DNA from: Alphaproteobacteria bacterium
GTDB taxonomy: Bacteria; Pseudomonadota; Alphaproteobacteria; SP197
DNA length: 64,000 bases
NCBI GenBank assembly: GCA_965228895.1
Contig: OZ245842.1
Span: forward strand, 2,528,001-2,592,000
Reading direction: 5' to 3'
Shown: piece after piece, positions 1-64,000 of the stretch
Layout of the letters: every line of letters starts with the position of its first letter
Position numbering within the stretch: position 1 is the stretch's first letter
Notes under the pieces: generated by a model
Told to the model about the DNA's origin: nothing
What the model saw: only the letters and a program-made list of their open reading frames with translations
The model's database searches: none
Made by a program: the position numbers and the translations under genes

Positions 1-1683
1 CTTGGCACTCATGGCCTCATAGGCTTCGGCGACCGCCTGCTTGTCGCCCAAACCGACCACGACGCCGCCGACATCGGATTTGTGGGCGATGTCCGCGCGC
101 GCTGTTTTCATGACGACGGGGTAACCGAGGCCGTCGGCCGCTGCGCATGCATCGTCCGATGTTGCGGCATCGCGCATCGCCGGGATCGGCGCACCCCACG
201 CGGCGATCATTTGAAGCGCGTCTTCGCTGGTGACCGAACCTTCGGCCAGCCTGCCGCGCCACATGGCAACAACGTCATCGCCGGGGCCCGGCGGCCGCTT
301 GGTCTCCGCGCGGTTGCGATGCCAATGGAAGAAGTGCCACAAGGCCAACAGGCCGGTTTCGGTGCCCATTAGCACGGGCACATCGAGCGCGCGCAGCCGC
401 GCGGCTTCGCCGCGGTCGATGGTGCTGTGCAGATTACCGAGCAATGCACACGGCTTATCGCTGGACTTGTGGAGCGCCGCGATGGCGTTGGTGGAGTCAT
501 ACAGAATACGGCGATCCGGCACCATGTTGGTGGCGATCACCACGGCGCCGACACCGGGGTCGTCGGCCAGGATCGGCGCGATCTGGGGCAGCACCTCGAA
601 ACCGCGCTCCCCCCAATAGTCGACGGGGTTCTCGGGCTCCAGACCGGGGTCCAGCACCTCTTCCAGACGCGCGCGCGTCGGCGCCTCGAGTTCGGTCAGC
701 TCGACACCGATATCGGCGGCCAGGTCGACGATGAGCTGACGCTCGCCGCCACTGTCGGTCTGGACGCCCAGTTGACCCGTTGTCGGCGCGCGCCCGCAGG
801 TCATGATCTCGAGCGTGTCGAGCATCTCGTCGAGGTTGCGCACCCGGATCAGATTGTGGCGGCGGAAGACGGCGTCATAGGCCGCATCCGACCCCGAGAG
901 CGCGCCACTATGGGAGAACGCGAACGCCTGCGACTTTTCCGTGCGCCCCAGTTTCAGGACGACGACCGGCAGCCCCTTCTGATCGGCACGTTCGACCGCC
1001 GCGATAAAGTTCTCGGGATCCCTTACCGCTTCCATGACGCAGGCAATCGCCTTGACGTCCGGCTCGTCGCACAGATGGTGGATGTAATCGGCCATGGTCG
1101 TCGCGACCTCGTTGCCGACCGAGACGCCGAACGCAAAACCGGCCTGCCGCTGGCTCGCCCCGACGCCCGACCATGTCGATCCGCTGTGCGACAGCAGGGC
1201 CACCGAACCCGGCTCGTCGTTGCCCGCCAGATGGGTCATGGAAAGCCAGACATCGTCGATGGCGTTGAAGAGGCCCATGCAGTTGGCGCCGCAGACGGCC
1301 ATACCGGACTCTCGCGCGATGGCCGCAATGCGTTCCTTCAGCGGCGGATCGCCAGGCGGCTCCTCGTGCAGACGACCGAGCAGCACGGCCGCCTTGACGC
1401 CGGCTTCGGCAGCCTCGGTCATTGCCGCCTCGATCCGGTTGTCGCCGACGGCCATGACGGCGCAGTCGGCAGGCTGCGGCAGATCATCGAACCGCGGCAC
1501 GCAGGGATGGCCGACAGCGGTCTCGTTTGTGGGGTGGATGCCGAAGAGCTGGCCGATAAACCGCGGACCCGCGCAATGGCTCATCACGTTCCGGCCGACA
1601 GAGCCTTCGCGCGTCGAAGCGCCCACCACGGCAATCGTGCGTGGGCGAAGCAAGGCGTTCATCGCCTCTTGTGATACGGTCAT
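1..1683 (-). CDS. Acetate--CoA ligase (ADP-forming) family / CoA-binding protein, 3' end runs off the window
   Basis: Not in the ORF track because it is truncated. Manual translation from ATG at 1683 gives MTVSQEAMNALLRPRTIAVVGAS..., CGANCMG, VSVGNE, LKLGRTE...SHSGAL, which are the family motifs. Confidence 0.85.
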   Translation of the reverse strand, partial: MTVSQEAMNALLRPRTIAVVGASTREGSVGRNVMSHCAGPRFIGQLFGIHPTNETAVGHPCVPRFDDLPQPADCAVMAVGDNRIEAAMTEAAEAGVKAAVLLGRLHEEPPGDPPLKERIAAIARESGMAVCGANCMGLFNAIDDVWLSMTHLAGNDEPGSVALLSHSGSTWSGVGASQRQAGFAFGVSVGNEVATTMADYIHHLCDEPDVKAIACVMEAVRDPENFIAAVERADQKGLPVVVLKLGRTEKSQAFAFSHSGALSGSDAAYDAVFRRHNLIRVRNLDEMLDTLEIMTCGRAPTTGQLGVQTDSGGERQLIVDLAADIGVELTELEAPTRARLEEVLDPGLEPENPVDYWGERGFEVLPQIAPILADDPGVGAVVIATNMVPDRRILYDSTNAIAALHKSSDKPCALLGNLHSTIDRGEAARLRALDVPVLMGTETGLLALWHFFHWHRNRAETKRPPGPGDDVVAMWRGRLAEGSVTSEDALQMIAAWGAPIPAMRDAATSDDACAAADGLGYPVVMKTARADIAHKSDVGGVVVGLGDKQAVAEAYEAMSAK

Positions 1684-1761
1684 GGAACTGGGCACCAGGG
1701 AGTGGGTGGCGCATCGAAGCCCAGGCGCCAGCCGACGTCAAGCAGGGGAATGGTTTCCGGG

Positions 1762-2475
1762 ATGTCCGGCACGCTTTTTTTGATCGGCACGCCGATCGGC
1801 AACTTGGATGACATCAGCCAGCGCGTGCTGACGACGCTGGGCGATCTCGATGCGTTGGCGTGTGAGGACACACGGCGCACCCGGAAGATCTATGAGCACT
1901 TCCAGCTCTCGAGCCCCAAGACCATCTTCGCCTGCCACGACCACAACGAAGACCAGGCGGTCAAACGGATCGCCGGCTTGTTGCGCGATGGCCGCAAGGT
2001 CGGGCTTGTGACCGACGCCGGTATGCCGGGCATCAGCGATCCCGGCTTTCGCGCCGTGCAGTCGGCCCTGGAGGACGAACACGACATTCAGGTGATACCG
2101 GGCCCAAGTGCGGTGGAGACCGCGCTCGCTGTCTCCGGCCTTTCTGCCGCCAGTTTCACGTTCAAGGGATTCGCGCCGAAGAAGTCCGGCAAGCGGCAGA
2201 ACTTCCTGGCCGCCGATGCGGCGATGCCGCACACGCTTGTTCTTTTTGAGTCGCCGCATCGAACCGGCGGCATGCTGGCCGACGCCCTCGCCGTGCTGGG
2301 CGATCGCCGGGCCGCCGTCTGCATCGAGCTCACCAAGATGTTCGAGGAGGTCGCACGCGGTTGGCTGTCGGAACTCGCCGAGCGGTTTGCCGAGGAGACG
2401 CCGCGCGGCGAGGTCACCGTGGTGATCGCGGGCAACAATCCGAAGTTCATGCGTCCCGAATCTCAGACGGCATGA
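1762..2475 (+). CDS. rsmI: 16S rRNA (cytidine1402-2'-O)-methyltransferase, short form (~237 aa)
   Basis: Motifs GTPIGNLDDIS, ACEDTRRT, DAGMPGISDPG, IPGPSA, FESPHR, ELTKMFEE, RGE. An alternative ATG lies at 1750. Confidence 0.93.
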   Translation: MSGTLFLIGTPIGNLDDISQRVLTTLGDLDALACEDTRRTRKIYEHFQLSSPKTIFACHDHNEDQAVKRIAGLLRDGRKVGLVTDAGMPGISDPGFRAVQSALEDEHDIQVIPGPSAVETALAVSGLSAASFTFKGFAPKKSGKRQNFLAADAAMPHTLVLFESPHRTGGMLADALAVLGDRRAAVCIELTKMFEEVARGWLSELAERFAEETPRGEVTVVIAGNNPKFMRPESQTA

Positions 2476-3554
2476 AGACGCTGCAGACGCGACGCGGTGA
2501 CCTCAAGCTGCCGGCGTTTTTGCCGGATGGCACGCGCGCGGTGGTGCGCGGCCTGGACGGTGATGATCTCACCGCCTGCGGGATCGACGCGATCATGGTG
2601 AACGCGCTGCACCTCTCCACCAACCCGGGCACGTCAACGGTGGCGGCGGTCGGTGGCATTCACCGGTTCATGGGCTGGGACGGCATCGTCGCTTCGGACT
2701 CCGGCGGCTTCCAGGCCTGGTCGCTGGCCCATGCCAACGCGAAGCTGGGCAGCGTGACCGACAAGGGGTTTGTCTATCGCCACGAAAAGAAGGGGCCTAA
2801 GAACCTGCTGACGCCGGAGAAGTGCATCCGCCATCAGATCGAGCTCGGCACCGATATCGTCTTCTGCCTCGACCAGTGCACCCATCCCGACGACAGTCCG
2901 GACGTGCAGGCCACCAGCGTCGCGCGCACGCTCGCCTGGGCCAAGCGGTGCCGTGACGAGTTCACGGCCCGGGTCGGCGAGCCGGGCGGTCCGGTCAACG
3001 ACCGCCCCCTGCTGTTCGCTGTCGTCCAGGGCGGCAACGACCCGGACCTGCGCAAGCGCTGTGCCGACCAGTTGGCCGAGATGGGTTTCGACGGTTTCGG
3101 TTTCGGCGGTTGGCCGATCGCCGACGATGGCGGTTTAACCGACATGGTCGCCCATGTCGCGGACCTGCTGCCGGCCGACGCGCCCAAACATGCGCTCGGA
3201 ATCGGCAAGCCGGATAATCTGGTAGCCGCATGGCGCGCAGGCTACCAGCTTTTCGACTGCGCCATCGCGACACGCGATGCTCGGCGGCGCCGCCTCTATG
3301 TGACATCAGATTTCGGCTCTATAGATTGGAATAGAAAAGATTTTTTCTCATTTCTTTATGTAGAAGATGAAGAACATGCGCGTGATGACAGCCCCCTCGA
3401 TTCCGCCATTGACCCGGGCGGTCCCTCGCGCGCCTATCTGCATCACCTCTTCAAGATCAAGGACAGCGCCGCCGAACGGCTGGCGACCAAACAGAACCTT
3501 CGCTTCTATGCGGCCATGATCGAACGTTTGCGCCAAACGGCGGCAGAACGGTGA
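2472..3554 (+). CDS. Divergent tRNA-guanine transglycosylase (TGT) family protein lacking the Zn-binding motif
   Basis: Motifs DSGGFQ, LDQCT, VQGG, GIGKP, FDC (nucleophile Asp), SRAYLHHL. ATG overlaps the rsmI stop (ATGA). Confidence 0.9.
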   Translation: MKTLQTRRGDLKLPAFLPDGTRAVVRGLDGDDLTACGIDAIMVNALHLSTNPGTSTVAAVGGIHRFMGWDGIVASDSGGFQAWSLAHANAKLGSVTDKGFVYRHEKKGPKNLLTPEKCIRHQIELGTDIVFCLDQCTHPDDSPDVQATSVARTLAWAKRCRDEFTARVGEPGGPVNDRPLLFAVVQGGNDPDLRKRCADQLAEMGFDGFGFGGWPIADDGGLTDMVAHVADLLPADAPKHALGIGKPDNLVAAWRAGYQLFDCAIATRDARRRRLYVTSDFGSIDWNRKDFFSFLYVEDEEHARDDSPLDSAIDPGGPSRAYLHHLFKIKDSAAERLATKQNLRFYAAMIERLRQTAAER

Positions 3555-4357
3555 CCACTGAGGCTCTCGAAACGGTCGTCACCGACCTCCGTACGAGCAC
3601 CAAGTATGCGACCCTGTGCGAGGCGACCCTTGAACGGATCGCCACATGGGCGCTTGACCGCCACCCTCGCCCGAAAGACGCGACCAAGGCCGCCAAACGC
3701 AAGCTGCATCAGGTGTTTGGCGCCTATCTCGATCCCGGCGCCATCGCCCTGGCCGAGCGCATCGTAGACGGCCTGGGGGACAGTCCGGAGGGTGCGGCCC
3801 TCGACGAGGCCGCCGACGCAATTCTGCGTCACCATGCGTCCAGCAAGGAGCGCCTTGCCAGCCTCGGCGATTTCTACCAGTCGCTCTGGCAGATCACCGG
3901 CGCACCGACCAGTGTTCTCGACATCGCCTGCGGCTTCTCGCCTTTTGCCCTGCCGATGATGGGCCTGCCAGCGGATTGCCGCTATGACGCCATCGATATC
4001 GACGCCCGCCTGATGGCCGTCGGTGAGCGGTTTCGCGCGCGTTGCGGCCAATCTGGCCGTGTCACGGCTGGCGATGTTCTGGTCAATCCGCCGGAGAACA
4101 GCACCGATGTCGCGTTGGTTCTGAAGACCCTGCCGTGCCTGGATCAACAGGAAACGGGCGCCGGTGCCCGCCTGTTGCGGCAGATCAAGGCCAGGGCCAT
4201 TGTCATCACCTATCCTGTGCGCTCGCTTGGTGGACGCGACAAGAACATGGCCGCGACCTATCGCGACAGCTTCGCCAAGGTGACGGCCGGCTTGGATCGG
4301 CGGGTTGATGAGGTCGAAGGCGGTGACGAGCTGGTCTTCGTCCTGACACAATTATGA
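3551..4357 (+). CDS. 16S rRNA (guanine1405-N7)-methyltransferase, Rmt/ArmA/Sgm (FmrO) family
   Basis: Motifs STKYATLC, KRKLHQVFGAY, HASSKERL, VLDIACG, DID, LKTLPCL, YPVRSLGGRDKNM..Y and ELVF are colinear with RmtB/Sgm motifs. GTG overlaps the TGT stop (GTGA). Confidence 0.9.
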   Translation: MTTEALETVVTDLRTSTKYATLCEATLERIATWALDRHPRPKDATKAAKRKLHQVFGAYLDPGAIALAERIVDGLGDSPEGAALDEAADAILRHHASSKERLASLGDFYQSLWQITGAPTSVLDIACGFSPFALPMMGLPADCRYDAIDIDARLMAVGERFRARCGQSGRVTAGDVLVNPPENSTDVALVLKTLPCLDQQETGAGARLLRQIKARAIVITYPVRSLGGRDKNMAATYRDSFAKVTAGLDRRVDEVEGGDELVFVLTQL

Positions 4358-4428
4358 TGACGAATTCCATGGAGAAATTGGCGGTTTCGCGCCATTGTTG
4401 GGACAACGATATAAACAAGAGGAGGCGC

Positions 4429-4980
4429 ATGATGCGCGCTTTGGCGTTTGCAGTGGTTCTTGCACCAACGCTTGCCTTTGCCGGCGTGTCCGGCCCGGCC
4501 ACCGTGGTCGATGGCGACACCTTAGGCCTGAACGGCGAGGAAATCTCGCTCTACGGCATTGACGCGTTGGAGATCACGCAGTCCTGCTCGGTCAACGATG
4601 AAGACTGGTTCTGCGGCTGGGATGCGGCCGACCGCCTGGAAGAAATCATCGGTGGGCGCGACGTTTCTTGCGAGCCGATGGGCACGGGTGCCGAAGGCGA
4701 AGCGCTCTATCGCTGCATGGCCGGTGAAGACGACCTGGCCGGCTTGATGCTGGACGAAGGCCTCGCGGTGACGGCCGCCGACACGGACGACGCCTATGTC
4801 GTGCGCGAAACCGCGGCTTCTGAAGCCGGTACCGGCATCTGGGCCGGCACCTTCATTGAACCGCAGACCTATCGCGACGGCGGTGGATGCGGTTGCTCGG
4901 CGCGCAAGAAGGCCATGCAGGATACCGCGGCCTACATGAAAGAGCAGCGCGAAGCCGAGGAAACCGAAGTCTCTAACTGA
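4429..4980 (+). CDS. Secreted thermonuclease (SNase)-fold protein, probably catalytically inactive
   Basis: Signal peptide, VVDGDT, GIDALE, C..CG, GIWAG. AGGAGG RBS lies upstream of ATG 4429. Confidence 0.75.
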   Translation: MMRALAFAVVLAPTLAFAGVSGPATVVDGDTLGLNGEEISLYGIDALEITQSCSVNDEDWFCGWDAADRLEEIIGGRDVSCEPMGTGAEGEALYRCMAGEDDLAGLMLDEGLAVTAADTDDAYVVRETAASEAGTGIWAGTFIEPQTYRDGGGCGCSARKKAMQDTAAYMKEQREAEETEVSN

Positions 4981-4989
4981 CGTCTCGTA

Positions 4990-6195
4990 TCAGACCCGTT
5001 CCAGCAGGGCGGCGATGCCCTGGCCGACGCCGATGCACATGGTAACGGCGGCGTAGCGCTCGTCGCGCCGGCGCATCTCGTAGGTGGCCGTCGCGGCAAG
5101 GCGGATGCCGCTGGCGCCGAGCGGGTGGCCAAAGGCGATGGCACCGCCATTGGGATTGACGTGCTCGGCATCGTCGGCCAGGCCGAGGTCACGGGTCACC
5201 GCAAGAACCTGGGCAGCAAACGCCTCGTTGACTTCGATGACGCCGATATCGCTGAGCGTCACGCCCAGGCGACCCAACAGTTTGCGTGTTGCCGGCGCCG
5301 GACCGATGCCCATGATGCGTGGCGGCACACCGGCGGTCGCCGCGCCGGCAATACGGGCAAGCGGTTCCAGACCATGGGCCGCCATGGCGGCCTCCGACGC
5401 AATCAGCATGGCGCCCGCGCCATCGTTCACCCCTGACGCATTGCCGGCGGTCACCGTGCCGCCGTCGCGAAACGGCGCCGGCAAACGCGCGAGTTTGTCG
5501 AGATCCGCATCAGCGCGTGGATGCTCGTCCGTATCGACAACCACGGGCTCGCGCTTGCGCTGTGGCACGTCGACCGGCACCAGTTCGTCGTTCAGCAGAT
5601 TCCCTGCCATTGCCTTGGCCGCGCGTTGTTGGCTGCGCCAGGCATAGGCGTCCTGGTCCTCGCGGCTGATCTGACGTTCTTCCGCCAGGTTCTCGGCGGT
5701 CTCCGGCATGGCATCGACGCCGAATTGTTTCTTCATCACCGGGTTGACGAAACGCCAGCCGATCGTCGTGTCGTAGATCTCGGCCTTGCGCGAAAACGCC
5801 TGGTCCGCCTTCGGCATGACGAAGGGTGCACGCGACATGCTCTCGACACCGCCGGCAATGACAAGGTCGGCCTCGCCGGTTCGGATCAAACGGGCGGCCT
5901 GGGCCATTGCCTCAAGGCCGGAACCGCAAAGTCGGTTCACCGTGACGCCGGAGACGGTCTCCGGCAAGCCGGCAAGCAGGGATGCCATGCGCGCGACATT
6001 GCGGTTGTCTTCGCCGGCTTGATTGACATTGCCGTAAATCACATCGTCGACCGCCGACCAGTCGACCTTGGGGTGGCGCGCCATCAACGCCTTCAGCGGC
6101 ACCACGGCCAGGTCGTCGGTGCGCACCGACGACAACGCGCCGCCGAAACGACCGAACGGCGTACGGATGGCATCACAAATAAAGGCCTCTGGCAT
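4990..6195 (-). CDS. pcaF: 3-oxoadipyl-CoA thiolase (PcaF/PaaJ)
   Basis: Motifs RTPFGRFGG, NQAGEDNRNVARM, NRLCGSG, NEAFA, GHPLGASG, CIGVGQG. Confidence 0.9.
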   Translation of the reverse strand: MPEAFICDAIRTPFGRFGGALSSVRTDDLAVVPLKALMARHPKVDWSAVDDVIYGNVNQAGEDNRNVARMASLLAGLPETVSGVTVNRLCGSGLEAMAQAARLIRTGEADLVIAGGVESMSRAPFVMPKADQAFSRKAEIYDTTIGWRFVNPVMKKQFGVDAMPETAENLAEERQISREDQDAYAWRSQQRAAKAMAGNLLNDELVPVDVPQRKREPVVVDTDEHPRADADLDKLARLPAPFRDGGTVTAGNASGVNDGAGAMLIASEAAMAAHGLEPLARIAGAATAGVPPRIMGIGPAPATRKLLGRLGVTLSDIGVIEVNEAFAAQVLAVTRDLGLADDAEHVNPNGGAIAFGHPLGASGIRLAATATYEMRRRDERYAAVTMCIGVGQGIAALLERV

Positions 6196-6272
6196 CGATA
6201 TTCTCCGCCACTATGTCATGTCGCAGATCGGCGTTATGGGATATGGGTCGCCAAAGCACAAGCCGGGAGGGC

Positions 6273-7031
6273 ATGACGTTGCAGGACAGGACGGTGTTCG
6301 TAACAGGTGGTGCGCAGGGTATCGGCAGGGCGATTACCCTGGGCTGCCTGTCGCAGGGCGCGCGGGTTGCCGTGCTTGATGTCGATGAAGAGGCGCTCAA
6401 GGCGCTTGGCGAAGAAGCCGATGGTGGCGACCGTTTGCTCGGCATGACCGGCGCCAACCATGACGAAACGCGCGTGACCGAAGCGATCGACGAGGCCGTC
6501 AAGCGGTTCGGCCGGCTGGATGGCCTGGTCAACAACGCGGCGATCAGCCGCAACCGGCCGGTCACCGAACTCAGCCTCGACGATTGGCAGGATGTCATCG
6601 CGACCAACCTGACCGGCACGTTCCTGTGCGCCAAACATGCCGCCCCTCACCTGCGCCTTGCGAATGGCGCCATGGTCAACATCGCCTCGACGCGCGCGTT
6701 CATGTCGGAGGCCGATACGGAAGCCTATTCGGCATCGAAAGGCGGTGTCTTCGGGCTGACCCATGCACTCGCCGCGAGCCTGGCACCGGATGTGCGGGTC
6801 AATTGCATCAGCCCCGGCTGGATCGCGACCCAAGCCTGGCAGAAACCGACGAAGCGCAGCGAACCGGATCTGGCGCGCGAAGACCATGACCAGCACTGGA
6901 GTGGCCGTGTCGGCAACCCCCAGGACATCGCCGGGATGGCGCTCTATCTGTTGTCAGACGCTGCCGGTTTCATCACCGGCGCCAACATCATGATTGACGG
7001 CGGCATGACGCGGAAAATGATCTACGTGTAG
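6273..7031 (+). CDS. Short-chain dehydrogenase/reductase
   Basis: Motifs TGGAQGIG, NNAA, YSASKGG, ISPGWI. Confidence 0.9.
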   Translation: MTLQDRTVFVTGGAQGIGRAITLGCLSQGARVAVLDVDEEALKALGEEADGGDRLLGMTGANHDETRVTEAIDEAVKRFGRLDGLVNNAAISRNRPVTELSLDDWQDVIATNLTGTFLCAKHAAPHLRLANGAMVNIASTRAFMSEADTEAYSASKGGVFGLTHALAASLAPDVRVNCISPGWIATQAWQKPTKRSEPDLAREDHDQHWSGRVGNPQDIAGMALYLLSDAAGFITGANIMIDGGMTRKMIYV

Positions 7032-7117
7032 GTCCGTTCCAGGCGGCGCAAGAATCGGGTCGCCGGTAACGCTGTTGGGGTTTTAGTCATGGCGCTTCTG
7101 TCACGAGGAGCCAAGCC

Positions 7118-7585
7118 ATGGCGATACAGTTCGAAGCGTTGTCGTCCGAAGATGTCGACGCACTGCGAGAAGGCGGACCCGATGCCTATGGGTCCACACC
7201 GCGCTATCGCGTTTCGGATGGCAACGGCGTGCCGTGCCGCCATTGCCTAAAGAACATCGCCAAGGATAGACCTTATCTACTCTTGGCGTTTCGGCCATTC
7301 ACGACACTGCAACCCTATGCAGAGACCGGGCCGATCTTTCTTCACGCCGACGCTTGCGAACGCGCGACAAGTACAGACGCGGTACCATCAATCCTCACCG
7401 CACCCGACTACATCGTGCGCGGTTACGATGTCGACGAGGTCATCGTCTATGGTACCGGCGCCGTTGTCCCGACAAACGAGATCGCAACGTACGCGGAAAA
7501 GATTCTCAGTGATCGCCACGTCGCCTTCGCGCATGTTCGTTCCGCACGCAACAACTGTTTCCAGTGTCGGATCGATCGCGGATGA
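7118..7585 (+). CDS. DUF1203 family protein
   Basis: Motifs PCRHCL, PYAETGPIFLH, RGY, HVRSARNNCF. Confidence 0.8.
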   Translation: MAIQFEALSSEDVDALREGGPDAYGSTPRYRVSDGNGVPCRHCLKNIAKDRPYLLLAFRPFTTLQPYAETGPIFLHADACERATSTDAVPSILTAPDYIVRGYDVDEVIVYGTGAVVPTNEIATYAEKILSDRHVAFAHVRSARNNCFQCRIDRG

Positions 7586-7602
7586 AGGCCGCTGGTGGTG
7601 GA

Positions 7603-8361
7603 CTACCTGATGTGGGACGCGCCGTTGATGTCGACGGTCGTGCCGGTCGCATGAGGCGCCAGGCCGCTGGCGAGAAACGCGATGGTGTTGCCGACATCCT
7701 CAGCCGGCGCGATCGCGCCCAGCGGCACGTCCTTGATCATATCGTCCATGCCGTCTTGGGCGATGATGTCATCGACCATGTCGGTCGCGACAAATCCCGG
7801 CGCCACCGTATAGGCAAGAACACCCCAGTGCGCACATTTGCGCGCGATCGAGCGGGTAAGCGAGACGAGGCCACCTTTGGACGCCGCGTAGTTCATGCGG
7901 TCGTAGTCGTCGCCGCGGAAGGCGGCGCGGCTCGCCACGTTGACGATACTGCCGCCGCCACGCGCCCGAAAATGATCGACGGCATGGCGACATAACTGCG
8001 CCGCCGCCGTCAGGTTGACGCGCAGCGTGCGGTCCCATGACGCCAGGAAAGCATCGAGGTCGCCGTCCGGATCGGCGGGTTCGTAAATGCCGGCGTTGTT
8101 GACGAGCACATCGACCTGCCCCTGCCAGGCAAGCGCTTCGGACCAGATGGCCTCGGTCGCGGAAGGATCCGCCAGATCGCCCTGAACCAAACACGTCGAC
8201 GCTTCGTCAAACTCCGCCGCAAGCGCCTCGGCGGCGTCCCGGTTCCGGGCGTAGTGAATGATGACGCGCGCGCCGGCACCCGCCATCGCACGCACGGCGG
8301 CCGCGCCGATACCGCGCGCGCCACCGGTCACCAGAACGACCTTGCCATCGAACGCGATCAT
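7603..8361 (-). CDS. Short-chain dehydrogenase/reductase
   Basis: Motifs TGGARGIG, NNAGI, YAASKGG. ATG overlaps the upstream gene stop. Confidence 0.9.
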   Translation of the reverse strand: MIAFDGKVVLVTGGARGIGAAAVRAMAGAGARVIIHYARNRDAAEALAAEFDEASTCLVQGDLADPSATEAIWSEALAWQGQVDVLVNNAGIYEPADPDGDLDAFLASWDRTLRVNLTAAAQLCRHAVDHFRARGGGSIVNVASRAAFRGDDYDRMNYAASKGGLVSLTRSIARKCAHWGVLAYTVAPGFVATDMVDDIIAQDGMDDMIKDVPLGAIAPAEDVGNTIAFLASGLAPHATGTTVDINGASHIR

Positions 8362-9734
8362 GCCGAACCTCCGTAGCGGCGACATAAGAGTTCGAAGACG
8401 GCGCGGCTGCCTTGGGGGTCGCCACCCTTGGGCCGTCCGGGGCGGTCACTCAGACTCCAGCACAGCGTATCGATGTGCAGCCAAGGCACGTCGGTGCCGA
8501 CGAAGTTTTCAAGGAACAAAGCTGCCTGAATGTGATCGGCATACGGCCAATCGGCGATCGTGTTGGTGTCCGCGATATTGCTTGCCATCTTCTCTCGGTA
8601 GTCGCCCCAGATCGGGATCGGCCACATGCCGTCGTCAACGTCGTGGGATAGCGCGACTGCTTCATCGGAGAGCGTCTCGTCGTTGGCGAAGAGTGCCGGC
8701 AGATCAGGCCCCAGAGCCGCCCGTGCCGCGCCCGTCAACGTCGCCATATCAATCAGGAGTTCCGGTGGTTCTTCAACCGCGGCGGCCAGCGCATCGGCCA
8801 GGATGACACGGCCCTCCGCATCGGTATCGCCAATCTCGATGGTCGTGCCCTTGCGTGTCTTGATGACATCCATCGGACGGTAGGCGTCGCCGTCAACGGC
8901 GTTGTCGACAGCGGGAATAAGAACACGCAAACGTACACCAAGCCCCTCGCCCATCACCATGCGCGCGACCGCCAGCACGGCGGCGGCACCGCCCATGTCC
9001 TTCTTCATGCGTAACATGCCCGCGGCGTTCTTGAGGTTCAGGCCACCGCTGTCGAAACACACACCCTTGCCGACCAGCGTGACCGATGGCGCGCCCGGTT
9101 CACCCCACACCAAGTCGATCAGCCGGGGATGCCGGCTGCTGGCGCGACCGACCGCATGGATCGCCGGATAGTTGGCGTCCAGCAGTTCCCCACCTTCGAT
9201 GACGTTACAGGACCCACCAAAGTCGTTCGCCATGTCCATCGCGACAGCAGCCAGGTCACCGGGACCCATGTCCTCGGCCGGCGTGTTGATGAGGTCGCGC
9301 GCCATCCAGACCGCTTCGGCGATACCTGCAGCGCGACCGATCGCTTCACCCTCTGGCAACACAAGACGCGCGGCTTGGCCGGCGATATCGCGATAGCGGT
9401 CGAACCGGTAAGCACCCAACGCCCAGCCTAGATAGAGCGACTCAGACTGCGCCGGTGCGGCTTCAAGGCGATAGTCGCCAGGCGGTAATCCGTAGGCAAG
9501 ACCGCCGGTGGTCCATAGATCCGGCGCCTCGCCAAGGCCGACCACAACGCCTTCCAGGCTGCCTTTTATGCCGGGCAGGCCGCACCACGCACCAGCCTTC
9601 GCGTCAAAACCCATGTCCTTGACCCAGGTCGACAGGCGAGCCGGCTGTGCGTCCAGCCAGGCGGTCAGACCGTCTGTGCCGACCAAATGGATCGGCAGCG
9701 CGTCTGGCGTCTCGGCGGCAAAACAGGAGAGCAT
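8358..9734 (-). CDS. M17 leucyl aminopeptidase family protein (divergent copy)
   Basis: Motifs VGKGVCFDSGG, MKKDMGG, DTDAEGR, DMATLTGA. Confidence 0.9.
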   Translation of the reverse strand: MLSCFAAETPDALPIHLVGTDGLTAWLDAQPARLSTWVKDMGFDAKAGAWCGLPGIKGSLEGVVVGLGEAPDLWTTGGLAYGLPPGDYRLEAAPAQSESLYLGWALGAYRFDRYRDIAGQAARLVLPEGEAIGRAAGIAEAVWMARDLINTPAEDMGPGDLAAVAMDMANDFGGSCNVIEGGELLDANYPAIHAVGRASSRHPRLIDLVWGEPGAPSVTLVGKGVCFDSGGLNLKNAAGMLRMKKDMGGAAAVLAVARMVMGEGLGVRLRVLIPAVDNAVDGDAYRPMDVIKTRKGTTIEIGDTDAEGRVILADALAAAVEEPPELLIDMATLTGAARAALGPDLPALFANDETLSDEAVALSHDVDDGMWPIPIWGDYREKMASNIADTNTIADWPYADHIQAALFLENFVGTDVPWLHIDTLCWSLSDRPGRPKGGDPQGSRAVFELLCRRYGGSA

Positions 9735-9740
9735 GATGCG

Positions 9741-11114
9741 TTAACGCCCGTAACGTTCTTCCAGCAGGGCAAACAGACCACGCACCGCCATCGGCTCGCC
9801 GCCCGCCGGGCGACCGGGTCGGCCACTAAGATTCCACCCCATGATGTCGAAGTGGGCCCACGGGATCCCATCATCGACAAAATGCTGCAGGAACAAGGCA
9901 GCCGTGATGGCGCCGGCACCTGGACCGGACCCCGCGTTGTTGATGTCGGCGACGTCGCCCTTGATCATCTGTTGATACGGCTGCCATAGCGGCAGGCGCC
10001 ACGCGGGATCGGTATGGTCGGCGCCGGTCCTTCGGATGGTGTCGGCAAGGTCGTCGTCGTTACAGAAGAACGCCGGCAGGTCGGGACCCAGCGCAACGCG
10101 CGCGGCGCCAGTCAGGGTCGCCATGTCGATCAAAAGATCGGGCTTTTCGCTCGACGCTTCGGCCAGGGCATCACACATGATGACGCGCCCCTCAGCATCG
10201 GTGTTGCCGATTTCGATGGTGATGCCCTTGCGCGTCTTGATAACGTCGAGCGGGCGATAGGCGTTGCCGGCGACACTGTTCTCGACCGCCGGCACCAGGA
10301 CCCGCAAGCGCACCTTCAAACCGAGCCGCATGATCATGCCCGCCAACGCGAGGACACTGGCGCTCCCGCCCATGTCCTTTTTCATGAGTTTCATGCCGCT
10401 TGCCGGCTTCAGGTCGAGCCCGCCTGAATCGAAACACACGCCCTTGCCCACCAAGGTCAACTTGGGCGCGTCTTTATCGCCCCAGCGGATATCGATCAGG
10501 CGCGGCGGCCGCTGGCTCGCCCTGCCGACCGTATGGATCGAGGGGTAGTTCTGGGCCAGCAGGTCATCGCCGACGGTGATCTCGCACGTTGCTCCGCAGT
10601 GATCGGCAAGCGCCTCGGCGGCGTCGGCGAGCTCCTCCGGCCCCATGTCTTCGGCCGGCGTGTTGATGAGATCGCGCCCGAGGTAGAGGCTCTCGGCCAT
10701 CGCGGTGACGCGGTCTTCGCTGGCTTCGCCGGGCATCGCGAGCTTGGCGCGCGGTTCGGTATCGCGATACCGGGTAAAACGATAGCTCCCCAATGCCCAA
10801 CCCAGCGCCAGATCGTTCGCCTCACCGGAACCAAGCGCGCCATCGACGTCATAGACCAGGTTCGACGGCAGTACGCCCGGCAAACTGCCCAGCGAAAAGA
10901 CGTTGGTCCCATCGCCGACCCCAACGAGAACCCGTTCGATGTCACCGCTGGCAGAGGGGATCAGAAGATGCGTGTGCTCTTTCGCTTCAAATGTGTTGGC
11001 GCGGACCCAGGCCGCATCCCGCGCGGCAGCAGCCTCCAACCACTCGGTCAGACGCTCCGGCGTCAAAAGGATGAGAGGGACGACATCGCCGTCGGCCGCA
11101 GAAAAGCAGTCCAT
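9741..11114 (-). CDS. M17 leucyl aminopeptidase (PepB-like)
   Basis: Motifs VGKGVCFDSGG, MKKDMGG, ENSV, NTDAEGR, DMATLTGA, HFDI. Confidence 0.92.
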   Translation of the reverse strand: MDCFSAADGDVVPLILLTPERLTEWLEAAAARDAAWVRANTFEAKEHTHLLIPSASGDIERVLVGVGDGTNVFSLGSLPGVLPSNLVYDVDGALGSGEANDLALGWALGSYRFTRYRDTEPRAKLAMPGEASEDRVTAMAESLYLGRDLINTPAEDMGPEELADAAEALADHCGATCEITVGDDLLAQNYPSIHTVGRASQRPPRLIDIRWGDKDAPKLTLVGKGVCFDSGGLDLKPASGMKLMKKDMGGSASVLALAGMIMRLGLKVRLRVLVPAVENSVAGNAYRPLDVIKTRKGITIEIGNTDAEGRVIMCDALAEASSEKPDLLIDMATLTGAARVALGPDLPAFFCNDDDLADTIRRTGADHTDPAWRLPLWQPYQQMIKGDVADINNAGSGPGAGAITAALFLQHFVDDGIPWAHFDIMGWNLSGRPGRPAGGEPMAVRGLFALLEERYGR

Positions 11115-11192
11115 CAAGACCTCGTTGATCAGCAGAGGCGCGAGCCTAGAGCAAGTTGGTTTGCCATTACATCAATCAAAAGCAGACTCGTC

Positions 11193-11666
11193 CTAGGCGG
11201 GCACGTCCATGTGATCGAGCGGCAGCGCGGTCGAATATTTGACCTGCTTCAACGCGAAACTGGATCGGATGTTTGCGACACCCGGCGCTTTTGACAGGTG
11301 GTCCAGCACAAAGCTTCGATAGGCGTTGAGGTCGGGTACGACGATACGCAGCAGATAATCGTGATTGCCGGTCATCAGGTAACACTCGACGACCTCGGGC
11401 CTGGCCCGCACCGCCTCCTCAAAAGCCTCGAGCAGCGCTTCGATCTGACGTTCCAGGGAAACCTGGGCAAAGACGCTGACGCCAATGCCAACCTCAGACG
11501 GCTCCAGAAGGGCGACGTATTGGCGGATGACGCCCGCCTTTTCGAGCTCGCGGACACGGCGCAAGCAGGGCGATGGCGACAAGCCGACCTGCCCGGCCAG
11601 CTCCACGTTGGTCGCGCGTCCGTCGTGTTGCAGGTTCTCCAGAATTCTGCGATCGAACTGATCCAT
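11193..11666 (-). CDS. Lrp/AsnC family transcriptional regulator
   Basis: HTH motif LAGQVGLSPSPCLRRVRELE plus a C-terminal RAM domain (CYLMTG.DYLL). Confidence 0.93.
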   Translation of the reverse strand: MDQFDRRILENLQHDGRATNVELAGQVGLSPSPCLRRVRELEKAGVIRQYVALLEPSEVGIGVSVFAQVSLERQIEALLEAFEEAVRARPEVVECYLMTGNHDYLLRIVVPDLNAYRSFVLDHLSKAPGVANIRSSFALKQVKYSTALPLDHMDVPA

Positions 11667-11806
11667 GACTGTTCCTTGCTGAAAATGCTAAAACAGCAGC
11701 ATCTTATTGCGTCAATTGTGGATCGAACAGGATTCTTCGCACTGACGTGCCGGATGTCGATCTCTAGGATGGCGTCCAGGCTATCGTAACCTCCAAGAGG
11801 CTCGCC

Positions 11807-14185
11807 ATGAGCGTCACGCCCATTCGCGCCGGGATCGTTCCACCGTCATCTGCTCTGGATGCCCATGAGGCTGCCTGCCTCAGCGCGCTCGAGCGTAAGG
11901 TCCTGTGGCTCGCCAGTTGGATGATCCACAACGCCAACCATCTGCGCCCGAAGCGGGACGGCCTGAAGGTCGGTGGCCATCAGGCGTCGTGCGCGTCGAT
12001 GGTGCAGATCATGACCGCGCTCTACTTCCATGTGCTCAGGCCCCAGGACCGGGTCGCGGTCAAACCCCATGCCAGCCCCGTGTTCCATGCGATCCAATAC
12101 CTGCTGGGCCACCAGGACCGCGAACCCATGGAAAACTTCCGCGCGCTGGGCGGCGCCCAGGCCTATCCCTCCCGGACCAAGGACAATGACGACGTCGACT
12201 TCTCGACCGGTTCGGTCGGTCTCGGTGTCGCCATGACGTCGTTCTCCGCGCTGGTGCAGGACTATCTGGCCATGAAGGACATGCTGCCCGAGGGTGTTGA
12301 ACCCGGCCGCATGATCGCCCTGGTCGGCGACGCCGAGCTCGACGAAGGCAACATCTACGAGGCGCTGCTGGAAAGTTGGAAACACCAGATCCGCAATGTC
12401 TGGTGGATCATCGATTACAACCGCCAGAGCCTGGATAGCGTCGTCTCCGACGAGTTGTTCGGCCGCATAGAAGGGTTCTTCGAAGCAGTCGGCTGGGAAA
12501 TCACCATCCTGAAATACGGCAAGAAGCAGGAAGCCGCGTTCGCCCAGCCCGGCGGCGAGGCGCTGAGAGACTGGATCGCCGATTGTCCGAACGACCTTTA
12601 TTCGGCGCTCTGCTTCAAGGGCGGCGCGGCCTGGCGCGAACATCTGAACAACGTCTTCAAGCCGAGAACGGCGACCGCCAAACTGATCGCTCAGTACGAC
12701 GACGACGGCCTGCACGCCCTGATGACCAACCTCGCCGGCCACGACATCCAGACGCTGGTCGAAGCCTTCGATGCGGTGGACGACGACAAGCCACGCTGTT
12801 TCCTGGCCTATACGATCAAAGGCAACGGCCTGCCGCTGGCCGGTCACAAGGACAACCACGCGGGCTTGATGAGCCCGGAACAAATGGAGAGCTTCCAGAC
12901 CCAGATGGCGGTGCCCGAAGGCGCTGAATGGGACCGATTTGCCGGTCTGGACATCGGCGGCGAAGACCTTCAGGCGTTTCTTGACGACGTCGCCTTCGCC
13001 AAGACTTATCCGCGCCGCCATGACGCCGCGACCATTCCGGTCCCCGACAAGCTGGTGGTCGGCGGTGGCGGTGCCAGCATGTCGACCCAGGAGGCGTTTG
13101 GCCGGATCCTGAATGAAATCGCCCGCGATGAGGAGGAACTGGCCCGCCATATCGTGACGACCTCGCCGGATGTCACGGTCTCGACCAATCTCGGACCCTG
13201 GGTCAATCGACGCCATCTGTTCGACCGGCGCGGCCGCGACGACGTCTTCCGCAAGGAAAACGTCATGTCGGCGCAGACTTGGACGAAGTCGCAGAACGGC
13301 CAGCACATTGAACTCGGCATTGCCGAAAACAACCTCTTCATCCTGCTGGCGTCGCTGGGTCTGTCGCACAGCCTGTTCGGGACGCGCCTCTTACCGGTGG
13401 GCACGCTTTACGACCCCTTCATCGCCCGCGGTCTCGATGCGCTCAACTATGCCTGCTACCAGGATGCGCGGTTCATGCTCGTGGCGACCCCGTCCGGCAT
13501 CAGCCTGTCGCCGGAGGGCGGCGCGCACCAGTCGGTCACCACGCCCCTGATCGGTATCGGCCAGCCCGGACTTTCCTACTTCGAACCGGCTTTTGCCGAT
13601 GAGTTGGCCGTCATGATGCGCTGGGGCTTCGCCCACATGCAGGAACCTGACGGCGGTTCTATCTATCTGCGTCTGTCGACCCGACCGGTCGCGCAGATCA
13701 CGCGGGAGATGACAGACACGCTCGCGTCCGACGTCCTGGCTGGTGGCTACTGGTTGGTCGAGCCGGCGCCCGATACCGAAATTGCCGTCGCCTGTTCCGG
13801 CTCGGTGGCGCCGGAGGCGCTCGCCGCCGTCGAAGCGCTGCGCGAGGATATTCCGGGCGCCGGCCTGCTGGTCGTGACCTCGGCCGACCGCCTGATGGCG
13901 CAATGGCACGGCGCGCGGCGGCAACGCCGCGCCGGCCACAACCCCGGTGTCAGCCATGTTGAGACCCTGCTTTCCCGCCTGTCCGCCCATGCCGGGCTGA
14001 TCACGGTGCTGGACGGCCACCCGGCCACGCTGTCTTGGATGGCCGGTGTCGGGCGCCACAAGACCCAGTCGCTCGGCGTCGAGACCTTCGGCCAATCGGC
14101 GGATATCCTGGACCTCTACCGGGTCGCCGGCATCGATACGGATGCCATCGTCGATGCCGCCGCCAGGCTCTGCCTGACCGCCTGA
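11807..14185 (+). CDS. AceE/MdeB-type homodimeric 2-oxoacid dehydrogenase E1 (transketolase-like, ThDP-dependent)
   Basis: Motifs KVGGHQAS, KPHASP, STGSVGLG, the ThDP motif GDAELDEG...N, GIAENN, EGGAHQS. Confidence 0.85.
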   Translation: MSVTPIRAGIVPPSSALDAHEAACLSALERKVLWLASWMIHNANHLRPKRDGLKVGGHQASCASMVQIMTALYFHVLRPQDRVAVKPHASPVFHAIQYLLGHQDREPMENFRALGGAQAYPSRTKDNDDVDFSTGSVGLGVAMTSFSALVQDYLAMKDMLPEGVEPGRMIALVGDAELDEGNIYEALLESWKHQIRNVWWIIDYNRQSLDSVVSDELFGRIEGFFEAVGWEITILKYGKKQEAAFAQPGGEALRDWIADCPNDLYSALCFKGGAAWREHLNNVFKPRTATAKLIAQYDDDGLHALMTNLAGHDIQTLVEAFDAVDDDKPRCFLAYTIKGNGLPLAGHKDNHAGLMSPEQMESFQTQMAVPEGAEWDRFAGLDIGGEDLQAFLDDVAFAKTYPRRHDAATIPVPDKLVVGGGGASMSTQEAFGRILNEIARDEEELARHIVTTSPDVTVSTNLGPWVNRRHLFDRRGRDDVFRKENVMSAQTWTKSQNGQHIELGIAENNLFILLASLGLSHSLFGTRLLPVGTLYDPFIARGLDALNYACYQDARFMLVATPSGISLSPEGGAHQSVTTPLIGIGQPGLSYFEPAFADELAVMMRWGFAHMQEPDGGSIYLRLSTRPVAQITREMTDTLASDVLAGGYWLVEPAPDTEIAVACSGSVAPEALAAVEALREDIPGAGLLVVTSADRLMAQWHGARRQRRAGHNPGVSHVETLLSRLSAHAGLITVLDGHPATLSWMAGVGRHKTQSLGVETFGQSADILDLYRVAGIDTDAIVDAAARLCLTA

Positions 14186-14282
14186 TACCCCGGAATACCG
14201 GGCGAGTTATCCCCGTCCGACCCTGGCGCCCGCGCCCCCATGGTGTAACGTTTCTGTCTCACACGACAGCGGGGGGAGCATC

Positions 14283-15707
14283 ATGGCGCGCAGTGACTTG
14301 TGTTACATGTCGGCGACGGAGGCGATCAGCCTTTTCAAGCGCAGATGGCTATCGCCGGTCGAGCTGATGCAGGCGGTGATCAAACGGGCCGACAAGGTCA
14401 ACGGCAAGGTCAATTCCTTGACCGAAACCCATTACGAGCAGGCGCTTGAAAAGGCCAAAGTGGCCGAGACCAAGTACCGCAAGCGGGAGAAGGTCGGCCC
14501 CTTGGAAGGTATCCCGCTCGCCGTCAAGGACGAGGCGGAGATCGAGGGCTACAGGGCGAGCAGTGGCAGCCTGCCCCTCAAGGACAACATTGCGACGTCA
14601 ACATCCTTCTGTGTCGAACGCAGCTTCGATGCCGGCGCCATCATGCATGCGCGCACGACGACGCCGGAGTTTTCTTGCGCCGGCATCTGCCATACCAAGC
14701 TGTGGGGCGTCACCGGTAACCCCTGGAACACGGCGTACACGCCGGGCGGCTCATCGGGCGGCACCGGTGCCACGCTGGCCGCCGGCATGGCGACGATCGG
14801 AACCGGGTCCGACATCGGCGGATCGATCCGTATTCCAGCCTCCGCATCCGGTGTGGTCGGGTTCAAACCGCCATACGGTCGGAACCCGCAGGGTCACATC
14901 TTCAACCTCGACTTCTATTGTCACGAAGGGCCCATGGCGCGCTCCGTCGCCGACTGCGCGCTGCTGCAGAACGCCATGTCCGGCCCACACCCACGTGACA
15001 TCGCGACAGTCAGACCGAAACTCAACCTGCCGACCGAGTACAAGTCGGTAAAGGGCATGAAGATCGCCTGGTCGATGGATCTCGGTTACTGCGAGGTGGA
15101 CAAGGAGGTTCAAAAGAACACCAAGGAGGCGCTCAAAAAACTCTCCGATGCCGGCGCCATTGTCGAGGAGGTCGAGATCGGCTGGACGTCGGACGTGTTG
15201 ACCGCGGCGATGAACTACCTGGGCCACCTGTTCGGCAGCGTCATTTCACCGGTGGCCCGCCGTCACAGGAACGAGATGACGAACTATGCCCGGGCCTTCG
15301 CCGATTTCGGCAAAACGACGGACGGCGCGGACTTCGTCGACTCTCTGGAAGTGGCGGGCGAGATGTACGACACGTTCGGGCCGATGATGGAAAACTACGA
15401 TGCCTTCATCTGTCCAACGCTGGCCGTGCCCGCGGTTCCGGCCGATCTGGACTCAACGCGCGACAAGGTGCTGATCAACGGCAAAGAGGTCGATCCCATG
15501 TTGGGTTGGGCCATGACCTACCCCTTCAACATCCTGAGCCGCTGCCCGGTTCTGTGTGTGCCCAGCGGGCGGGCCAAGAACAACGTCCCGACCGGCATTC
15601 AGATTATCGGCCGCACCTATGACGATCGCAGCGTGTTCCGCGTTGGCCATGCCATCGAAGCCGCCGATCCCTGGTACACGTCAGCCAAGCACCGGCCGAA
15701 ACTCTGA
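14283..15707 (+). CDS. Amidase signature family enzyme
   Basis: Motifs GIPLAVKD, GGSSGG, GSDIGGSIRIPAS. Confidence 0.92.
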   Translation: MARSDLCYMSATEAISLFKRRWLSPVELMQAVIKRADKVNGKVNSLTETHYEQALEKAKVAETKYRKREKVGPLEGIPLAVKDEAEIEGYRASSGSLPLKDNIATSTSFCVERSFDAGAIMHARTTTPEFSCAGICHTKLWGVTGNPWNTAYTPGGSSGGTGATLAAGMATIGTGSDIGGSIRIPASASGVVGFKPPYGRNPQGHIFNLDFYCHEGPMARSVADCALLQNAMSGPHPRDIATVRPKLNLPTEYKSVKGMKIAWSMDLGYCEVDKEVQKNTKEALKKLSDAGAIVEEVEIGWTSDVLTAAMNYLGHLFGSVISPVARRHRNEMTNYARAFADFGKTTDGADFVDSLEVAGEMYDTFGPMMENYDAFICPTLAVPAVPADLDSTRDKVLINGKEVDPMLGWAMTYPFNILSRCPVLCVPSGRAKNNVPTGIQIIGRTYDDRSVFRVGHAIEAADPWYTSAKHRPKL

Positions 15708-15723
15708 TCCAGTAGAGAAGCGA

Positions 15724-15765
15724 AGAGCCCCGGTGCCGTCAGGCGCCGGGGCTCTCTTATGTTTT
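15724..15765 (+). terminator. Rho-independent terminator between convergent genes
   Basis: 14-bp stem AGAGCCCCGGTGCC / GGCGCCGGGGCTCT with loop GTCA, followed by CTTATGTTTT. Confidence 0.75.
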
Positions 15766-15782
15766 GACCTGCAGGACGGCCG

Positions 15783-16535
15783 TTACTGGGTCGACGACGC
15801 CAGGTCCTGGCCGGTCGAGCCGGTGGTCCGGTGCGCGGTCAACAGCGCCTGGGCCTGAGACAACTCCTCAGGCGTCATGTACTCGGCCAGATGATCACGG
15901 GCCTTGTTGCTGATCGCCAAGGTCTGCGACGCCAGGTCGTAGTACATGTAGGCAAGCGCGAAATCCTGCGGCGCGCCATAGCCTGAGCCGTACATGAAAC
16001 CGGCATGATACTGGGCTTCCGCATCGCCCTGCTCCGCGGCGAGAAGGAAGTACTCGAGAGCCCGAACGTGGTCACGCGAGATGACATCACCCTCGCGATA
16101 AAGCAGACCGACTTCGTACTGCGCCTGGGCGTAGCCCTGATCGGCCGCCTTGACCATCAAGGAGACGGCGCGGTCGATGTTCTGATCAACGCCATCACCT
16201 TCAAGATAGGCTTCGCCCAACTCAAGCTGAGCCGGTGCAAAGTCACGGTCGACCGCATCGGCGAAATAAGCATTCGCGGTGGTCAGATCGCGGTCAACGC
16301 CGACACCGTTCTGGTAGAGCATGCCAATGTTGAACTGGGCTGCGGGATAGCCCCTGTCGGCCAGAGGCTGCCAAATGGCCAGCGCCTCGTCATAGTTGCC
16401 CTGCTGATAGGCCGTCAGGCCTCGCTTGTACTCGGCGTAGTTATCGTTGCCCGCCAACGCGGCTTGTCCGCCAAGCGTCGTGACGACGAAAAGAGCAATC
16501 GCCAGGGTGGGAACGAACTTCAGCAATTCTCGCAA
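15783..16535 (-). CDS. Secreted Sel1-repeat (TPR-like) protein
   Basis: Repeats AQFNIG, AQLELG, AQYEVG, AQYHAG and a signal peptide. TTG start with a GGAGG RBS. Confidence 0.88.
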   Translation of the reverse strand: MRELLKFVPTLAIALFVVTTLGGQAALAGNDNYAEYKRGLTAYQQGNYDEALAIWQPLADRGYPAAQFNIGMLYQNGVGVDRDLTTANAYFADAVDRDFAPAQLELGEAYLEGDGVDQNIDRAVSLMVKAADQGYAQAQYEVGLLYREGDVISRDHVRALEYFLLAAEQGDAEAQYHAGFMYGSGYGAPQDFALAYMYYDLASQTLAISNKARDHLAEYMTPEELSQAQALLTAHRTTGSTGQDLASSTQ

Positions 16536-16549
16536 AGGACCAACCTCCT

Positions 16550-16951
16550 TCAATGCACGTGTTGCGTTTCGTCCGGTTGCACTTCTTGCAGCGCCCTAGT
16601 GGGACCGGCCTGATGATGAATCATGCGCCAGACTTTGTCTTCCAACGAAAAGATGTTCGTGGCGACAAGCATGCCTTCACCGACGGTCTCGTAACAAATC
16701 ACATATGCGCGTTTATCCTCCAAAAATACCCGCGCCCCGAGACACCTGACGGCGGGTGGACTGGCCAAGATCGCCTGCCAGCTTTTCATGACGGCGACCC
16801 GGTCGACCAAGGCCTGCCAGCCGGGGTGTATACATGAAACGTCGACTCTTGGCGACCATAGCGTCTCCATGGCCGCAACATCACCGGCCGCGAAGGCCTG
16901 GTAGAAGCCCAAGTTGGCAGCCAGAACGGCGTCTTCGGCCGGCGTGGTCAT
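16550..16951 (-). CDS. SnoaL/NTF2-like protein
   Basis: Motifs ANLGFYQAF, CIHPGW, ATNIF, WRMIHHQA. Confidence 0.85.
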   Translation of the reverse strand: MTTPAEDAVLAANLGFYQAFAAGDVAAMETLWSPRVDVSCIHPGWQALVDRVAVMKSWQAILASPPAVRCLGARVFLEDKRAYVICYETVGEGMLVATNIFSLEDKVWRMIHHQAGPTRALQEVQPDETQHVH

Positions 16952-18072
16952 GTCGGCCGTAAGTCGTTGATAACACTACCTAACGCGTCGACACACGAAC
17001 GCCCCAGGGCCGCGCAACGCGCCGGCGACCAGCCGTGGGTCGGGTCCGGCGTGATGGCGCTGTCCTTGAAGGGCTGTTCCAGGGTCATCGACAGACAATC
17101 AAATTTATGGGCGACGTATTTTGACGCGATTGTCAGGTTGGCGCCATCGGCGGATGGTCTGGGGTAGCCGTGTTCGGTCTGAAAATCCGGGTTGGCCGCT
17201 TTCAGCGCCTCGCAGAAGCGCTCGTTGAGGGCGAGCACGCGTTCGGCCAGCCCCGGGATGCCATAGGGTCCGACCACGAAGTTATAGGGCAGCGCCTCAT
17301 CGCCGTGGACGTCCAACATGAAATCGACGCCGGTCCGGGCCATGCGTTCGCGCACGACAAAGACCTCGGGACTGGTCTCCATGGAGGGTTCCTGCCACTC
17401 CCGGTTCAGATTGGCGCCCGCGGCATTGGTGCGCAGATGCCCGCGGAAACTGCCGTCCGGGTTCATGTTCGGCACGACATGAAAGGTGGCCTTGCGGCGC
17501 AGTTCGGCCGAAACGCTGTCGCCGGGGTCGCATAGCCGGTCAAGGAACCCCTCCATCCACCAGGATGCCTGGGTCTCGCCTGGGTGCTGCCGACCGATGA
17601 ACCAGCAGGGGCGCGGCCCCTCGCCTATCTCGAGATAATCGATATCGCGCCCATCGCAGGTTCGACCCAGGCTTGAGCGCCGCACGCCGTCGCGTACCTG
17701 CAATTCGGCCAGGAAGTCGGCCTGGCGAGCCAGACCATAGGGCGCGAAATAGGCGAACTCGACGACATCGGCCTCAGCCATATGTTCGATCACTAGCGCG
17801 CCGTTTTCATAGCGCGTGTCGACCCGGAACCAGTCTTGGCGGTCGTGACTGGCAACCGCGCGGTAGTCTTCCCAGCCCCGCGCATAGCTGGCCTCGCCCG
17901 CATTGGCGATGGTCAAGGTCACGGGCTTGCCCTTGATGCCGCCGACGCGGAAATAGAACCACTGCAGAAACTCCGCGGCCGTGTCCGGCCTGAGTGCAAG
18001 CCTGGCAGCACGGTCGCTGGTCAGTTCGACGACCTCGATGTTACCGCCGTCGAAACAGCTGTTGATCCACAT
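16948..18072 (-). CDS. M14 cytosolic zinc carboxypeptidase
   Basis: Motifs FDGGNI, WFYF, RQHPGE, NPDG, NLNREW, DVHGDE, TLEQPFK. Confidence 0.9.
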   Translation of the reverse strand: MWINSCFDGGNIEVVELTSDRAARLALRPDTAAEFLQWFYFRVGGIKGKPVTLTIANAGEASYARGWEDYRAVASHDRQDWFRVDTRYENGALVIEHMAEADVVEFAYFAPYGLARQADFLAELQVRDGVRRSSLGRTCDGRDIDYLEIGEGPRPCWFIGRQHPGETQASWWMEGFLDRLCDPGDSVSAELRRKATFHVVPNMNPDGSFRGHLRTNAAGANLNREWQEPSMETSPEVFVVRERMARTGVDFMLDVHGDEALPYNFVVGPYGIPGLAERVLALNERFCEALKAANPDFQTEHGYPRPSADGANLTIASKYVAHKFDCLSMTLEQPFKDSAITPDPTHGWSPARCAALGRSCVDALGSVINDLRPT

Positions 18073-18327
18073 GTAAACAAGTTTCCCGTGCCAATTCGCG
18101 CGCACAGTAGGGGTGCGACGCCGCAGAAAGCAACCGACTTGGCGTGGACAGGCCGGGCCAACTCGCCAAGGCAGGTCGGGCCTGCTCGACGACGAGGACG
18201 TCGGCCGCCTGTTCTTGGGTGGTTAAGAATTCTTACAATTAGCCCCGTCGAGGTCTTGGATCGATCACGTGGCCCGAGTAGCCTGTCGCGCGCCGCACCC
18301 TCCTGCCCTTAAGGACCAGTTCAAGAC

Positions 18328-20697
18328 ATGACCAACGCATCGGCGACCAATGACATCAAGTTCATGGATCGCAACCCGCCGGCTTTCAGCGAGGCCGAGG
18401 CCCAAACCATGGCCCGCGACCTGTTCGGCCTGGAGGGGTCGTTCAGATCCCTTGTCAGCGAGCGCGATCAGAACTTCCATATCAGCGGCGACAAGGGCGA
18501 TTACGTGCTCAAGATCGCCAACGCCGAGGAAGACCCGGGCGTCATCGACTTTCAGACCCGGGCGCTCCTCCACATCGAGGAACGCGACGCCGCGCTCGTT
18601 GTGCCGCGCGTGGTTAAGTCGGTTAGCGGCCATGTGACGGAAACGGTCTCTGATACGAACGGTGACGAGCATCTGGTCCGCGTCGTCACGTTCCTGCCCG
18701 GTACGCTGCTGGAAGACATGACGCTCGATCAGCCGCTGCTGCACGATGTCGGCGCAACGGTCGCGCGCCTTGACCGCGCCTTGACCGGTTTCATGCACGC
18801 CCACGCGGAAAATCCGCATCCCTGGGACATCATGCGCGCCGCCGACATGCGGCCCCACACCAAACACATAGACGACGCCACCGCGCGTCGCCACATCGAG
18901 AGCATCCTGGATCGTTTCATCGACGATGTCGGACCGCGCATGCGCCGCCTGCGGCACCAGGTCGTGCACAACGATGCCACCCACAACAACATCGTTGTCA
19001 ATGACGACGGCGAGAGCCAGACCTGCGGCATCCTGGATTTCGGCGACATGGTCTTCGCGCCGCTCCTGTGCGAACTCGCCATGGCGGTCGACACGTTGAT
19101 GCACTATGTCGACGATCCCATAGGCGCGATGTGCGATGTCGCCGCCGGCTTCGACACGGTGATCACGCTGGAAGAGGACGAGGTCGACCTCCTGTTCGAC
19201 GCGATCATGACCCGCTTTGCCGTAACATCGGTAATCATCGCATGGCGCCGCTCGGTCACGCCGGAGCAGCCGGACTATCTGCGGGAGTACGAAGAACCCG
19301 GCCACAGGCTGATCGCGACCATGCTGGAGATCGGTGTCGATGCGGCGCGCGCGCGTCTGCGCCATCACCTGCGTTTCCCGCCCTATTGCCCGCCTGAGGA
19401 AGACCCGACGCTAAGCGACAACATGGATGAACTTTTGTCGCGGCGCTTCGACGTGTTGGGCAAGCACCTGACGATCTTTTACGAACGCCCGATCCATATG
19501 GTGAAAGGCCGCGGGCCGTGGCTGTTTGACGCCACCGGGAAACGTTATGTCGACGCCTACAACAACGTGCCGATCGTCGGCCACGCCCATCCGCACGTGG
19601 TGCGCGCGTTGACCCGCCAGGCGAGAACGCTGAACACGCACACCCGCTACATCTACGAGAACGTCATTGAGTACGCCGAGCGATTGACCGCGACCTTGCC
19701 GGATCACCTGACCGCCTGCACCTTCGTCAACTCCGGCAGCGAGGCGAATGACATCGCCTGGCGCATGGCGACGATGGTGACCGGCAAGCGCGGCGCCATC
19801 ATCATGGCCGACGCTTATCACGGCATCACAGAAGCTATCGCCTACCTGTCGCCGGAGGGCACCGAGGAAGAACGCGCGCCGCATGTGCGCGAGCTCATGG
19901 CGCCCGACACCTACCGCGGTCCCTATTTCGCGGGCGAGGAAAACCTCGCAGAACGCTATGCGGCCGATGCGGACAGGGCGATTGCCGAGCTGGACGAGGC
20001 CGGTTACGGCACCGCCTGTTTCATGGTCGACACGTCCTTCGTCAACCACGGCGTCATCGATGTGCCCGAAGGTTATCCACGCATGGTCGCCGAGAAGGTG
20101 CAGGCCGCCGGCGGTCTGGTTATCGCCGATGAGGTGCAGTTCGGGTTCGGCCGGCCGGGCACGCATATGTGGGGGCTCGACGTCCACGGTATCGAGGCGG
20201 ACTTCGTCACCTTGGGCAAACCCATCGGCAACGGCATCGCGATCGGCGCCGTCATCACGCGGCAAGAGATCATGAAAGCATTCGGCGACGCCACCGGCCT
20301 ATTCAGCACCTTCGGCGGCAACCCCGTCGCTTGTGCGGCGGGCAACGCGGTGCTGGATGTGATCGAGCAGGAAGAGTTGATGGAGAGTGCGCGGATTACC
20401 GGCGAACATCTGCGCGCAGGCCTGCGCGATCTGATGCAGCGCCATACGCTGATCGGCGACGTCCGCGGTTATGGCCTGATGGCGGGCGTCGAGATCGTCA
20501 AGGACCGCCAGACCAAGGAACCGGCGCCGGATGAGATGAAACAGGTCATCAACCGCATGAAAGATCTTGGCGTGTTGGCGGGCCGCGAAGGTATTCTGGG
20601 CAACGTTATCAAGATCCGTCCGCCGCTGGCGTTCAAGCGCGAACACGCCGACATCCTGGTCGGTGCCATGGACCAGGCCTTGACCGACATGGCGTAA
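18328..20697 (+). CDS. Fusion of APH-type (hydroxylysine-kinase-like) kinase and class III PLP aminotransferase/phospho-lyase
   Basis: N-terminal half has SERDQNF, HNDAT.NNI, DFGD. C-terminal half has YNNV..VGH, NSGSEAN, DEVQ.GFGR, GKPIGNG, STFGGNP. Confidence 0.88.
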   Translation: MTNASATNDIKFMDRNPPAFSEAEAQTMARDLFGLEGSFRSLVSERDQNFHISGDKGDYVLKIANAEEDPGVIDFQTRALLHIEERDAALVVPRVVKSVSGHVTETVSDTNGDEHLVRVVTFLPGTLLEDMTLDQPLLHDVGATVARLDRALTGFMHAHAENPHPWDIMRAADMRPHTKHIDDATARRHIESILDRFIDDVGPRMRRLRHQVVHNDATHNNIVVNDDGESQTCGILDFGDMVFAPLLCELAMAVDTLMHYVDDPIGAMCDVAAGFDTVITLEEDEVDLLFDAIMTRFAVTSVIIAWRRSVTPEQPDYLREYEEPGHRLIATMLEIGVDAARARLRHHLRFPPYCPPEEDPTLSDNMDELLSRRFDVLGKHLTIFYERPIHMVKGRGPWLFDATGKRYVDAYNNVPIVGHAHPHVVRALTRQARTLNTHTRYIYENVIEYAERLTATLPDHLTACTFVNSGSEANDIAWRMATMVTGKRGAIIMADAYHGITEAIAYLSPEGTEEERAPHVRELMAPDTYRGPYFAGEENLAERYAADADRAIAELDEAGYGTACFMVDTSFVNHGVIDVPEGYPRMVAEKVQAAGGLVIADEVQFGFGRPGTHMWGLDVHGIEADFVTLGKPIGNGIAIGAVITRQEIMKAFGDATGLFSTFGGNPVACAAGNAVLDVIEQEELMESARITGEHLRAGLRDLMQRHTLIGDVRGYGLMAGVEIVKDRQTKEPAPDEMKQVINRMKDLGVLAGREGILGNVIKIRPPLAFKREHADILVGAMDQALTDMA

Positions 20698-20728
20698 TGG
20701 CCAACGCCACAACAAACGACAGGAGGGC

Positions 20729-21121
20729 ATGATGCTCAGTCACATCACCCTTGGCACCAACGATCTCGATCGCGCCTTGGCGTTCTACGACAAGACGCTG
20801 GCGCCGCTCGGCATCAAGCGCACCGAGACGGTCGCCGAGTACGGCTTTGCCATGTACAAGGGCGACAGCGACCCCTTCACGCTCTTCATATGCCGACCCT
20901 TCAACCAGGAAGACGCGACGCACGGCAACGGCACCCATGTTGCGTTCATGGCACCGAACCACGCGGCGGTCGATGCATTCCATGCAGCGGCCTTGGCAGA
21001 AGGCGGCGCCGATGAAGGCGCGCCGGGTCCACGCCCGCACTATCACAAGGACTACTACGGCGCCTATGTTCGGGATCTCGACGGCAACAAGCTGCAGGCG
21101 TGCTGTCAGACGCCGGACTAG
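20729..21121 (+). CDS. VOC (glyoxalase) family protein
   Basis: Motifs HITLG..D, GNGTHVAF, YYGAYVRDLDGNKL. Confidence 0.88.
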   Translation: MMLSHITLGTNDLDRALAFYDKTLAPLGIKRTETVAEYGFAMYKGDSDPFTLFICRPFNQEDATHGNGTHVAFMAPNHAAVDAFHAAALAEGGADEGAPGPRPHYHKDYYGAYVRDLDGNKLQACCQTPD

Positions 21122-21198
21122 ACAGCAGGCTTCGTTCTCCGTCAGGTCGACCGCTCGGTCACCTGATCTTCACGTCGGCACAGAGGGCGCTTGAGACC

Positions 21199-21909
21199 GT
21201 GACATCCGTTCTTCTGCTCGGCTTCTTGCTGGGCATGCGCCACGCGCTGGATAGCGATCATTTGGCGGCGGTCGCCGCGCTGGTCGGCGGCAGTGGTGAC
21301 AAAAAGCCACGCATGATCCGCATGGGCATGTCATGGGCGATCGGCCATTCGATCACCCTGCTCGGAGTCGGCTCCGTCGTTCTGCTGACCGATGCGGTTA
21401 TCACGCCGACAATGTCCGCGGCGTTGGAGTGTTTTGTTGGCCTGTTACTCATCGTTCTCGGCATCGGCGTCGTTTACCGGGTCATTGCCAAGCGCATTCA
21501 CGTTCATGCCCATCGCCATGGCCGCGAGCTGCACCTGCACGCCCACTCCCATTCCACGCCCGAACACGACGAAGCGAGCCACGATCACGACCACGGCCCG
21601 AAGTTATCGCCGCGCGCCCTGGTGATCGGTATCGCCCACGGCATGGCCGGTTCGGCCGCCTTGGTTCTGCTGACGCTCGCGACCATCGACTCGGTCTGGA
21701 TGGGACTTGGTTACCTCGCGATCTTCGCAATCGGCACGATTGTCGGCATGGGCCTTTTGTCCTGCGTCATCGCACTGCCCTTGCGCCTGCTCGCCGGGCG
21801 AATGACGGCCTACTACAACGCCCTTCTGGTGCTGGTCGGCATCTGGAGCATCGTCGTGGGCGGTCTCGTCATTCACGACAACGCAGACACGATTGCCCTA
21901 GCCCTTTGA
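21199..21909 (+). CDS. UreH/NiCoT-like nickel/cobalt transporter
   Basis: RHALDSDH motif, His-rich loop, HGMAGS and multiple TM helices. Confidence 0.85.
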   Translation: MTSVLLLGFLLGMRHALDSDHLAAVAALVGGSGDKKPRMIRMGMSWAIGHSITLLGVGSVVLLTDAVITPTMSAALECFVGLLLIVLGIGVVYRVIAKRIHVHAHRHGRELHLHAHSHSTPEHDEASHDHDHGPKLSPRALVIGIAHGMAGSAALVLLTLATIDSVWMGLGYLAIFAIGTIVGMGLLSCVIALPLRLLAGRMTAYYNALLVLVGIWSIVVGGLVIHDNADTIALAL

Positions 21910-22908
21910 CGCGACCGCGAGTGGTGTAGGCGGCTGTTCGACAAAGTCGAGCGCATCCAACACGACCTCCAGGCCTGCGCCCGGTTTGACCGCCTCTGTG
22001 CTCAGGTGTCGGCGCCAGGACCGCGCGCCGGGCTCACCGTGATAGAGCCCCAGGATGTGCCGGGTCATACGATGTAACGGCGTGCCTTGGGCCAGTTCCG
22101 CTTCGATCAATGGCAGGTAGGCCTCGACAACGTCGCGCCTGCTTTTTTCGGCGGTACTGACGCCATAGAACCGCCGATCGGCCTCGGCCAGGATGTATGG
22201 CGTGTGATAGGCGGCACGGCCGATCATGACACCATCGACATGATCAAGATGCGCCTGCACCTCGTCGAGTCCGCCGACGCCACCGTTGATGTTGATTTCA
22301 AGATGCGGGAACCGCGCCTTTGTCGCATAGACGACGTCGTAGCGCAGCGGCGGGATATCGCGGTTCTGCTGGGGGCTCAGCCCCTGCAGCCAAGCCTTGC
22401 GCGCATGCACGGTGAAGCTGGTGCAGCCCTCGTCCGCGATGCTGCCGACGAAGGCCGGCAGGGTTTCCTCATCGTCCATATCGTCGATGCCGATCCGACA
22501 CTTGACCGTCACCGGAATCGCGACCGCCGCAATCATACCGGCGACAGAGCGGGCGACCAGGTCGGGCTCGGCCATCAGGCAGGCGCCGAACCGCCCGGCC
22601 TGGACCCGATCGCTCGGGCAGCCGACGTTCAGGTTCACCTCGTCATAGCCCATGGCCTCGGCGATGCGCGCGGCCTCGGCAAGTTTCTCAGGATCGCTGC
22701 CGCCGATCTGCAGCGCCACCGGATGTTCGATCGGCGCGAACCCCAGAAGCCGGTCGCGGTCGCCATGCAAAACGGCATCGGCGACGACCATCTCCGAATA
22801 GAGCAGCGTCTTTGCCGTAATGCAGCGCAGGAAGCCGCGATCGTAGCGGTCCGTGCAGTCCATCATCGGCGCGACCGAGAGACGTCGGTCCAGTGTGGTC
22901 ATCGGCAT
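21898..22908 (-). CDS. dusA: tRNA dihydrouridine synthase A
   Basis: Motifs SVAPMMD, NLNVGCPSDRVQ.GRFGACLM, HARKAWL.GLSP..NR, GVMIGRAAY. Confidence 0.93.
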   Translation of the reverse strand: MPMTTLDRRLSVAPMMDCTDRYDRGFLRCITAKTLLYSEMVVADAVLHGDRDRLLGFAPIEHPVALQIGGSDPEKLAEAARIAEAMGYDEVNLNVGCPSDRVQAGRFGACLMAEPDLVARSVAGMIAAVAIPVTVKCRIGIDDMDDEETLPAFVGSIADEGCTSFTVHARKAWLQGLSPQQNRDIPPLRYDVVYATKARFPHLEININGGVGGLDEVQAHLDHVDGVMIGRAAYHTPYILAEADRRFYGVSTAEKSRRDVVEAYLPLIEAELAQGTPLHRMTRHILGLYHGEPGARSWRRHLSTEAVKPGAGLEVVLDALDFVEQPPTPLAVASKG

Positions 22909-23053
22909 TCGGCCTCAATACGAGCTCGCGTTGGCACGGCTGTTTCCCATGGCACTATCGCCCCATGCCAAGGACTATCCATGGCGTAAAGGCTACCACG
23001 AGCACAGGGATTCCGGCACAGCTAGAGAACATTGGTCTAACGTTTTGATTTTT

Positions 23054-24220
23054 CTACGTTTTAGGAAACCTGTGATCCGTCATCAACATCGTGCCGAAAC
23101 AGGCCACAAACAGACCGTAGGCGCACACCCACAACAGCGACGCCAGGGCGATCGCGCCATCGTAGGGGATGGGCAGCGCCGGCGCCGTCACACGCACGAG
23201 CGCCGACAAGATGATGGCCGCGAACATGGTTGTCATCGCTGGACTTGCGGCCAGGGGGCGGCCCGTATGACCCAGGATGGCGCGCGCCATAACCGCCATT
23301 GTCATGGTTCCGATGGCGCCGACCGCGAGTGCGTGTAGCGATGCACTGGCGTCCAACGGCCCCAGATCCAGTGCCGCCAACCCCATCAGCAACAACGCCA
23401 CAACAAGCCACAGGTAACCGACGTGCAGGACCACCAGCAGCGGTTCGGCGACGGTCAGCCAGCCACGCCAGCGTGCCAGGCGTGCCGCATGGGTTGCGCC
23501 GGCGAGCAGCAACAGCGAGCCCGAAACAGGACTGGCGGGCGCGAATGACCAGGCAGCGACCGCGCCGAAAAGCAGCAGCAAACAGACCTTGTCATAGAGG
23601 CCGAACGGCGCCGGCAAGGCTGGCGCATCCCGCTTGGCAAGCCAGTTGCGGGTGAAGCTGGGCGTGACGCGACCGCCGACGAGACCGATCAGCAGGGCCG
23701 CCAATCCCATGGCAAGGCGCCAGCCGAAGTCGTGTGTTGACGGCAGCCAAGAGAGGATGTTGGCCAGCGCGAACAGGCTGACCACACCGCATATCGGCGC
23801 ATTGCGCCAGTTGCGTCCGGCGATGACCTCGCGCCACGCAAGCCCGGCGATCGCCACAAGAAACGCGCAGTCGACGATTGCGGTGATCAGTGCCTCCGGC
23901 CACAGCGCCACCATAATCCGTCCGACAAGCCACAGCGCGAAGAGCAGGCCCAGCCTGCCACCACGCAATGGCAGGCGGCCGGTCCAGTTGGGAATCGCCG
24001 TAAACAGAAACCCCGTCAGGACCGCGGCGAGGTAGCCGAACAGCATTTCGTGTCGATGCCAGGCAAAGGCATCAAAAGACGCGAGCGCCTCGGGCGCCGC
24101 CGCATAGAGCCACGCCCAAAGGGGAACGGCGAACAGCGCGAACAGCGCCGCGCCCAGAAAGAACGGCCGGAACGGGTCAGCCAGCAGGCCGATCGATGTC
24201 TTGTTCTGCTGGCGGTTCAC
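23054..24220 (-). CDS. nnrS: NnrS family membrane protein
   Basis: Motifs FRPFFL, WHRHEMLFGY, GFLFTAIPNWTG, RVTPSFT, LHVGYLW, R..LGHTGR. Start is GTG 24220 (GGAGG RBS) or TTG 24226. Confidence 0.9.
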   Translation of the reverse strand: MNRQQNKTSIGLLADPFRPFFLGAALFALFAVPLWAWLYAAAPEALASFDAFAWHRHEMLFGYLAAVLTGFLFTAIPNWTGRLPLRGGRLGLLFALWLVGRIMVALWPEALITAIVDCAFLVAIAGLAWREVIAGRNWRNAPICGVVSLFALANILSWLPSTHDFGWRLAMGLAALLIGLVGGRVTPSFTRNWLAKRDAPALPAPFGLYDKVCLLLLFGAVAAWSFAPASPVSGSLLLLAGATHAARLARWRGWLTVAEPLLVVLHVGYLWLVVALLLMGLAALDLGPLDASASLHALAVGAIGTMTMAVMARAILGHTGRPLAASPAMTTMFAAIILSALVRVTAPALPIPYDGAIALASLLWVCAYGLFVACFGTMLMTDHRFPKT

Positions 24221-24451
24221 GCGCAACCACCTCCCCGCTGGCCGGCCAGTTCCGTTTCAGTGTCTTGGCGCCTCACAGCAACACACACGCACACCCTTGG
24301 CCACGCCCAACCGCAACAGAGAGCGCCATCGAAAGGGTCGTTCATCTCGGTGCGGATGTTGACCACCAAACTCAAGGTGTCGAGTCAAAAAATCAAATTA
24401 ACATAATGATACCAAAAAGGAATTTTACCCGACTTAAGGCAACACATTAAT

Positions 24452-24907
24452 CTAGAGCAGGAACGGATAGGCGTCCTCGTGGCGCAACAAGGCGATCTTG
24501 GTCTCGATGCCCCCGGTGCCGGAATAGCCGCCGAGACCGTTGGCCGAGAGCACGCGGTGGCAGGGAATAATGATGGCGATGGAGTTGGCGCCGCAGGCTT
24601 GGCCGACCGGCTGGCCATAGGTGCCGAGATCCCTGGCGATGTCACCATAGGTGCTGGTCTCGCCATAGGGTATCGCCAGCATGGCTTGGCACACCGACTT
24701 CTGAAAGTCGTTGCCCGTCGGCGCCAGCGGAAGATCGAAGGTCTTGAGATCACCGTCGAAATAGGCTTCGAGTTGACGCACGGCCTCGTGCAACAGCGGG
24801 CTCGCCTCGCCTTCCTCCGGGTCGGACCAGTTGACTCGGATGATGGCACCGTCGCGCTCGGTAACGGCGACAGGACCGACGATGGTGTCCATTACCGTTG
24901 TTGCCAT
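24452..24907 (-). CDS. ogt: Methylated-DNA--protein-cysteine methyltransferase
   Basis: Motifs IPYGET.TYG and IIIPCHRV. Confidence 0.9.
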   Translation of the reverse strand: MATTVMDTIVGPVAVTERDGAIIRVNWSDPEEGEASPLLHEAVRQLEAYFDGDLKTFDLPLAPTGNDFQKSVCQAMLAIPYGETSTYGDIARDLGTYGQPVGQACGANSIAIIIPCHRVLSANGLGGYSGTGGIETKIALLRHEDAYPFLL

Positions 24908-24992
24908 GCTTCCCGTCACCGCGTTCCCTGGCTAAAAGCATAGTCTATCAGGCAGATGCGCGTGGCCCGAACGGTCTTTTCCGACCGCGCCA

Positions 24993-25436
24993 TCACTCCA
25001 GCCACTTGATGACATGGTCGAGCAGATCTTCGTCTGCGACATCGCGTTCGGAGACAACCCGCCCCTTGACCGAGACACCTTCCCGGTGAACGGCGTCACG
25101 GTTACCGCAGACCAGGTGATGCCAGGGATAGAGGTCTTTGCCTTCGTGGATCAGACGATAGGCGCATGTTGCCGGCATCCATTTGAGTTCACCGACATTG
25201 TCGGGCGCCAGGATAACGCAGTCCGGCACCTTGCGTTTGCGGTTCGCATAGTCGCCGCAACGGCACGAGCCGAGCTCCAGCAGACGACACGCGACATCGG
25301 TTGCGTCGATCTCGCCGGTATCTTCATCCTCCAATTTGACGAGACAGCACTTCGCGCAACCGTCGCACAGGGACTCCCACTCCTCGGGCGTCATCTCGGC
25401 TAGGGTTTTGGTTCGCCAGAAGGGTTCAGTCGTCAT
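24993..25436 (-). CDS. YcgN (UPF0260) cysteine-cluster protein
   Basis: Motifs [29 protein letters not shown]. Confidence 0.9.
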
Positions 25437-26361
25437 CGTTTGGGTTCGTATCATTGGGAGGGCGCCTGGACCACCACGCGGCAAGCGCCGAACCCGACAG
25501 ATTGTGCCAGATGCTGAACACCGCCCCCGGCAACGCTGCCGTCGCGCCAAAGAATTGCGTGGCAAGCGCCAAGGCCAAGCCGGAGTTCTGCATGCCGACC
25601 TCGATCGACAGGGTGCGGCATGTGGTGCGGTCTTGACCGAACAACACACCGCCCCCGTATCCCGCCACGAGTCCGACAAGATTGTGCAGGATGACACCGA
25701 TGACCACCAGCAGACCAAGCTCTGGAATCCGGTCGGCGCTCAACGCAACAACGACAGCGATAGCCAACACGATCGCCGCGACCGAAACCAATGGGAGGAC
25801 TGGAGCGACAGGACGCACGAACCTTCCGAAGAAGGTGTTGATGAGAACACCCAAGGCGACCGGCGCGACAACGATCTTCAGCACACTCAGCAGCATGGCG
25901 CCGACGGCAACATCGACGGCCTGAGCGACATAGAGCCAGGTCAACGACGGCGTCAGAACGACGGCAAGCAGCGTGGACACGGTCGTCAGCGTCACGGATA
26001 GCGCGACGTCGCCGCGCGCGAGATAGCAGATCACATTCGAGGCGGTGCCGCCCGGACTTGCCCCCAACAGGACGAAACCGGCAAGCAGCAGAGGTTCCAA
26101 CCCCAATGCCATACCAATACCCAAGGCCGCAAGCGGCATGACGGCGAATTGCAACACGGTGCCCAGGCCAACAACCAGTGGCCGCGAGGCGACACGGCGA
26201 AAGTCGGCCGGCGTCAACGTCAGGCCCATACCGAACATGATGATGGCCAACAGCGGCACGATCGCCCAGCGAAGCGGCGCGAAGATGTCGGGGCTCGCAT
26301 AGGCGGCGATGCAGGCGATGACGGCCCACAGCGGAAAGAGCGCCGTGAAACGTGAAATCAT
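25426..26361 (-). CDS. Bile acid:sodium symporter family (PanS-like) transporter
   Basis: Motifs [32 protein letters not shown]. Confidence 0.9.
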
Positions 26362-26378
26362 GAGTCCTGAGCGACCAC

Positions 26379-27692
26379 TCAGTAGGCTTCCACGTACATC
26401 CGGCAGATCTCGTCGATCTCGCGTCCCTCAAGCATCTTGAGTTCGCCGCGCTTGTGCATGAGATAGGCGCTCAGCATCTCACCGGGCAAAAACTCATTGG
26501 CCTTCGGATGCTGCTCCAGAAGGTCGAGGGCCTGCTCCATGGATGTCGGCAGATCGACAATGCCCTGGTGTTTGCGGGTCGCCGCATCCATCTCCGCGGG
26601 GTCGGACGTGGTCGGCTTCGGCGTCGGCAACTGACGTTTGATCCCGTCGATCCCGGCACGCACGAGACAGCCAAAATAGAGATACGGACTTGCCGCCGCG
26701 TCGCCGGCGCGAAACTCGAAGTTGAAGCTGGAGGCGACGTCGGCGCCCGGCACATCAGAGACCGGGCAGATGCGGATGGCCGCCTCGCGATCGCGGTAGC
26801 CAAGATTGGTGACCGAGGAACTCCATGAATTCGGCTTCAGGCGTTCGTAAGACATGTAGCTGGGCGCCGTTACCGCAACCAGGGCCGGCAGGGCTTCCAG
26901 AATACCGGCGATGAAACTGCCGGCGACATCGCTCAGCCCGCCTGGCTTGTCGGCGTCATGGGTGACAGGCCGGCCCTCTGAATCGCAAAAACTCATGTGC
27001 AGGTGAACGCCATTGCCGGCCGCACCGCGCGTCACGACCGGCGAGAAGCTGACCGTGTCGCCCATGCGCCAGGCGGTGCCGCGGGCGATCTCGCGCGCGA
27101 TAACCGCACGGTCCGCGGCAGTCATCGCGTCCGCCGGCTTGACCGTGAATTCGAACTGCTTGGGCGCGAACTCCGGCAGGAACGTCTCCGGTTCGACGCC
27201 GGCTTCGGCGAGCGCATAGAGAAACGCTTCCGGGAACGCGCCAATGCGCCGCACGCCGTCCTGACTGTACGCATCACCCAGCCGGTCGGCCTGACCACGA
27301 TGAACGAACTCATGCTCGAACGCAGCGATCAGATCGAGACCGGTCAGATCCTTGAGATCTTGCAAGGCTTGGCGCAGGTAGCTCCTCAGGCAGCAGTCCC
27401 AGGGCCGGCGGTTCATGGCAAGAATGTCACCAAGGTAGAACCGCTCGTTGACCGATCCGTCGCCGAAGTCGACATCAACCTTGGTGGCGGGATCCGGCAC
27501 CACGATCAAATCGCCGCGCGGCCCCCACGGCGTCGCGGGGATATGGCCAAAGCAGTTGATCATGGTGTTGGTGAAGGTCCAGCCGACACCCTTGTCGAGC
27601 CGGGCATCGAGTTCAGAGGCCGGGAACCCCTTGCCGCGCACCTGGCCGGCAAAGTCGGTGGACACGACCATGATCAATGGCACGCGATGCAT
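26379..27692 (-). CDS. Glutamine synthetase-like gamma-glutamyl-amine ligase
   Basis: Motifs RGKG, EHEF, GNGVHLH, SYERL, REAAIR, EFRAGD. Confidence 0.85.
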   Translation of the reverse strand: MHRVPLIMVVSTDFAGQVRGKGFPASELDARLDKGVGWTFTNTMINCFGHIPATPWGPRGDLIVVPDPATKVDVDFGDGSVNERFYLGDILAMNRRPWDCCLRSYLRQALQDLKDLTGLDLIAAFEHEFVHRGQADRLGDAYSQDGVRRIGAFPEAFLYALAEAGVEPETFLPEFAPKQFEFTVKPADAMTAADRAVIAREIARGTAWRMGDTVSFSPVVTRGAAGNGVHLHMSFCDSEGRPVTHDADKPGGLSDVAGSFIAGILEALPALVAVTAPSYMSYERLKPNSWSSSVTNLGYRDREAAIRICPVSDVPGADVASSFNFEFRAGDAAASPYLYFGCLVRAGIDGIKRQLPTPKPTTSDPAEMDAATRKHQGIVDLPTSMEQALDLLEQHPKANEFLPGEMLSAYLMHKRGELKMLEGREIDEICRMYVEAY

Positions 27693-27816
27693 TCTTCATT
27701 CTCCCCTTGATCCAACGGCAAGGTCGGGCCGGAAGATAGAACAGAAATCACCCCCATGGCGATTGGCGTTTGATAGCATCGGGACGGATGGTGAAATTCT
27801 GTGACGAGGTGGCGGC

Positions 27817-28764
27817 ATGGGCAAGGCATTCGAACTGGACAAAGAGATTGTCCACTACACATGGGATAATGCGATCGAACCCCGGCTGACCATCGATCCC
27901 GGCGATACCGTCACCTTCCACACCCGAGACGCCGGGGACGAATACTATTCCCGTGGATCCACGACGGAAGCCATGGCGGCGCGAGAACCATTCAAGGGCC
28001 ACCCGCTCACCGGGCCGGTCTATATCCGTGGCGCCGCGCCGGGCGATGTACTGCAAATCGACATCTTGAAGATGGAACTGGCGCGCGACTACGGCTGGAC
28101 AGCGGTCACGCCGGACAGCGGCCTCTTGCCAGAGGAGGAAGTCAAAGGTCCGTACTTGCAGATCTGGGATCTGTCGGACGGCACCCATGCCCGCATGCTG
28201 CAGCGCACCGATATTGCGGTGCCTATCGCGCCGTTCCCCGGCGTCCTGGGGCTGGCGCTGGCCGAGAACGGCGCCCATTCGACCGTGCCGCCGCGTGAAA
28301 CCGGCGGCAACATGGACAACAAACACCTGACCGTCGGTTCAACCCTTTATCTTCCTGTTCAGGTCGAAGGCGGCCTCTTTAGCACCGGCGATGCCCATGC
28401 CGCACAGGGCGATGGCGAGGCCTGCGTCACCGCCGTCGAGACGTGGTCAAAACTGACTCTGCGTTTCGATCTGATCGGCGACAAACATTTCGAAGAGCCA
28501 CAGCTACGGGTACACGGCCCCTTGTGTCAGACGACCAACACAAGCTCGCATTACGCCACAACGGCACAGGGCCCTGACCTCTACAAGAGCGCGCAGAACG
28601 CGATCCGCTACATGATCCAGCATCTGATCAACGAACGTGGTCTCAGTTGGGAAGAGGCCTATGTTCTTTGTTCGGTTTGCGTTGACCTCAAGATCTCCGA
28701 AATCGTCGACGCGCCGAACTGGCTTGTCTCGGCGTTTCTGCCGGAGTGTGTGTTCGTCGAATAA
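27817..28764 (+). CDS. Acetamidase/formamidase family protein
   Basis: Motifs HPLTGP, GGNMDN, GDAHAAQGDGE.C. Confidence 0.9.
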   Translation: MGKAFELDKEIVHYTWDNAIEPRLTIDPGDTVTFHTRDAGDEYYSRGSTTEAMAAREPFKGHPLTGPVYIRGAAPGDVLQIDILKMELARDYGWTAVTPDSGLLPEEEVKGPYLQIWDLSDGTHARMLQRTDIAVPIAPFPGVLGLALAENGAHSTVPPRETGGNMDNKHLTVGSTLYLPVQVEGGLFSTGDAHAAQGDGEACVTAVETWSKLTLRFDLIGDKHFEEPQLRVHGPLCQTTNTSSHYATTAQGPDLYKSAQNAIRYMIQHLINERGLSWEEAYVLCSVCVDLKISEIVDAPNWLVSAFLPECVFVE

Positions 28765-28797
28765 CGCCCCTGCGACCTAGCATCTGTACCGCGCCGC

Positions 28798-29895
28798 TCA
28801 GGCGAAGCCGTAAAGCGCCGCGGCGTTGTCGTGCACGATCTTCTGCTTGTCCGTCGCCGATATCCCGCCGAAGGTGCGCGCGATGACCTCTTGGCTGTGC
28901 GGGAACGTCCCTTCGTCGTGGGGATAATCGCTGCCCCACAGCAGCACTTCCGCGCCGGTGTAGTCGAGATGACGCAGCGCAATGGGATCGTCGCTGAAGG
29001 TGACGGCGCCCTGACGGCGGAAGAACTCGCTCGGCCGCATTTCCAGCTGGGGGCGGACCCACATGTGCTTCTTGTCGACCTGCTCGTCCATGACATAGAG
29101 CAGCCAGGCAAGCCAGCCGGCGCCACACTCGACGACCACGAAACGCATGCCCGGATGACGCTGCAGCGCGCCGGAGGCAATCAGCAAAGCGACCGGGTTC
29201 TGGCCGCGCGCCATACTCATCGCCATATGGGCGAGCGCGCCGCCATGGCCCTCCTCCTCGCCCCAGTCCTCGGGATAGTAGTCTTCGCTCTCGGTAAAGG
29301 CGTGCAGGCTGACGACAACGCCGGTTTCTTCGACGACCGACCAGAAGGGTTCGTAGTTCGGCATGTTGTAGGGAAGGTTCTCGACGGTCAGCGGTATCTT
29401 GATCGTGCGGTAGCCTTGGGCGGCGACCCGCTCGACCTCCTTGACCGCGCGGTCGATATCGATGACCGGCACAATGGCGACCGGCGCGAAGCGCTCGCTG
29501 TGGGGGCCGAACAACTCGATTGCCCAGTCGTTATAGGCGCGCGCCACGGCGAACTGATAGCCGGGGTCACGCGAGTTATAAAGAAACAGCGAGCTGTTCG
29601 GATAGATCACCTCGGCGCTGACGCCGTCACGCGCCTGATCGCGCAGCCTCAAATCAATATCGCGCCCGCCGGTCGGGTCCTGACGGAACTCGCGGTTCTG
29701 ATCGTCCTCGTCGGCCCGTTCCTCGGCCAGGTCCATGCGCCGGGGTTTTTTGCCATCGACAACGAAGTACTTGTGGCCGTCCCGCTCCTCCACGCGCGGC
29801 GCGCGCTCGCGAAACTTCTTGTCGAGCCACTCAGCATAAAGCTCCGGCGGTTCCTGGACGTGGCTGTCAGCCGATATCACGTTGTCTGCGGCCAT
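28798..29895 (-). CDS. Amidohydrolase_2 family metal-dependent hydrolase
   Basis: Motifs ISADSH, VECGAGW, WGSDYPH.EGT. Confidence 0.88.
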   Translation of the reverse strand: MAADNVISADSHVQEPPELYAEWLDKKFRERAPRVEERDGHKYFVVDGKKPRRMDLAEERADEDDQNREFRQDPTGGRDIDLRLRDQARDGVSAEVIYPNSSLFLYNSRDPGYQFAVARAYNDWAIELFGPHSERFAPVAIVPVIDIDRAVKEVERVAAQGYRTIKIPLTVENLPYNMPNYEPFWSVVEETGVVVSLHAFTESEDYYPEDWGEEEGHGGALAHMAMSMARGQNPVALLIASGALQRHPGMRFVVVECGAGWLAWLLYVMDEQVDKKHMWVRPQLEMRPSEFFRRQGAVTFSDDPIALRHLDYTGAEVLLWGSDYPHDEGTFPHSQEVIARTFGGISATDKQKIVHDNAAALYGFA

Positions 29896-29953
29896 ATTCT
29901 CCTCCCCTTTGTCGCCAGAGAGGAGAATAGGGCTTGATGGCCTTCAGATCGAC

Positions 29954-30706
29954 TCAGTCGAACGTACGCGCAATCTCCTCGCTGCCGATGCCTTCCTTGG
30001 CCACGCGCAGGTCGTGATAGCCGACCGCCAGGATCGATGCGCTGACGCCAGACAGCAGCATATTGACAACTTGCGTTATCAAGTGGCCGGCAATCGAAAC
30101 ATTGGCTTGGGCCGCCATGTCGGGCGTCACGCCGAGCGGCGCGCCGACGGCGAAACCGACGACCAGTTGGACGACGATGCTGATCACGATCCAAATCACC
30201 ATGACAAAGAAGATCTGCCAGCGGTAACCCTTGGTGAGTTCCAGGCTGCGTTTCATGCTTTCGCCGACGCCGGTTCGTTCGACAACCGCGGCCGGTACGG
30301 CAACCCAAAACATGACATAGAGAATGATGCCCGGAATGATGAGGGCGATCGTGCCGATGGCCACCAACAGGCCGACGACAATCGAGACAAAAAAGACCGG
30401 GATCAGAACCGACAATGCGCCGCTGAGTATCTGACCAACGCTGGCTTTGTTGCCTCTGAGGTCACTGACAACGCCATAGACCAGCGCTGCGGAAAGCCAA
30501 AAATAGGCAATGAACCAGAGCAGTATCGTCAGGATGCCGGCCAGACCGGAACCCATGGTGCCGAAGACGAAGACCGTCAGCACAATCGGCACAATGAAGA
30601 TCACGATTGTGACGAGCACAAAGGCGACGATGTTGCGAAAGAACACGGAAATGCCGCGCCCGATAACGCTGCCTACTTGGAAATCACTAACCGTCGGTGA
30701 CGCCAT
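29954..30706 (-). CDS. Polytopic membrane protein (YciC/GDPD-membrane-domain-like)
   Basis: About 6 TM helices, IIPGI, AVVER.G..SMKRS.ELTKG, Y.DLR..KEG. Confidence 0.7.
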   Translation of the reverse strand: MASPTVSDFQVGSVIGRGISVFFRNIVAFVLVTIVIFIVPIVLTVFVFGTMGSGLAGILTILLWFIAYFWLSAALVYGVVSDLRGNKASVGQILSGALSVLIPVFFVSIVVGLLVAIGTIALIIPGIILYVMFWVAVPAAVVERTGVGESMKRSLELTKGYRWQIFFVMVIWIVISIVVQLVVGFAVGAPLGVTPDMAAQANVSIAGHLITQVVNMLLSGVSASILAVGYHDLRVAKEGIGSEEIARTFD

Positions 30707-30790
30707 ACTTCTTCCCCCATTTAACGGCCATCGCCCCGGACGATGGCCCCAGCATCAGAAAGTCAACGATATCACAGAGTTGTAGTGTTT

Positions 30791-31912
30791 TCAGCTCTTG
30801 CCTTTAAGGCCGGTAACATTGAAAACCGGCAACGGCTTCGACAGCCCCTTGACCTCCAACTCGCCGACGGCTTCGGTTTCGGCAATCGCCTCGACATTGG
30901 CATTCACCCGGCGTGTGACATAGATATCGCCGTCACCGGCGCGCCCGCACAGCCGCGACGCGACGTTGGGAATCTGGCCGATGGCGCCGTAGTGAAAGCG
31001 GCCCTCGAAACCGACCTGTCCAAGCGTCGCGAATCCCATGTCGATGCCGACGCCAAAGCCGAGCGCGTAGCCCTTCTGCGTCCATGATTTGCTGAGCCTG
31101 GCCATCGCATCGCGCATGTCGAGCGCCATGCGCACCGCGCGCTCGGCCGGGTCGTCGCAGGGAACGGGGTCGTTGAAGAACGCCATCAAGCCGTCGCCGG
31201 CGAAATGCTCCAACGTTGCCTCGTAGGCGAAGATTAGCGGTCCGATGGCATCATGGTAATCGTGCAGCACAGCCATGATCTCTTCGGGTTCGGCGGCTTC
31301 AGAAAACGCGGTGAAACCACGGAGGTCACAGAAGACCGCGGTGATTTCGCGGCGATGGCTTTCCAGGAGTGCCTCGTTGCCAGGCGACACAATGAGCTCA
31401 GAGACTTGTGGCGAGAAGTAGCTCTTCAGTGCGCTCAGCCGCGCGAGTTCGCTAACCTGCTTTTCGACGCGCTTTTCCAGATCCCGGTTCCAGACCGCCA
31501 GTTGCTCGGCCTGATCCTGGGTCTGGTCATGCAGTGCCTTGACCCGCAGCATCGACTTGACGCGCGCGACCAGCGCCGCCTGCTCGACCGGTTTGGTCAG
31601 GTACTCCTCGGCGCCGGCTTCAAGACCGGCGACAATATCGGCGGGGTCCGACTTCGCCGTGACCAGAATAATCGGCATGAAGGGCAGCGAGGTATCGGTC
31701 TTAAGGCGGCGGCAAAGCTCGATACCGTCGATCTTGGGCATCATGATATCGAGCAGCGCGAGATCAGGCCGTTCGTTCAACGCGACGTCTAGGGCCTGTT
31801 GGCCGTCACGGGCCTGCAGGATCTCGTAGCCCTGGGCCGCCAGTCGGGTTTCCAGGATATCTAAGTTCGCCGGCCTGTCGTCCGCGATCAGAATGCGCGC
31901 CGGCCCTGTCAT
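30791..31912 (-). CDS. Receiver domain + class III nucleotide cyclase
   Basis: REC domain (ADD, LLDIMMP, TAK, KP) and cyclase domain (FCDLRGFT, FAGDG, N.ASRL). Confidence 0.9.
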   Translation of the reverse strand: MTGPARILIADDRPANLDILETRLAAQGYEILQARDGQQALDVALNERPDLALLDIMMPKIDGIELCRRLKTDTSLPFMPIILVTAKSDPADIVAGLEAGAEEYLTKPVEQAALVARVKSMLRVKALHDQTQDQAEQLAVWNRDLEKRVEKQVSELARLSALKSYFSPQVSELIVSPGNEALLESHRREITAVFCDLRGFTAFSEAAEPEEIMAVLHDYHDAIGPLIFAYEATLEHFAGDGLMAFFNDPVPCDDPAERAVRMALDMRDAMARLSKSWTQKGYALGFGVGIDMGFATLGQVGFEGRFHYGAIGQIPNVASRLCGRAGDGDIYVTRRVNANVEAIAETEAVGELEVKGLSKPLPVFNVTGLKGKS

Positions 31913-32286
31913 GAGGGATCGGCCGGTACCAGGCTCTTGACCTTAGCGAGGATCTCCCGCGGGCTCACCGGCTTGGCAAAATAGGCATCGGAACCTGCCT
32001 CGATCGCCTCCTGCCGGTCACCATCGAAAGCGTAAGACGTCACGGCAACAATGGGGATGTGCATCAGCGCCGGATCACCTTTCAGGCGCCGGGTGGCTTC
32101 GTGGCCGTCCATGCCGGGCAGTTGGATATCCATCAAGATGAGATCCGGGCGTTCGCGCTGGGCGACGTCAATCGCTTCGACGCCGGTTGATGCCTCAAGC
32201 ACCGCATAGCCAGCACTGGTCAGGAGATCGCGCATGATCTGTTTGTTGTCGTCTTGATCTTCGACCACAAGGATGCGCCCGCTCAT
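31909..32286 (-). CDS. Single-domain response regulator (DivK-like)
   Basis: Motifs VEDQ, MDIQLP, VTS, KP. Confidence 0.9.
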   Translation of the reverse strand: MSGRILVVEDQDDNKQIMRDLLTSAGYAVLEASTGVEAIDVAQRERPDLILMDIQLPGMDGHEATRRLKGDPALMHIPIVAVTSYAFDGDRQEAIEAGSDAYFAKPVSPREILAKVKSLVPADPS

Positions 32287-35200
32287 GGGAGATCCTCCTC
32301 ACGTTGCGCTTGGATCGGCACCGTGAACAAAAACGTCGCGCCGCGCCCCAGCTCCGATTCAACCCATAGCTTGCCGCCGTGCATGTCGATAAAACGGCGG
32401 GAAATCGTTAGGCCCAGACCGGTTCCGCCCTGCTCACGCGTGCTGGAACTGTCGGCCTGCTGGAACTCATCGAAGATGGCTTCGTGATCCTCCTTGTCGA
32501 TACCCGGACCGGTGTCGCGAACGCGCACCAGGAAGTCGGTCTCAACAATGTCGACGTTTACCGTGACCTCGCCTTCATGGGTAAATTTGATGGCGTTGCC
32601 CAACAGGTTGGTCAGAACCTGCGCCAAACGGTGACTATCACCATGACCGACCGGCAGGTCCGGCGGCACCGTCCAGACGAGATCGAGTTCCTTTTCCCGC
32701 GCCAGGGGCTCAACGCCGGCAATGACGGACTCGACCACCTCGCCCATGGCGTAGGAATCGAGAGACAGCTTGAATTGCCCCGCTTCGATCTTCGACAGGT
32801 CAAGGACGTCGTTGATCAGGCCAAGAAGGTTGCGGCCGTTCTTGCTGACCCGGTCGACGACCTTGGTGACCTGTTCGGGCACCTCGCCGTAGATGCCGTC
32901 GTTGATCAGTTCCGTGTAGCCAAGGATGGCATTCAGCGGCGTTCTCAGCTCATGACTCATGTTGGCCAGGAAGCGGCTCTTGGCCTGGTTGGCCAGCTCG
33001 GCCTGCTCTTTGGCGTCGCGCATCGCAATTTCAGCTTCCTTGCGGAGCGTTATGTCGTGGGAGATGGTCAGCACCGCACGCACGCTGCCGTCGGCCTCCG
33101 CCAGCGGTACCTTGGTTGTGTAGTAGGTCGACCATCGACCACTGGCGCCGCGCGAGGTGTCTTCGAACCCCGGAATCGGCACGCCGCTCTCAATGACCTG
33201 CCGATCCCGCTCACGGGTTTTCGCGGCATATTCGGTATCGGTGACGTCGTCGATCGACTTGCCGGTCAGCTCGTCAGGGTCAAAGCCGTAGAATTCCGCC
33301 TGGGCCGGATTGGCAAGGATGAACCGTCCGTCAACATCCTTCAGGTTGATCACAGCCGGCGTCTGATCAATGACCGTCTTGAGCATGTGTTGGCTTTCGG
33401 CAAGCGCCGCCTCAGTCGCCTTTCGTTTCGTGATATCCGTCTGGATCGAAACGGTGCGGCCGAAGTCGGTCTTTCGATCACGGATCTGAAGCCAGCGTCC
33501 GGTCGTCAACTGGACGTCGATCGATCCGCGCAGGGTGCGACGGTGTTGGTCCCGCTTGCCAAGGTAGTCGTCGGAGTCATGCCCCACGACGACAATCTTG
33601 CGTTCGACATCCAGGCGACCGAGCTCTTGGAAAAGGACGCCCGGTTTGACGTCCTCATCGGTGTAGCCGTAGAACTCCTTGAACTGCCTGTTGCACAACA
33701 CCAGCCGATCGTCGGCGTCGTAAACAACAATGCCTTCCGACATGTTCTCGATAGCGTCGGACAGGCGCACTTCCGCTTCGCTGATCGCGACCTCGGCCGC
33801 CTTCAGTTCGGTGATGTCGGCTTGGATGCTGACGGTGCCGCCGGATGCGGTCTTGCGATCGCGGATCTGCAGCCAGCGCCCATCAGTCAGGCGGATCTCC
33901 AACGAACCCTCGTGTTCGTCACGCTGCCAGATACGTCGTTTGAAGTGCGGCGCGCCAACCTGATCGGCGATGACGCCGTTTTCCAGATCGAGCCGAATCA
34001 GATCATCAAAATGGGTGCCCGGACGAACATCCTCGTCGCGGTACTGATAGAAGTCCTGGAAACGCCGGTTGCACAGAACAAGCCGGTTGTCAGCGTCATA
34101 GACGACGATGCCCTCAGACATATTCGCGATGGCGTCGAGCAGGCGCGCCTCGGCAGCCGCCGCAGCGTCCTTGGCGCGCAGAATTTCCTCTTCGACCTGC
34201 TTGCGCTCGGTAATGTCGCGCAGATAGGCGGTGATAATCTTCCGGCTGTCGACGTCGCGCGCCGTGATCGCGATCTCGACCGGTATCTCGCTGCCGTCGG
34301 CGCGGACCGCCGGCAACTCCAGCCGTTGGCCAAGCACCCGTTCTTCGCCGGTGGTGCGATAACGTTCCAGTCCATCGGCGTGGGCTTCGCGCAAGGCTTC
34401 GGGTACGATCAAGTCTGATAGCCGCTGACCTATCGCCTGGTCGCGGGTATAGCCGAACGTTCGTTCGGCCGCCGGATTGAACTCCAGAACCTCGCCCAGT
34501 TCATCGATGGAGATAATGGCGTCAAGCGCCGACTCAAGCACCGAACCCTTAAGCGTCTCGCTGTCCAGCAGCGCCCTGCCGAATGCCTTTTCGTCACTGA
34601 TGTCGGTGCCAATCAGACCGATCGCGACGGATCCGTCGAATGGCATGGTGATGGGAAACTTGACCTCCATAAAGGTCCGTTCACCGCCCGGTGTGGTGAC
34701 GACCTGTTCGCGCGCAATGACATCGCCGGTGCTCAAGACTTCCCGATCATGCAGCGTGTAGGGATCGGCGAAGGACGCGGGAAACAGGTCACTCGCCGAT
34801 TTGCCGACAACATCGTCGTGCTGGAGTTCGTGGAGGTCGAGAAACTTTTGGTTGGCATAGAGGTATCGACCGTCTGCATCTTTCAAGCACATGACCGTGG
34901 GCGAGTGTTGCGTGATCGCCTCCAGCAGCACTTGCGTCTCGCGCAGCGTACGCAGAGCGGCCATGCGCTTGCTGACGTCGCGGCCATAGATGTTGACACG
35001 ACCGTTGTCGCGATCCGGATAAAGCTCGAACGTGTAGTCACACCCATCAAGGGCAAACTCGACCTCCTGATGGCGCCCGGACGTCGCCGCTTCGATGGCG
35101 ACGTCGCACAGCGCATCGGCCATCAGGCAATTGGCTGCCTCGTCGATCAGGCCAGAAATGGCTTTTGCGGCAACGTTGGCGAAAGCAAGGCGCCCGGTTT

Positions 35201-35621
35201 CATCGGTTGCCAAGACGGGATTGGGATTGTGTTCGGGAAAGTGAGCGAGATTGTCCTTCGCGCCCGACGATTCACGGCCGAAGAAGCAATACATTCCCTG
35301 GTCATCTGGCCCGACAATGTCGAAACCGAACGTCGTGTCGCCGAATGACACGGCCAGCGCATCGCGACCATCGCGTGCCGCAGCAAGCAGGTCGTCGTGG
35401 ATGCGGCCGCTTTCATCATCCTTCGTTTGTGTGGTCAGCCCGCCTATCGAAGCCGCTGCCTTGTTGGAGAACGCGATCCGGCCGTCGCCGTCCGTACTCA
35501 CGACCGGCCCAGGAAAGGCATCGACGGCGGTTGTCAGGATACCGTCGACACCGGGCGAGCGTGCGGAAGCCCGCGACCGCACGGGTCGCGTCTGCTCTGT
35601 TCCATCCGTTTGCTTCCCCAT
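32283..35621 (-). CDS. Cytoplasmic multi-PAS sensor histidine kinase
   Basis: Several PAS/PAC domains ending in DIT/DIS/DVS, H-box MSHELRTPLN, N-box NAIKFT, DTGPGI, GTGLGL. Confidence 0.93.
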   Translation of the reverse strand: MGKQTDGTEQTRPVRSRASARSPGVDGILTTAVDAFPGPVVSTDGDGRIAFSNKAAASIGGLTTQTKDDESGRIHDDLLAAARDGRDALAVSFGDTTFGFDIVGPDDQGMYCFFGRESSGAKDNLAHFPEHNPNPVLATDETGRLAFANVAAKAISGLIDEAANCLMADALCDVAIEAATSGRHQEVEFALDGCDYTFELYPDRDNGRVNIYGRDVSKRMAALRTLRETQVLLEAITQHSPTVMCLKDADGRYLYANQKFLDLHELQHDDVVGKSASDLFPASFADPYTLHDREVLSTGDVIAREQVVTTPGGERTFMEVKFPITMPFDGSVAIGLIGTDISDEKAFGRALLDSETLKGSVLESALDAIISIDELGEVLEFNPAAERTFGYTRDQAIGQRLSDLIVPEALREAHADGLERYRTTGEERVLGQRLELPAVRADGSEIPVEIAITARDVDSRKIITAYLRDITERKQVEEEILRAKDAAAAAEARLLDAIANMSEGIVVYDADNRLVLCNRRFQDFYQYRDEDVRPGTHFDDLIRLDLENGVIADQVGAPHFKRRIWQRDEHEGSLEIRLTDGRWLQIRDRKTASGGTVSIQADITELKAAEVAISEAEVRLSDAIENMSEGIVVYDADDRLVLCNRQFKEFYGYTDEDVKPGVLFQELGRLDVERKIVVVGHDSDDYLGKRDQHRRTLRGSIDVQLTTGRWLQIRDRKTDFGRTVSIQTDITKRKATEAALAESQHMLKTVIDQTPAVINLKDVDGRFILANPAQAEFYGFDPDELTGKSIDDVTDTEYAAKTRERDRQVIESGVPIPGFEDTSRGASGRWSTYYTTKVPLAEADGSVRAVLTISHDITLRKEAEIAMRDAKEQAELANQAKSRFLANMSHELRTPLNAILGYTELINDGIYGEVPEQVTKVVDRVSKNGRNLLGLINDVLDLSKIEAGQFKLSLDSYAMGEVVESVIAGVEPLAREKELDLVWTVPPDLPVGHGDSHRLAQVLTNLLGNAIKFTHEGEVTVNVDIVETDFLVRVRDTGPGIDKEDHEAIFDEFQQADSSSTREQGGTGLGLTISRRFIDMHGGKLWVESELGRGATFLFTVPIQAQREEDLP
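33420..34145 (-). repeat. Tandem intragenic duplication of a PAS domain (~33801-34145 and ~33420-33767)
   Basis: DAI.NMSEGIVVYDAD.RLVLCNR.F..FY.Y.DEDV.PG and GRWLQIRDRKT..G.TVSIQ.DIT occur in both copies. Confidence 0.85.
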
Positions 35622-35712
35622 CGGATGTCCGTCGCCAAGTCCTCACACACCGTCACCATAGCCCGACGCCGAGATCGCGAAAACCACGCTGTGCCAGATA
35701 GATGGACAGGAC

Positions 35713-36369
35713 CTAGGGACACAGTGCGGGGATGAGCCGGCCCGATTGTGTGACCCAGCCGAACAGGTGATTCTCGCCATAGATGAGTGCGATCGCCTCA
35801 TCATGCAGCGACTGTTCCTCTGCCGCGCAACAGTCTTCAACCGTCAGGCAGTAATAGCCGTAATCCACAGCAGAGCGCAGCGTCGAGTGCACACAACACT
35901 GGGTTGTCACTCCCATGACAATCAGGTGCGTGATCCCGCGCGCTTCCAGCATCGCCTGCAGGTCGGTTCGGAAGAAGGCGCTGAAGCCGGGTTTGTCGAT
36001 ATCCGGCTCGCCCGCCATCGGCGCCAACTCGGGCACCAGGGCCTGCCCTGCCTCACCGCAGATCAGAAAGCGGCCCAGAGGCCCTCGATCCTTCTCTGGC
36101 CGGCGCGCCTTTTTCATCGGCGACATATCGGAGCCATCGGCCCGATAGCCCTCGCGTGTGTGGACAATGAAGAGGCCGACATCGCGGGCCGCCGCCAGGA
36201 CCGCGCCGAACCGCGGCATGATCGCGCGCATCATCGTGATATCGCCGCCCATCGAGGCGACATAGCCCTCGGGATCCAGGAAATCCCGCTGCATATCGAT
36301 GGCCAGGAGTGCCGTTTTGTCGGGTTCAAACGAGAACGTCCGATCGAAATTGCACGGCACCGACACCAT
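35713..36369 (-). CDS. Cysteine hydrolase (isochorismatase superfamily, biuret-hydrolase-like)
   Basis: Motifs IDMQRDF, HTREG, KPGFSAF, GVTTQCCVHST. Confidence 0.85.
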   Translation of the reverse strand: MVSVPCNFDRTFSFEPDKTALLAIDMQRDFLDPEGYVASMGGDITMMRAIMPRFGAVLAAARDVGLFIVHTREGYRADGSDMSPMKKARRPEKDRGPLGRFLICGEAGQALVPELAPMAGEPDIDKPGFSAFFRTDLQAMLEARGITHLIVMGVTTQCCVHSTLRSAVDYGYYCLTVEDCCAAEEQSLHDEAIALIYGENHLFGWVTQSGRLIPALCP

Positions 36370-36501
36370 CGCGACCTCCTGACCCGCACCAAAGCGCCGA
36401 AATAGCGCCACATCGTGATCATAGGGATAAAGTGACGGAACGCACCATGAAAGCCGTTTTTCCTGGAAAATCAGGCCGGTACGATCAACTCTTGAGTGCA
36501 A

Positions 36502-37257
36502 ATGACGAGAGCGTTGCCACAACAGCCGCGATTTCGGCAAAGCGCGCGGGCCCGGCTTGCCGTGCTGCTCGTCCTCGTCCCCCTTCTTATCCCCCTCATT
36601 GTCGGGGGCTCGCCGGCCCAGGCGGCGATCGACGAGACCGCCATTCGCGCCGCCGTCGACGAGGTCTACGACGGCAGCGACTACCAAACCAGCCTTCCCG
36701 GTGTCGACGAGCCCTTGCCCCAACCGGATCCGGAGCCGGAAGCCGCAGATCCCGCGTCCGAGCCCATGAACCTCGCCTGGCTGGCCGACGTGCTTGAGGT
36801 CGTCTCCTATGGCCTTCTGGCCGGCGCCGTCATCTTCGTTGTCTATACCGGTCTGCGCGCCTTCATGAACATGCGCTTGCGGCCCCGCCGGTCTGATTTG
36901 GACCCATCATCGGACGACGAATGGGGCGCCCACAAAGGCTCTCAAGAAGCGCGGCCGACGCAGTTCGCCGACGCCGAGGCCCTGGCGCGCCAGGGCGCCT
37001 ATGGGGAGGCCGTGCATGCCTTGCTGCTGGTCGTCGTCGAGGCGATGCGGCGGCGTTATGATACCGTCCGGCCAGCGCAGACCGCGCGAGAGCTGGTCCG
37101 CCACGTCGCTTTGGGCGCCAGCCGTCATGACGACTTCGCCGATCTGGTCGGCGCCGCCGAACTAGGCCACTTTGGCGGCCGCACAATCGATCGCGAAACC
37201 TATGAATCGAGCCACGAACGCGCCCAGCGTCTGCTGGCGGCACTGGCGGCAAACTGA
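36502..37257 (+). CDS. DUF4129-like membrane protein
   Basis: TM segment, A..G.Y.EAVH.LLL, TAREL, HFGGR, and position in a MoxR cluster. Confidence 0.7.
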   Translation: MTRALPQQPRFRQSARARLAVLLVLVPLLIPLIVGGSPAQAAIDETAIRAAVDEVYDGSDYQTSLPGVDEPLPQPDPEPEAADPASEPMNLAWLADVLEVVSYGLLAGAVIFVVYTGLRAFMNMRLRPRRSDLDPSSDDEWGAHKGSQEARPTQFADAEALARQGAYGEAVHALLLVVVEAMRRRYDTVRPAQTARELVRHVALGASRHDDFADLVGAAELGHFGGRTIDRETYESSHERAQRLLAALAAN

Positions 37258-38457
37258 TGGGGTCGCTCAACAACCGCATGCGTGCGCTGATCGGCGCGGT
37301 GATCCTGCTGGCCGTCGCCGCCGCTGCCGTCGCCTTGCGCCAGGATGTCGGTGACAACGTCACCGGCAGCGACCCCAGCGTCGTCTCCATCTCCGCGATT
37401 GGTAAAGGCGCGTTCTACGAGCTGTTGGAGGACCTCGACGTGTCCGTCGATGTCGACCGCGGCCGCGGTGGCGCGCCTGACAAACTCAGCGACGATCTGC
37501 GCGTGGTGACCGGAAGACCGGTCGACGCCGACAACAGAGGCTTTGTCGCAAGCCGCCTGGCCGGCGAGCGGCTCTTGGTCGTGCTGCCGAAATGGAACGT
37601 CGTGGACGATCCCTTTCACGCCGGCTGGGTCGGTGAGGCTACCGGCATGGAGGTGCGCGACGTCATCTCGATGCTGCGCATGGTCGTTCCCGACGGCAAG
37701 ATCGTGCGCCCGTCGTCGCCGGTCGCCTGGACCGTCAACGAACTCGGTTTCTCACCGACACTCACCCAACCGCAGCTGTTTGCTTCCGGCCAGGCACGAC
37801 CCATCGTGGCCAGCGATGACGGCATGCTGATCGGCGAGATCAGCTTTGGCAACCGCCGCATCTGGGTCGTCGCGGATCCCGACTTCATAACCAATCACGG
37901 CCTGCATCGTGACAGCAACGCCGCGCTTGCCGTCGCCATGATCGAGGCGATGGTGCCGGCCGACGGCCGCGTCGTTTTCGATCTGGCGGTCCAGGAGACG
38001 ATCGAACCGCTCAGCCTGACGCAGCTTCTGTTCGAGTTTCCAACCGCCATCGTGACTGTTCAGACCGCCATCGTGCTTCTTCTGCTGCTGTGGGCGCTCA
38101 CCGGATCATTCGGCACGCGCTACGAACTGCCGCGCCCTCTGCAGTCGGGCAGCGCGGCCCTGATCGCGAACATGTCGGCGCTGTTGATCCTCGGCGGCCA
38201 TTTCCGCGATATGCTGACGCGCTATGCTCAGGCGACTGTGCGCGATGTCGCCAACCGCCTGCACGCGCCCGCCGGCCTGGACCGTGCGGCCCGCAACGCG
38301 TGGCTCGAACGTGTCGCCGATGCGCGCGGTGTCAGCCACAACCTCGAACGTTTGACCCAAGACCTCGACCGTATGGCCGGCACGCGAAGCCGGCCGGATG
38401 CGCGGCGGACCATCGAAGCCGCCGCCGCCTTTCATCAATGGAGACAGGAGATGATCC

Positions 38458-38480
<23 letters not shown>
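37257..38480 (+). CDS. DUF4350-like membrane-anchored protein
   Basis: N-terminal [13 protein letters not shown]-terminal TM, and position in a MoxR cluster. Confidence 0.65.
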
Positions 38481-39410
<930 letters not shown>

Positions 39411-39414
<4 letters not shown>

Positions 39415-40724
39415 TTTACCCGACGCGACGCGCCATTCTGCTGGTGGCGGCCGGTGTGCCGCCGACCATGCTGGGCGTTGTCGCGTTGCCCGAACTGTGG
39501 GCGGTCGGTCTGGCCTGGCTGTGCGGCACCGTCTTGTTCGTGGTTTTGGATGGCCTTCTTGGCGTTTCGGCGCGTCGTCTTTCTGTCGACTGGAACGCGC
39601 CGTCGGTTCTTTACGTCGGCGAAAGCGACCCCTTCACCATTCACTTTGCGGCGGCCGGCGCGGAGCGGACGACACCGATAGACGTGCTCTTGGAGGTTGC
39701 CGGTGTTGTCGACCGGCCCGAGATGGCGCGCCGCCCCATCGATCACCGCCGCGACGTCGACGTCACCATCGCCCTGGTGCCCCACAGGCGCGGCATCGCC
39801 GCCATCCAGCGGCTGTGGCTGCGCTGGCGCGGGCCCTTCGGGCTGACCTGGCGCAAGGTCGGTCACCAGATCAACCTGGACATACCGGTGCTGCCCAACA
39901 TCCGCGCCGTGCGCCAATCCGCTCTGTCGCTGCAAGTACGCGATGCCTATTTCGGCAGCAAGGTGCAGCGCGAGGCCGGCGGCGGGTCGGAGTTCGACGC
40001 GTTGCGTGACCATGTGCCCGGACTCGACAGCCGGGCGATCGACTGGAAGCACTCCGCGCGTCACCGCAAACTCGTCAGCAAGGAGTTTCAGACCGAACGC
40101 AACCACCAGATCGTCATGGCGATCGACACCGGACGCCTGATGAGCGAACCGCTCAACGGCATCCCCCGGCTGGACCGCGCGATCAACGCCGGATTGGTCC
40201 TGACCTATACCAGCCTGCATGCCGGCGACCGTGTCGGTGTCTATGGTTTCGACGCGCAGGTCCGGCTCTTCGCTTCGCCCATGGGCGGCGTGCGCGCCTT
40301 CCCGCGTGTGCAACAATCCTTGGCCCAGCTCGACTATCGCGACGAGGAGACCAACTTTACGCTCGGTCTCACCGCATTGCTGGGCCGTCTAAAGCAGCGC
40401 TCTCTTGTCGTCGTCATGACCGACTTTGTCGATACGATCACCGCCGAGTTGATGGTCGAAAATCTGGGCCGCATGGCGAACCGTCACTTGATCCTCTTTG
40501 CCGTGCTGCGCGACCCCGTGTTGACCGGCGCCATCGAAGACCGGCCGGCAACCCTGGAAGATCTGTCGCAGGCGGTCATCGCCGGCGATCTCGCGCGTGA
40601 ACGCGCCGGCGTCCTGGAACGCCTGCGCCGCTTCGGCGTGCACTGCCTGGAGGCCGACGCGGCCAACCTGAACAGCGATCTTATCAACCGTTATCTGTCG
40701 ATCAAGCAGCGGGAGCTGATCTGA
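39411..40724 (+). CDS. DUF58 (vWA-like) protein
   Basis: Motifs [27 protein letters not shown]. Confidence 0.88.
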
Positions 40725-40725
40725 C

Positions 40726-41736
40726 ATGGCGGAACCGGTTGGCAACAATGGCCTGAAGAGCGCGCTCTTCCGGCGCGAACGCGAGGCGACCTGGAAGAAG
40801 CTGCAGGAATTGCTCGCGCGCATCGAACGCAACGGCATCAAGAGCGCCTCCGCGCAGGAGCTACACGACCTGCCGATCCTCTACCGCGCGACCATGTCGT
40901 CGCTGTCGGTCGCACGGAGTATCTCGCTCGATCGCAATCTCCTGCAGTACCTCGAGAGCCTGGCCGCGCGCGGCTATTTCTGTGTCTATGGCGCCCGCGC
41001 GACGTTCGCCGAAACGCTGAAGGCCTTCATCTTCGTCGATCTGCCGGAGGCTGTGCGCGCCGCACGCTGGTTCGTCGGGCTCTCGGCGGCCTTGCTGTTC
41101 CTGGGCACCGCACTGGGCTGGCTTCTGGTCGCGCTGGAGAGCGATTGGTTCTACGCCCTGGTCGACCCGGGCATGGCATCGGGCCGCGACCCCGACGCAT
41201 CGCGTGCCGAACTGCAGGAGACGCTGGTCGACGACGGCGGCGGTTTGACCGACATGCTGATCGCGTTTGCCTCATTTCTTTTTACCCACAACGCGAAGAT
41301 CGCTCTGGCGTGTTTTGCCTTCGGCTTTGCGTTCGGCATTCCCGTCGTCTATCTGCTGTTCACCAACGGGGTCCTCCTCGGCGCCTTTTGCGCGGTCTAT
41401 GCGGAACGCGGCCTGGGTGTCGATTTCATTGCCTGGCTCTTAATCCACGGCTCGACGGAACTGGCCGCCATCATCCTGGCCGGCGCGGCAGGGTTTTTGC
41501 TCGGTCAGGCCGTCGGCTTCCCCGGTCGGCTCAAACGCCGTGCGGCGCTCGCCATTAAGGGGCGCCAGGCTGCGATCATCGCGCTGGGCGCCGTCGGCAT
41601 GTTGTTTGTCGCAGCACTCCTCGAAGGGTTCGGACGCCAGCTCATCACCGATACCGCATGGCGCCTGACGATCGCCACGGTCGCGCTGGCCTTCTGGATC
41701 GCCTACTTCGGCTTCTCCGGCAAACCGAGGCGCTAG
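40726..41736 (+). CDS. Stage II sporulation protein M (SpoIIM) family membrane protein
   Basis: Motifs FRRERE..W, HNAKIA..F, NG..LG, HGSTEL, LEGF. Confidence 0.85.
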   Translation: MAEPVGNNGLKSALFRREREATWKKLQELLARIERNGIKSASAQELHDLPILYRATMSSLSVARSISLDRNLLQYLESLAARGYFCVYGARATFAETLKAFIFVDLPEAVRAARWFVGLSAALLFLGTALGWLLVALESDWFYALVDPGMASGRDPDASRAELQETLVDDGGGLTDMLIAFASFLFTHNAKIALACFAFGFAFGIPVVYLLFTNGVLLGAFCAVYAERGLGVDFIAWLLIHGSTELAAIILAGAAGFLLGQAVGFPGRLKRRAALAIKGRQAAIIALGAVGMLFVAALLEGFGRQLITDTAWRLTIATVALAFWIAYFGFSGKPRR

Positions 41737-41738
41737 GC

Positions 41739-42698
41739 ATGGCTGACGCAGCCCCCCTCGGCGCCAAGCGCGACCGCCTTATCCGTCACATCACGACACC
41801 GGAAGGCGTGCCGCTGACCGTGCGGCTCGCCGAGCGCAGCAGCCGCTTGATGGCGCTGATTGTCGACCTCTTCATCATCATCGTGACGCTGTTGCTGTTC
41901 GCGCTGGCGCTCTATATCGCCCTCGGCGACTTCCTCACCAGCGGCTGGCTGGACGCCTTCCTCTTGCTGGGCTCGTTCCTGCTCAGAAGCCCCTACTTCA
42001 TCTTCTTCGAACTCCGGTGGCGCGGCCAGACACCGGGCAAGCGGCTCATGCACATCCGCGTTATCGACCGCCAGGGCGGCCCGCTGACGGCCGAGGCCGT
42101 GGTCACCCGCAACCTGACCCGCGAGGTCGAGGTCTTCCTACCGATTTCCGTCCTGATGCTGCCCCAGCTCTACGCGCTCGCCGGCTGGTTCGGCGTACTA
42201 TGCATGGTGTGGACGGCGCTGGTCTTCGTGCTCGTCCTGTTTCAACGCGACGCCATGCGCATCGGCGACTTGATCGCCGGTACCTGGGTCATCGAGAACG
42301 AGCGCCGCATCCTGAAGGACGATCTGAGCCAGAAGAAATCCGAGGACGTTGTACCTGAGGCCCGCTACACGTTCACCGAAGCCGAAATGGACGCCTATGG
42401 CATTCGCGAACTGCAGGTTTTGGAAGACATCCTACGGCGCAACGAAAACCAAAAAGACGAACGCACCATGGCCGATGTCAGCCGGCGTATCCGGCGCAAG
42501 ATCGGCTGGAAGGACGATCCCTTCTTCCGCGACGACGCGCGTTTCCTGCAGGACTACTACACCGCGCTGCGCCGCAGGCTGGAACAGGGTCTCCTGTTCG
42601 GCGAGCGTCGCGAGACCAAACACGACCCCGCGGTCTTCGATGCCAAGCGGCGAAACGGTGCCAACGGCAACAACGGAAACGGCGGCGCAAGGCCCTAA
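41739..42698 (+). CDS. RDD family protein
   Basis: Motifs TPEGV.L, R..A..VD, GQTPGK, RIGDLIAGT. Confidence 0.88.
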   Translation: MADAAPLGAKRDRLIRHITTPEGVPLTVRLAERSSRLMALIVDLFIIIVTLLLFALALYIALGDFLTSGWLDAFLLLGSFLLRSPYFIFFELRWRGQTPGKRLMHIRVIDRQGGPLTAEAVVTRNLTREVEVFLPISVLMLPQLYALAGWFGVLCMVWTALVFVLVLFQRDAMRIGDLIAGTWVIENERRILKDDLSQKKSEDVVPEARYTFTEAEMDAYGIRELQVLEDILRRNENQKDERTMADVSRRIRRKIGWKDDPFFRDDARFLQDYYTALRRRLEQGLLFGERRETKHDPAVFDAKRRNGANGNNGNGGARP

Positions 42699-43093
42699 CC
42701 GGCCTTCCAGTGCCCGTCGACCTCGAACGCCTCGTCGGGGCCCGGCCAAGGCGGCATGGTCACCAACACGAAGGTCAAAGGCGCCGCGCCGGTGTTGCGA
42801 AACTGGAAGTGGGTGCCCAAGGGAATGGTCAGACTGATGCCGGGGCGCAAAGGCGTCACCTCTTCGCGCTCACCGTGAGACCGCCACATCTCACCCTCGC
42901 CCGACAGCATGTACCAGACCTCCTCGACCGTGCGATGGGCGACCGCTACCGACACGCCGCCCGGATCGAGTGTGAAGTGCGCCATGCTGCCGCCATCGAG
43001 CCGGCACAACAGCCGCACCGCCGATCCGTCGGGCGCCAGCCCCTGGGGTTCATCGGGAAGTGCGATCGTATCGAAGGAGTCCGAAGTTGCCAT
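42695..43093 (-). CDS. Cupin domain protein
   Basis: Motifs APDGS, H.TVEEVWY, FQFRN, PPWPG. Confidence 0.85.
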   Translation of the reverse strand: MATSDSFDTIALPDEPQGLAPDGSAVRLLCRLDGGSMAHFTLDPGGVSVAVAHRTVEEVWYMLSGEGEMWRSHGEREEVTPLRPGISLTIPLGTHFQFRNTGAAPLTFVLVTMPPWPGPDEAFEVDGHWKAG

Positions 43094-43242
43094 CGTGATA
43101 GGATCTCCGCATAGCGCTGTCCGATAGTCGTGCGACACGTAGCGCCGGAAATCATTTGGTTCAAATCCCATCTGCGCTGGGAGTGGTTCCCATCTTCACC
43201 AAGGCAATACGATGCGGTCTTCCTGTTTCTGCGATTTTGGCC

Positions 43243-44184
43243 ATGCTGGCCGTCATGACAGTGTCAGCGCACGCTACCTTTGACGAGATCCAGATCGAGG
43301 CACCCCGACCGGAAGGTCCGCTTCAGGGGTCGCTTCTGTTGCCCGACGTCGATGACGCGCCGGTCGTGCTGATCATCCCGGGCTCCGGCCCGACCGACCG
43401 CGACGGCAACAACCCCTTGGGCGTCAAGGCATCGACCTATCGCCTTCTGGCTGAGGGTTTGGCGCGCAACGGCATCGCCAGCGTACGCATCGACAAGCGG
43501 GGCATGTTCGGCAGCGCCGGGGCGGTGGCCGACCCGAACGCGGTGACGCTCAACGACTACGCGAACGACATCCACGCCTGGATCGCGACGATCCGCCAAC
43601 GCACCGGGAGGGACTGCATCTGGCTCCTCGGTCACAGCGAAGGCGGCACGGTCGCCATGCTGTCCGCGGCGGAGGGCGACGCCATCTGCGGCGTTATTGT
43701 GGTGGCGACGCCAGGTCGGCCCTACGGCGATGTCATTCGCGACCAATTGCGCGCCAACCCGGCCAACGCGCCGATCCTCGACGAAGCGTTCGATGCGATC
43801 ACGCGCTTGGAAGCAGGCGAACGCGTCGACACGGCAGCCATGCACCGCGCGCTCCTGCCCCTCTTTGCCGATGAGATCCAAGAGTTCGTCATCGACCTGC
43901 TCAGCCACGACCCCGCCGCCCTTGTTGCGGTACTGCACGTCCCGGTCCTCGTTCTGCAGGGCGCACGCGATCTCCAGACAACGCCCGAGGACGCCGAACG
44001 GCTGGGCGCTGCCAACAAGGAGGCGGAGGTCATCGTGCTCGACGACACCAACCATGTCTTGAAGGCCGTCGCCACCGATGACCGGGAGGCCAACCTGGCA
44101 ATCTATGGCGACCCCGACCTGCCTCTGGCGCCGGGTGTCGTCTCGGCCGTCACGGCGTTCATCCGTGGCGTTGACGACCAATGA
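43243..44184 (+). CDS. Alpha/beta hydrolase (start uncertain)
   Basis: Motifs GSGPTDRDGN, DKRG, GHSEGG, G..DLQ, NHVLK. Confidence 0.88.
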   Translation: MLAVMTVSAHATFDEIQIEAPRPEGPLQGSLLLPDVDDAPVVLIIPGSGPTDRDGNNPLGVKASTYRLLAEGLARNGIASVRIDKRGMFGSAGAVADPNAVTLNDYANDIHAWIATIRQRTGRDCIWLLGHSEGGTVAMLSAAEGDAICGVIVVATPGRPYGDVIRDQLRANPANAPILDEAFDAITRLEAGERVDTAAMHRALLPLFADEIQEFVIDLLSHDPAALVAVLHVPVLVLQGARDLQTTPEDAERLGAANKEAEVIVLDDTNHVLKAVATDDREANLAIYGDPDLPLAPGVVSAVTAFIRGVDDQ

Positions 44185-44254
44185 CGTTGGCGCAAGACTT
44201 CGACAGGTTCTAACGGGCGCGATGCGCCTTAGGACGGAATCGGCTGGAGGAGCC

Positions 44255-45133
44255 ATGAGTCCGGGAACACCCAGACCCAACGTCGAGGTATCGCCGGATG
44301 ACCGGCGAACGCCACGCGAGGCCTACTGGGAAGACGGCATCACGAGATTAGAAGGCGTTCTCGACCGGGACGTTCTCGCCCGGTGCCGCGATGCCTTCGA
44401 CTGGAGCCTCAGCAACCCCGGCGCGTTCACGAAAACGATCTACGAGGGTACCGAACACGAGCACTGGGCCGACAACGTCAACCCAGCCGCGCGCGAGCGG
44501 TGCCGGCAACTGGTGACGGCGCCAGTCTTCGCCGAGGTCGTTGGTGGCATCCTGGACTCACAACACGTCTGGTATTCGGCCGAGGAGATCTTTCTGAAGC
44601 GTGGCGCTTCCGTTGGCCGTACGCCCTGGCATCAGGACACGTCCTATGCGCCCTATGGCGGCAAGCAGTGGTGTAATCTCTGGATCAGTTTTGAGCCTCT
44701 GCCGGCACACAACGCAATCGAGGTCGTGCGCGGCTCGCATCTCGGGCCGCAGTATGACGGCAGTTCCTATGACGACCCGGACGCCCCCGCGAAACCGCTC
44801 CATGGCGGCGATTGGACACCGCTGCCCGATATCGAGGGCGAGCGCACCGCCGACCCCAGCTCCTGGGATGTCGTCTCCTATCCGTCTGAGCCAGGCGACG
44901 TCATCGTCTTCCACCCGCACGCGCTCCACGGCGGCGCGCCGTTGGATGCCGACTGCACCGAACGCCACACCCTGGTGCTCCGCTTCTTCGGCGACGACGC
45001 CTTCTACCGCCCCCTACCCCCGGGCAGCCACAGCATCTGGGACGACGATGCCGACGCCAACGTCCGCGAGGACTTCGAGGGGCTTGAACCCGGCGACCCG
45101 CTGAGCAGGGGTGGGTTCCTGCAGATCAGATAG
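44255..45133 (+). CDS. Phytanoyl-CoA dioxygenase family Fe(II)/2OG oxygenase
   Basis: Motifs TPWHQD, GSH, GD...FH...LHG, R. GGAGGAG RBS. Confidence 0.88.
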   Translation: MSPGTPRPNVEVSPDDRRTPREAYWEDGITRLEGVLDRDVLARCRDAFDWSLSNPGAFTKTIYEGTEHEHWADNVNPAARERCRQLVTAPVFAEVVGGILDSQHVWYSAEEIFLKRGASVGRTPWHQDTSYAPYGGKQWCNLWISFEPLPAHNAIEVVRGSHLGPQYDGSSYDDPDAPAKPLHGGDWTPLPDIEGERTADPSSWDVVSYPSEPGDVIVFHPHALHGGAPLDADCTERHTLVLRFFGDDAFYRPLPPGSHSIWDDDADANVREDFEGLEPGDPLSRGGFLQIR

Positions 45134-45189
45134 CTGCTTCGCGCACCAGAGAGCGCGACTCTGTTGATCGAGGTAGGACTTGGCAGGGC

Positions 45190-45444
45190 CTATGATAACC
45201 CAATCGAAGTGAACTGGTGCGCGCAATGATGGCGGCGCTCCTGCAAGGTCGGACCATGGTGTTTTCGCTGGTTGCCGCACATCCAGCATGAGCACATTTT
45301 GGGCTGTTCTTTGAACCGCGCCATGGCTTTGGGATCGCTCCAGCAGGAACAATCAAGGTCGTCGTAATGCTGGTTGCGGTCTTCCTTCAGGCGGCGGCGC
45401 ATATGACGCTGGGCCTGGTGTCGGCGAAAGGCACGGTTGCGCAT
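45190..45444 (-). CDS. Small basic Cys-motif protein (CSC / CSCWMCGN..K..G.T.QERR)
   Basis: 84-aa ORF with an AAGGA RBS. The motif resembles a widespread uncharacterised small-protein family. Confidence 0.65.
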   Translation of the reverse strand: MRNRAFRRHQAQRHMRRRLKEDRNQHYDDLDCSCWSDPKAMARFKEQPKMCSCWMCGNQRKHHGPTLQERRHHCAHQFTSIGLS

Positions 45445-45534
45445 CAGGCTTCCTTAGAGTCAAGACTTCGGTGGCGTCAGTGCCGGCCGAGGCGCGCCTT
45501 CCCGTGGTCATCGTGCAGAAGCTAAGGAAAACCC

Positions 45535-45580
45535 TGGCATCCCCTAGGGGAATCGAACCCCTGTCTCCACCGTGAAAGGG
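45535..45580 (-). pseudogene. 3' half of tRNA-Glu(TTC), the displaced att-site copy
   Basis: Minus strand reads CCCTTTCACGGTGGAGACAGGGGTTCGATTCCCCTAGGGGATGCCA: anticodon loop, T-arm GTTCGA and terminal CCA. The D-arm and 5' acceptor strand are absent. Confidence 0.88.
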
Positions 45581-45679
45581 ACGGTTCTTCGGGAGAAAAC
45601 TGCGACTTTTCAGAAGGAATGGGCTACCGTGAAATGAGGCAAACTGCGGGTTTCTGAGAGGCATTTTGAAGGAATAGCG

Positions 45680-45817
45680 ATGTCAAGGGGCTTCCGCATA
45701 ACCGCCTCTCTCGCCTTCATCCTCACGCTGGGTGGGGTTATGGCGTTGGGCGACTTGTTCTGGGAGCCGCTGGTGGCTTTGGTGTTTTTGTTGGTGGCGA
45801 TATGGGTGGCGGATTAG
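45680..45817 (+). CDS. 45-aa hydrophobic two-TM microprotein
   Basis: Manual translation MSRGFRITASLAFILTLGGVMALGDLFWEPLVALVFLLVAIWVAD, with an AAGGA RBS. Below the ORF-track cutoff. Confidence 0.55.
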   Translation: MSRGFRITASLAFILTLGGVMALGDLFWEPLVALVFLLVAIWVAD

Positions 45818-46008
45818 CCAGACGGCTCCTCGTACTCCACCACCAGAACACCGCCCAGAATCGTCTCGCAGTCCGGGTTGGCGCATTGGATATCGCCGGT
45901 ATCCCACAGGGTGAAGAAGATGCTGTCACACTCCGGGCAGGCATAACGGGAGGGCTCTGGGACGGCGGGTTTGGCGGGGCGGAACTCAATAACCTTGTCG
46001 TCACTCAC
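45814..46008 (-). CDS. Small Zn-ribbon-like phage protein
   Basis: CPEC...CANPDC motif. Confidence 0.6.
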   Translation of the reverse strand: MSDDKVIEFRPAKPAVPEPSRYACPECDSIFFTLWDTGDIQCANPDCETILGGVLVVEYEEPSG

Positions 46009-46249
46009 CGCAATTCTCGTCGATGAAGTCGTTGTTATCTTTGATCTGCTTGGCCGTGTTCCAGGTCAGTATGTCGCCGGGGAAGGCGAACAGGTCCACA
46101 CCATTGAGCGCCATTTCCTTATAGGTGTCACTGCCGACAACAAGGCGCTCCTCTGTTACTTTGACACGCTTGAGCCCGACACAAGAGTCGGTCGGGACAC
46201 GAACCGCGCTACAGCCCGCGCTCAAGATCGTTAGGAGTAAGATCGGCAT
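46001..46249 (-). CDS. Putative o-spanin (Rz1-like lipoprotein)
   Basis: Lipobox LSAG|C, C-terminal T.KQI..NN.....C, and a start nested in the 3' end of the upstream gene. Confidence 0.65.
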   Translation of the reverse strand: MPILLLTILSAGCSAVRVPTDSCVGLKRVKVTEERLVVGSDTYKEMALNGVDLFAFPGDILTWNTAKQIKDNNDFIDENCGE

Positions 46250-46424
46250 TACGGCTTTCGATATCCGCACGATTTCGCTCCTTCTTAAGCTCGGCCTCCA
46301 GGCCCTCATTCCGGGCCTCCATTCGTCCGACTTTCCGCTGGCGGCTGTCCCACAAAAACTTAAGGACAAAGCCAACAACGGTGATGACACCGGACGCAAG
46401 GCCCAGGTACTCAACGAGGCCCAT
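46209..46424 (-). CDS. Putative i-spanin (Rz-like)
   Basis: Single N-terminal TM followed by a charged helical tail, overlapping the lipoprotein gene. Confidence 0.55.
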   Translation of the reverse strand: MGLVEYLGLASGVITVVGFVLKFLWDSRQRKVGRMEARNEGLEAELKKERNRADIESRNADLTPNDLERGL

Positions 46425-46597
46425 TACTCAGTGTTGGGAACAGCCCAGACGCCGATGGCCGTGAGGATCGGGATGGCAAACGACATGATCTGGTCTGCCG
46501 TCACACCAACCTCGAAGCCAGCGAAGTCTTTGAGGCCGATAAGGATGACGCCGATGATGGCGACGATGAACTTGTTGTAGCGGGATAAGCCACTCAT
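46424..46597 (-). CDS. Putative holin (57 aa, 2 TM)
   Basis: Manual translation MSGLSRYNKFIVAIIGVILIGL...AIPILTAIGVWAVPNTE, with an AGGAG RBS. Confidence 0.6.
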   Translation of the reverse strand: MSGLSRYNKFIVAIIGVILIGLKDFAGFEVGVTADQIMSFAIPILTAIGVWAVPNTE

Positions 46598-46600
46598 AAC

Positions 46601-46753
46601 TCACTCCTGTGTTGTGAAGAAAAGGCGCTCTTGTTCGTCACGCCATTCGTCGCGCTGCTTTTGCTCGGCAGCGGTTAGTTCTCGGTTTTCAAGGAAGGCT
46701 GTTCTGTCCAGGGCCTTGATGAGCTTGGACAGTTCGTAGGTTCTATCCGTCAT
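46601..46753 (-). CDS. Hypothetical phage protein (50 aa)
   Basis: Manual translation MTDRTYELSKLIKALDR...FFTTQE fills the gap in a tightly packed operon. Confidence 0.5.
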   Translation of the reverse strand: MTDRTYELSKLIKALDRTAFLENRELTAAEQKQRDEWRDEQERLFFTTQE

Positions 46754-47075
46754 CTGGGCCGTACGTTGTCTTGGCAAGGAACTCTATCTGCCACTGACTG
46801 AGAGCCTTCAGCAGATCGGCAAGAAACCTGTCGTCCACCTTGTATGCCGCCCTGCCCCCATACCCCTGAACGTTGAAGCTGAGCGTGTAGCCGTCGTTGG
46901 CCTTGTTCAGCGCAGGGCCAGTGGTTTTGCCGCCTGTCTCTACCAAGGCGCGCTCCTCGTCATTTATGGGTTGGAAACGCCCGCACAGAAGGCCAAGCGT
47001 TCGGATGTGATGTAGAGCGTCCAGGTAGCTTTGCTTGCCGTCCTGGAGAGCTTCAGACTTCGATAAGACCGCCAC
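46743..47075 (-). CDS. Hypothetical phage protein
   Basis: 110-aa ORF in a co-oriented run. Confidence 0.55.
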   Translation of the reverse strand: MAVLSKSEALQDGKQSYLDALHHIRTLGLLCGRFQPINDEERALVETGGKTTGPALNKANDGYTLSFNVQGYGGRAAYKVDDRFLADLLKALSQWQIEFLAKTTYGPDDG

Positions 47076-48009
47076 GAAACTCGGCCAGGCCAGGCTCGAT
47101 GACGTGGCAGAACTCCGGCCACATCAGCCTTCCCTGACGGAAGGTGAGCACCACGAAACCAGAGCGCCAATTTCTGGGGCCGTCCTCCAAATAGAGGAAC
47201 TGCTCACTGTAGGGCTCGGCCATCGTCCCGGTGTCGATACCGAAGCGAGTTCCCAGCAAGTCAGAGAACGGAGTGGCGCCCAAATTGTGAAGGTGGCCGG
47301 TTACCGTGTGCGTTCCGGCGTTGACGGTATTGTTGTGGCGAGCATGAACGCCGCCACGTATCCGATGCTTCACCACGACAGGAAGCACGTCCATGCCGTC
47401 GTTTATCCAGACACTCCAGCAGGGCTGCCAGTTGCCCTCGAAATGATCTTGCAGGTGAACCCCGTGCACCCTCGCGTACTCAGGAGCAACGTGGGCTATC
47501 TTGGACTCGAATCTGGCGTCGTGGTTTCCCAGAGGCCAGAACCGCTCTGCATTGGGTGCAGCTCTCTCCAGTTCTTTGAGTCTCGCTTGTGCTGCGAGTA
47601 TCTCGTCATGAACGGTTGGCTGGCTCTCCCACCCAATAGGCAAGTGGCGGGATATTTGGCCGAAGTCGAGAACGTCGCCGTTGGCGATAACAACCTTGGG
47701 ACGGAGTTTCTTGGCTAGCTTGCAAAAAGCCTTATGGGCTGTTGAAGGTTCTCCAGGCCAATAGTGGTGATCAGATCCGATCATCACGATGCCGTCGTAA
47801 ACCTTGGTGTAGAGCCTCCCTGGAAACAGTGGTTTGACGGGGGCGTTCTTGAAGTTGGGGCCAACGATGGTGATGCCCCGCCTCTTTTCTATCCTCCGTA
47901 GACGACTGTGGACGTTGCGTATGTTTTGGCCCAACTCATCGGCTGTGCCTTGGGGGCCTTTCGTCCGGCACAGCTCTATGAACTCGTCCTCGGGACACTT
48001 GGGGCGCAT
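47053..48009 (-). CDS. Calcineurin-like metallophosphoesterase with N-terminal HTH-like segment
   Basis: Motifs SDHH, GDVLD, GNHD, H, GHLH. Confidence 0.85.
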   Translation of the reverse strand: MRPKCPEDEFIELCRTKGPQGTADELGQNIRNVHSRLRRIEKRRGITIVGPNFKNAPVKPLFPGRLYTKVYDGIVMIGSDHHYWPGEPSTAHKAFCKLAKKLRPKVVIANGDVLDFGQISRHLPIGWESQPTVHDEILAAQARLKELERAAPNAERFWPLGNHDARFESKIAHVAPEYARVHGVHLQDHFEGNWQPCWSVWINDGMDVLPVVVKHRIRGGVHARHNNTVNAGTHTVTGHLHNLGATPFSDLLGTRFGIDTGTMAEPYSEQFLYLEDGPRNWRSGFVVLTFRQGRLMWPEFCHVIEPGLAEFRGGLIEV

Positions 48010-48030
48010 TCATCGCGTTCCCTCGCTGTT

Positions 48031-48348
48031 TCAGGGGGTAAGGCTGTCCAGGCGGAACTGGATAACCTCCACGTGTCGCTCTACTTCGTTCATTCTCGAT
48101 AGGAGCGGCGGGTGGCCGCCACTGACAGCGTGGTCCTCAAGTTCTTCAGTGTTGTGTTGAACAACCGTTCTGAACTCGGCTATCGCTATTTCCACGTCGC
48201 GGAGGCGAACCTCAACGTCGCGTTGGGCGTCATAAACGGCGCCCACCCCAGCGGAGACAACAATTAGCAAGCCACTGACAACGGCCTTGCCAATAACCTG
48301 GACGATGGGGTTTTGCTCAACCCTCTTGGCTGTCTCTTCGACTGTCAT
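48031..48348 (-). CDS. Single-TM coiled-coil phage protein
   Basis: TM segment VVSGLLIVVSAGVGAV. Start overlaps the upstream stop. Confidence 0.55.
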   Translation of the reverse strand: MTVEETAKRVEQNPIVQVIGKAVVSGLLIVVSAGVGAVYDAQRDVEVRLRDVEIAIAEFRTVVQHNTEELEDHAVSGGHPPLLSRMNEVERHVEVIQFRLDSLTP

Positions 48349-48662
48349 CAAATGTCTACCTGTGGTCCAAACATCATCAAGTCGTATGCCTCTTGGCGGC
48401 TCATCTCCAAGATCGTCAGAAGGCACCCGCGACGGAATATGAAGACAACAACGTTGCTCATTCCTGACACCGGACGCTCAAACACCATCGCTTGATCACC
48501 CGGCACCATTGGGTTGGGGATGTCTCTTAAGGAAACGGAAACCGTCAGCCCGTAGAGAACGGGGACTTGAGCCGCCACCTCATCGGGACGCGTGCATTCC
48601 TGGGCAACCGCGTTGGACACAAAAAAAGCCGCAAACGCGGCTGCCAGCAGGATATGCTTCAT
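48348..48662 (-). CDS. Secreted/periplasmic hypothetical phage protein
   Basis: Signal peptide MKHILLAAAFAAFFVSNAVA and two Cys. Confidence 0.6.
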   Translation of the reverse strand: MKHILLAAAFAAFFVSNAVAQECTRPDEVAAQVPVLYGLTVSVSLRDIPNPMVPGDQAMVFERPVSGMSNVVVFIFRRGCLLTILEMSRQEAYDLMMFGPQVDI

Positions 48663-48664
48663 GG

Positions 48665-49153
48665 TTACACGCCGAGTCTGCCCGGCCCGCTCACCTCTTC
48701 GCTCGGTGTCGTCTCAGGCAAGTCCAAAGGCTGGACGTTCTGGATGTAGTCGGAAACAAAGCTCTCCATCTTGTCCATGATGGACTCGAACCGGAAGCTG
48801 TCGAACTCGACAAGGCCGGTAGAAACACGGGCGCTCTGCGAGTTGACGAGCTCAAACCACAGGGTGTGGAAGTCCCGCACGAGGTCGTTGATGGCCTCGT
48901 TCTCGACGCGCTCATGATCGGCCCAGTCTGGAAGGTTCTCAGCCGTGGGTGTCCACTCGGGCAAATCCAACTGCGGCTGTGCCATCACCCAGGCGTGGAA
49001 CTGTCTGAGAGAGCCGAAATACGAAACGACACGGGCCACGTCGAACTCCGACATGTCCGCGACAGAGTTTGAACGTGCCTTGTGAACCTCGTCTGCATAG
49101 CGCGCAATGCGGCGGCAGAGCGAGGCAACGTCTTGGTTGTAAACTTCAGCCAT
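48665..49153 (-). CDS. Hypothetical helical phage protein with two-fold internal repeat
   Basis: 162-aa ORF with an AGGAG RBS and repeated EFD..R..S and LDLPE.TP. Confidence 0.7.
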   Translation of the reverse strand: MAEVYNQDVASLCRRIARYADEVHKARSNSVADMSEFDVARVVSYFGSLRQFHAWVMAQPQLDLPEWTPTAENLPDWADHERVENEAINDLVRDFHTLWFELVNSQSARVSTGLVEFDSFRFESIMDKMESFVSDYIQNVQPLDLPETTPSEEVSGPGRLGV

Positions 49154-49202
49154 TTACTGCGCTCCTAAGTGTTTGTCTCAGTTGTCCGGTGAGACGTTCC
49201 GG

Positions 49203-50225
49203 TTACTCGTAACTGATGTTCATTGAGCCGTTGTCGAAGGTGTCGGCGCTGACAGATGTCAGGCGAATCCTGTCTAGCTCTCCTGAGAGAGCCTTGGAGC
49301 CGGAGACATAAGCACCGATGGTGGAGTCGTCGGCGGTGATAACACCGCTGCACACCCACAAGTTCGTTGAAGAGTTCAGCAATTCCAGGTGAACCATGCC
49401 CGTCAATTCTGTGGTAGCGGTTTGGGAGTTCAGGAGGATGAAGCCCGAGCTATGCGCGACACCCGACGCCTGGTTGCCCGCAAGGTTGCTGCCGCCATAG
49501 CCGGTTGTTTCAACGCCCCCGCTGTCGCCAAGCTGAAGGATGATGTCCGACGAGCCGTTGATGCTGACGTTCTGCAACATCACCTTGATGCGCTGTGTCC
49601 CGGCAGGGATGGACGTGAAGTCTATCGTCGTGCCGGAGGTGGTGTTCTGAGGCGTGGCGAGCGTGATACCAAACGTCGGCAAGTCCTGCATGGTCGGGGT
49701 GTTGCCCGCACCGTTCGAAGTCAGAACCTGGCCCGAGGTGCCCTCATCGATATCGGTGATACCAAGCGCAAACCAGTTGCTGCCGTCAGTGGATACGACG
49801 ACACCCTGCTGATCTGCAAGAGTCAGCGTGGTTTCGCCATTGATAGTCTCGGAGGCATTGCCATCAAGCGTGATGTCCGAGCCGCCGTCGTTTATCACCA
49901 TGAACACGAACGGTGCACCAACCGTACCTGCCGCTGGCGTGGTAATTGTGATGCTGCCAGCAGTGGCGCGGATCAGCTTGCCCTGGTCGCTGGATTGAAC
50001 TGTGTAGTTGACGCCCGTCGCCGTGACACCCGCGCCGCCAATGACTTTCCCAAAGGCCGAGGTGATGGCTGTCCAGGTGGCTTCCAACGCTGACTTGATG
50101 GGGTCTGCCAGCTTTGTCTTGTGCTTGGACCACGTGACAGTGTTGTCAGCGCCAGACGTGCCGTCATCGGGCGGGGGGCCGGAGTTGTAGCCCGATATTG
50201 ACGGTGGAGTGAAGGGGTTTGCCAT
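49203..50225 (-). CDS. Tail fibre / receptor-binding protein
   Basis: G/T/S-rich, GTSGQVLTSNG linker, beta-rich C-terminus, and position after the ejection genes. Confidence 0.7.
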   Translation of the reverse strand: MANPFTPPSISGYNSGPPPDDGTSGADNTVTWSKHKTKLADPIKSALEATWTAITSAFGKVIGGAGVTATGVNYTVQSSDQGKLIRATAGSITITTPAAGTVGAPFVFMVINDGGSDITLDGNASETINGETTLTLADQQGVVVSTDGSNWFALGITDIDEGTSGQVLTSNGAGNTPTMQDLPTFGITLATPQNTTSGTTIDFTSIPAGTQRIKVMLQNVSINGSSDIILQLGDSGGVETTGYGGSNLAGNQASGVAHSSGFILLNSQTATTELTGMVHLELLNSSTNLWVCSGVITADDSTIGAYVSGSKALSGELDRIRLTSVSADTFDNGSMNISYE

Positions 50226-50407
50226 GCGTACCTCAACGAAAAAGGGCGGGCCTTCCGAGTCGAACAAGTAGACTCAACATTTGACTAATGCTTGCGGGTT
50301 TCCCACCATCCACTAACAACAGTGGAGAAGCCCATGGTCGATAATGACGAAACAGTCGTTCCGCTTTCCAAACACCAACCGCACACTCTCTCGACGAGAA
50401 AAGCGTC

Positions 50408-50587
50408 ATGACAGATGCAGAATTGCGCTTAGGCTGTCTGAAGTTGGCTATGGATAGTATTGACAAAGACACGATGGCAACCGAGCGGCTAGCTGCTCGA
50501 CCGCGCGTTATAGAGAGGGCTCTTGAGCTCTACGCCTTCTGCTTGGAGGGGCCCCCGGGGGAAACAGAGATGACACGTAGACGCTAG
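50408..50587 (+). CDS. Small moron-like protein (59 aa)
   Basis: Manual translation MTDAELRLGCLKLAM...RVIERALELYAFCL..., on the strand opposite the late operon. Confidence 0.5.
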   Translation: MTDAELRLGCLKLAMDSIDKDTMATERLAARPRVIERALELYAFCLEGPPGETEMTRRR

Positions 50588-50643
50588 AAAACCCGGCCCC
50601 AATTCCAATGGCGTAGAGCGCGTAACAAGCCTATCTCCGCGCT

Positions 50644-50874
50644 ATGGAATGGTTGTCTGATGTTTGGGGTTGGGTTTCGCGAAATGACTTCGCGCTGGGC
50701 TTCATATTGGTGGCGGCGGTGGCGCTTGGCTCGTTAAGGCGTCAGCAAACCCATGAGGCCAGGGTAGAATTTGCGCTTAGTGTTATTGCTGGCGTTCTCT
50801 TCCTCATTGCGTACCTGCTTCTCCAGAACCACCTAGCGAGTTTCGGAGACTATCCATCTGGCTTTCTAGATTAG
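50644..50874 (+). CDS. Small two-TM membrane protein, moron-like
   Basis: 76 aa with two hydrophobic helices, on the strand opposite the late operon. Confidence 0.55.
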   Translation: MEWLSDVWGWVSRNDFALGFILVAAVALGSLRRQQTHEARVEFALSVIAGVLFLIAYLLLQNHLASFGDYPSGFLD

Positions 50875-52789
50875 GGCCCGCCTGATTGGGCAAGCCCTCC
50901 TGCTGGAGGATCAACAAAAGCTGGTTTGCCACAGGGGCTATTGCGGGTTCCTGAGACGCGATTGCGTTCAGCTCTGCCGCATGGCGCACCCATGCTTGAC
51001 TGCCGATGGCCGTTGTTGGGGCGTTAGCCATCCACCTGACGAGGCGCGGTGACATCATCAATTTCGCCGCGACGGCGCTGCCTGCAACGGTTGCGCCAGC
51101 AGTCATAAACTGCTCCAGACCCACCATTAGCCCAAGGGTGCTGTAAACACCTATTCTAGCAGTGCCGCTGACATTCATCAGGCGTTCGGTTTGACGCAAG
51201 CGCGTCACCACATCCGCCAGGTTGTCTAGCTCATCCAGCAGCCCCTCGCGGCCGCCAAAAAGAACCTGCTTCCCGTCATCGGACAGCCGGTTAAAGTTTG
51301 TCATGAATGACGTAACGCTGAAATTCGCGTCAGCCAGTCTATCGACGTTTGCAGCGGTCGGGCGGCCCAACTCCCTGATGACGGCGGAGGCAACCTCGGC
51401 CCACTCATCATCAGGGATGGCCTCACGCAGTGCTTGAAGTTCCCGAATGTTCGCGGAACCCTTATCCCCCGCACGCCGTAGCAGCAGATCGAACGTTGCC
51501 TCGCCAGAGGCGTCTAGCTTAAGCAGCTTGCCGAGTGTAGTGCGTATTGTCTCGGCCCCCTCGCGATAGAAATCATCCGCTTGCTGAACGGCCTGAACCG
51601 CGTCAGGACCCACCTCTTTCGCGGCCTCCATAAGATCGTCAGACAGCGCCCCATACAGCTTTTTGAGGGCTTCGCTGTCTAGGCTCTCACCAAGAAGTAT
51701 TTCCGGTTTGCGAAGCAGCCTGCCCACCTCTGTACGAAACAGCCGCAAGTCATTGTATGATAGCGTGCCGCCGCTCTCTCTGATCAGATTGGCCCAACGT
51801 TGGAAGCGCGGCGATGTAAACTCCTCCCCCAGTTCAGCGAGATCGAACTTTTGCGCCGATCCCGCCAAGGCGTTCATCGCCTCATCAACGCGAACCGTCT
51901 CTGTCCCGTCGAAGAAACCGTCAACCCTCTGGAGCATGGCGTTGGATTTTAGAAGAAACCCCTCGCCTTCCGCCGCCACAAGATCGCGCACGGGCGTCTT
52001 GATGATCTCGGTTATTCTGTCAGCGGACAGGGAGATATCAGCCTGGACATTGCCCACGAACCGCTCAGCACCTCGTATGAGAGCCTCTCCACCCGCAAGT
52101 CTCGTTGAGGCAGTCCCGGTCGCAGCAGCAATACGTTCGGCTGACGCTGCGGCCTGAGTGCCCGAGCGCGTCAGGCCGGATTGAATGATGTCCGCACTAC
52201 CAGGCACCTCCCGCAGTGTGTTGGTGAGAGTCTGCGATGTCCGACCCTGGAACACAGCCGGGACAGTCGGCGATACCCCAGCTTGGTCCAGTTGGTTGAT
52301 AGCTACCTGCGATGGGCGAAGATTCGTCACCCCACTCGGGATCTTTGTAACGGGGCTCGTCAAGCCACCTAATGCAAACAGCCGGGCAGCCGCCATCAAA
52401 TCTTCGTCTGTCTCCGGGTTGCGAGCGTAGACCGTGGGCTTGCCGGTGTTGGGGTCCAAGAGAATGACGTGCTTCTCGGGGTCTACGTCCACCCACTGCC
52501 CACTTGATGACACAGCGATGGGCCCGAAGTCGGCCTCTTGGAGTTGCCCTACAATTTCGTAGTTAGGCTTGCCGGTGATCTGGTTGACGACTGGCGATGT
52601 GCCCTGGAACGCACCAAGAAACTCGTTCGCAAAACCCGTAGCAACTGCGCCGGAACCACTTAACGCTTGGCCCTCTGCCACAGCCGCGTCTTGCTCGTTC
52701 GTAACAACGCGCCCCGTCGTTTGCGGGAGTGTCTGCCCGCCCTCAAGCGACGAGCGAAGGCTTGCTAGTTGCTCCTCAAGGGACGACAT
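50804..52789 (-). CDS. Large DNA ejection/internal virion protein (P22 gp16 position)
   Basis: Helical Ala/Leu-rich protein with N.SGTA motif, and by synteny. Confidence 0.65.
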   Translation of the reverse strand: MSSLEEQLASLRSSLEGGQTLPQTTGRVVTNEQDAAVAEGQALSGSGAVATGFANEFLGAFQGTSPVVNQITGKPNYEIVGQLQEADFGPIAVSSSGQWVDVDPEKHVILLDPNTGKPTVYARNPETDEDLMAAARLFALGGLTSPVTKIPSGVTNLRPSQVAINQLDQAGVSPTVPAVFQGRTSQTLTNTLREVPGSADIIQSGLTRSGTQAAASAERIAAATGTASTRLAGGEALIRGAERFVGNVQADISLSADRITEIIKTPVRDLVAAEGEGFLLKSNAMLQRVDGFFDGTETVRVDEAMNALAGSAQKFDLAELGEEFTSPRFQRWANLIRESGGTLSYNDLRLFRTEVGRLLRKPEILLGESLDSEALKKLYGALSDDLMEAAKEVGPDAVQAVQQADDFYREGAETIRTTLGKLLKLDASGEATFDLLLRRAGDKGSANIRELQALREAIPDDEWAEVASAVIRELGRPTAANVDRLADANFSVTSFMTNFNRLSDDGKQVLFGGREGLLDELDNLADVVTRLRQTERLMNVSGTARIGVYSTLGLMVGLEQFMTAGATVAGSAVAAKLMMSPRLVRWMANAPTTAIGSQAWVRHAAELNAIASQEPAIAPVANQLLLILQQEGLPNQAGPNLESQMDSLRNSLGGSGEAGTQ

Positions 52790-54164
52790 TGAACCCTCGT
52801 CGTGAAAGCTCAGCACTCAAGGCAGCTTTTTCAGCATCTGACATGTTGGTGGTATCGATGTTCGCCAAATCCTGGTTGGACATGCCCACAAACCGGCTGG
52901 TATCCACCTCTTCTTCCTGCTCAAAACGAATGCGGCTGCGGACGACGTTACCCGGCGCGGCCCCCGCATTCAGCGCCAACTGCGTATAGAACTGCTCGCG
53001 CTGTTGTTGCTGGATAAGGTGCTGTTGGAAGAACTGCCCGGCAGAGTCCACCAGATCCTGCCTTAGATCCGTGGCCAGTATCTCACCCGTATCCAGGCGC
53101 TGCATCGCCGTGATGATTTGGTCCGGGAGTCCCATCGCACGAGCAGCTGTAGCGAACTCGCCCTCCCTGACGACTGACTGTGGATCGAGGGTTTTGAAGT
53201 AGGCGAACACAAGCGCGATATCGGACGCGCCAGTGTCGTCGTCGGCAAGGTTCTGCATGGCGATAAACTGCGTTTGAACCTCGTCGAAATTCTCACTTTC
53301 CTTCGTAAAGTCGCGCCGCAGATCCTGCTCTATCTTGAGCGTGTCTGTGGACGACGGGATGGGCGACTCAACAGCAGCCGCCGTGAGTTCTGGCGGTACA
53401 TCCAAGGACTCGCCCAACTGTTGAAGCTGGCCCAGCGCCTGTTGCCCGGCGTCCGAATCTAGGAAGTTCGGGTTGGACGATGTGGACGCCTGCACCCTCC
53501 CAAGCAGGGTGTCGTATTCCTGAAACTCTTGTGAGCGCAGTGTTGCGTTCAGGGTTTCTACTGAAATGGCAAGCCTGGCATCATCCCTGGCGTCCGCCAC
53601 CGGATCGGGGCCACCAGCCATAACAAGAAGCGTGCGGCCATCAACGGGAACGCCGTTGTTTCTGAGAGCTTGAACCTTCTTTTCGAAATCGGTGGGCTCA
53701 GCGGCGATGCCCGCAATGACATCAGCCCTTTCCTGCTCAACGCCGGAAGCCACTAGAGCGTCACTGGTGGCTGTCATGGTTGCTACGTCAGCCGTCGCCT
53801 CAACACGAGCGGCATCAACGGGTGTCGCGAAGCTTGTAAGAGTCTGCTCTGTTATTCCCGGCGGCAGCCCGAGGGCAGGCTCAAGGGTTTTCATCTGCGT
53901 CACGATGGCCTTGATGGTGCGCTCGTTCTGCCTGAGTGTCGTTTCGCCGTCGGACAGGGAGTTATCAAAGATGCCCTGGAGGGCCGCGTTGAGTTGGTCG
54001 TAAGCGCCCTGAGCCTGTTCCCGAATAGCGGCGGCTTCTTGTCCTGCCACTTGTCTCTCTGCAAGAGCAAGTCTGGACTCGTCCAGGTTGAGAGCCGTGC
54101 GGGCCTGCTGGCCTCGCGTGAACCCGCCAAGGGTTAAACCAACATTGCTACCACCAAATGCCAT
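52776..54164 (-). CDS. DNA ejection protein (P22 gp20 position)
   Basis: SDIALVFAYFKTLDPQSVVREGEF motif of the kind seen in podoviral ejection proteins, and by synteny. Confidence 0.65.
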   Translation of the reverse strand: MAFGGSNVGLTLGGFTRGQQARTALNLDESRLALAERQVAGQEAAAIREQAQGAYDQLNAALQGIFDNSLSDGETTLRQNERTIKAIVTQMKTLEPALGLPPGITEQTLTSFATPVDAARVEATADVATMTATSDALVASGVEQERADVIAGIAAEPTDFEKKVQALRNNGVPVDGRTLLVMAGGPDPVADARDDARLAISVETLNATLRSQEFQEYDTLLGRVQASTSSNPNFLDSDAGQQALGQLQQLGESLDVPPELTAAAVESPIPSSTDTLKIEQDLRRDFTKESENFDEVQTQFIAMQNLADDDTGASDIALVFAYFKTLDPQSVVREGEFATAARAMGLPDQIITAMQRLDTGEILATDLRQDLVDSAGQFFQQHLIQQQQREQFYTQLALNAGAAPGNVVRSRIRFEQEEEVDTSRFVGMSNQDLANIDTTNMSDAEKAALSAELSRRGFNVVP

Positions 54165-54167
54165 GAC

Positions 54168-54929
54168 TTATCTCCCGCCGCTACCGGACGGACTCAACAA
54201 GCCGTCGATGAATGTGTCGATGCTATCGGCCGCGCCTGCCAAGCTGTCGTTGAGATTGAAGCCGAGAAACTCACCAAGGCCCGATGCATTGGCCGCAGCA
54301 AGTTGGGCTTGCGTTTGGGCGGCTGAGGTCATGGCCGACTGAACGCCGGACAACACACTGGCTGTCGTGCCGAGTTCGAAGTTGCCTTGATCAAGCTCAA
54401 TTGTCGCCGCCCGAAGCGCCTGGTTGGTTCTCGTATCGATGAGTCGGGCTGTTAAATCGAGCTCCTCCAGGAGACTCTGCGCGCGGGCCATCGCTTCCTG
54501 CTCGGCGAACTCCCGCTCGGCACGGATGATTGTGTCCTGGGCAAACGATGAACCGAGTAAAGAACGGCGTTGAAGATTGGAGCGGAGGTTGGAAACACCT
54601 CTCCCGCGCGCCCTATCCACCGCCGCAACGCGGGCGTCCGTCAACTCCCCAAATCCGGGACGCACACGGCCAATCAAATCATCAAAGCCGGAAACCGCTC
54701 CCTCACCGACACTGCGTATCTCATCTAGAAGGTTCTGTGTCAGATTCGAGCGGGCAAAGATGGGCCCGGAGTTATCGAGAACAATCCTGCCGGACGGCGC
54801 GGATATCTGGCCGCCCGTCGCAAAGCTCGGGCCGATGTTCGGACCACCGCCGCCACTGGGAGCCAAAAGGCGGTTGGCACCGGCGCTGATAAGCGCGCCC
54901 GCACCAGCAACGGCTAGACTAGTTGGCAT
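54168..54929 (-). CDS. Small DNA pilot/ejection protein (P22 gp7 position)
   Basis: Gly/Ala-rich N-terminus, R.L.GSS motif, Q/A-rich helices. Confidence 0.6.
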   Translation of the reverse strand: MPTSLAVAGAGALISAGANRLLAPSGGGGPNIGPSFATGGQISAPSGRIVLDNSGPIFARSNLTQNLLDEIRSVGEGAVSGFDDLIGRVRPGFGELTDARVAAVDRARGRGVSNLRSNLQRRSLLGSSFAQDTIIRAEREFAEQEAMARAQSLLEELDLTARLIDTRTNQALRAATIELDQGNFELGTTASVLSGVQSAMTSAAQTQAQLAAANASGLGEFLGFNLNDSLAGAADSIDTFIDGLLSPSGSGGR

Positions 54930-55683
54930 TGTTCAGTTCCTTGGTTTCGAACAGCACTGCCGGGCCGTTCGGATAGAGGCCGTGCAGGTGTCCAACCTTG
55001 CGAAGAATGCCGTGACGGCAGATCATCTCAAAGAAACCCTTATCCTTCATCTGCGCGAAATCCATCACATGGAACTCGCGGCGCATGGTGTCGAAGAACT
55101 GCACGGCGCCCTCGATACGGTTCCGGTTGGTGGCCCACGGATACCAGATCATCTCCCCCACCTGAACCACACGGCCCCTCACCCAGCCCACAATAAGGCC
55201 AACAGGCTCCCGTACATTCCGGCTACTCACGCTCTCGACAGTCCACGTCCCCACAGTCGAGATGCTAGGCTCCAAAGAGGCGTTCAGTTGAAAGACGCCG
55301 TAGTTGGCGTGTGCCCACCACGCAAAGGCCAACTTGAACATCTCGGGGTCATGATCTTCCTCAAACACCACATCGACGTCTTTGAAAGCGCCCATCTTGT
55401 AGGCGGCAAACGCAAAACTCCTGTCCCCCGGCAGCATGTGACGGACTTCCGGGCTCCTTGCGAGCGTACGCTTAAGTTTGAGAGGTGGCTTATTGTGTTT
55501 CTCAGGCTGCTTGGCTGAAGCTGAGGAAGACTTCGTTGATTTCGAAGTCCGTTTTCCCCTCGACCGTGAGCCGGAGCTGGACTTGGTTGGCTTGGCCTTC
55601 TGCGTGGAACTTTCGCCGTGTGAATCGTTGACTGAACGCGGTGCCGTAGGTGTCTGTTCCGCCGTAGACGTTTGAGCCTCCAT
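54919..55683 (-). CDS. Virion assembly protein (P22 gp14 position, possibly GNAT-like) with overprinted N-terminus
   Basis: AGGAG RBS 9 nt before ATG 55683, and position between the nozzle and ejection genes. Confidence 0.6.
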   Translation of the reverse strand: MEAQTSTAEQTPTAPRSVNDSHGESSTQKAKPTKSSSGSRSRGKRTSKSTKSSSASAKQPEKHNKPPLKLKRTLARSPEVRHMLPGDRSFAFAAYKMGAFKDVDVVFEEDHDPEMFKLAFAWWAHANYGVFQLNASLEPSISTVGTWTVESVSSRNVREPVGLIVGWVRGRVVQVGEMIWYPWATNRNRIEGAVQFFDTMRREFHVMDFAQMKDKGFFEMICRHGILRKVGHLHGLYPNGPAVLFETKELNNAN

Positions 55684-57109
55684 AAACCGTTGCTCCTGTT
55701 ACCGCAGGTAATGAGATTGTCTTGGTTTCGTTGAACACAGATTCACCGGAATATTCGAAGCCCATCGTTACCGTCGCGGCCTCGTTTTTCCGGTAGGACA
55801 AATACCCCTCGACATTGAACGCCTCTGCACCTAACGGGAGGTTGATGAGGGCCGATAGACGGCTTGTGGTTATGTCCGCAGACCCCGCGTCACCACTCCC
55901 CGAACCCTCCATGCGATAGAGGTTGCCGGAGCTGTCTCCGAAAAAGACGTACTCAAGCCCGTCGTTAGGATCTAACGCGGACCACATGGCTGTAGGATTG
56001 AAGGACGAGGCGTGTTGTGTCGTCCAGCGCATCCACGGTGAAAACTGTTTCTCCTCGAAGATGGGCTTGTTCAACACCCATAATTGAGATTGCGTGTCGG
56101 GATAGCAGTAAACCCGCTGGAACCGGCTGTTGTAGACAATGGCCCAGTCTTTGAAATTCTCGATTTTGTCGGCAATGGGAACCGAAGGATCGGTGTTCTC
56201 GATGTCACCAAATTTATCTGTCGCAACAAGGGACTCGATAACGCCCTGCCGCCCGTAGAGAACGTCGTTGCCTACATACACAAGTGCTTCGTCCCCCGAA
56301 CCCGGAGCGCCCGCATAAAGCTCGTCAATCTCGTAGTCGTTCGAGTCAGAACCAATGAGCGAGTAGATATTGCCGTCCCTCGACAAGAAGATGAGTCTGC
56401 CAAACGCCCTCGTGAGTCCCTTGATGGGTTTCAAGTCATCGGGCGTCAGAAAGAATGGGTCCGCCGCGCCCAACGCCGAAGAGGGGCGATCCGAAACCGA
56501 GAGGTTATCGTGGTTTTCCAACTCCGAGCCCACCAGGAGCTGGGGTGTGGCGGTAGCGTTCGATTCGACGTTCGCATAAAAGGCTCTGTTCTCCGCCACC
56601 GCCGCATATCGCGCCTTGAAGTCTCCTGTCAGGTTGTGAGTCATGTCGGAGAGGGTTGTGCCGTCCCACTCCTTCACCGATTCCGCCAGAGCGATGTCCG
56701 TTATCAAAACCAAGTCATCCAGAGACCAGTTTTGAGACAACGGCCCCCTCAGTCTCGCAGACGAACTTACTGTGCCCTTGGAAGAACCGAACGAAGTTCC
56801 GTCGAACGCATAAACCGTGTCGTCCGCCTGGACGAGCATGGAGATATCGCCATTCCGCTTCTGGAGATTGGCGAACCCGTTAATACGTCCTGCATTTGGA
56901 GCGGTGTCGATTAAGTCGAACGGCTTCCTGTTGCGGAAGTTGCCGTTGCGGAAATCCAGTTGAAAGTTCTCCCCGTCAACACACTCTCTGCCGTCAACGT
57001 CCTCTTCGGAGGCACGGGAGTTGATACCGCCTCCAAACTTGATTGTGACATCGCCGTCCCTGACTTGGCTAACGCGGCCAAGAGCGCCGCCCGAGATTAG
57101 CTCCACCAT
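55502..57109 (-). CDS. Tail nozzle / DNA stabilisation protein (beta-propeller, P22 gp10/T7 gp12-like)
   Basis: N-terminal FGGGIN..S, beta-rich repeats, and synteny. Confidence 0.7.
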   Translation of the reverse strand: MVELISGGALGRVSQVRDGDVTIKFGGGINSRASEEDVDGRECVDGENFQLDFRNGNFRNRKPFDLIDTAPNAGRINGFANLQKRNGDISMLVQADDTVYAFDGTSFGSSKGTVSSSARLRGPLSQNWSLDDLVLITDIALAESVKEWDGTTLSDMTHNLTGDFKARYAAVAENRAFYANVESNATATPQLLVGSELENHDNLSVSDRPSSALGAADPFFLTPDDLKPIKGLTRAFGRLIFLSRDGNIYSLIGSDSNDYEIDELYAGAPGSGDEALVYVGNDVLYGRQGVIESLVATDKFGDIENTDPSVPIADKIENFKDWAIVYNSRFQRVYCYPDTQSQLWVLNKPIFEEKQFSPWMRWTTQHASSFNPTAMWSALDPNDGLEYVFFGDSSGNLYRMEGSGSGDAGSADITTSRLSALINLPLGAEAFNVEGYLSYRKNEAATVTMGFEYSGESVFNETKTISLPAVTGATVYGGSNVYGGTDTYGTAFSQRFTRRKFHAEGQANQVQLRLTVEGKTDFEINEVFLSFSQAA

Positions 57110-57762
57110 GTGTCACGCTGGGCTCCGGTGCGCGCGTAGTTGGCAGCGCGTGCTGTTGCATTATCGAACTGTTCAGTAGAGAAGTTCTTCCTGTTGATTT
57201 CCTTCCACTTCTCGGCAACGCCCGGCTCCAAAGCCCTCGCGACAACATCGGCAAATGGCATGGTATCGTCAAACGCTGCCAAAACTGTATCCTTCTGGTA
57301 GCGGTATTTGTAGACGAGGCCGTTCTCATCCGAAGTCGGAATTGTGTCGAGATAGAGTTGCCCGTCTGTGGGGCGGATTGTTCCGAAAGAGGGAAGCCCC
57401 GTGTGATTGGCGGGGAAGTTCTGGACCGCCACTAGATGCTCATAGCCCGGGCCGTATTCGAAGATGTATCTGCCGTTCGCCTCGTCCAGAAGCGGCCACA
57501 GTAGTTTTGTCAGGTCCGACGCCAACGCATAGTCTCTGTCGCTTGTCACAAGCGTAACCGTGCCTTCCGCCATCGCGTTGGGGCGCGGTTTACCTATGCG
57601 GCGGAAGAACTCGTCAATGGTGTCGTTCCACGCGTCTACAGCTGTATCAATAAAGTGCTGGCGCGCGGAGTCGGTGAGTGACGCTAGTTCCCCGTCATCA
57701 CCCGCTACAAGGCCGACTCTTTTCAGGACGCCGTTAACGCCCTGCAACAGTGTCGTCGCCAT
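57097..57762 (-). CDS. Head-tail adaptor / tail tubular protein A-like
   Basis: N-terminal TLLQ.VN.VL, Y.L..D, and synteny. Confidence 0.65.
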   Translation of the reverse strand: MATTLLQGVNGVLKRVGLVAGDDGELASLTDSARQHFIDTAVDAWNDTIDEFFRRIGKPRPNAMAEGTVTLVTSDRDYALASDLTKLLWPLLDEANGRYIFEYGPGYEHLVAVQNFPANHTGLPSFGTIRPTDGQLYLDTIPTSDENGLVYKYRYQKDTVLAAFDDTMPFADVVARALEPGVAEKWKEINRKNFSTEQFDNATARAANYARTGAQRDTWWS

Positions 57763-58304
57763 TAGATGGTATCGGCCACGATGGTGGGGCCGGGCACGAA
57801 CGAGGAGGTGCGTTTCTCCATGTCGTCCGCCTCCAGAAGAGCGATAAGCTCTGTGCGTTTCGTCTTAACTGTCTGCTTCAGGCCCCGTGTCTTCACAAGC
57901 TTACGAAGCTGGGGCATCTTCATCGCTTCGTAGCCGGGGGCCTCGGGGGCTTCCACGACCTCTGTCGGCAGCTTGCCGGGAGGTTTGCCCTCTAGCATAG
58001 CCACCAAGTCTTCGCGTGTGGTTTCGGGGCCCTGTGGGAATCCAAGCTTGCTCGCCTCTGCCCTCAATTCGGGCATGGACATAACCTCGTAACCAGACTT
58101 CTCAGGCACGGGCTCAGCACCGCTGAACCCTCGCTCGCGAATGAGCTTCATCATCGTCTGCGCCGGGGCATCCCTTTCGTAGGGGATGTTGTAATGATCG
58201 GCGAAGCGGTAGAGCTCGCGCCGTCTCATTTTCCCAAGGGGAGTCCGGGGGTCTTCGATGTTCTGAAGCGTCATAGAGGCGCTTGAGGTGACTTGGTTCA
58301 GCAT
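57762..58304 (-). CDS. Protein with three HeH/Rho-N/LEM-like repeats
   Basis: Repeats KMRRRELY..A, MSMPELR..A..LG, MKMPQLR..VK.RGL. Confidence 0.65.
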   Translation of the reverse strand: MLNQVTSSASMTLQNIEDPRTPLGKMRRRELYRFADHYNIPYERDAPAQTMMKLIRERGFSGAEPVPEKSGYEVMSMPELRAEASKLGFPQGPETTREDLVAMLEGKPPGKLPTEVVEAPEAPGYEAMKMPQLRKLVKTRGLKQTVKTKRTELIALLEADDMEKRTSSFVPGPTIVADTI

Positions 58305-58313
58305 GACTTCTCC

Positions 58314-58344
58314 AAAAAGAAAGGGCGGCTCCGAAGAACCGCCC
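58314..58344 (-). terminator. Rho-independent terminator after the major capsid gene
   Basis: GGGCGGTTC-TTCG-GAGCCGCCC hairpin followed by TTTCTTTTT on the minus strand. Confidence 0.85.
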
Positions 58345-58369
58345 CCTCAGTTGAACCGCGTCGGGAGGA

Positions 58370-59452
58370 TTACGCGGTGATGTCAGTGGCACCAACCTTG
58401 AGAGCGCGCGCCCAATTTGCATTGAGAATCGCGCCCGCGTGCCACGCTTTCCAGGCCATCGTCTCGATCTCGTCGTAGGGATCGGACGTACCACCGGAGC
58501 CCCGCATGTGATGGATGATGTCCACCACCGGCAGAGGATCACCGGCCATGTAAGCGCCAACGGTATGCTGCTGACCGAGGCCAACCGAACCGACCGCATC
58601 CATGCCGTAAATCGAGATGGTGTAGAGATCGATGTTGGTTGAGCCACGCAAACCAGTCGAACCCGTGGTGCCACCGGCACCGGCGTCCGTGGAAGCGTCC
58701 TCAGTCTGAAGGAACCGCAGCGCCTGACCCGCAAGCGAGTAGGTGCCAAACTCTCCCAGGCCCGTTTCCACCTGACCGGCGTACTTCTCAACGGAAGTGA
58801 AACCAGTCAGACCGGCCACGTCAGCCGCGACATGCGGATGACAAATGGCCCAGTAGGCGGGCAGGATCGGAGACGTTCCGATGTTCTGCGAGCCCGTGGT
58901 AAGGGGCGTGAAAGTCATCGCCGAATTGGTGTTCAGCGTCAGAATGACTTCCTTCAAGGCGTTGGCGGTGACAGCCGAAACGATAGCGCCGTCCGACGCA
59001 ACCGAGCCGACACGAACCACCGTGGCATTGTCCTCGATGACGTTACGCTGAAGCTGGTTCAGCGAACGGCCCGCAGAAATACCCAGCGTCTCGAAAAGCT
59101 TGTCCGACTGGCCGTTGAAGTTGAAGATGTCCACTTCCTCGTTGAGGATATAGAACTGTCCGTACTTCGCGAGCGTGGCCGTCACGTCGGTGAATGACGC
59201 AGCCGAAGAATCCCGGCCCTGCATGTAACTTGCAGCACCAGTCAACTCGGCAAGGGCCGTGGTTGTCGGAGTCAGGTTTTCGATACGCCGCCACTTGATG
59301 GTGGATGTACCGCCGTTCCGGGCGATAGATCCCGGCTGCGTGCCCATGAAGTAAGGGCAACGAGCCTTGGCGTTACGCAAAAGCGTCTGTTGAAAAATGA
59401 CGTTTACCGGCTTTTGCAGTTCGGTATCCGTCGCGGAAATAGTGAGTGCCAT
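58370..59452 (-). CDS. Major capsid protein, N4-gp56 family
   Basis: TIKWRR, L..YG, AICHP, E.G, DP..E...AWK motifs; position after the scaffold and before a strong terminator. Confidence 0.8.
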   Translation of the reverse strand: MALTISATDTELQKPVNVIFQQTLLRNAKARCPYFMGTQPGSIARNGGTSTIKWRRIENLTPTTTALAELTGAASYMQGRDSSAASFTDVTATLAKYGQFYILNEEVDIFNFNGQSDKLFETLGISAGRSLNQLQRNVIEDNATVVRVGSVASDGAIVSAVTANALKEVILTLNTNSAMTFTPLTTGSQNIGTSPILPAYWAICHPHVAADVAGLTGFTSVEKYAGQVETGLGEFGTYSLAGQALRFLQTEDASTDAGAGGTTGSTGLRGSTNIDLYTISIYGMDAVGSVGLGQQHTVGAYMAGDPLPVVDIIHHMRGSGGTSDPYDEIETMAWKAWHAGAILNANWARALKVGATDITA

Positions 59453-59477
59453 GGGCTACCTCGTAGTCGATGGCCTC

Positions 59478-60074
59478 CTAGAACCCTCCGTGCTTGAGTT
59501 TCCAATCGCGCAACTCTCTATCCGTCGCGTTCATGGCCCAGTCGTCGAAGTCCTTGTCTTTACCTGCGGAGGCCGGGGTTTGTGACGCCCGGACAGCAGA
59601 GGTAATGGCGTTCACGTCGGCAGTAGCCGCTTCGTCGGTGGGCTTGAGATCCTTGACGATATCCCTTGCCACCTTCGTTACGACTTTCTTGAAGCCGTCG
59701 GGATCCCGATAGCGCATCGCAAACGCGGTCCTGAAGGATTCGCTCTCACGAGCGTGAGCCTCCAAGGCAGCGCGGCGAATGCTTGTCGGGATGGGGACGG
59801 GGAGATCGTCGAAAACCTCGGAGGCCATATCGACAACCTCCGTAATGGCCTTCTCAACCGCCTCGTCCGCCCTACGTTGCTTCTCTTCCTTTGTGAACTT
59901 CGCCCACTCCTTAACGTCGTCCATCGTAACTTTGATGTCTTCGTCAGGAGCCCCTTTGTCCGGAGTTGAATCGTCGAATTGTTTCAAGAACTTTTCGACG
60001 TCCTGTGCGTCGTCAACCTCCGCGCCAGGCGCTGCCTGGGCATCAGTCTTATCGACCACGGCTTGCTCTACCAT
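59478..60074 (-). CDS. Putative scaffolding protein
   Basis: Acidic N-terminus, helical, immediately upstream of the MCP. Confidence 0.6.
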   Translation of the reverse strand: MVEQAVVDKTDAQAAPGAEVDDAQDVEKFLKQFDDSTPDKGAPDEDIKVTMDDVKEWAKFTKEEKQRRADEAVEKAITEVVDMASEVFDDLPVPIPTSIRRAALEAHARESESFRTAFAMRYRDPDGFKKVVTKVARDIVKDLKPTDEAATADVNAITSAVRASQTPASAGKDKDFDDWAMNATDRELRDWKLKHGGF

Positions 60075-60308
60075 TTACTCTTCCTCTGGGTTGATGAACA
60101 ACAGGGCCTTCCACCTCTTGTGCTGTTCCAGTCTCCCGTTAAAGAAAATGTACTCATCGAAAACCGCTTCACGCGGCCTGTCCTGTGAGGGCGCGTACGG
60201 CTTCAACTGCGGGGCCAGTGCCGCCGATATTTCCTGCCACTCCGGACGTCCCTTGAGCTCCCGCAGGAACTCCCGGGCCTCCGGTGTTAAAGAACTGATC
60301 GATGTCAA
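60075..60308 (-). CDS. Small phage protein overlapping the portal 3' end
   Basis: Likely TTG start after a purine-rich run. Stop abuts the scaffold ATG. Confidence 0.55.
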   Translation of the reverse strand: MTSISSLTPEAREFLRELKGRPEWQEISAALAPQLKPYAPSQDRPREAVFDEYIFFNGRLEQHKRWKALLFINPEEE

Positions 60309-62049
60309 TCCATCTTCCTTCCAAAAGGATCTGTCTCTGGATCGCTTCAATATCCATTGACGGCTGTTGGCCGAGTTGAACCTTCGACGCCTCCAGGGCC
60401 ACGGCCTGCTGCAGGGCCAGGAAGCGCGCTTGCATCTTTGTGGCCTGCTCTTCCGGCCCACCGGCACCGAAGACGTCCCACCTCACCAATTCGGGGAGGT
60501 GTTTCTGCTCTATCTCGACAAAACCACCGTAAGCGTCGATGTAGAAGGTACGTGTGCCCTTAAACTTGCGGCCCATCTCATATTGCATATCCATAAAGCG
60601 GGTAAGCGGGCCCTTGTTTGTCGAGCGCACGTAGTCAACCGTCCGCACAACACCTCTGTTGAGTTCTGCGTCTTTCGCAAAGGCGGTGGTGTGGGACTTG
60701 GTTTGTGCTCCCAGTCTCGGGAGGTTAACGCCTGTGACGTTGTGGTACTGGTTTATCGCCTCCAGATAGACGGAGAGCATGGTCTGCGGATCGCCGACGT
60801 CGAGAACCTGAATGTCGCCTATCGTCGGGTTCTGCGCGCCGGGGAACAGTCTGGGGCCGCCCTGAGCTTGGAAATACGGATCGTCGGATTCGTACCCGAT
60901 GGGCGGTTGGTTCTTCAGGGCAGCGGCATCCAGAAGACGATTCAGTGCATCCACCGCCGCCATCTGAAGAGGGCGGCCCTTCATTAAGGGAGAAGAAGGA
61001 TAGACGACAGCCTGATCCTCCCTGTGATACGGAAACTCCAGATAGCTTGAGAAGGGAAACTGCCTGATACGGAAGCGAACAACGGAACTTATGAGTTTCT
61101 TGTCCGACTTCCCGACCATCACCGTAACGATGGCCCCGGGAATGAAGAGTGAGCGCGATTCCCTTCTGGGAACCACCAAGTCACCCTCGTACTCAATGAG
61201 CTCAACCTGGTCGTCGTCTACATCCTTAAGCCCGGCGACCATCCAGCCACCGTTTGGATCGGACGCCTCTTTTGATCCCTTCTGAGCGGCCATAACGAGA
61301 TCGACGAACCTGATTTTTCTCCGGCTGACATCAGCGGGGCCGACAATGTGTCCTTCGTTCGCGAGGTTGTGCGCGGAGTTGTCGAGGTAGGTTTCCTTGA
61401 TGGAGCGCGGGAAGAGAATGGGTATCTGCTGCTCTTCCTTCACCACACCCCTCGCGGTGTTGATGAAGACCTTTTTCGTAGCCATGCGAACACGGCCTAT
61501 ACCGACTCCGTACTTGAACGCCTCCGCGTTGATGAGGTCGATGTTCCCCCAGAAGTCGTACTGCGCCATCTGGTGGGAGCAGAAGCCCTCAGCCAGCTTG
61601 TCAGCGGCGTCCTGGGTAATCTGGGACGGAACGTCATTCTCATCGCCTGCGACAATCGAGGCGAAGTCAGCCTTTCTCAAAAACTCGTCCGTCAAAGCCG
61701 AATGCCCGACAAACCACGGCCCGGAATCCGGGGACATCATGCGCCGCGCGTCAGCCGTTAGAACCTCCAGCGTCTGGGACTGCAACGGAAGCTCCATTGC
61801 CGCCATCCACTGCTTCTTGGGATCGTTGCGACCGACTTTGCCCTCAGCATCGACAAAGCGTTTGTGAGCGTCGTCCGGCTCCATCCGGAGCTGGCGATCT
61901 ATGTCGGACCAGTGCTGCTCTCTGAGCTTTCTGTCTTCCTTCCGCTTTTCCGCCTCCGCAAGGATGTACTCGGCGATCGCGGACCAGTCGTCGGGTGTGA
62001 TTTCGCGGTCCTTGGTTTTGCCGTCCGAGACTTCGGTGACTTCCGTCAT
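60169..62049 (-). CDS. Portal protein
   Basis: 626 aa, helical, AFKYG.G motif, located between terminase and scaffold. Confidence 0.75.
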   Translation of the reverse strand: MTEVTEVSDGKTKDREITPDDWSAIAEYILAEAEKRKEDRKLREQHWSDIDRQLRMEPDDAHKRFVDAEGKVGRNDPKKQWMAAMELPLQSQTLEVLTADARRMMSPDSGPWFVGHSALTDEFLRKADFASIVAGDENDVPSQITQDAADKLAEGFCSHQMAQYDFWGNIDLINAEAFKYGVGIGRVRMATKKVFINTARGVVKEEQQIPILFPRSIKETYLDNSAHNLANEGHIVGPADVSRRKIRFVDLVMAAQKGSKEASDPNGGWMVAGLKDVDDDQVELIEYEGDLVVPRRESRSLFIPGAIVTVMVGKSDKKLISSVVRFRIRQFPFSSYLEFPYHREDQAVVYPSSPLMKGRPLQMAAVDALNRLLDAAALKNQPPIGYESDDPYFQAQGGPRLFPGAQNPTIGDIQVLDVGDPQTMLSVYLEAINQYHNVTGVNLPRLGAQTKSHTTAFAKDAELNRGVVRTVDYVRSTNKGPLTRFMDMQYEMGRKFKGTRTFYIDAYGGFVEIEQKHLPELVRWDVFGAGGPEEQATKMQARFLALQQAVALEASKVQLGQQPSMDIEAIQRQILLEGRWIDIDQFFNTGGPGVPAGAQGTSGVAGNIGGTGPAVEAVRALTGQAA

Positions 62050-62381
62050 TTCGTCACCAGCCCGGACTCAATGGCGGCACTCATCCACTCGTACGCTTTC
62101 TCCAAGGACTTTGCCGTTCTTGCTGTCTGACGTGAGCCCAAGGGCATGTGGATGTCATGCATGGCGTCGAAGATGGACTGGCCGTAGGCTGTCGCCTTGC
62201 TGTCAACATGTGTCCAATACTGAACGTAGGCGCCGTACGGGAACTCGACAGGCGCAACCTCCGGGTCCTCTCCGGGCGAGACGAAGGCTTCGGAAATTAG
62301 CAACTCACCATAGGGAGTCGTTTCGCGGTGGATCTGGTGGCCCTTGCCCTCGAACGCCTTGATGATGTCTTCTTTTTTCAT
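62046..62381 (-). CDS. Hypothetical phage protein
   Basis: 111-aa ORF overlapping both neighbours by 4 nt. Confidence 0.65.
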   Translation of the reverse strand: MKKEDIIKAFEGKGHQIHRETTPYGELLISEAFVSPGEDPEVAPVEFPYGAYVQYWTHVDSKATAYGQSIFDAMHDIHMPLGSRQTARTAKSLEKAYEWMSAAIESGLVTK

Positions 62382-63775
62382 AGATGCATCCCAACGGAGG
62401 GCATGACCTCAATTTTTCTGTGATGTGGTTTTGTCTTCGCGTAGCGACGCATCATCACGGCGTAGAAGCACGCCTTCAAAACATCGTCCCGCTTGGCAAC
62501 GATCTTGCCGGAGTCGTCGCGGTGGTAGCTGCGGAACTCCTCGAAAAACTCCTTGCAGCTCTCAAAGACCTTGAACTGGCCCTGCTGCATCATGTTGATG
62601 ACGTCTTGAACCACCGGCTCGACAGCCTGCCTGCCGCCCGTCTTGTTGTCGTAACGCGCAGAGCGGGAGAGCATCTTGACGCCCTTCTCGACGTACTGGT
62701 GTCTCAGCTCTTTCCCCGAACCCTTGTCGTGCTGGTGGCCGTCATGCGGCCATGAAACGGGAGCCCACGAGTCAACGCGGTTGATAGCTTCCGCGTGTGT
62801 TGCGGCGTCCCCCCCGGTTTCCCGGTAGGAACGGGTGACGTAGATGATGTCTTTGTCTCTATCGATGGCCAGATCACACAGCCCGAAAGGATGGCCGTAA
62901 CCGAAGTCGATGCCCTTGATCTTCGCAAAGTGCGGGGGGATCGGCATGACGGAAACCTTGATGTCTTCCTCGGAGAAGGGGAACACCCTGCCCTGTCCCA
63001 TCATTGGGACACCCAGAGTCCGGGCCTCAACCTCATAGTCCGGATAGGACTGCTTCAGCTCGTTCTTGTCGTCTTCATCCAAGTGAGGCGCGTCGTCCCA
63101 AGTCGCTGTTACAAGCTGCGTACCCCGTAAGCCTTCCTGGAAGTGGAGAACCAGGTCCGTCACACCCAATAGAGGTGTGAACGTCACCATTATCGTGCCC
63201 TTGGATGTCAGGATTCGTGTGAGGGCTTCGGTGTAAATCTTGTAGTCGTCGGGCTCCTCATCCAACCACACAACGATGGGCGCGGTGCCCTGCCACTTCT
63301 GCCAACCCTGATCGTATGTCTTGAAAACAATCGTTGAGGTGCCGCGCCTGTGCTTGACTTTAACTGTGTCAACAACGTCCGACACGCCAGCCTGGCGCAT
63401 CTTCGGTTTGCCTTTGATCTTGGACTTTGGGATGAAGCCGGTTCCCAGCTCCTCACCAATTCCCCCAATCAAGGCCCTTTGTGTAATGTCACGTGAGGAC
63501 TCCGATGTAACCGAGCCAACCCATATCAGGCCGGGTTTATCGAACCTCTTTCCTTCCCACCAGTCCGGGTATTCGCCGGTTGCGTGCATGGCGACTTCAG
63601 CGGCGGCGCATTGGGTTTTGCCAACCCGGTTTGCCGCCATGACCATCCGTTCCCGAACATCGGTGTGATGGGCTTTCTGGAAGGGATAGGGCTCATAAAA
63701 CTCCAAGGCGTTCTCAGACAGAAAGGCGTCAACCTTGTTGAAAAACTCGGCTGTCAGGGCCTCTAGGTTGTCCAC
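62378..63775 (-). CDS. terL: Terminase large subunit
   Basis: Walker A AANRVGKT, Walker B WLDEEP, TFTP, nuclease GIDFG, WPHD, DD. Confidence 0.92.
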   Translation of the reverse strand: MDNLEALTAEFFNKVDAFLSENALEFYEPYPFQKAHHTDVRERMVMAANRVGKTQCAAAEVAMHATGEYPDWWEGKRFDKPGLIWVGSVTSESSRDITQRALIGGIGEELGTGFIPKSKIKGKPKMRQAGVSDVVDTVKVKHRRGTSTIVFKTYDQGWQKWQGTAPIVVWLDEEPDDYKIYTEALTRILTSKGTIMVTFTPLLGVTDLVLHFQEGLRGTQLVTATWDDAPHLDEDDKNELKQSYPDYEVEARTLGVPMMGQGRVFPFSEEDIKVSVMPIPPHFAKIKGIDFGYGHPFGLCDLAIDRDKDIIYVTRSYRETGGDAATHAEAINRVDSWAPVSWPHDGHQHDKGSGKELRHQYVEKGVKMLSRSARYDNKTGGRQAVEPVVQDVINMMQQGQFKVFESCKEFFEEFRSYHRDDSGKIVAKRDDVLKACFYAVMMRRYAKTKPHHRKIEVMPSVGMHL

Positions 63776-64000
63776 TCTCTAGCCCTCCCTGACAAAAACC
63801 TGACTCTGCCGTTGAAAACCTGCTTGCAGGCATTCTCCCAGATGGACTCCTTGGCCTCCCGGTTGAAGTTCGTCCAAGCGGGCTTCTCTCCGTATTTCAA
63901 AAGAGAACTCTCATCGGGCGGGTCGAAGTAGTGCCCGCTGTCGTCTAACGGCATGCCTGCGACGGTGACGGACTCGTAACCCAACCCAAGCGCTGTATAG
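63763..64000 (-). CDS. Partial ORF (5' end outside the window), resembles GT29/MAF(DUF115)-like C-terminus
   Basis: Reads YTALGLGYESVTVAGMPLDDSGHYFD...W...V.FLSG, open to the window edge. Confidence 0.45.
   Translation of the reverse strand, partial: YTALGLGYESVTVAGMPLDDSGHYFDPPDESSLLKYGEKPAWTNFNREAKESIWENACKQVFNGRVRFLSGRAREWTT

Follow-up and report, generated by a model that had tools for sequence, protein, structure and literature searches.

The 64,000-nucleotide stretch of alphaproteobacterial DNA analyzed here (the window) carries a chromosomal operon in which a TGT-family paralog (TGTp) sits between two 16S rRNA methyltransferase genes, and we propose, with a probability of about one half, that TGTp is a base-exchange enzyme dependent on the m7G1405 methylase and acting at the 30S decoding site. 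Such conserved linkage is found across phyla, together with gene fusions, strict co-occurrence with the methylase and a retained set of catalytic residues around an altered pocket; from these features we infer for TGTp an rRNA target, a connection to N7-methylated guanine and its biological role. To our knowledge, no rRNA is known to contain a base-exchanged nucleotide.

All three genes lie on the forward strand: rsmI (1762..2475, 237 aa), for the 16S rRNA C1402 2'-O-methyltransferase; the TGTp gene (2472..3554, 360 aa), whose product has the TGT fold with its catalytic aspartates kept; and a gene with a GTG start for an Rmt/FmrO-family 16S rRNA methyltransferase (3551..4357, 268 aa). Read directly from the sequence, the rsmI stop overlaps the TGTp start in ATGA (2472-2475) and the TGTp stop overlaps the Rmt start in GTGA (3551-3554), and the family models agree with the assignment of three coupled, same-strand RNA-modification genes made in the first-pass annotation. 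Also upheld is its remark that que, yajC/secD and yraN genes are missing nearby: none of these families occurs within 11 kb of the operon, where the genes are metabolic (acyl-CoA-synthetase-like, thiolase, SDRs, DUF1203, M17 peptidases), and no mobile elements were found in the 11 kb examined around it. With such ordinary metabolic neighbors, a self-resistance role of the kind found in aminoglycoside producers was rejected. Immediately downstream, an open reading frame listed from 4354 encodes an SNase-like protein (4429..4980, forward strand; PF00565, E 2.5e-05), the start of which, by eye, is more likely at 4429 or 4432, with AGGAGG at 4420-4425 ahead of it; this start leaves a 72-nt gap after Rmt, and the coupled unit therefore comprises three genes. 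The N-terminus of the SNase-like protein resembles, again by eye, a signal peptide, and its gene follows Rmt in the family loci L006-L016, including three without TGTp; it is the conserved downstream neighbor of Rmt in the family and probably lies outside the RNA-modification function.

The TGTp gene itself contains an AT-rich island (3297..3386, forward strand, codons 276-305), with a GC content of 0.33 and a GC3 of 0.20 versus a gene-wide GC3 of 0.77. A GC minimum lies at the same codons in 7/7 family orthologs examined (L006-L010, L012 and L013; GC 0.27-0.46) and is absent there from five of six genes of other phyla, one of which (L101) has a mild minimum nearby, at codon 286 (0.37 in a 0.54-GC gene). 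An internal promoter was considered for the island and rejected: a single σ70-like match (3300-3327) compares with 0.6 expected and is not significant.

As judged from its sequence, the third gene probably encodes an m7G1405 enzyme. Its product matches the FmrO model PF07091 at 177.5 bits, covering model positions 2-255 of 255, falls just under the NCBIfam Rmt cut-off (NF000466, 230.1 vs. 250 bits) and finds its best solved relative in Sgm (3lcu, E 2.3e-45). In RmtC a set of residues has been described as critical for 30S docking, h44 distortion and G1405 positioning; here RmtC K20, Y21, H54, Y60, S107, D160, K204, R241 and M245 are conserved as K18, Y19, H53, Y59, S97, D149, K192, R229 and M233, R50 and K236 are conservatively changed to K and R, and R211, T207 and N248 are not kept, the latter two having been described as only modestly conserved. 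Because these critical residues are conserved, and because the characterized rmtG, rmtD2 and rmtB2 lie in similar operons, the partner of TGTp is taken to be a real G1405 enzyme type. It shares PF07091 with Sgm and other producer or intrinsic m7G1405 enzymes but, unlike them, has no aminoglycoside biosynthesis cluster nearby and is inherited within its alphaproteobacterial family; to RmtG, RmtD and RmtB it is only distantly related. An Rmt gene is present in 27 of the 33 genomes of the window's order, which consists of one family, such that the order-level search added little. In ten family genomes Rmt and the SNase-like gene are retained and TGTp is missing; the Rmt proteins of these ten branch within the family clade, and Rmt can thus do without TGTp.

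The operon's rsmI (TIGR00096, 196.8 bits vs. a cut-off of 167.9; PF00590, E 1.6e-29) is not an extra copy, as it is the sole match in a whole-genome search and hence the genome's only rsmI. In E. coli, the available text of an earlier study reports, m7G1405 formed by ArmA impeded RsmI methylation of C1402 (PMC3923132), and this hindrance provides a rationale for the linkage of rsmI with the other two genes. The first-pass annotation had also called for a search for a separate canonical tgt, and one is present: it scores 513 bits, lies ~166 kb from the operon and has queA 3 kb away, so that TGTp is not the genome's only TGT.

The adjacency of TGTp and Rmt, which the first-pass annotation had proposed to survey, is conserved well beyond this genome. 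Given the second TGT as well, the two outcomes named there as refuting the proposal, an adjacency not shared by other genomes and a sole TGT, were both decided in its favor. Within the family, TGTp adjoins both Rmt and rsmI in all nine TGTp-bearing genomes (G000 and eight others, with 40 relatives searched); elsewhere it adjoins Rmt in 5/6 subfamily loci from Latescibacterota, Chloroflexota and a Xanthobacteraceae MAG, and it lies alongside FmrO, in both gene orders, at 27 of the 30 best-scoring FmrO loci drawn from 55 FmrO-positive Chloroflexota genomes. As a negative control, neither Rmt nor rsmI was found within ~6 kb of canonical tgt at any of 68 loci (among the 80 matches listed), and set against the 27/30 best FmrO loci with the paralog this places the TGTp-Rmt arrangement far beyond chance. 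Across 251 Chloroflexota genomes, TGTp (counted at 438 bits or more, with one further copy truncated at a contig end) is present in 52, and FmrO is present in every one of these; conversely, TGTp occurs in 0/196 genomes lacking FmrO, where it should be borne in mind that most genomes are MAGs of unstated completeness, so that absences carry little weight, and that related genomes are not independent counts. Only three genomes have FmrO alone: G177, in which TGTp is cut by a contig end, and G185 and G248, with FmrO fragments only. The linkage is strict in the crown group of the TGTp clade and not in its basal small genomes.

This distribution bears directly on the reading in which the three are independent housekeeping RNA-modification genes sharing a promoter, TGTp having a job unrelated to Rmt. 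Operons of unrelated translation-related genes are common, and the persistence of Rmt without TGTp in the ten family genomes described above would fit such a scenario. Against it, however, the linkage outlasts gene-order changes across phyla, and TGTp and FmrO occur together even when unlinked, as in G116, G140 and G212, which carry them on different contigs. The two functions are moreover fused in single proteins, twice as TGT-FmrO (P0125 and P0126), with a third protein joining RsmH to TGT (P0127), and the control loci of canonical tgt (among the matches listed) are devoid of an Rmt match. Taken together, these observations make mere promoter sharing improbable. In 27 wider loci, the only neighbors recurring beyond lineage synteny were RsmI-like (8), RsmF-like (7) and RsmE (6) genes; a que gene cluster was not among the recurrent neighbors of these loci. 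The same enzyme families thus recur beside TGTp as make up the E. coli helix-44 set RsmH/RsmI/RsmE/RsmF, although the latter includes neither a TGT-family member nor an m7G1405 enzyme; the available text of a study of the E. coli enzymes describes a common late 30S substrate (h44) and mutually order-dependent action (PMC13694986).

With respect to TGTp itself, sequence and model comparisons suggest that it is a catalytically competent base-exchange enzyme of a distinct TGT subfamily. It matches PF01702 at 274 bits, does not reach the equivalog cut-off of Tgt (TIGR00430, 263.9 vs. 306.75 bits) and yields a confident AF2 model (pLDDT 94.8), which Foldseek superimposes on Z. mobilis TGT structures with a TM score of 0.87 and an rmsd of 2.4 Å. 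It thus shares the fold of Z. mobilis and E. coli Tgt, at 34-37% identity, and keeps the Z. mobilis D280 nucleophile, D102, D156, Q203, G229/G230 and C158, with D76/D134/D262 of TGTp aligning to D102/D156/D280. A family tree of 92 rows separates canonical Tgt (34 rows, SH-aLRT 100) from a second clade of 55 rows (SH-aLRT 97), to which the window's TGTp belongs. The TGT fold has been retargeted before, in archaeal ArcTGT at tRNA G15 and in DpdA on DNA; the window's TGTp, unlike either, scores far under both model cut-offs, and an archaeosine-type identity (TIGR00432, 80.5 vs. 350 bits) and a DpdA identity (NF041059, 17.2 vs. 200 bits) were both rejected.

Several features set TGTp apart from canonical Tgt, among them a change on the N7 side of the base-binding pocket. 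In the Z. mobilis enzyme, as given in the available text of the structural work, the main-chain amide of A232 reads guanine N7 via a water, and the L231/A232 peptide flips with E235 (PMC3660597). TGTp has W214-P215 in place of L231-A232, with a proline, and thus no amide, at the A232 position, and the residue at position 218, equivalent to E235, varies; the Leu231/Ala232 and Glu235 switch, which reads guanine N7 first and the preQ1 side chain next, is therefore not found in TGTp. All four zinc ligands are likewise lost in the window's TGTp (C318/C320/C323/H349 to S311/I313/G316/Q341), as they are in its family copies, and are kept in subfamily members of other phyla. There is a ~15-residue insertion ahead of the zinc motif and a 4-residue insertion in the tRNA-A37 loop, the E. 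coli counterpart of which, L98-I104, holds tRNA A37 according to the available text on that enzyme (PMC13416341). Finally, in most genomes examined TGTp coexists with a second, canonical-scoring TGT.

Loss of the zinc site in the family, along with the fusion and linkage to methylases, could be taken as a sign that TGTp has no catalytic role and instead binds RNA, positioning or opening h44 for its partners, much like the inactive QTRT2 subunit of eukaryotic TGT (PMC3660597, available text). Yet D76, D134, D262, Q186, G212-G213, W214 and P215 do not vary across 83 subfamily sequences, and such invariance of the aspartates, Q186 and G212-G213 is unexpected for an inactive scaffold; the catalytic and pocket residues are, furthermore, likewise kept in the fusions and in copies on plasmids. 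We consequently regard a purely structural helper as very improbable. A complex prediction for TGTp with Rmt, run with two alignments, returned scores of 0.00 and 0.00 and is evidence neither way.

A catalytic TGTp could, of course, still act on tRNA, its preference for base or tRNA having shifted, and be kept with the methylases because alterations to decoding on its tRNA and rRNA sides are co-adapted or co-regulated. The full TGT fold and the complete set of catalytic residues are what such an enzyme would have, and the basal branches of the TGTp clade, from G301, G050, G048, G047 and G302 (genomes of 0.8-1.4 Mb), have the TGTp type as their only TGT; no FmrO was found in the four of them searched (G301 was outside the search), and the W-P or x-P pocket may therefore suit an ordinary tRNA role. 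In addition, at E <= 1e-20 QueC is somewhat commoner with TGTp in Chloroflexota, occurring in 23/52 genomes vs. 45/199 of the others, which may leave room for a 7-deazaguanine link, shared ancestry being an alternative explanation. On the other hand, a second TGT-family gene is already present in 47 of the 52 TGTp-bearing Chloroflexota genomes (E <= 1e-60), and the second TGT was confirmed as canonical in the window's genome and in 5/5 other-phylum genomes searched with PF01702. The fusions to FmrO and RsmH, the strict FmrO dependence (52/52), the insertion in the loop that in E. coli holds tRNA A37 and the lack of QueC in the window's own genome, a single contig that is 98.7% complete, all speak against a continued tRNA role, which we hold to be unlikely while still a serious contender.

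A place in the queuosine pathway in particular is argued against by the separate canonical tgt with its queA, by the absence of QueC both from that genome and, at E <= 1e-20, from 29 of the 52 TGTp-bearing Chloroflexota genomes, and by the lack of a preQ1 riboswitch, none of which was found by Rfam at seven loci. The Rfam search of the whole window gave no element at the gathering score, that of L017-L022 gave only one tRNA (in L022), and at E <= 1 positions 1-6000 of the window gave two chance-level matches only. The suggestion of the first-pass annotation that the middle gene acts with decoding-site methylases rather than in queuosine insertion accordingly gains ground from the FmrO co-occurrence, the FmrO and RsmH fusions and the RsmI, RsmH, RsmF and RsmE neighbors.

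The same module is found beside rmtG, rmtD2 and rmtB2 on clinical plasmids (pKP13f, 2964TF and p12100-NDM). pKP13f carries rsmH-TGTp-rmtG as overlapping genes followed by an RsmI-type fragment, and the other plasmids carry TGTp-rmtD2 and TGTp-(metallophosphoesterase)-rmtB2, their TGTp being 42-45% identical to that of the window and falling in the same clade. In contrast to the window's chromosomal operon, the plasmid copies were captured near IS91/ISCR-type elements in Enterobacterales, and their TGTp keeps the CxCxxC zinc motif. That the system is undescribed, as first claimed, holds only in part: the gene order has been remarked upon, in a review placing rmtG in an operon with rsmH, tgt and rsmL (PMC9311965) and in the Kp13 genome report, where a CDS for a putative tRNA ribosyltransferase is recorded directly upstream of rmtG (PMC3904158), and the available text of neither states a function. 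Our literature searches for a function of TGTp gave such gene-order remarks only. It is also important to note that rmtG isolates show aminoglycoside MICs above 256 (PMC9311965, available text) and that the rmtG plasmids examined carry TGTp beside rmtG, which, presuming that TGTp is expressed in these isolates, speaks against a simple, efficient m7G-to-G eraser.

In light of these results, we propose that the operon is a native chromosomal unit that would modify the 16S decoding site at the top of helix 44, with RsmI making Cm1402 and the Rmt-type enzyme making m7G1405. The most likely substrate of TGTp would then be the 30S subunit, with G1405 or an adjacent position as its site, and not tRNA position 34. 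In the variant that we favor, it would handle the N7-methylated guanine made by its Rmt partner and replace m7G, whether to check the order of h44 modification or to install another base. More tentatively, TGTp may be the first base-exchange enzyme on rRNA, possibly removing m7G1405 from h44 and inserting guanine or another base: m7G1405, as the better leaving group, would be taken from h44 of the assembled 30S subunit, either resetting premature m7G1405 so that RsmI and RsmH could act or installing an as yet unseen nucleotide in the decoding site, and clinical isolates may have the same step at work next to rmtG, rmtD and rmtB. The role of TGTp is testable with existing methods, namely 9-deazaguanine trapping, which the available text on E. 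coli TGT describes for an enzyme-RNA intermediate (PMC13416341), mass spectrometry of h44 fragments and m7G mapping.

For TGT enzymes, the known substrates of base exchange are tRNA and, in the case of DpdA, DNA. Should TGTp indeed be tied to the decoding-site methylases, base exchange would extend to rRNA or, alternatively, the operon would reveal that tRNA and rRNA modification are connected in a hitherto unknown way. Enzymes of the partner's type confer pan-aminoglycoside resistance, and since TGTp accompanies rmtG, rmtD2 and rmtB2 on plasmids, what it does has a bearing on where these resistance genes came from, on their fitness cost and possibly on how they work.

Reading the sequence directly confirmed the three forward-strand open reading frames of the first-pass annotation, with both stop/start overlaps it had described, ATGA at 2472-2475 between genes 1 and 2 and GTGA at 3551-3554 between genes 2 and 3. 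Gene 1 (1762-2475, 237 aa) is rsmI and passes the TIGR00096 cut-off (196.8 bits against 167.9); gene 2 (2472-3554, 360 aa) encodes a TGT paralog (TGTp) that matches PF01702 over its full length at 274 bits and falls below the cut-off of the Tgt equivalog model (263.9 against 306.75 bits); and gene 3 (3551-4357, 268 aa) encodes an Rmt-type methyltransferase with a full-length FmrO domain (177.5 bits), slightly below the cut-off of the NCBIfam Rmt model (230.1 against 250 bits). The next gene on the same strand (4429-4980) encodes an SNase-like protein whose N-terminus resembles a signal peptide; judged by eye, it likely starts at 4429 or 4432, behind an AGGAGG and 72 nt past gene 3. The 11 kb examined around the operon hold ordinary metabolic genes and no visible mobile element, with two M17 (leucyl) aminopeptidase genes, both of 458 aa, in tandem on the reverse strand (8358-9734 and 9741-11117); a search of seven loci for a preQ1 riboswitch was negative.

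The assembly is a single contig of 5.5 Mb, 98.7% complete, and the question raised in the first pass, whether separate canonical copies of tgt and rsmI exist, has a divided answer: a canonical tgt (513 bits) lies ~166 kb away from the operon and 3 kb from queA, whereas the operon rsmI is the only one in the genome, as is the operon FmrO gene. QueC was not found in this genome at E ≤ 0.001, and QueF gave only a sub-threshold match (26.3 bits against 27.3). Since canonical Tgt and queA are present and QueC was not found, the organism's tRNA queuosine pathway appears to be fed by a salvaged precursor via canonical Tgt, and the operon TGT is an extra gene beside it.

Beyond this genome, a protein search returned a large TGTp subfamily at 53-59% identity to the window's protein, compared with 37% for the genome's own canonical Tgt, with named sources in Latescibacterota, Hydrogenedentes, Coatesbacteria, Ignavibacteriaceae and Myxococcota. 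A scan of genome contigs gave at least 80 loci; among the matches listed, 68 were canonical Tgt, none of them accompanied by an Rmt or rsmI match within about 6 kb. Rmt lies directly downstream of TGTp in five of the six top loci (44-55% identity), and at the sixth, in a Xanthobacteraceae MAG, an RsmF-like gene and rsmI adjoin TGTp while FmrO is elsewhere in two pieces. These adjacent pieces, on another contig (G046:C7:136528-137216), cover model positions 2-104 and 129-236 and may represent a split or frameshifted gene.

FmrO is present in 55 of 251 sampled Chloroflexota genomes, with TGTp alongside, in either gene order, at 27 of the 30 best-scoring FmrO loci. A TGTp profile search of the same 251 genomes cleanly separated TGTp (438-508 bits, and one copy truncated at a contig end) from canonical Tgt (at most 323 bits): all 52 genomes with TGTp carry FmrO, and none of the 196 without FmrO carries TGTp (51/51 in 247 genomes without those flagged unpublished, namely G088, which has both genes, and G195, G223 and G277, which have neither). 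Three genomes have FmrO and no listed TGTp, one because TGTp is cut by a contig end (G177) and two with FmrO fragments only (G185, G248). The co-occurrence goes beyond mere adjacency, because G116, G140 and G212 carry the two genes on separate contigs and G257 carries them 7 kb apart.

An alternative is that TGTp still acts as a tRNA enzyme, which we judge unlikely, though not negligible. A second TGT-family gene (E ≤ 1e-60) is found in all five other-phyla genomes checked and in 47 of the 52 TGTp-bearing Chloroflexota genomes, and was confirmed as canonical Tgt in the five genomes searched with PF01702. QueC was not found at E ≤ 1e-20 in 29 of the 52, including G126, G281 and G292, where the matches sit on megabase contigs, and TGTp shows no dependence on QueC, the window's closed genome being one example; QueC is nevertheless commoner with TGTp (23/52) than in the remaining Chloroflexota genomes (45/199). 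The earliest-branching members of the TGTp clade come from five genomes, 0.8-1.4 Mb in size, whose only TGT is of the TGTp type (loci L024, L028, L023, L025 and L026; genomes G301, G050, G047, G048 and G302); two of these rows were flagged in the tree for odd composition. A search of four of the genomes (all except G301) found no FmrO. The genes neighboring TGTp at the five loci are unrelated (chaperonin, pyruvate kinase, DUF11 proteins).

The targets at the top of 16S helix 44 (h44) are C1402 for RsmH and RsmI, C1407 for RsmF, U1498 for RsmE and G1405 for Rmt. When ORFs of 27 wider loci were clustered (the window, L017-L022 and 20 Chloroflexota loci picked for contig room from the 55 FmrO-positive genomes), the only neighbors recurring past the synteny of one close group were RsmI-like TP_methylase (8 loci), RsmF-like (7) and RsmE (6) genes. 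One recurrent form (L021, L147-L149) reads RsmI paralog, TGTp, FmrO, FmrO, RsmF-like, and RsmE and an additional, true rsmI lie close by; in this Anaerolineae-type operon (5231-10927 in L021) the RsmI paralog is divergent, 28% identical to the window's RsmI, and the two FmrO paralogs belong to separate clades. The E. coli enzymes RsmH, RsmI, RsmF and RsmE are described as sharing a late 30S substrate with mutual dependence on their order of action (PMC13694986). The partnership also extends to fusions, two TGT-FmrO (P0125, P0126) and one RsmH-TGT (P0127), all with catalytic residues kept. A second, distinct kind of TGT-methyltransferase fusion comprises more than 100 canonical-type Tgt proteins (P0129-P0244, 33-37% identity to the query) with an N-terminal PF05430 (MnmC-type methyltransferase) domain, from sources including Anaeromyxobacter, Binatia, Verrucomicrobiota and Spirochaetes; in P0128, a TGT domain cut down to model positions 8-269 is joined to DUF5680.

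Closer to the window, eight of 40 relatives searched carry TGTp at 70-92% identity (G001, G002, G003, G005, G007, G010, G012, G014), in every case between rsmI and Rmt. In ten more family members (G013, G016-G024) an Rmt homolog (35-46% identity) is present, TGTp is missing and rsmI lies elsewhere; in the three such loci fetched (L014-L016) Rmt is followed by the SNase-like gene, which lies downstream of Rmt in all family loci L006-L016. Because the Rmt of these TGTp-less genomes nests within the family Rmt clade, TGTp was most simply lost there and Rmt retained. Within the order, 27 of 33 genomes carry FmrO, and among 301 sampled genomes of the class TGTp is found only in the window's own and in G005. 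Both the TGTp and Rmt trees place the family beside Latescibacterota and not other Proteobacteria, which suggests that the two genes were acquired together through horizontal transfer.

The same pairing is found on clinical plasmids. K. pneumoniae pKP13f (L127, 3060-6126) has overlapping rsmH, TGTp and rmtG, followed by 98 aa of a TP_methylase (RsmI-type) that an IS91-like element truncates; on plasmid 2964TF TGTp precedes rmtD2, and on a Providencia plasmid it precedes rmtB2 with a metallophosphoesterase gene in between. At 42-45% identity to the window's protein, these copies group with the RsmH-TGT fusion in a single clade. Published accounts describe rmtG in an operon with rsmH, tgt and rsmL (PMC9311965) and, upstream of rmtG, a CDS for a putative tRNA ribosyltransferase (PMC3904158); our literature search found gene order mentioned and no published role for the plasmid or operon TGT. 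Isolates carrying rmtG are reported with MICs >256 (PMC9311965) while the rmtG plasmids examined carry TGTp beside it, so a plain, efficient m7G-to-G eraser is unlikely.

The closest solved relative of gene 3 is Sgm (E 2.3e-45). Aligned to RmtC (8ghu), it conserves K20, Y21, H54, Y60, S107, D160, K204, R241 and M245, residues described in the RmtC cryo-EM study as critical for docking, h44 distortion or G1405 positioning, with R50 and K236 replaced conservatively; 33 TGTp-linked Rmt sequences all share its own Y19, H53, S97 and M233. Given these residues and the characterized rmtG, rmtD and rmtB in like operons, gene 3 is probably a true m7G1405 methyltransferase.

The AF2 model of TGTp (pLDDT 94.8) superposes on Z. 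mobilis TGT with a TM of 0.87 and keeps D102, D156, Q203, G229/G230, C158 and the nucleophile D280 (Z. mobilis numbering), all invariant in 83 subfamily sequences. Subfamily-wide insertions lie ahead of the zinc motif and in the loop corresponding to the one with which E. coli TGT holds tRNA A37 (PMC13416341). Only in the window's family have all four zinc ligands disappeared, and there the insertion directly preceding the lost motif is encoded by an AT-rich island (3297-3386; GC 0.33, GC3 0.20 against 0.77 gene-wide). All 7/7 family orthologs examined (L011 left out) have their lowest GC at these same codons; five of six genes of other phyla do not, and L101 has a mild minimum close by at codon 286. 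In the Z. mobilis enzyme the main-chain amide of A232 recognizes N7 of the departing guanine via a bridging water, and preQ1 is accepted once the L231/A232 peptide, along with E235, has flipped (PMC3660597). Throughout the subfamily L231-A232 is replaced by an invariant W214-P215, and the residue at the E235 position varies. Because proline has no main-chain amide of this kind, the N7-facing part of the pocket is rebuilt, and N7 is the atom methylated by the partner enzyme, a link to m7G that is suggestive only.

The most informative pattern is an asymmetry: in the crown group TGTp is never seen without FmrO, and FmrO sometimes stands without TGTp. Together with the fusions, the h44-only neighbors, the intact catalytic center and the pocket rebuilt on its N7 side, it leads us to propose that TGTp would act downstream of, or because of, m7G1405 methylation; that these genes form a genuine functional module we regard as very likely (probability about 0.9). 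Its likeliest substrate would be the 30S subunit, although we give an rRNA or 30S target only even odds, and that the base handled is m7G1405 itself is a tentative, rather doubtful proposal. ArmA-made m7G1405 was reported to impede C1402 methylation by RsmI (PMC3923132), a possible reason for the rsmI/rsmH linkage; TGTp could serve as a checkpoint that removes m7G placed too early, or could swap m7G for another base, and either would fit the ArmA/RsmI observation. What is new here is the strict 52/52 co-occurrence of TGTp and FmrO, unlinked genes included, without QueC dependence, the assignment of the W-P change to the peptide that reads N7 and, within the window's family, the loss of the zinc site and the apparent loss of TGTp with retention of Rmt.

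Follow-up and report, generated by a model that had tools for sequence, protein, structure and literature searches.

A Tgt paralog encoded between rsmI and an Rmt-type methyltransferase gene: a possible base-exchange enzyme of the 16S rRNA decoding site

The occurrence of a paralog of the Tgt enzymes between two genes for 16S rRNA methyltransferases raises the question of which base, and in which RNA, such a protein might act upon. The paralog is a 360-aa member of the Tgt clade without Zn ligands, encoded at positions 2472..3554 of the forward strand in a stretch of 64,000 nucleotides from an alphaproteobacterial genome (contig OZ245842.1, positions 2,528,001 to 2,592,000; hereafter referred to as the window). 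The clade to which it belongs is named TGT2 here, as no published name was found. A search of the openly accessible literature yielded no paper assigning a function to the TGT2 paralog, which was encountered as mentions in gene maps only. A preliminary description of the gene dealt with the TGT paralog itself and did not mention that it shares an operon with rsmI and the gene for a G1405 methyltransferase of the Rmt type.

The rsmI gene (1762..2475, forward strand), encoding the 16S rRNA C1402 2'-O-methyltransferase responsible for Cm1402 (TIGR00096, 196.4 bits against a cut-off of 167.9), begins with MSGTLFLIGTPIG at position 1762 and is single-copy, with one match in a search of the whole genome. 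TGT2 follows as one open frame of 360 aa, its start being placed at the ATG at 2472 and not at an upstream TTG at 2361; relatives of 358-363 aa begin at the same point. The third gene (3551..4357, forward strand) encodes a homologue of the Rmt/FmrO-type 16S rRNA (G1405-N7) methyltransferases. The three genes, rsmI, TGT2 and rmt, are joined in one operon, with TGT2 translationally coupled to both neighbours: the rsmI stop overlaps the TGT2 start in the junction sequence ATGA, and the GTG start of the Rmt-like gene overlaps the TGT2 stop in GTGA. The next gene (4354..4980, forward strand; PF00565, 25.1 bits) encodes an SNase-like protein that probably carries a signal peptide. This gene is present in three of 80 TGT2 loci, neighbours the Rmt gene only in the alphaproteobacterial family of the window, and adjoins FmrO also in relatives without TGT2; it probably lies outside the module. 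A promoter and terminator scan of positions 1500-5200 gave nothing useful above the shuffled expectation.

Membership of the paralog in the TGT superfamily is evident from its match to the Pfam family PF01702 (274 bits, E-value 2.4e-81, cut-off 26.3) and to TIGR00449 (262.5 bits, cut-off 47.6), while its score against the bacterial Tgt equivalog TIGR00430 (263.9 bits) falls below the cut-off of 306.75. The real Tgt of the same genome scores 513 bits with the Pfam TGT model, against 273.6 for TGT2, and the two proteins share 36-37% identity. In trees, TGT2 splits from canonical Tgt with a support of 100. The comparison with canonical Tgt that had been proposed in the preliminary description thus places the protein outside canonical Tgt.

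Residues were numbered from a HMMER alignment to the Z. mobilis TGT and a MAFFT alignment to the canonical Tgt of the genome, and the positions given below are all on the forward strand of the window. The catalytic residues Asp102, Asp156 and Asp280 correspond to D76, D134 and D262, all of which are kept. The motif DSGGFQ (2697..2714) supplies D76, S77 and Q81, equivalent to Asp102, Ser103 and Gln107; D134-Q135-C136 of LDQC (2871..2879) stand for Asp156, Glu157 and Cys158, the Asp used for reading the guanine face being retained; the VQGG motif is present at Q186; and D262 of FDC (3255..3257) corresponds to Asp280, the nucleophile of Tgt. The residues of DSGGFQ are at least 97% conserved in TGT2 and canonical Tgt taken together, and the same bound applies to D76, S77, Q81, D134, C136, Q186, G212, G213 and D262 across 201 TGT2 and 122 canonical sequences. 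The base pocket, by comparison, is remodelled. The preQ1/guanine pocket of Tgt, formed by Leu231/Ala232, Glu235, Met260 and Val45, is occupied by W214-P215, D218, L242 and D19. Thus, in GGWPIAD (3105..3125) W214-P215 take the place of the Leu231/Ala232 peptide switch, W214-P215-I216-A217-D218 standing for Leu231-Ala232-Val233-Gly234-Glu235; in HALGIG (3189..3206) H240 and L242 replace Tyr258 and Met260; and in PDGT, D19 (2526..2528) lies at the position of Val45, which is Asp in 100% of the 201 TGT2 sequences and Val in 99% of the 122 canonical ones. The former Zn loop, PLDSAIDPGGP (3393..3425), precedes SRAYLHHL, is three residues shorter and contains no Cys, and in TKQN (3486..3497) the position of the fourth ligand, His349, is held by Q341 (3492..3494). 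The ligands Cys318, Cys320, Cys323 and His349 are therefore represented by I313, a deleted position, P315 and Q341, and the Zn site is absent. The preliminary description had listed these same retained motifs, the three altered pocket motifs and the replacement of CxCxxC by SAIDPGGP together with the change of the ligand His, and each was found at its verified position in the translated frame. An AF2 model of the protein (pLDDT 89.9, pTM 0.90; pLDDT about 90-94 in the former Zn loop) superposes on the Z. mobilis TGT with a TM of 0.87 and an rmsd of 2.4 A. In its residues the protein has the appearance of a working enzyme whose substrate differs from that of Tgt.

The TGT2 clade spans more than 15 phyla. 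Canonical Tgt accompanies TGT2 in every genome checked, both copies being present in five of five complete genomes from five phyla as well as in the genome of the window. The substitutions V45D, L231W, A232P and M260L are clade-wide, with D19, W214-P215 and L242 conserved to 98-100% in the 201 TGT2 sequences, a figure that is partly circular for W and P because some of the rows were picked by the motif GG[WFY]P. The CxCxxC motif is kept in 89 of 96 more distant relatives, and most members retain the Zn site. The changed pocket is hence, on the alignments, ancestral and clade-defining and not special to the gene of the window, while the loss of Zn is a later, local and derived change in the alphaproteobacterial family of the window and, separately, in a Bacteroidota clade. 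The preliminary proposal of an active enzyme with a different substrate accordingly stands in part: the kept catalytic and guanine-face residues, the purifying selection and the position outside Tgt favour it, but its framing, in which the remodelled pocket and the Zn loss stand side by side, is not supported, the two being separate events. The TGT2 gene is under strong purifying selection, with dN/dS values of 0.02-0.09 in six close pairs, at most 0.28 in every pair listed, and 0.04-0.24 in the former Zn region; the decay that relaxed values would have signalled is not seen. The secondary simplification in this lineage would then not have abolished function. In one relative (G020) the TGT2 copy is frame-disrupted, with its central segment shifted, and the neighbouring rsmI is frame-shifted too, which suggests assembly errors rather than decay; pseudogene and assembly error being indistinguishable there, the copy was left out as evidence.

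Rmt methyltransferases are known in the clinic as a cause of pan-aminoglycoside resistance. The Rmt-like protein of the operon matches PF07091 with 177.5 bits (cut-off 27), scores 230.1 bits against the NCBIfam Rmt equivalog NF000466, just below its cut-off of 250, and matches the structures of Sgm (E-value 2e-45) and RmtC (E-value 5e-35). In the alignment, the RmtC residues K20, Y21, R50, H54, K204, K236 and M245 correspond to K18, Y19, K49, H53, K192, R224 and M233; no variation at Y19, H53, K192 or M233 is seen among 24 homologues linked to the module. Passages of a study of RmtC ascribe to these residues roles in 30S docking, h44 distortion and N7 catalysis (10.1101/2023.03.13.532395). The target sequence CCGCCCGUCACACC was found in the 16S rRNA of the same genome. 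The partner thus looks like a true G1405 enzyme, and N7 methylation of G1405 is predicted.

The association with rRNA methyltransferases extends well beyond the window. Of the 80 TGT2 loci, 75 include an FmrO/Rmt gene, which in 67 lies directly next to TGT2 in the same orientation; among the five loci without it, FmrO occurs elsewhere in the genome in three, and no FmrO was found in the remaining two genomes, which are MAGs of unknown completeness. A same-strand cluster includes rsmI at 43 of the 80 loci. Fusions of TGT2 with FmrO (P0122, P0123) and of RsmH with TGT2 (P0124) were also observed. Within the family of the window, FmrO is present in 13/13 TGT2 genomes, and TGT2 is absent from 14/27 FmrO genomes; the dependence is one-way, Rmt often occurring without TGT2 and TGT2 almost never without Rmt. 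A gene for the incoming base was sought among the 80 loci, where TGT2, FmrO and RsmI were the only widely recurring families and the next was found in at most 10, antisense artefacts set aside, by an ORF picking so crude that TGT2 itself was recovered in only 65. It is the company of rsmI and the Rmt-like gene in the operon that points to a substrate in 16S rRNA; the gene linkage could also reflect co-regulation of enzymes of the translation apparatus and not a shared nucleotide.

Taken together, our leading interpretation, held tentatively and at somewhat less than an even chance, is that TGT2 is an intact, maintained enzyme that exchanges a guanine-type base at the 16S decoding site, the predicted m7G1405 being the most likely one. 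In such a pathway Rmt would methylate N7 of G1405; TGT2, which would not read an unmethylated N7, would take the cationic m7G, a better leaving group; and Asp262 would attack C1', the base being replaced. TGT2 has kept the residues for reading the 2-amino-6-oxo face of guanine, and its substitutions are concentrated along the N7/C7 edge of the pocket. In Tgt, the 231/232 peptide turns its NH towards guanine when that base is bound and its C=O towards preQ1, according to passages of a published account (PMC3660597). Since P215 replaces Ala232 and Pro carries no NH, the backbone NH at position 232 is lost; Trp-Pro would thus be unable to read an unmethylated N7 where Tgt offers an NH to the guanine N7, and TGT2 may for that reason accept cationic m7G. 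The incoming base might be salvaged preQ1, another 7-deazaguanine or plain guanine. QueC and QueF gave no match above cut-off in the genome or in a relative, so any 7-deazaguanine would need salvage, and the retention of Tgt and QueA in the genome without them suggests that preQ1 may come from outside. To our knowledge no rRNA is known to contain a nucleotide made by base exchange, and a literature search on such nucleotides found none. The bolder proposal, that TGT2 is the first rRNA base-exchange enzyme and that N7 methylation by Rmt is not the final product but an activation step, after which m7G1405 is replaced by a 7-deazaguanine such as preQ1 or by guanine, is put forward as doubtful. 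Known Tgt enzymes bind hairpin loops. G1405, in contrast, is described as buried in h44 of the mature 30S, so that flipping out is required (10.1101/2023.03.13.532395), and this mismatch is counted against the interpretation, as are the two TGT2 genomes in which no FmrO was found, the need for salvage of any 7-deazaguanine and the lack of a known precedent in rRNA.

A pure eraser that reverts m7G1405 to G looks less likely than the forward pathway. TGT2 is translated together with the writer and in some cases fused to it, and clinical strains with tgt-rmtG or tgt-rmtD reportedly show high aminoglycoside resistance, which argues against efficient reversion, at least in those hosts. It is rather unlikely that TGT2 is instead a tRNA enzyme serving a base, position or set of tRNAs other than that of Tgt, in which case the linkage with rsmI and rmt would reflect joint regulation only. 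All of the nearest relatives with a characterised function use tRNA as substrate, the RNA-backbone binders are kept (N44, Q81, K246, R268 and R271 for Asn70, Gln107, Lys264, Arg286 and Arg289), and the plasmid copy is labelled a tRNA modification gene on published gene maps. However, a canonical Tgt is already present in every genome checked, no tRNA or tRNA-modification gene recurs at the 80 loci under the crude ORF picking, and co-regulation alone hardly accounts for the fusions to FmrO and RsmH or for a one-way dependence, close to obligate, on a methyltransferase of rRNA. We regard as quite unlikely a non-catalytic partner resembling eukaryotic QTRT2, which would help Rmt and/or RsmI to dock on or remodel helix 44. 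The fusions and the tight coupling to methyltransferases would suit such a role, as would the kept equivalents of the dimer hot spot (F66, Y322, H325) and the loss of the Zn site, which shows that some canonical constraints are relaxed; but the clade shows no variation in the nucleophile and general acid/base Asp residues or in those of the guanine face, many genomes have an Rmt enzyme that acts by itself, and the eukaryotic subunit shows the opposite pattern of kept Zn ligands and lost catalytic residues (PMC3660597).

A DpdA-type DNA 7-deazaguanine transglycosylase is highly improbable. DpdA is likewise described as a Tgt paralog kept beside Tgt (PMC5699537), but the DpdA model NF041059 gives 17.2 bits against a cut-off of 200, there is no PADLOC match, no dpd or other DNA-metabolism genes recur at the 80 loci and QueC was not found in the genome; the DpdA or defence reading was rejected on the low model score and the lack of a PADLOC match. 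Scarcely credible is a redundant or decaying Tgt duplicate, to which the loss of all Zn ligands and the disrupted copy in G020 might be attributed. The dN/dS values of the close pairs, the low identity to Tgt in a separate clade, the conservation of the operon across phyla and the frame shift in the flanking rsmI of G020 all stand against it, and this reading too was rejected, the evidence on selection and conservation contradicting it.

Should TGT2 act on 16S rRNA, this would be the first transglycosylation found in a ribosome, at the decoding centre where aminoglycosides bind, and the Rmt methyltransferases would gain a native context in normal physiology. The tgt-like ORF beside rmtD, rmtG and rmtB2 would then be a working partner and not a passenger; under the bolder proposal these three genes would represent the first half of a two-step pathway, mobilised with the second half attached. 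The lineage of the window also shows that a TGT-fold protein can dispense with its 'structural' zinc while purifying selection goes on, which is likely to be useful for understanding the purpose of the Zn subdomain.

Among known systems, bacterial Tgt (Z. mobilis, E. coli; TIGR00430; e.g. PDB 1OZM, 1Q2R) has the same fold and 33-37% identity, and shares Asp102, Asp156, Asp280, Ser103, Gln107, Gln203 and Gly229-Gly230 with TGT2, which differs by V45D, L231W, A232P, M260L and Y258H and is an extra copy linked to rRNA methyltransferases, the lineage of the window being also devoid of Zn ligands. The protein starts about 26 residues later than the Z. mobilis TGT in the alignment and has insertions of about 4 and 13 residues relative to the canonical Tgt of its genome. 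The archaeosine enzyme arcTGT has the TIM-barrel Tgt core in common with it but matches poorly (80.5 bits, cut-off 350), and C-terminal PUA-type domains are missing from the 360-aa protein. DpdA resembles TGT2 as a superfamily paralog that coexists with Tgt and acts on nucleic acid elsewhere than at tRNA position 34, but almost no specific similarity or shared neighbourhood is seen. Eukaryotic QTRT2 is likewise a diverged Tgt paralog working with a partner, with a weak similarity of about 25 bits and the reverse distribution of Zn ligands and catalytic residues. A further parallel is the ORF labelled 'tgt' or 'putative tRNA ribosyltransferase' next to rmtG, rmtD and rmtB2 on clinical plasmids and islands, which the print sources found mention only within gene maps. 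The plasmid arrays read rsmH-tgt-rmtG, tgt-rmtD2 and tgt-x-rmtB2, the rmtG array having also a short SAM-methyltransferase ORF besides rsmH; an excerpt of a published review lists 'rsmH, tgt, and rsmL', the last of which we assume to be rsmI. These ORFs fall in the same TGT2 clade, in a subclade of their own with an RsmH-TGT2 fusion, and lie on IS91/ISCR-bounded fragments. They are 42-45% identical to the protein of the window (canonical tgt 33-35%) and, unlike it, keep CxCxxC and the His, but carry the same GGWP, DSGGFQ and FDC motifs and show the same pairing with Rmt.

The window contains at 2472-3554(+) a single open frame which translates to 360 codons, and its start was placed at the ATG at 2472 because the same Met begins the relatives of 358-363 amino acids recovered by the protein search; the TTG at 2361 given by an ORF-finder listing was rejected on that ground. 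The product belongs to a clade of Tgt paralogues (hereafter referred to as TGT2) and matches the Pfam TGT domain with 274 bits over residues 3-356. Residues were numbered by a HMMER alignment to Z. mobilis TGT and a MAFFT alignment to the genome's own Tgt. D76, D134 and D262 correspond to Asp102, Asp156 and Asp280 of the Z. mobilis enzyme, and Ser103, Gln107, Cys158, Gln203 and Gly229-Gly230 are likewise retained. The segment W214-P215-I216-A217-D218 replaces Leu231-Ala232-Val233-Gly234-Glu235, H240 and L242 replace Tyr258 and Met260, and D19 replaces Val45. The positions of the three Zn-binding cysteines are occupied by I313, a deletion and P315, the loop here being three residues shorter, and that of the His ligand by Q341. 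The motifs and the loss of Zn ligands reported in the preliminary description are thus all present and correctly located. The protein scores above the cut-off of the TGT superfamily model TIGR00449 (262.5 vs 47.6) and below those of the Tgt equivalog TIGR00430 (263.9 vs 306.75) and of arcTGT (80.5 vs 350). AlphaFold2, run on 20 clade members, gave a model with a mean pLDDT of 89.9 and a pTM of 0.90, the former Zn loop at about 90-94 and low values (64) only in a clade-specific insertion at about 281-290; Foldseek aligns this predicted structure to Z. mobilis TGT with a TM-score of 0.87 (rmsd 2.4 A, 364 columns).

The source genome, a single contig of 5.53 Mb that is 98.7% complete, encodes elsewhere a canonical Tgt with CGCVAC and the His ligand (513 bits, compared with 273.6 for the TGT2 copy), to which the window protein is 36-37% identical. 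A canonical Tgt is also present in all five complete TGT2-bearing genomes considered, from five phyla. TGT2 occurs in 13 of the 33 genomes of the window's own family and, at E <= 1e-90, in only two of 201 genomes sampled evenly across the class, both belonging to that family. It is an accessory gene with a patchy distribution in the Alphaproteobacteria.

Relatives were partitioned by protein search and motif census. The 24 closest (P0002-P0025; 65-91% identity) derive from Rhodospirillales-type MAGs; CxCxxC is found in none of the 23 that are full-length (the remaining one is truncated), and the Zn His position carries His in 15 and Gln in eight. The next 96 (P0026-P0121; 53-59% identity), from Latescibacterota, Hydrogenedentes, Ignavibacteria, Myxococcota and others, share DSGGFQ, GGWP, HALGIG and FDC and keep CxCxxC in 89 and the His (T-x-H-N in the census) in all 96. 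Scanning a single genome of each species confirmed 490 relatives, and the best 80 loci are spread over more than 15 phyla. Trees of these 80 and the window protein with six canonical Tgt sequences from the same genomes or phyla (FastTree; IQ-TREE quick mode, LG+G4) separate TGT2 from canonical Tgt with full support; they carry no archaeal, eukaryotic or DpdA outgroup and their root is not fixed. Of the groups named for a phylogeny in the preliminary description, canonical bacterial Tgt is the one compared here, and TGT2 falls outside it. With the Zn columns excluded from the tree, CxCxxC requires a minimum of four changes of state, which involve 9 of 87 rows; two of these rows keep three cysteines, as CDGPCC and CDALCC. 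The Zn site has truly eroded in the alphaproteobacterial clade, where no Cys remains, and in a Bacteroidota clade, where one or two Cys are left. Loss of Zn is therefore a late event that occurred repeatedly within a clade with an older altered pocket, so that the two features paired in that description are both present and differ in age. At least 116 further database proteins (P0126-P0241; 631-727 amino acids, 32-37% identical to the query), from sources including Anaeromyxobacter, Binatia, Verrucomicrobiota and Spirochaetes, join a canonical-type Tgt domain (454.6 bits on Pfam TGT in P0126, the one scanned) to a C-terminal PF05430, MnmC-like SAM methyltransferase domain and represent a distinct kind of Tgt-methyltransferase fusion.

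On comparing 201 TGT2 with 122 canonical domains, D76, S77, Q81, D134, C136, Q186, G212, G213 and D262 were found in at least 97% of both sets; these are the catalytic residues and the readers of the 2-amino-6-oxo face. Clade-specific changes (at least 90% vs at least 80%) are V45D, L231W, A232P, M260L, A227G and a few surface positions, the conservation of the Trp and Pro being partly circular where TGT2 rows were picked by the expression GG[WFY]P, which was not used for the 81 locus-derived rows. In Tgt, according to excerpts of PMC3660597, Asp280 is the nucleophile and the Leu231/Ala232 peptide exposes its NH with guanine bound and its C=O with preQ1 bound, its amide being then bonded to Glu235. 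Pro at 232 has no NH, and this peptide switch is therefore inoperable. The base handled by TGT2 is probably guanine-like and different at position 7, and would be either an N7-methylated cationic base or a 7-substituted deazaguanine.

The preliminary description treated the gene without its operon. TGT2 overlaps the genome's only rsmI (1762-2475(+)) upstream by ATGA and the genome's only FmrO-family gene (3551-4357(+)) downstream by GTGA. The FmrO homologue matches the structures of Sgm (E 2e-45) and RmtC (E 5e-35) and scores slightly under the cut-off of the NCBI Rmt equivalog (230.1 vs 250). The residues that RmtC requires to dock on the 30S subunit, distort h44 and catalyse at N7 are described in an excerpt of 10.1101/2023.03.13.532395; their aligned equivalents are K18, Y19, K49, H53, K192, R224 and M233, of which Y19, H53, K192 and M233 are invariant across 24 module-linked homologues. 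An FmrO homologue is present in 75 of the 80 loci, adjacent on the same strand within 300 bp in 67 (53 downstream, 14 upstream) and one gene away on the same strand in five. An rsmI homologue occurs in 49 loci, 43 of them in a same-strand cluster, and crude ORF picking found no further widely recurring family. Gene order differs among phyla, which argues for selected linkage rather than frozen synteny. Three of the five loci lacking FmrO are in genomes that carry it elsewhere; none was seen genome-wide in two Planctomycetota MAGs. Among longer relatives, P0122 and P0123 are TGT2-FmrO fusions and P0124 an RsmH-TGT2 fusion, each a single database sequence and possibly a gene-calling artefact. 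P0125, also a single sequence and perhaps the product of truncation or of artefactual fusion, joins an N-terminal portion resembling TGT2 (positions 8-269 of the TGT profile) to DUF5680.

In the window's own family FmrO accompanies TGT2 in 13 of 13 genomes, and TGT2 is absent from 14 of the 27 FmrO genomes; thus TGT2 seems to depend on the methyltransferase, but not the methyltransferase on TGT2. Three FmrO genomes without TGT2 retain the SNase-like neighbour of FmrO, with rsmI not nearby. The module has been rearranged within one genus: in loci L085, L087 and L088, devoid of TGT2, the Rmt-like gene is not preceded by rsmI-TGT2, and no rsmI lies within the 7-kb stretch searched; in L085 it is preceded by same-strand ORFs of 599 and 510 amino acids. 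The SNase-like (PF00565) protein of the window (4354-4980(+)) has an apparent signal peptide and a likely true start at an internal Met near 4429; its gene lies 3' of the Rmt-like gene in the alphaproteobacterial family, remains next to it in relatives without TGT2, and does not accompany the module in other phyla, being present in 3 of 80 loci. In one relative (L086, G020:C21:65000-70500) the reading frames of both rsmI and TGT2 are broken; in TGT2 about 70 codons in the middle of the gene are shifted out of frame, and reading through them meets in-frame stops. The Rmt-like and SNase-like genes of this locus are undamaged. Here rsmI and TGT2 are either true pseudogenes or affected by indel errors of the assembly. 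Elsewhere in the window, the adjacent 458-residue ORFs at 8358-9734(-) and 9741-11117(-) are clearly paralogous, look like a tandem duplicate and share NTDAEGR, a motif characteristic of M17 leucyl aminopeptidases.

A tblastn search of plasmids gave, among the matches listed, 12 records 42-45% identical to the window TGT2, canonical tgt matching at 33-35%. Three of the 12 were inspected and read rsmH-tgt-rmtG-(short SAM-methyltransferase ORF)-ISVsa3 in pKP13f, tgt-metallophosphoesterase-rmtB2 in a Providencia plasmid and tgt-rmtD2-IS91 in a K. pneumoniae plasmid. Since it is well established that RmtD, RmtG and RmtB make m7G1405, the methyltransferase partner of TGT2 is a G1405 enzyme at least in the plasmid cases. 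The plasmid genes encode GGWP, DSGGFQ and FDC with an intact CxCxxC/His, and group with the RsmH-TGT2 fusion in a single subclade (99, IQ-TREE). Only gene-map mentions of this ORF were found in the literature, such as a "putative tRNA ribosyltransferase" upstream of rmtG in an excerpt of PMC3904158 and "IS91-rmtD1-tgt-groEL-IS91" in one of PMC8446631.

Decay with relaxed dN/dS, allowed for in the preliminary description, is scarcely credible. Among 11 Zn-less TGT2 coding sequences the Nei-Gojobori dN/dS is 0.02-0.09 in six close pairs (dS 0.50-0.65), at most 0.28 in any pair printed and 0.04-0.24 in the former Zn subdomain (residues 285-345); TGT2 is not decaying. A DpdA-like role on DNA is very improbable, the DpdA model giving 17.2 against a cut-off of 200 and PADLOC returning nothing. 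That the protein serves as a non-catalytic docking partner is improbable, and activity on tRNA, the substrate of canonical Tgt, is unlikely.

The reading we favour, at slightly short of an even chance, is an Rmt-dependent base exchange at the 16S decoding site, TGT2 being a predicted active transglycosylase at the top of h44 that would act after the Rmt enzyme. The substrate it prefers would be m7G1405, because of the one-way dependence on Rmt, a pocket without the N7-reading NH and the better leaving group that m7G provides; that TGT2 swaps this base specifically is more doubtful. The genome's own 16S rRNA carries the standard CCGCCCGUCACACC sequence. QueC and QueF gave no match above cut-off in this genome or in the relative G001, and Tgt and QueA are retained in both; preQ1 is therefore presumably salvaged and could be available. 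Queuosine in the window's genome would likewise depend on salvaged preQ1. Candidates for the incoming base would be salvaged preQ1 or, as the other simple one, guanine, and guanine exchange, by a co-translated or fused writer-eraser pair, seems less likely. No functional description of this paralogue was found in the literature. TGT2 is a clade of Tgt whose substrate is likely new, and rRNA base exchange, if shown, would place it in a new category.
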